Source of the DNA: an uncultured Clostridium sp.
GTDB taxonomy: Bacteria > Bacillota > Clostridia > TANB77 > CAG-508
Assembly (NCBI GenBank): GCA_947650745.1
Contig: CANSWM010000004.1
Coordinates: 1-32,000, forward strand
Reading direction: 5' to 3'
DNA length: 32,000 bases
The notes below the pieces were generated by a model that saw only the letters and a list, made by a program, of their open reading frames with translations, ran no database searches and was not told where the DNA came from. The translations under genes and the position numbers were made by a program. Of the stretch, positions 1-32,000 are shown one piece after another (the stretch's first letter is position 1; the number at the start of each line of letters is the position of its first letter).

Positions 1-21183: not shown

Positions 21184-21675
21184 TTATTTATATTGTTGTG
21201 ATTTTTCTTCTAACATTTTGAAATCACAACATCTATCAATTATTCTTTGTGGTAGTTTTTTGTTTATAACTCTATTATATAAATTTTTAGCTCTGTTTAA
21301 GATTATATTTGCATTTTCCCTTTCATTGCACCAATGTATTTGCTTATATAATAATGTTTTATATGTTTGATCTTGTTCATTTTCGACATCAATTTTTATA
21401 CATTGCTCCATTGGAATTGGTATCATATTATTAAAGTTAATTGCTCCTAAACTTCCATTATCTATTTTTAAAAAGTCTATTGTATTCTTCATTTTTAAGT
21501 GTTTTGGTTTAGGAGATGTGAATGGTGCAAAATATAGTATTTCATCTACTTTTAATACAATTCCTATAAATGGTCTTCTTGCTTTTTCATCATAGGATTT
21601 TGATATTCTTTTATCAAATTGGCTCATATATTTTACATATTCTTCTTTAACTATATAAAAATTTAATTTTTCCAT
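21184..21675 (-). CDS. toxN: type III toxin-antitoxin toxin, ToxN/AbiQ-family endoribonuclease
   Basis: The 163-aa ORF begins MEKLNFYIVKEEYVKYMSQFDKRISKS...RRPFIGIVLKVDEILYFAPFTSPKPKH. This matches the conserved N-terminal core recalled for ToxN and AbiQ. It has an AGGAG SD and lies directly downstream of tandem RNA repeats and a hairpin. Confidence 0.85.
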   Translation of the reverse strand: MEKLNFYIVKEEYVKYMSQFDKRISKSYDEKARRPFIGIVLKVDEILYFAPFTSPKPKHLKMKNTIDFLKIDNGSLGAINFNNMIPIPMEQCIKIDVENEQDQTYKTLLYKQIHWCNERENANIILNRAKNLYNRVINKKLPQRIIDRCCDFKMLEEKSQQYK

Positions 21676-21696
21676 TTATTGCTCCTTAATAAATTA

Positions 21697-21716
21697 GGAT
21701 ACCATTTCTGGTATCC
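21697..21716 (-). terminator. hairpin between the antitoxin repeats and toxN (attenuating terminator as in ToxIN loci)
   Basis: GGATACCA (21697-21704) pairs with TGGTATCC (21709-21716) around a 4-nt loop. On the minus strand it is followed by UAAUUUAUU and then the toxN SD. Confidence 0.6.
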
Positions 21717-21720
21717 CTAC

Positions 21721-21830
21721 TTTTTTCGTTCTTCACTTTATGGTAGAAGTTCACCGCTTTTTTCGTTCCCCACTTTATGGTAGAGGCTCACCGCTTTTTT
21801 CGTTCCTCACTTATGGTAGAGGCTTACCGC
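21721..21830 (-). ncRNA. toxI: ToxI/antiQ-like antitoxin RNA, three tandem 36-37 nt direct repeats
   Basis: The repeats occupy 21721-21757, 21758-21794 and 21795-21830. The plus-strand unit is TTTTTTCGTTCYYCACTT(T)ATGGTAGARGYTYACCGC. The minus-strand unit is GCGGUGARCYUCUACCAUAAAGUGRRGAACGAAAAAA. The units are contiguous with no spacers, each ends in an A6 tract, and they lie between a consensus promoter and toxN. Confidence 0.8.
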
Positions 21831-21872
21831 TTTTTAAACAATAATCAAATTATTGTTTATTTTATTATATTC

Positions 21873-21901
21873 ATTATAAGTTATTTTATTACATTTGTCA
21901 A
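21873..21901 (-). promoter_or_regulatory. consensus sigma-A promoter driving toxI-toxN
   Basis: On the minus strand, TTGACA (21896-21901), an exactly 17-nt spacer and TATAAT (21873-21878) lie about 40 nt upstream of the first repeat. Confidence 0.65.
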
Positions 21902-21920
21902 TCATTTTACATTGACTTTT

Positions 21921-21941
21921 GAGGTTCCAATTTGGAACCTC
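21921..21941. other. perfect 9-bp palindromic hairpin upstream of the toxIN promoter
   Basis: GAGGTTCCA (21921-21929) pairs with TGGAACCTC (21933-21941) around a 3-nt loop. It lies between the HAD gene end and the toxIN -35 box and may act as an insulator, terminator or operator. The flanking runs do not give a clean minus-strand U-tract. Confidence 0.4.
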
Positions 21942-22057
21942 ATTAATTTTATAATTAGTTTTTTACTTCTCTTTAATTTCTTTATAATTATATATCATAT
22001 TTACCACTGGCTCTATTTTAAACTAATTACTCGCACTCATCAATCAAATGTGGATAA

Positions 22058-22633
22058 TTAGTTTAATTCTTTTATAATTCTATATATGTCTCCCCAATTA
22101 TTTACTTCTTTTATGTTCTTGTTTTCTTCTAGTTTTACTAAATCTGTATCTCTAAAATATAATGTTTTTATATTATTGTCTGCTAATTTCTTTATGATTC
22201 TCCAATCATCATCAATCATAATATCTATGTTTTCATTTTTGCATACTTCTAATTTATCATCAATTTTCCAATAATATTTATCAAAAATAATCTTATTTTC
22301 TTCTAATAATCTTATTGCATCATCTTTCATCTCTTTAACAAATCCACCTCTAGCAGTAATAACTACAAATTCGTGTCCTTGTTTTTTTAGTAGATTATAT
22401 ACTCCTACAAACCCTGACATTAGATTACTTTCTTTTGATACTGTTAAAAAATATTTTTCAATAAATTCTTGTTTTTGTTCTTCTGTCCAATTATATCTAG
22501 CTTGAAATTTTGGCTCTTCTCTATTTATTAAATTATTTCCTTTTACAGTATCTATATCAAATATTTCTTCATAAGTTCTAAAAGTTGTTTCACTGTCTAT
22601 AACAACTCCATCTAAATCTATTCCTATCTTCAT
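22058..22633 (-). CDS. HAD-superfamily 5-prime(3-prime)-deoxyribonucleotidase-like phosphatase
   Basis: MKIGIDLDGVVIDSE carries the DxDG(V/T) HAD motif I. Downstream are VVITARGG and IMIDD motifs. GGAGG SD lies 5 nt upstream of ATG 22633. The track ORF begins at an upstream TTG (22645). Confidence 0.7.
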   Translation of the reverse strand: MKIGIDLDGVVIDSETTFRTYEEIFDIDTVKGNNLINREEPKFQARYNWTEEQKQEFIEKYFLTVSKESNLMSGFVGVYNLLKKQGHEFVVITARGGFVKEMKDDAIRLLEENKIIFDKYYWKIDDKLEVCKNENIDIMIDDDWRIIKKLADNNIKTLYFRDTDLVKLEENKNIKEVNNWGDIYRIIKELN

Positions 22634-22650
22634 TACTTCCTCCAATATTT

Positions 22651-23280
22651 TTATGTTTGACCTTTTCTATCTTTTAAATATTTCTTTACTGTTTCAATTA
22701 CTTCATTATGTACTTTTCCATTACTAATAACTGCTCCATTTATGCTTTCATCATATCTTTGTTCATTTCCAAATAAATCTGTAACTTTTCCTCCTGCTTC
22801 TTCTACTATAACCTTAACTGCTGCAATATCACAATTTTTATGTTTTGTACCAGGAAAAATAGCAAGACTAAAATCTCCAGAAGCAACACACATACAAGCT
22901 CTTATAATGCTTCCTAATCCAATAATATATGTTTTATTTCCTAATTCTTGTAATACATTAGATATATTATAATCTGCTCCAACCCATAAATCATAATGAC
23001 ATACAGTTTTCATATCATCTAATTCATAGTCATTTACAGTTATTTTTTCTCCGTTTTTATATGCACCTTGTCCTTTTATAGCAGTATATAAGCTATCTGT
23101 AAAAGGATCATATACTAATCCAACTGCTGATTTTCCCTTAATAACTAAAGCTAGTGAAAATACTGCTACTGGAATATGTGTAGCATACATTGCTGTTCCA
23201 TCAACTGGATCACATACCCATACATAATCACTTTTTCCAAATTGTTCTTCTTCTCCATCTACTGAATGAGAGGGATATTT
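22651..23280 (-). CDS. inositol monophosphatase/FIG-superfamily protein, with the open frame extending upstream of its first ATG without a start codon
   Basis: The frame of ORF 22651..23190 stays open to 23280. It encodes KYPSHSVDGEEEQFGKSDYVWVCDPVDGTAMY..., containing the IMPase GEE and W-x-x-DP-x-DGT metal-binding motifs. No ATG, GTG or TTG is available upstream of 23190, so it is probably joined to 23259..23645 by a frameshift. Confidence 0.65.
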   Translation of the reverse strand, partial: KYPSHSVDGEEEQFGKSDYVWVCDPVDGTAMYATHIPVAVFSLALVIKGKSAVGLVYDPFTDSLYTAIKGQGAYKNGEKITVNDYELDDMKTVCHYDLWVGADYNISNVLQELGNKTYIIGLGSIIRACMCVASGDFSLAIFPGTKHKNCDIAAVKVIVEEAGGKVTDLFGNEQRYDESINGAVISNGKVHNEVIETVKKYLKDRKGQT

Positions 23281-23645
23281 TTATATCTCTTTTTTATTTC
23301 ATTTATACATATCTCTACACTTGTTCCTGTACTGTGCATTGCTTCAACTACTAAAAATACTGGTTCTTTTTTATTTATTTCTATCGAATCAAATGGATTA
23401 AAAATCATTTCAATTTTGTTCTCTCCATTTTTATAAGCTATATGTTTAACTTGCATAGGCAAAAATTTTATTATATTTAATTTATTAGAAATATATGTTG
23501 TTGGTACTGCACCACTTCTTAAAACAGGACATATATAATCTATCTTTATTTTATTATCTTGAATATATTTTCTTAAATGGTCGCATAATTTGTCTATATG
23601 TTGTAAAAATTCATTATGCTCCATTCTCTTATAATTTTTTTCCAT
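23259..23645 (-). CDS. N-terminal ORF with a PRTase-like PRPP-loop signature, probably the 5-prime part of the IMPase-like gene
   Basis: The 128-aa ORF contains ICPVLRSGAVP and EPVFLVVEAMHSTGTSVE, which resemble type I phosphoribosyltransferase motifs with the acidic residues replaced. It ends ...INEIKKRYKNIPLIQ. The +1 frame continues as KYPSHSVDGEEE. Confidence 0.45.
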   Translation of the reverse strand: MEKNYKRMEHNEFLQHIDKLCDHLRKYIQDNKIKIDYICPVLRSGAVPTTYISNKLNIIKFLPMQVKHIAYKNGENKIEMIFNPFDSIEINKKEPVFLVVEAMHSTGTSVEICINEIKKRYKNIPLIQ

Positions 23646-23726
23646 CCCTTACTCTCCTTATCATTCTGCTGTAATTTTATCACAGGTTGACAATTTTTAC
23701 AATAAAATCCAAAATTAAAAATTCTA

Positions 23727-24656
23727 TTATTCACATAACATACTTTCATTTCTAACTTTATCTAAACATCTATCAATTTCAATAACATTGGTTGATCTAA
23801 CTAACATTTCATTAATCTTACTTCTATTCCCCTTTAATGTTAATATATCAATGTTTCTTTTAGATTCTTTATTATCTCCATAAACTATATTTAATTTATG
23901 CAATTTCCCTGTATCGATAAAAGGCATAAAAACAATATACTTTTTATCTTCTGTCATAAAATCTGCTTTATTCCAATTAGAAAGCAATATTTCTTTTCCT
24001 TTATAAATTTCTTTTACTATGTCATAAATATCTATATCTTTAATAGTCTTTATCAATTCTAAATTATCATCTGTTGGATTGATTACCTGTATAGATTTAC
24101 CACTTATTGTAAAATACTTATTTCTTTTATTCATCCTATCAAAATCTTCTAAAAACACGATTATTTTATCATTTGAAAACATCTTATTAATATCGGTTAA
24201 AGTTTGTTTTACATATAATGGATTATTTCTATTTGAAATATAATACACAATATACTTATTTTGTAAGATTTCCAATTCACCAATATATTTTCTACCTAAA
24301 TCTGTATAAATGTTATTTTCTTTTAGCTCCCAACTAGGTATAAAATTTATATCATCTTCAAATCCAAGCATTGCAATTTTTGCTACATCTTTTATTCTAT
24401 CTTTGTAATCTTTATTTCTACAAAGATTATAACTTTCATACCCAAAATCTTGTAATAATCTTCTTCCCTCTATATCAATTTTTATATAATATGTATTTTC
24501 TCTTTTTACATACCCTGCCTTTTCTAATACTTTTAATCTTTTTCTATAATAATCTTTAGATTTATAAATCTTTTTACAATCAACTGATTTTATTTGCTTA
24601 TATCTACCTATAAAACATATAAGCTCTATATCCCTTGAACTTAATCTTATTTTCAT
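23727..24656 (-). CDS. winged-helix (replication-relaxation/MarR-like) domain protein
   Basis: GGAGG SD lies 9 nt upstream of ATG 24656. The N-terminal MKIRLSSRDIELICFIGRYKQIKSVDCKKIY...YYRKRLKVLEKAGYVKR looks like a wHTH of plasmid/ICE replication-relaxation proteins. The rest is unassigned. Confidence 0.5.
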   Translation of the reverse strand: MKIRLSSRDIELICFIGRYKQIKSVDCKKIYKSKDYYRKRLKVLEKAGYVKRENTYYIKIDIEGRRLLQDFGYESYNLCRNKDYKDRIKDVAKIAMLGFEDDINFIPSWELKENNIYTDLGRKYIGELEILQNKYIVYYISNRNNPLYVKQTLTDINKMFSNDKIIVFLEDFDRMNKRNKYFTISGKSIQVINPTDDNLELIKTIKDIDIYDIVKEIYKGKEILLSNWNKADFMTEDKKYIVFMPFIDTGKLHKLNIVYGDNKESKRNIDILTLKGNRSKINEMLVRSTNVIEIDRCLDKVRNESMLCE

Positions 24657-25169
24657 AATCTCAAACCTCCATTTCTTAATTAAACTAATATACATCATCT
24701 TTTTTTCTTTTGAACCCCTTTCCTGTATGTACACCCTAAACTCCATACAGTGTTTTTCTTTTGTTTTTAGATCTCTTAATCTTTTGCATACTTTTATTTT
24801 GTCCGCCTTTTTGCTAATAAAAATTAGTCAAATCGGACATATTTCTGCTATCAAAAATTCTGAATTTTATATCCGTTTCTTTATCTATTTTTTCATTTAT
24901 TTGTATCTGTAAATCTATTAGCTTTTACATTTAAAACTTTAATTTTGAGCAAAGCTTTTTAGAATAAAAAAATAAAGTGCTATTGCTAACACTCTATTTC
25001 CTGTAATCGGCATATTAAATTTTTTATTTTAGCTATGTCAATGGACATATTCCTTACCTATCAGTTAGGCTATTACTTTTTACTATTTTTACAAAATTAG
25101 TCGTTTTTTTAAGTTTTTTATAAAATTTTATGTTTTCATCATTTTTATCAAACTCACTTATATCAATGC

Positions 25170-25424
25170 TTACAAGTTTTCTATTTCAGATATTCCCACC
25201 TTATATTCAATATCTTCCATAAATGGAAAAATTTCCATTATATATTTCTTAGTTACCATAGCCATTTTAGCTGGTGGATTTTTTTGTCCTACATTTATTA
25301 GCTTTTGTGTATAACAATTTTCAGCAGTCTTAAAAAGCAGATATCTATTTGTTAAATAAGTAAAGTAAACTTGATATCCTTCATTTAAAATACCTTCAAA
25401 TTGTTCAAAAGTAAAATTTTCCAT
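25170..25424 (-). CDS. hypothetical protein (84 aa)
   Basis: Intact ORF immediately downstream of ligA, with a weak SD (AAAGG). No family recognised. Confidence 0.4.
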   Translation of the reverse strand: MENFTFEQFEGILNEGYQVYFTYLTNRYLLFKTAENCYTQKLINVGQKNPPAKMAMVTKKYIMEIFPFMEDIEYKVGISEIENL

Positions 25425-25482
25425 TTCGAAATTACCTTTCTTGAATATCTATAACGTTCCTTGATGTTCAATGTTTGCCAAT

Positions 25483-27483
<2,001 letters not shown>

Positions 27484-27508
27484 TTGTTTATTTTCCTCCT
27501 ATAAAAGC

Positions 27509-28114
27509 TTATCTATCTTTAAATAGGTCTTTTCCCCCTTTTATGTAATCCCATCCCGAAAATATTGTGCTAAATACTGAAATTAACATCATAATACTTG
27601 TAATCATATTTATAACAAGCTCTGGGAATGTTAAATTTCCATGTATAAATCCAAAAAATATATTTGTTCCATTTATATTTATAAAAGCAAATATTATTGC
27701 TATCATTTGCGTTACTGTTTTTAGTTTTCCCCAATTTGATGCTGCAATAACTTTTCCTCCTTGTTCTACTGCAATTAATCTATATGCAGATACAACAAAT
27801 TCTCTTGTTAATACTATTATTGGTATCCATGCAGGTAGCATTTGTTTTTCTACTAAAATTAGCATTGCAGCAAGTACTAATATTTTATCTGCAATTGGGT
27901 CTAAAAATTTTCCAAAGTTTGTCACTAAATTTTTAGAACGAGCTATTGAGCCATCTAGTTTATCGGTAATTGAAGCAATTATAAATATAAAATTCATTAT
28001 CCAGAATTGTAGTTCAATTCCAAAAATTTCATTTGTTAGCCCTAAGAATGGAATTATTACCATTACTGGAACAAGGCATATTCTAATAATTGTTAATTTA
28101 TTTGGTAAATTCAT
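27509..28114 (-). CDS. pgsA: CDP-diacylglycerol--glycerol-3-phosphate 3-phosphatidyltransferase
   Basis: Intact 201-aa ORF. The CDP-alcohol phosphatidyltransferase motif is DKLDGSIARSKNLVTNFGKFLDPIADK. It has multiple TM helices and no in-frame CGG. Confidence 0.9.
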   Translation of the reverse strand: MNLPNKLTIIRICLVPVMVIIPFLGLTNEIFGIELQFWIMNFIFIIASITDKLDGSIARSKNLVTNFGKFLDPIADKILVLAAMLILVEKQMLPAWIPIIVLTREFVVSAYRLIAVEQGGKVIAASNWGKLKTVTQMIAIIFAFININGTNIFFGFIHGNLTFPELVINMITSIMMLISVFSTIFSGWDYIKGGKDLFKDR

Positions 28115-28230
28115 ATTATTTTGTTTCTCCTTTTGTTTTTTACTTCTCCTATTATATCTAATATTTCAAAAAAAATAAAGAGGTTTTTGATTAATAAAAT
28201 TATCCCCCTTTATTTTTTAGATTTTTTTAT

Positions 28231-29214
28231 TTACAATAATTCTTTTCTTATCTCTTCTTCTGTCTTTTCAGACATCCATGCTGGTGCAATATCAAATACT
28301 GTCTTTGCTCCAAACTGACCTTCTTTATTCATTCTATATGCTGCTCTTGCAAGTGCAATTAGAACTGAGGCTGTAAATTCTGGGTTTGAATCTAATTTTA
28401 ACGAGTATTCTATTATCTGCTTATTACCATTTCCAGTTTCTGTGCTATGTATAACAAAACCACCATGTGACATTTTGCTGTGATTTTTCCTTAGTTCATC
28501 TTCTGTCACAAAATGAACAGTTGTATCATAATCACTAAAATAGTTTGGCATAGTTTTAATTTCTTCTTCAATAGCTTTTGTATCTGCTTCATCTTCTGCT
28601 ACTACAAAGCATTCTCTTAAATGTTTTTCCCTTGTTGTTAATTTCGGATATTCTCCATTTCTTACGCTTTCTATCGCCTGTTCTATTGGAATTGTATATT
28701 GAATAGCATTTTTTACGCCACTAATACGTCTTATTGCATCAGAATGGCCTTGGCTTACACCCCTTCCCCAAAATGTATATGTTTTACCTTCTGGTAAAAT
28801 ACTATTTGCATAAAGTCTCATTATAGAAAACATTCCAGGGTCCCAACCTCCAGATATTATAGATGTTTTTTTAGAACATTTTGCCTTAACATCAACACTT
28901 TCAAAATACTCAGGTATTTTTGCATGTGTATCAAAACTATCAACTGTATTAAAGAACTGTGCTACCTCAGGTACTTGACTAGGTAAATCTGTTGCTGAGC
29001 CTCCACACATAATGATAACATCTATTTTGTCTGTCCAATTTTTCATATCATTATAACTTGCTATTTTTACATTAGATAATATTTTTAATTCATTTGGATT
29101 TCTTCTTGTAAAAATTGTAGTAAGTTCCATATCTTTAGATTTACCTATTTCTTTTTCAATTCCCTTTCCCAAATTACCATATCCACAAATTGCAACTCTT
29201 ATTTTTGGTTCCAT
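28231..29214 (-). CDS. ddh: meso-diaminopimelate D-dehydrogenase
   Basis: MEPKIRVAICGYGNLGKGIEKEI...GGWDPGMFS...FWGRGVSQGHSDAIRRI...LKLDSNPEFTAS closely parallels the Corynebacterium Ddh sequence as recalled. GGGAGGA SD lies upstream of ATG 29214. There is no in-frame CGG. Confidence 0.85.
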   Translation of the reverse strand: MEPKIRVAICGYGNLGKGIEKEIGKSKDMELTTIFTRRNPNELKILSNVKIASYNDMKNWTDKIDVIIMCGGSATDLPSQVPEVAQFFNTVDSFDTHAKIPEYFESVDVKAKCSKKTSIISGGWDPGMFSIMRLYANSILPEGKTYTFWGRGVSQGHSDAIRRISGVKNAIQYTIPIEQAIESVRNGEYPKLTTREKHLRECFVVAEDEADTKAIEEEIKTMPNYFSDYDTTVHFVTEDELRKNHSKMSHGGFVIHSTETGNGNKQIIEYSLKLDSNPEFTASVLIALARAAYRMNKEGQFGAKTVFDIAPAWMSEKTEEEIRKELL

Positions 29215-29322
29215 ATTTAATTCCTCCCTACCTGACAAATAAAATTTACCATTTTCCTACAATAATTACTATACTATATATGATTTTAAAAAGCAAGTAA
29301 ACATTGCAAATTTTTGTTCTTT

Positions 29323-30425
29323 CTATTTTTTATCAAATAAAGTCTTTACTATTCCCTTATCTATCAGTGTCTCAAATATAGATTTAAGTATTATAATTAT
29401 TATTGGTCCGAATTAGCATTCCGAATATTCCTATTGCCTTATATCCTGTATACATAGCAATTAGCGTAAATATTGGGTGTATTCCTATTTCGCTACTTAC
29501 CACTTTGGGCTCTAACAATTGTCTTGCAACTGTGATTATTATATATAAAACCACTAATGCCATTGCAAGATTTATATCTCCTTGCATGCCGTACGATTAC
29601 AGCCCAAGGCAACATTACCGTTCCTGAGCCAAGTATTGGCAGTGCATCTGAAAATGCTATGAGTAGAGCCATAAGTAGTGGATAACCTACATTTAGTCCA
29701 AATATTTCAAAAGCAAATAATCCGTATTAATACTAATATAAAGTTAATTACAATTAATATCACTTGTGCTTTTAAGTATCCTCCCAAAAGTTTTGTAATT
29801 TTTCTTATGTTTTTGCTTATTTTTTTTACCCATTCTTTTGGAAAATGATGTTCTATTTGGTCTAATATATATATTCTGTCTGCACAAATAAAATATGTCG
29901 CAAGTATAGTTACAACTGTATATATTCCAACTGTTCCAATTGAAGATAGTACTGTAAGCATTGATGTTAAAAATCCTGTTATCCAATTTGATGCTTTATC
30001 TAAAAAACTTGCTGCTGAATTTTTTAGCATTGTAACTACTTCTTCTGATATATTTAGCTCTTCAAAATTTAACTTATCTACTAAACCTACTATATGCCCG
30101 ATATCCTATACTTACATAGTCATTTAACATTTTAAGTAGATTTGCGCCTTCATCAATTAGAACTGCAATTCCCCATACAAGAAGACCTACAATTATTGCA
30201 AACACTAATGCCAAGATAATTATTGCGCTTGGTTTTCTTTGTATTTTTGTTTTTCTCGAAAACCATTTTATAATAGGTTCTACCATAATTGCTATAACAA
30301 ACGCAATCAAAAATGGCATGTAAAATACTGCCATTTTGAAAGCAAGGTATATTCCGCACAAGACTTAAAAGTAATGTAAGTAATCTTTTAGTAACTCTTT
30401 TTAAATATCCTATATCTATAACCAT
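29323..30425 (-). CDS. ytvI: AI-2E/PerM-family sporulation integral membrane protein YtvI-like, 365 codons after 5 CGG +1 events
   Basis: CGG sites are 30354-30356, 30098-30100, 29722-29724, 29589-29591 and 29408-29410. Junctions read ...LLSLVGIYLAFKMAVFYMPF..., ...VSIGYGHIVGLVDKLNF..., ...ILVLIGLFAFEIFGLNVGYPLLMALLIAFSDALPILGSGTVMLPWAVIVGMQGDINLAMA... and ...IFGMLIGPIIIIILKSIFETLIDKG... Confidence 0.85.
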
Positions 30426-30489
30426 TTATTCCTCCACAGTTTGTCCTTCGTTTTTATATTATATTCTTTCAATTTATATATTATTCTAT

Positions 30490-31122
30490 TTAATCATCAA
30501 AATCTTCTGTATCATCTAAGTTGATAAGTATGTCTTCTGCTGGTGGGACTTCATTATATTCATATTCAAATGTGTCTGTATTTCTTGTTCTTCCTCTTCT
30601 TGGTTTTGTTTTAGTTACGCTTGAAGTAGTTTTCGCCTCTTTTACTTCTTTTGCCTTCTCTTTAATAGGTGCTTCTTTTTCTATTTGTTTTTTAGCTTTT
30701 TCATCACATTTTATTTGTATTTGTTTATTAATTAATGCATTTACTTTTTCTATTGCATCTGGCATATAATCTAAAAGTTTATCTACTGCTGAAGAGTGAT
30801 TTACTGGAAGTAATTTAACATTTCCTGTTTGTACTACTAAAAACGCTATTGGGCTTATATTAACACCTGCTCCACTTCCTCCACCAAAAGGCAATCGATA
30901 TTGTACTTGTTCTTCCTCCTCTTTTCTTGAGTATTCATTTACTGTCTCTCCTTTAAATTCACTACCTCCTGCTGCAAAACCAAATGACACTTTTGATATT
31001 GGAATAATTACTGTATTATTACTCGTCTCTATTGGTTCACCTATTATTGTATTTACATCTACCATATCTTGTATACTATTCATAGCTGTAATCATAAGAC
31101 CTTCTATTGGATGTTCGTTCAT
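30490..31122 (-). CDS. ytfJ: sporulation protein YtfJ (GerW family) with a charged C-terminal extension
   Basis: MNEHPIEGLMITAMNSIQDMVDVNTIIGEPIETSNNTVIIPISKVSFGFAAGGSEF is a characteristic GerW/YtfJ N-terminus. The ORF is intact. Confidence 0.85.
   Translation of the reverse strand: MNEHPIEGLMITAMNSIQDMVDVNTIIGEPIETSNNTVIIPISKVSFGFAAGGSEFKGETVNEYSRKEEEEQVQYRLPFGGGSGAGVNISPIAFLVVQTGNVKLLPVNHSSAVDKLLDYMPDAIEKVNALINKQIQIKCDEKAKKQIEKEAPIKEKAKEVKEAKTTSSVTKTKPRRGRTRNTDTFEYEYNEVPPAEDILINLDDTEDFDD

Positions 31123-32000: not shown

Follow-up and report, generated by a model that had tools for sequence, protein, structure and literature searches.

Organization of the locus

On the minus strand, positions 21901 to 21184 of the window (i.e., the whole stretch of 32,000 nucleotides that was analyzed) contain, from 5' to 3', a promoter, a leader hairpin, three direct repeats (21830..21721), a second hairpin, a Shine–Dalgarno sequence and an ORF for a 163-residue protein (Table 1). 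All the elements that an earlier note on this DNA had listed were found on this strand where it had placed them, including the perfect promoter and the Shine–Dalgarno sequence. Its reading of the locus as ToxIN is supported by the published toxIN architecture, in which promoter, tandem repeats, terminator and toxin follow one another (PMC3401426). This architecture is established here, and we consider it highly probable that the stretch is an intact ToxIN-family type III toxin–antitoxin locus. As such, it is one further ToxIN member, real but ordinary, its kind having been catalogued before in gut Firmicutes.

Table 1. Features of the toxIN locus and of its immediate surroundings.
Feature	Position	Strand	Basis or remarks
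10-bp hairpin immediately upstream of the promoter	21920..21942	.	T-tail on the plus strand
Sigma-70-type promoter, TTGACA-17 nt-TATAAT	21873..21901	-	12/12 consensus positions; sequence match
5' leader hairpin, 11-bp stem UAAACAAUAAU/AUUAUUGUUUA, 3-nt loop, up to the first A-run	21835..21859	-	Fold
toxI antitoxin array, A5 run and three units	21721..21835	-	Tandem Repeats Finder, unit parse, alignment to ToxI_Bt and ToxI_Pa
Intrinsic-terminator-like hairpin in the toxI/toxN gap	21696..21717	-	9 bp (4 G-C), 4-nt loop, weak T-tail AATTTATT
Shine–Dalgarno AAGGAG	21683..21688	-	7 nt ahead of the ATG at 21675; read from the sequence
toxN, predicted 163-aa ToxN/AbiQ-family endoribonuclease toxin	21184..21675	-	PF13958, PADLOC, AlphaFold2
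Context block outside the toxin–antitoxin mechanism (47-aa ORF and large serine recombinase)	18592..20799	-	Co-inherited with toxIN in many contigs
47-aa ORF (orf47)	20758..20615	-	
Large serine recombinase, 630 aa	20540..18648	-	Pfam Resolvase, Recombinase and Zn_ribbon_recom

Neighboring housekeeping genes in the window are frameshifted, and homopolymer lengths there are to be taken with some caution; the 36/37/37 pattern of repeat lengths was found again in independent short-read assemblies. The use of genetic code 4 was rejected as the cause of the fragmented neighboring ORFs, because the translation of ligA presents frame shifts and not in-frame TGA codons, and indel errors or pseudogenes are more likely. 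A search against NCBIfam gave no match for the toxin, orf47, the neighbors of 195 and 339 residues or a plus-strand ORF (21777..22061) considered below.

The toxin

The HMM check named in the earlier note was run and returned PF13958 (ToxN_toxin) with an E-value of 8.6e-51 and a score of 172.7 bits (cut-off 25), spanning profile positions 1-159 of 159. The note had recognized the ToxN/AbiQ core in the N-terminal half of the 163-residue ORF; the family assignment holds, but the match is not confined to that half and covers the whole protein. The PADLOC AbiQ model also matched (E 6.7e-40), and the sequence matches in the PDB were ToxN_Bt (4ATO, 3e-22), ToxN_Ec (7D8O, 8e-21), ToxN_Pa (2XD0, 8e-20) and AbiQ (4GLK, 1.7e-12). 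An AlphaFold2 model of the protein (pLDDT 92.1) was compared with known structures by Foldseek, yielding TM values of 0.82 for both 7D8O and 2XD0, 0.79 for 4ATO and 0.78 for 4GLK, with CptN (0.61) and MazF (about 0.3) lower down. Thus, the only strong matches in both sequence and fold are the solved ToxN/AbiQ structures. Sequence and predicted fold together establish the family of the toxin, and the protein is modeled with the MazF/Kid-related fold of ToxN, in which a long kinked helix accompanies a twisted antiparallel beta core. Relatives of the toxin were also sought in viral_contigs, where none was found.

The active-site residues described for ToxN_Pa (Lys33, Thr52, Ser53 and Lys55) all have equivalents in the protein, namely Arg34, Thr53, Ser54 and Lys56. 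The last three align directly with their counterparts, while Arg34 lies two residues ahead of the FIGIV strand, as Lys33 does in ToxN_Pa, and an Arg in place of Lys33 has been recorded for clusters of E. coli ToxN (PMC8860590). Arg34 and Lys56, together with Tyr105 and Gln112, are invariant in 50 homologs. ToxN_Pa Tyr29 has no aligned equivalent in this toxin, and the same is true of ToxN_Bt.

Membership in CptIN or TenpIN, the other two type III families, was rejected. Both share with the locus the same logic (a repeat array, a terminator and an endoribonuclease toxin), but the only Pfam match of the toxin is ToxN_toxin, CptN is a weak match (E 9e-3, and the TM value given above against 0.8 for ToxN), and the repeats, at 36-37 nt, are shorter than the 40-57 nt of these families. 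Indeed, repeats in CptIN and TenpIN average 45 and 51 nt, respectively (PMC3401426).

The toxI array

The claim of three contiguous repeats of 36-37 nt at 21721-21830, each ending in A6, was borne out by Tandem Repeats Finder (21720..21835, period 37, 3.2 copies, 91% matches) and by parsing of the units, which run from 21830 to 21795 (36 nt), from 21794 to 21758 (37 nt) and from 21757 to 21721 (37 nt). Each is closed by A6, and an A5 run (21835-21831) precedes the first. Their common pattern can be written as GC-GGU-R-xx-[stem 2a, 4 nt]-U-ACC-AUAA(A)GU-[stem 2b]-AACG-A6, with six variable alignment columns across the three units, in agreement with the 5-6 differing positions counted earlier. 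Across the toxIN family, repeats measure 31-62 nt and are present in 1.9-5.6 copies (PMC3401426), and three tandem direct units of 36, 37 and 37 nt immediately upstream of the toxin gene correspond to what defines these arrays. The earlier statement that enzymes of this family cut at A-rich sites also agrees with the literature, the cut sites being A^AAAA for ToxN_Bt, A^AAA for AbiQ and AA^AU for ToxN_Pa (PMC7781912). Every unit in the window is bounded by A5 or A6, which is consistent with the first two specificities.

The RNA antitoxin had been described as unannotatable, and in fact the Rfam model for ToxI (RF02519, gathering score 50 bits) did not match the array within positions 20800-22300 at E up to 10; the scan of the locus at this threshold gave only spurious miRNA, snoRNA and sRNA matches, arising from the hairpins. 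This holds for Rfam only, since Tandem Repeats Finder or a small covariance model detects the array easily: a model of this kind (R1) found these three units and no others in the window, with scores of 50-55 bits, the units being part of its own training set. With RF02519, the array of B. thuringiensis scores 59, 47 and 40 bits, and that of the lactococcal plasmid pCV56A is also missed. The Rfam model is narrow and, because of this, its failure here is no argument against homology to ToxI.

Evidence for a pseudoknot

Aligned to ToxI_Bt from pAW63 (TTGGTGTAACTCTACCGTAGTGAGTACCAAAAAA) and to ToxI_Pa from pECA1039, the units in the window show no gaps in the stems, and the two-stem pseudoknot of the crystallized ToxI RNAs appears, from this comparison, to be kept. 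Stem 1 would be formed by GGU/ACC and stem 2 by CCUC/GAGG, CCUC/GGGG or CUUC/GAAG, with loops of 3 nt (1a-2a), 1 nt (2a-1b) and 6-7 nt (1b-2b) that match the published Group I template of ToxI (PMC3401426). Covariation was counted only on a clean alignment of 14 sequences (A2), which includes the two crystallized RNAs. When all 57 distinct units were aligned by MAFFT (A1), a gap fell inside stem 2a in units with a shorter linker, and a covariance-model alignment (A4) was ragged for distant units; both were excluded from the pair counts. On A2, the pseudoknot pairing is found in 100% of the cells, against 42-63% in slid controls, and double-sided, compensatory changes occur at all four stem-2 pairs, some of them between the three units of this array. 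The covariation score was 0.427, compared with 0.163 in shuffles, and none of 500 shuffles reached the former value. A position-free test scored the best helix that the halves of a unit can form, with shuffled or swapped partners as controls. It failed to separate real units from these controls (helices of 4 bp or more in 95% of the former and in about 49% of the shuffles) and, therefore, the structural support rests on the position-specific count over these 14 sequences. The pseudoknot is in this way backed by covariation, and each repeat is modeled as a ToxI hairpin-type pseudoknot with two interleaved stems of 3-4 bp.

These data also bear on the notion that the repeats are not an RNA antitoxin at all, but the coding sequence of a plus-strand ORF, protein-binding iterons or a purely cis-acting attenuator. 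The ORF pointed out in the earlier note (21777..22061, 94 residues) does exist and overlaps both the array and the promoter, and tandem repeats close to recombinase genes can serve as binding sites. Nevertheless, the ORF has no NCBIfam match and spans only about half of the array, the variation among units is compensatory in a manner that preserves RNA pairing on the minus strand, the units are homologous in sequence to crystallized ToxI RNAs, and ahead of toxN they are always flanked by a promoter and a terminator, also in loci lacking a recombinase. A role other than that of an RNA antitoxin is, on these grounds, scarcely credible.

Promoter, leader and terminator

Perfect promoter sites are rare by chance, with three seen in the 32-kb window against 0.03 expected, and the one preceding toxI is kept in close loci. 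Upstream of it, the hairpin at 21920..21942 marks the point at which high-identity homology to many related loci starts; its probable function is to terminate transcription of the upstream gene or to act as an insulator. The 5' leader hairpin, absent from the elements listed in the earlier note, appears in the minimum-free-energy and centroid folds alike (z = -5.0 against shuffles), and nearly all related loci have a hairpin at this position, of different sequence.

Between array and gene, the 8-bp hairpin noted earlier at 21697-21716 is present and extends to 9 bp. This putative terminator lies where toxIN loci carry a short palindrome or terminator, downstream of the repeats and ahead of the toxin gene. 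Almost every related locus carries a hairpin at the equivalent position, with differing sequences and mostly better T-tails. An antitoxin-to-toxin ratio of 10:1 has reportedly been found for ToxIN_Pa, and the ratio here could be different because of the weak T-tail.

Comparison with characterized systems

Among proteins of solved structure, the best sequence match to the toxin is that of ToxIN_Bt (B. thuringiensis pAW63), although the identity is only about 30%. The order of promoter, array, terminator and toxN is the same, the array has 2.9 units (34 nt each, with A6 at the boundaries), the homology of its unit to that in the window is plain to see (GGTG..CTCTACC.TA.GTGAG..A6), and the cleavage preference of ToxN_Bt fits the A6 boundaries found here. 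In contrast, the unit described here is 2-3 nt longer in loop 1b-2b and starts with GC instead of TT, the two arrays behave differently with RF02519 (59 bits and nothing, respectively), and ToxIN_Bt resides on a plasmid, whereas this locus lies in a chromosomal-looking island adjoining a serine recombinase.

The closest annotated DNA match, with 79% identity across the array, is the toxIN locus of L. lactis CV56 plasmid pCV56A (listed in PMC3401426), whose toxin is 43% identical. Its three units of 35-36 nt (GCGGTGAATCTCYACCATYAAGTGAGAATCA6) can be parsed into the same pseudoknot, and its promoter likewise matches the consensus perfectly. However, its stem 2 is TCTC/GAGA, it lacks the 5' leader hairpin and it is carried by a conjugative plasmid.

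The archetype, ToxIN_Pa (P. atrosepticum pECA1039; 2XD0/2XDB), shares the toxin fold, the catalytic Thr-Ser-x-Lys motif, a terminator between toxI and toxN, and a 36-nt unit with an identical GGU/ACC stem 1 and an AAGU element ahead of stem 2b. It differs in having 5.5 units instead of three, an AAAUUC boundary cut at AA^AU where this array has A6 runs, Lys33 in place of Arg, a Tyr29, and an origin in a Gram-negative plasmid. AbiQ/antiQ (L. lactis pSRQ900) belongs to the same family and has 2.8 units of 35 nt, cut within an A-rich stretch, but, of the four proteins with solved structures, AbiQ lies farthest from this toxin (23% identity) and presents a catalytic Ser51 where the others carry Thr.

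Conservation and selection

Repeats of the same type and a terminator hairpin were found upstream of toxN in about 36 of 39 related loci from gut metagenome-assembled genomes. In most close loci, the array shows 0-3 differences over 111 nt, with dS values of 0.10-0.32, and dN/dS for toxN, measured against nine species-level relatives, ranges from 0.01 to 0.13. Conservation of array and terminator, as well as purifying selection on the toxin, are thereby established. Selection on toxN and on the array lends indirect support to a growth-inhibitory toxin that its cognate RNA would neutralize. An identical toxin protein is encoded on at least nine contigs from different samples.

Some members of the group are nonetheless decayed, toxN being interrupted by a stop codon (L007), frameshifted (L010) or truncated (L023, L026 and L032) in close relatives, and loss is therefore tolerated. 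This raises the question of whether the locus itself might be an inactive or decaying relic, with recognizable repeats and ORF and no working toxin–antitoxin pair, a notion to which the weak terminator tail and the other fragmented genes in the window (ligA, an ABC transporter and an IMPase) would also lend themselves. Against it stand the full length of the ORF relative to the profile, the intact catalytic equivalents, the low dN/dS, the perfect promoter, the preservation of both stems in all three units, with compensatory changes, and the recurrence of the identical protein across samples. Decay is consequently regarded as very improbable, and an intact ToxIN locus as the preferred interpretation.

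Separately, lactococcal phages of the c2 type were seen to carry ToxI-like units ahead of the endolysin gene, and these units could be natural mimics of the antitoxin.

Linkage to a serine recombinase

Five of six contigs carrying the identical toxin have the same 47-residue ORF and 630-residue serine recombinase directly downstream. Contigs with at least five different right-hand flanks share the block from about 21926 to 18592 at about 95% identity, and the right-hand boundary of this block is sharp at about 18592 (...ACCACAGATATTGAGTAT), the genes differing beyond that point. In one contig (L001), the recombinase end abuts a sequence that is found 6.6 kb upstream in the window, as expected of an excised, circular or permuted element.

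These observations suggest that the same molecular machine might serve mainly for the addiction to, or stabilization of, a small mobile element (toxIN-orf47-recombinase, or a larger island downstream of ligA) and not for abortive infection by phages; type III loci are said, in a passage of the family survey (PMC3401426), to act in the maintenance of genetic loci as well as in phage defense. Nevertheless, copies of the cassette without the recombinase exist (L002, L006-L010 and L046), no att-like repeats, direct or inverted, were found on either side of the recombinase block other than AT-rich chance matches, and both roles can coexist, several characterized ToxIN/AbiQ systems being able to abort phage infection. 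Maintenance as the main role is thus put forward tentatively, as a possibility somewhat short of an even chance. Because of the linkage to the recombinase, a role in element maintenance is at least as plausible as abortive infection, which is known for some members of the family and which this locus may share by analogy.

A bolder proposal goes further. Here, toxI-toxN, the 47-residue ORF and the recombinase (about 3.3 kb, 21926..18592) would constitute a very small self-mobile unit with toxIN as its sole cargo, spreading among species of gut Clostridia and using the type III system for its own retention and/or as a portable defense. In addition, the leader hairpin would have a function in the antitoxin precursor of this Firmicute subfamily, as a part of it not described before, e.g., a cap blocking 5' exonuclease and setting the half-life of the antitoxin. 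We deem this combined proposal unlikely.

Proposed mechanism and significance

Taking the locus as an intact ToxIN system, a working scheme can be drawn in which the position of cleavage, the stoichiometry, the read-through ratio, toxicity, neutralization and the biological role would follow those of the ToxN family. Transcription would proceed from the single strong constitutive promoter through a short leader with its 5' hairpin and the three ToxI-type repeats. The hairpin after the array would halt most transcripts, and a minority would read on into toxN, which starts 20 nt downstream; under this proposal, the RNA antitoxin would therefore be produced in excess over the toxin. ToxN, as a MazF-fold, metal-independent endoribonuclease, would cut the precursor within the A5/A6 runs bounding the units, leaving 2'-3' cyclic phosphate ends as expected of the family, and each 36-37-nt unit thus freed would adopt a compact H-type pseudoknot, whose single-stranded A-rich tails would bind and occlude the active sites of neighboring ToxN molecules. 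By analogy with the complexes of known structure, ToxN and ToxI would probably assemble into a closed 3:3 ring. Phage infection or loss of the locus, by disturbing transcription or the supply of RNA, would let the short-lived antitoxin RNA decay, and free ToxN would cleave A-rich sites in cellular and phage RNAs, resulting in growth arrest.

The ToxIN family has already been surveyed in Firmicutes, and the analysis contributes one more well-formed locus, from a low-GC, uncultured lineage of gut Clostridium; its practical value is modest. Of somewhat greater interest are the linkage of toxIN to a large serine recombinase, which recurs in varied contexts, and the ToxI-like units in phages. Within this one array, stem 2 of the pseudoknot is represented by natural compensatory variants. 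Finally, the ToxI subfamily to which it belongs (GCGGUG...ACC...A6), although missed by the Rfam ToxI model, is widespread, being present upstream of toxN in most of 39 species-level genomes and in lactococcal plasmids.

A Complete toxIN Locus on the Minus Strand

Reading of the minus strand between 20900 and 22200 recovered every element that an earlier note had claimed from the sequence, namely a promoter, three repeats, a hairpin, a Shine-Dalgarno motif and a 163-aa ORF. The plus-strand ORF that it had mentioned was likewise present, and an NCBIfam search with it returned no match. The leader hairpin was absent from that list. Each toxI unit is closed by an A6 run, with an A5 run ahead of unit 1.

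Features of the toxIN locus and its surroundings in the window
Feature	Position	Strand	Description
Promoter TTGACA-17 nt-TATAAT	21901..21873	minus	12/12 consensus; sole such site in 20900-22200
Other perfect promoter sites	1511-1539, 5006-5034	minus	
Hairpin upstream of the promoter	21920-21942		10 bp, G+C-rich, TGAGGTTCCAATTTGGAACCTCA; T-rich tail on plus strand
Leader hairpin	21859..21835	minus	11 bp; between predicted transcription start and first A-run
toxI repeat array	21720..21835		Tandem Repeats Finder: period 37, 3.2 copies, 91% matches
toxI units	21830-21795 (36 nt), 21794-21758 (37 nt), 21757-21721 (37 nt)	minus	Parsed by strand reading
toxI-toxN hairpin	21717..21696	minus	9 bp, 4 G-C pairs, weak T-tail
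Shine-Dalgarno AAGGAG	21688..21683	minus	
toxN ORF	21675..21184	minus	163 aa; ATG at 21675
Inverted repeat within toxN	21190-21240		9 bp, TTGTGATTT...AAATCACAA; final 50 nt of coding sequence
Plus-strand ORF	21777..22061	plus	Overlaps promoter and only part of array
47-aa ORF	20758..20615		
Large serine recombinase	20540..18648		630 aa

The 32-kb window has three perfect TTGACA-17-TATAAT sites, every one of them on the minus strand, where shuffled sequence would give 0.03; the two that lie outside the locus probably serve other genes as genuine strong promoters. Exactly at the hairpin upstream of the promoter, many related loci start to match the window at high identity, and this hairpin probably shields the cassette from transcription next to it. 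The inverted repeat at the end of toxN gave rise to spurious Rfam miRNA matches and might be a candidate 3′ stabiliser or terminator of the gene.

The Toxin

The profile search that the earlier note had proposed as a check of its ToxN/AbiQ assignment bore the assignment out: toxN matched Pfam PF13958 (ToxN_toxin) with an E value of 8.6e-51 across all 159 profile positions, and the PADLOC AbiQ model at 6.7e-40. A sequence search of the PDB returned four proteins only, all matched end to end: ToxN from Bacillus thuringiensis (4ATO, 3e-22), Escherichia coli (7D8O, 8e-21) and Pectobacterium atrosepticum (2XD0, 8e-20), and AbiQ (4GLK, 1.7e-12). An AlphaFold2 model built from 50 homologues (pLDDT 92.1) was compared by Foldseek, giving TM scores of 0.78-0.82 to these four structures, 0.61 to CptN and about 0.3 to MazF. 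From this ranking, toxN is assigned, on its predicted fold, to the ToxIN family and not to CptIN or TenpIN.

The active site of P. atrosepticum ToxN comprises Tyr29, Lys33, Thr52, Ser53 and Lys55 (PMC5086642), and that of the E. coli enzyme Lys33, Thr52, Ser53 and Lys55, an enzyme in which the RNA is held by Tyr110 and Gln117 (PMC8860590). Thr53, Ser54 and Lys56 of the window protein align directly with the published Thr52, Ser53 and Lys55, and Arg34 lies two residues ahead of the FIGIV strand, the same placement as Lys33; some E. coli ToxN clusters carry Arg at that position (PMC8860590). Arg34, Lys56, Tyr105 and Gln112 are invariant among the 50 homologues, and no counterpart of Tyr29 could be aligned in the window toxin, nor in B. 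thuringiensis ToxN. Measured against nine species-level relatives, toxN is under strong purifying selection, since its dN/dS is 0.01-0.13 at dS 0.10-0.32.

The RNA Antitoxin

The window unit fits the published hairpin-type ToxI pseudoknot (PMC3401426), with two interleaved stems of 3-4 bp and loops of 3 nt (1a-2a), 1 nt (2a-1b) and 6-7 nt (1b-2b), corresponding to Group I. It aligns with the ToxI units of the two systems that have been crystallised, B. thuringiensis (ToxI_Bt) and P. atrosepticum (ToxI_Pa), with zero gaps in both stems, and the AAGU element ahead of stem 2b is kept.

Pseudoknot parse of ToxI units
Unit	Parse	Source
Window toxI	GC GGU R AG CCUC U ACC AUAA(A)GU GRGG AACG A6	
ToxI_Bt	UU GGU G UA ACUC U ACC GUAGU GAGU ACC A6	pAW63
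ToxI_Pa	CA GGU G AU UUGC U ACC UUUAAGU GCAG CUAG AAAUU	pECA1039

Pairs were counted in an alignment of 14 sequences that includes the ToxI_Bt and ToxI_Pa units. Standard pairs filled 100% of the 98 cells, stem 1 (GGU/ACC) being invariant and stem 2 showing double-sided changes in all four pairs. The covariation score was 0.427, versus 0.163 ± 0.03 in shuffles, none of 500 reaching the real value; when partners were slid by 1-3 columns as a control, pairing fell to 42-63% of cells. A compensated change (CCUC/GAGG to CUUC/GAAG) and a wobble variant (CCUC/GGGG) are seen even among the three units of the window. A simpler helix test that took no account of position failed to tell real units from controls and was not relied on.

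The description of the RNA antitoxin as unannotatable stood only in part. Rfam RF02519 (ToxI, 34 positions), which gives the B. thuringiensis array scores of 59, 47 and 40 bits, found nothing in the window or in the Lactococcus lactis plasmid pCV56A, but a small covariance model made from the alignment picks out just the three units of the 32-kb window, by construction, these being training units, and also recovers units in loci outside its training set.

Related Loci

Scanning one genome per species yielded 39 loci, all in MAGs from the gut that bear labels such as Clostridium sp., Clostridia or Bacilli, at least 11 of the loci with toxins 94-99% identical to that of the window; in NCBI, a homologue of 75% identity already bears the name "type III toxin-antitoxin system ToxN/AbiQ family toxin". 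In nearly all of the loci, even where toxin identity is down to 42-51%, 1-4 units of the GCGGUG...RCC...A-run type are followed by a hairpin and toxN, and the stem 2 helix varies by lineage (23 distinct helices, e.g., UCCA/UGGA, CCCA/UGGG and UUCC/GGAA). In most close loci the 111-nt array shows 0-3 differences despite 10-30% synonymous-site divergence; in one (L003), a unit-3-type copy stands in place of unit 2. In a few close copies toxN is decayed, by an internal stop (L007), frameshifts (L010) or truncations (L023, L026, L032), while the array is intact, a pattern expected if toxin loss is tolerated while the antitoxin persists.

A hairpin of unrelated sequence occupies the leader position in almost all gut-Firmicute loci (z about -2 to -7), which we read as a sign that it belongs to the toxI precursor as an RNA-level feature; a plausible role is that of a 5′ stem-loop guarding against 5′-to-3′ decay in Firmicutes. 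The nearest annotated DNA match, pCV56A, has an antitoxin of the same repeat subfamily and an array 79% identical to that of the window, but no leader hairpin.

In three distant relatives (L013 3676-3710, L014 853-888, L016 3551-3584), one further ToxI-type unit stands by itself some 200 nt downstream of toxN, and L013 and L014 also have a perfect consensus promoter further downstream, a pattern that suggests tandem or second toxIN loci. A toxIN-like locus was also seen at about 5423-5852 of the unannotated 132-kb Clostridioides phage-plasmid pCD1602_4 (CP069348.1), where the repeats and the 5′ portion of toxN share 69% identity with the window.

Published toxIN repeats span 31-62 nt in 1.9-5.6 copies, and toxIN loci in many Clostridia and in pCV56A have already been catalogued (Blower et al. 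2012, PMC3401426). The window locus has the toxin family, predicted fold, catalytic residues, repeat length and number, terminator, promoter and pseudoknot of ToxIN, that is, every feature that sequence can test, and the earlier call of a type III toxin-antitoxin module was correct and complete. Judged by sequence, it is a ToxIN-family member of an already known type, and as such of low surprise.

Linkage to a Serine Recombinase

The identical toxin occurs on at least nine contigs. On five of six such contigs, the same 47-aa ORF comes next, and with it a large serine recombinase of 612-630 aa (364 aa on one contig). This block, which in the window runs from about 21926 to about 18592 (about 3.3 kb), is roughly 95% identical among contigs with different right-hand flanks (acetyltransferases, FolD-like genes and others; an ABC transporter in the window), and its right boundary near 18592 is sharp, after ...ACCACAGATATTGAGTAT. 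In the related locus L001, the recombinase end abuts sequence found at 25215-23899 in the window, a possible sign that a 6.6-kb island downstream of ligA exists in permuted or circular form. Copies of the cassette without the recombinase occur too, and no att-like repeats were found around the recombinase block. The toxIN cassette is clearly mobile, and toxIN, the 47-aa ORF and the recombinase may constitute a minimal mobile cassette, which may serve phage defence, element retention or both.

Several other genes of the window are broken, at 25400-27600 (minus strand), 15889-18101 and 22651-23190: the NAD-dependent DNA ligase gene lies in several frame-shifted pieces, an ABC-transporter membrane protein is split in two, and the N-terminal third is missing from an inositol-monophosphatase-like ORF. 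This suggests assembly indel errors or pseudogenes; an alternative genetic code was rejected, there being no in-frame TGA pattern.

ToxI-Like Units in Lactococcal Phages

One or two ToxI-type units (GCGGTRAATCTCYACCATTAAGTGAGAA..A6) were present in 14 records of lactococcal c2-type phages of 20-22 kb (among them vL_14A, vL_308A, vL_6A, CHPC1242, CHPC1183, 05802, 62402 and CHPC967), with the same pseudoknot parse as the pCV56A array. In Lactococcus phage vL_313A (PQ594014.1 14637-14717; L041 1506-1577 among the retrieved loci) they are intergenic, directly upstream of the endolysin gene and without an adjoining toxN; in the other 13, the match falls on an annotated endolysin/lysin or outside any annotated feature. 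These units appear to be natural antitoxin mimics carried by the phages, similar to the pseudo-ToxI of phage PhiTE (PMC3475682), and a literature search found nothing on ToxI-like units in lactococcal phages.

Proposed Mechanism

The following steps are modelled on the ToxIN family, A-run counts alone having been computed in the window. Transcription would start at the consensus promoter and mostly stop at the hairpin 20 nt ahead of toxN, read-through yielding the toxN mRNA. Read-through is about 10% in the P. atrosepticum system (PMC7781912), a figure that may not carry over to the window, where the terminator T-tail is weaker. By analogy with B. thuringiensis ToxN and AbiQ, which cleave A^AAAA and A^AAA, respectively (PMC7781912), ToxN would cut in the A5/A6 runs to release three complete units, and the tails of each pseudoknot would occlude the ToxN active sites in a closed heterohexamer. 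Should the ToxI supply fail, ToxN would be freed. On the coding strand of the window, which has 27% GC, runs of at least five A number 10.6 per kb, and toxN itself has eight; a freed ToxN of A-run specificity would act as a general mRNA interferase.
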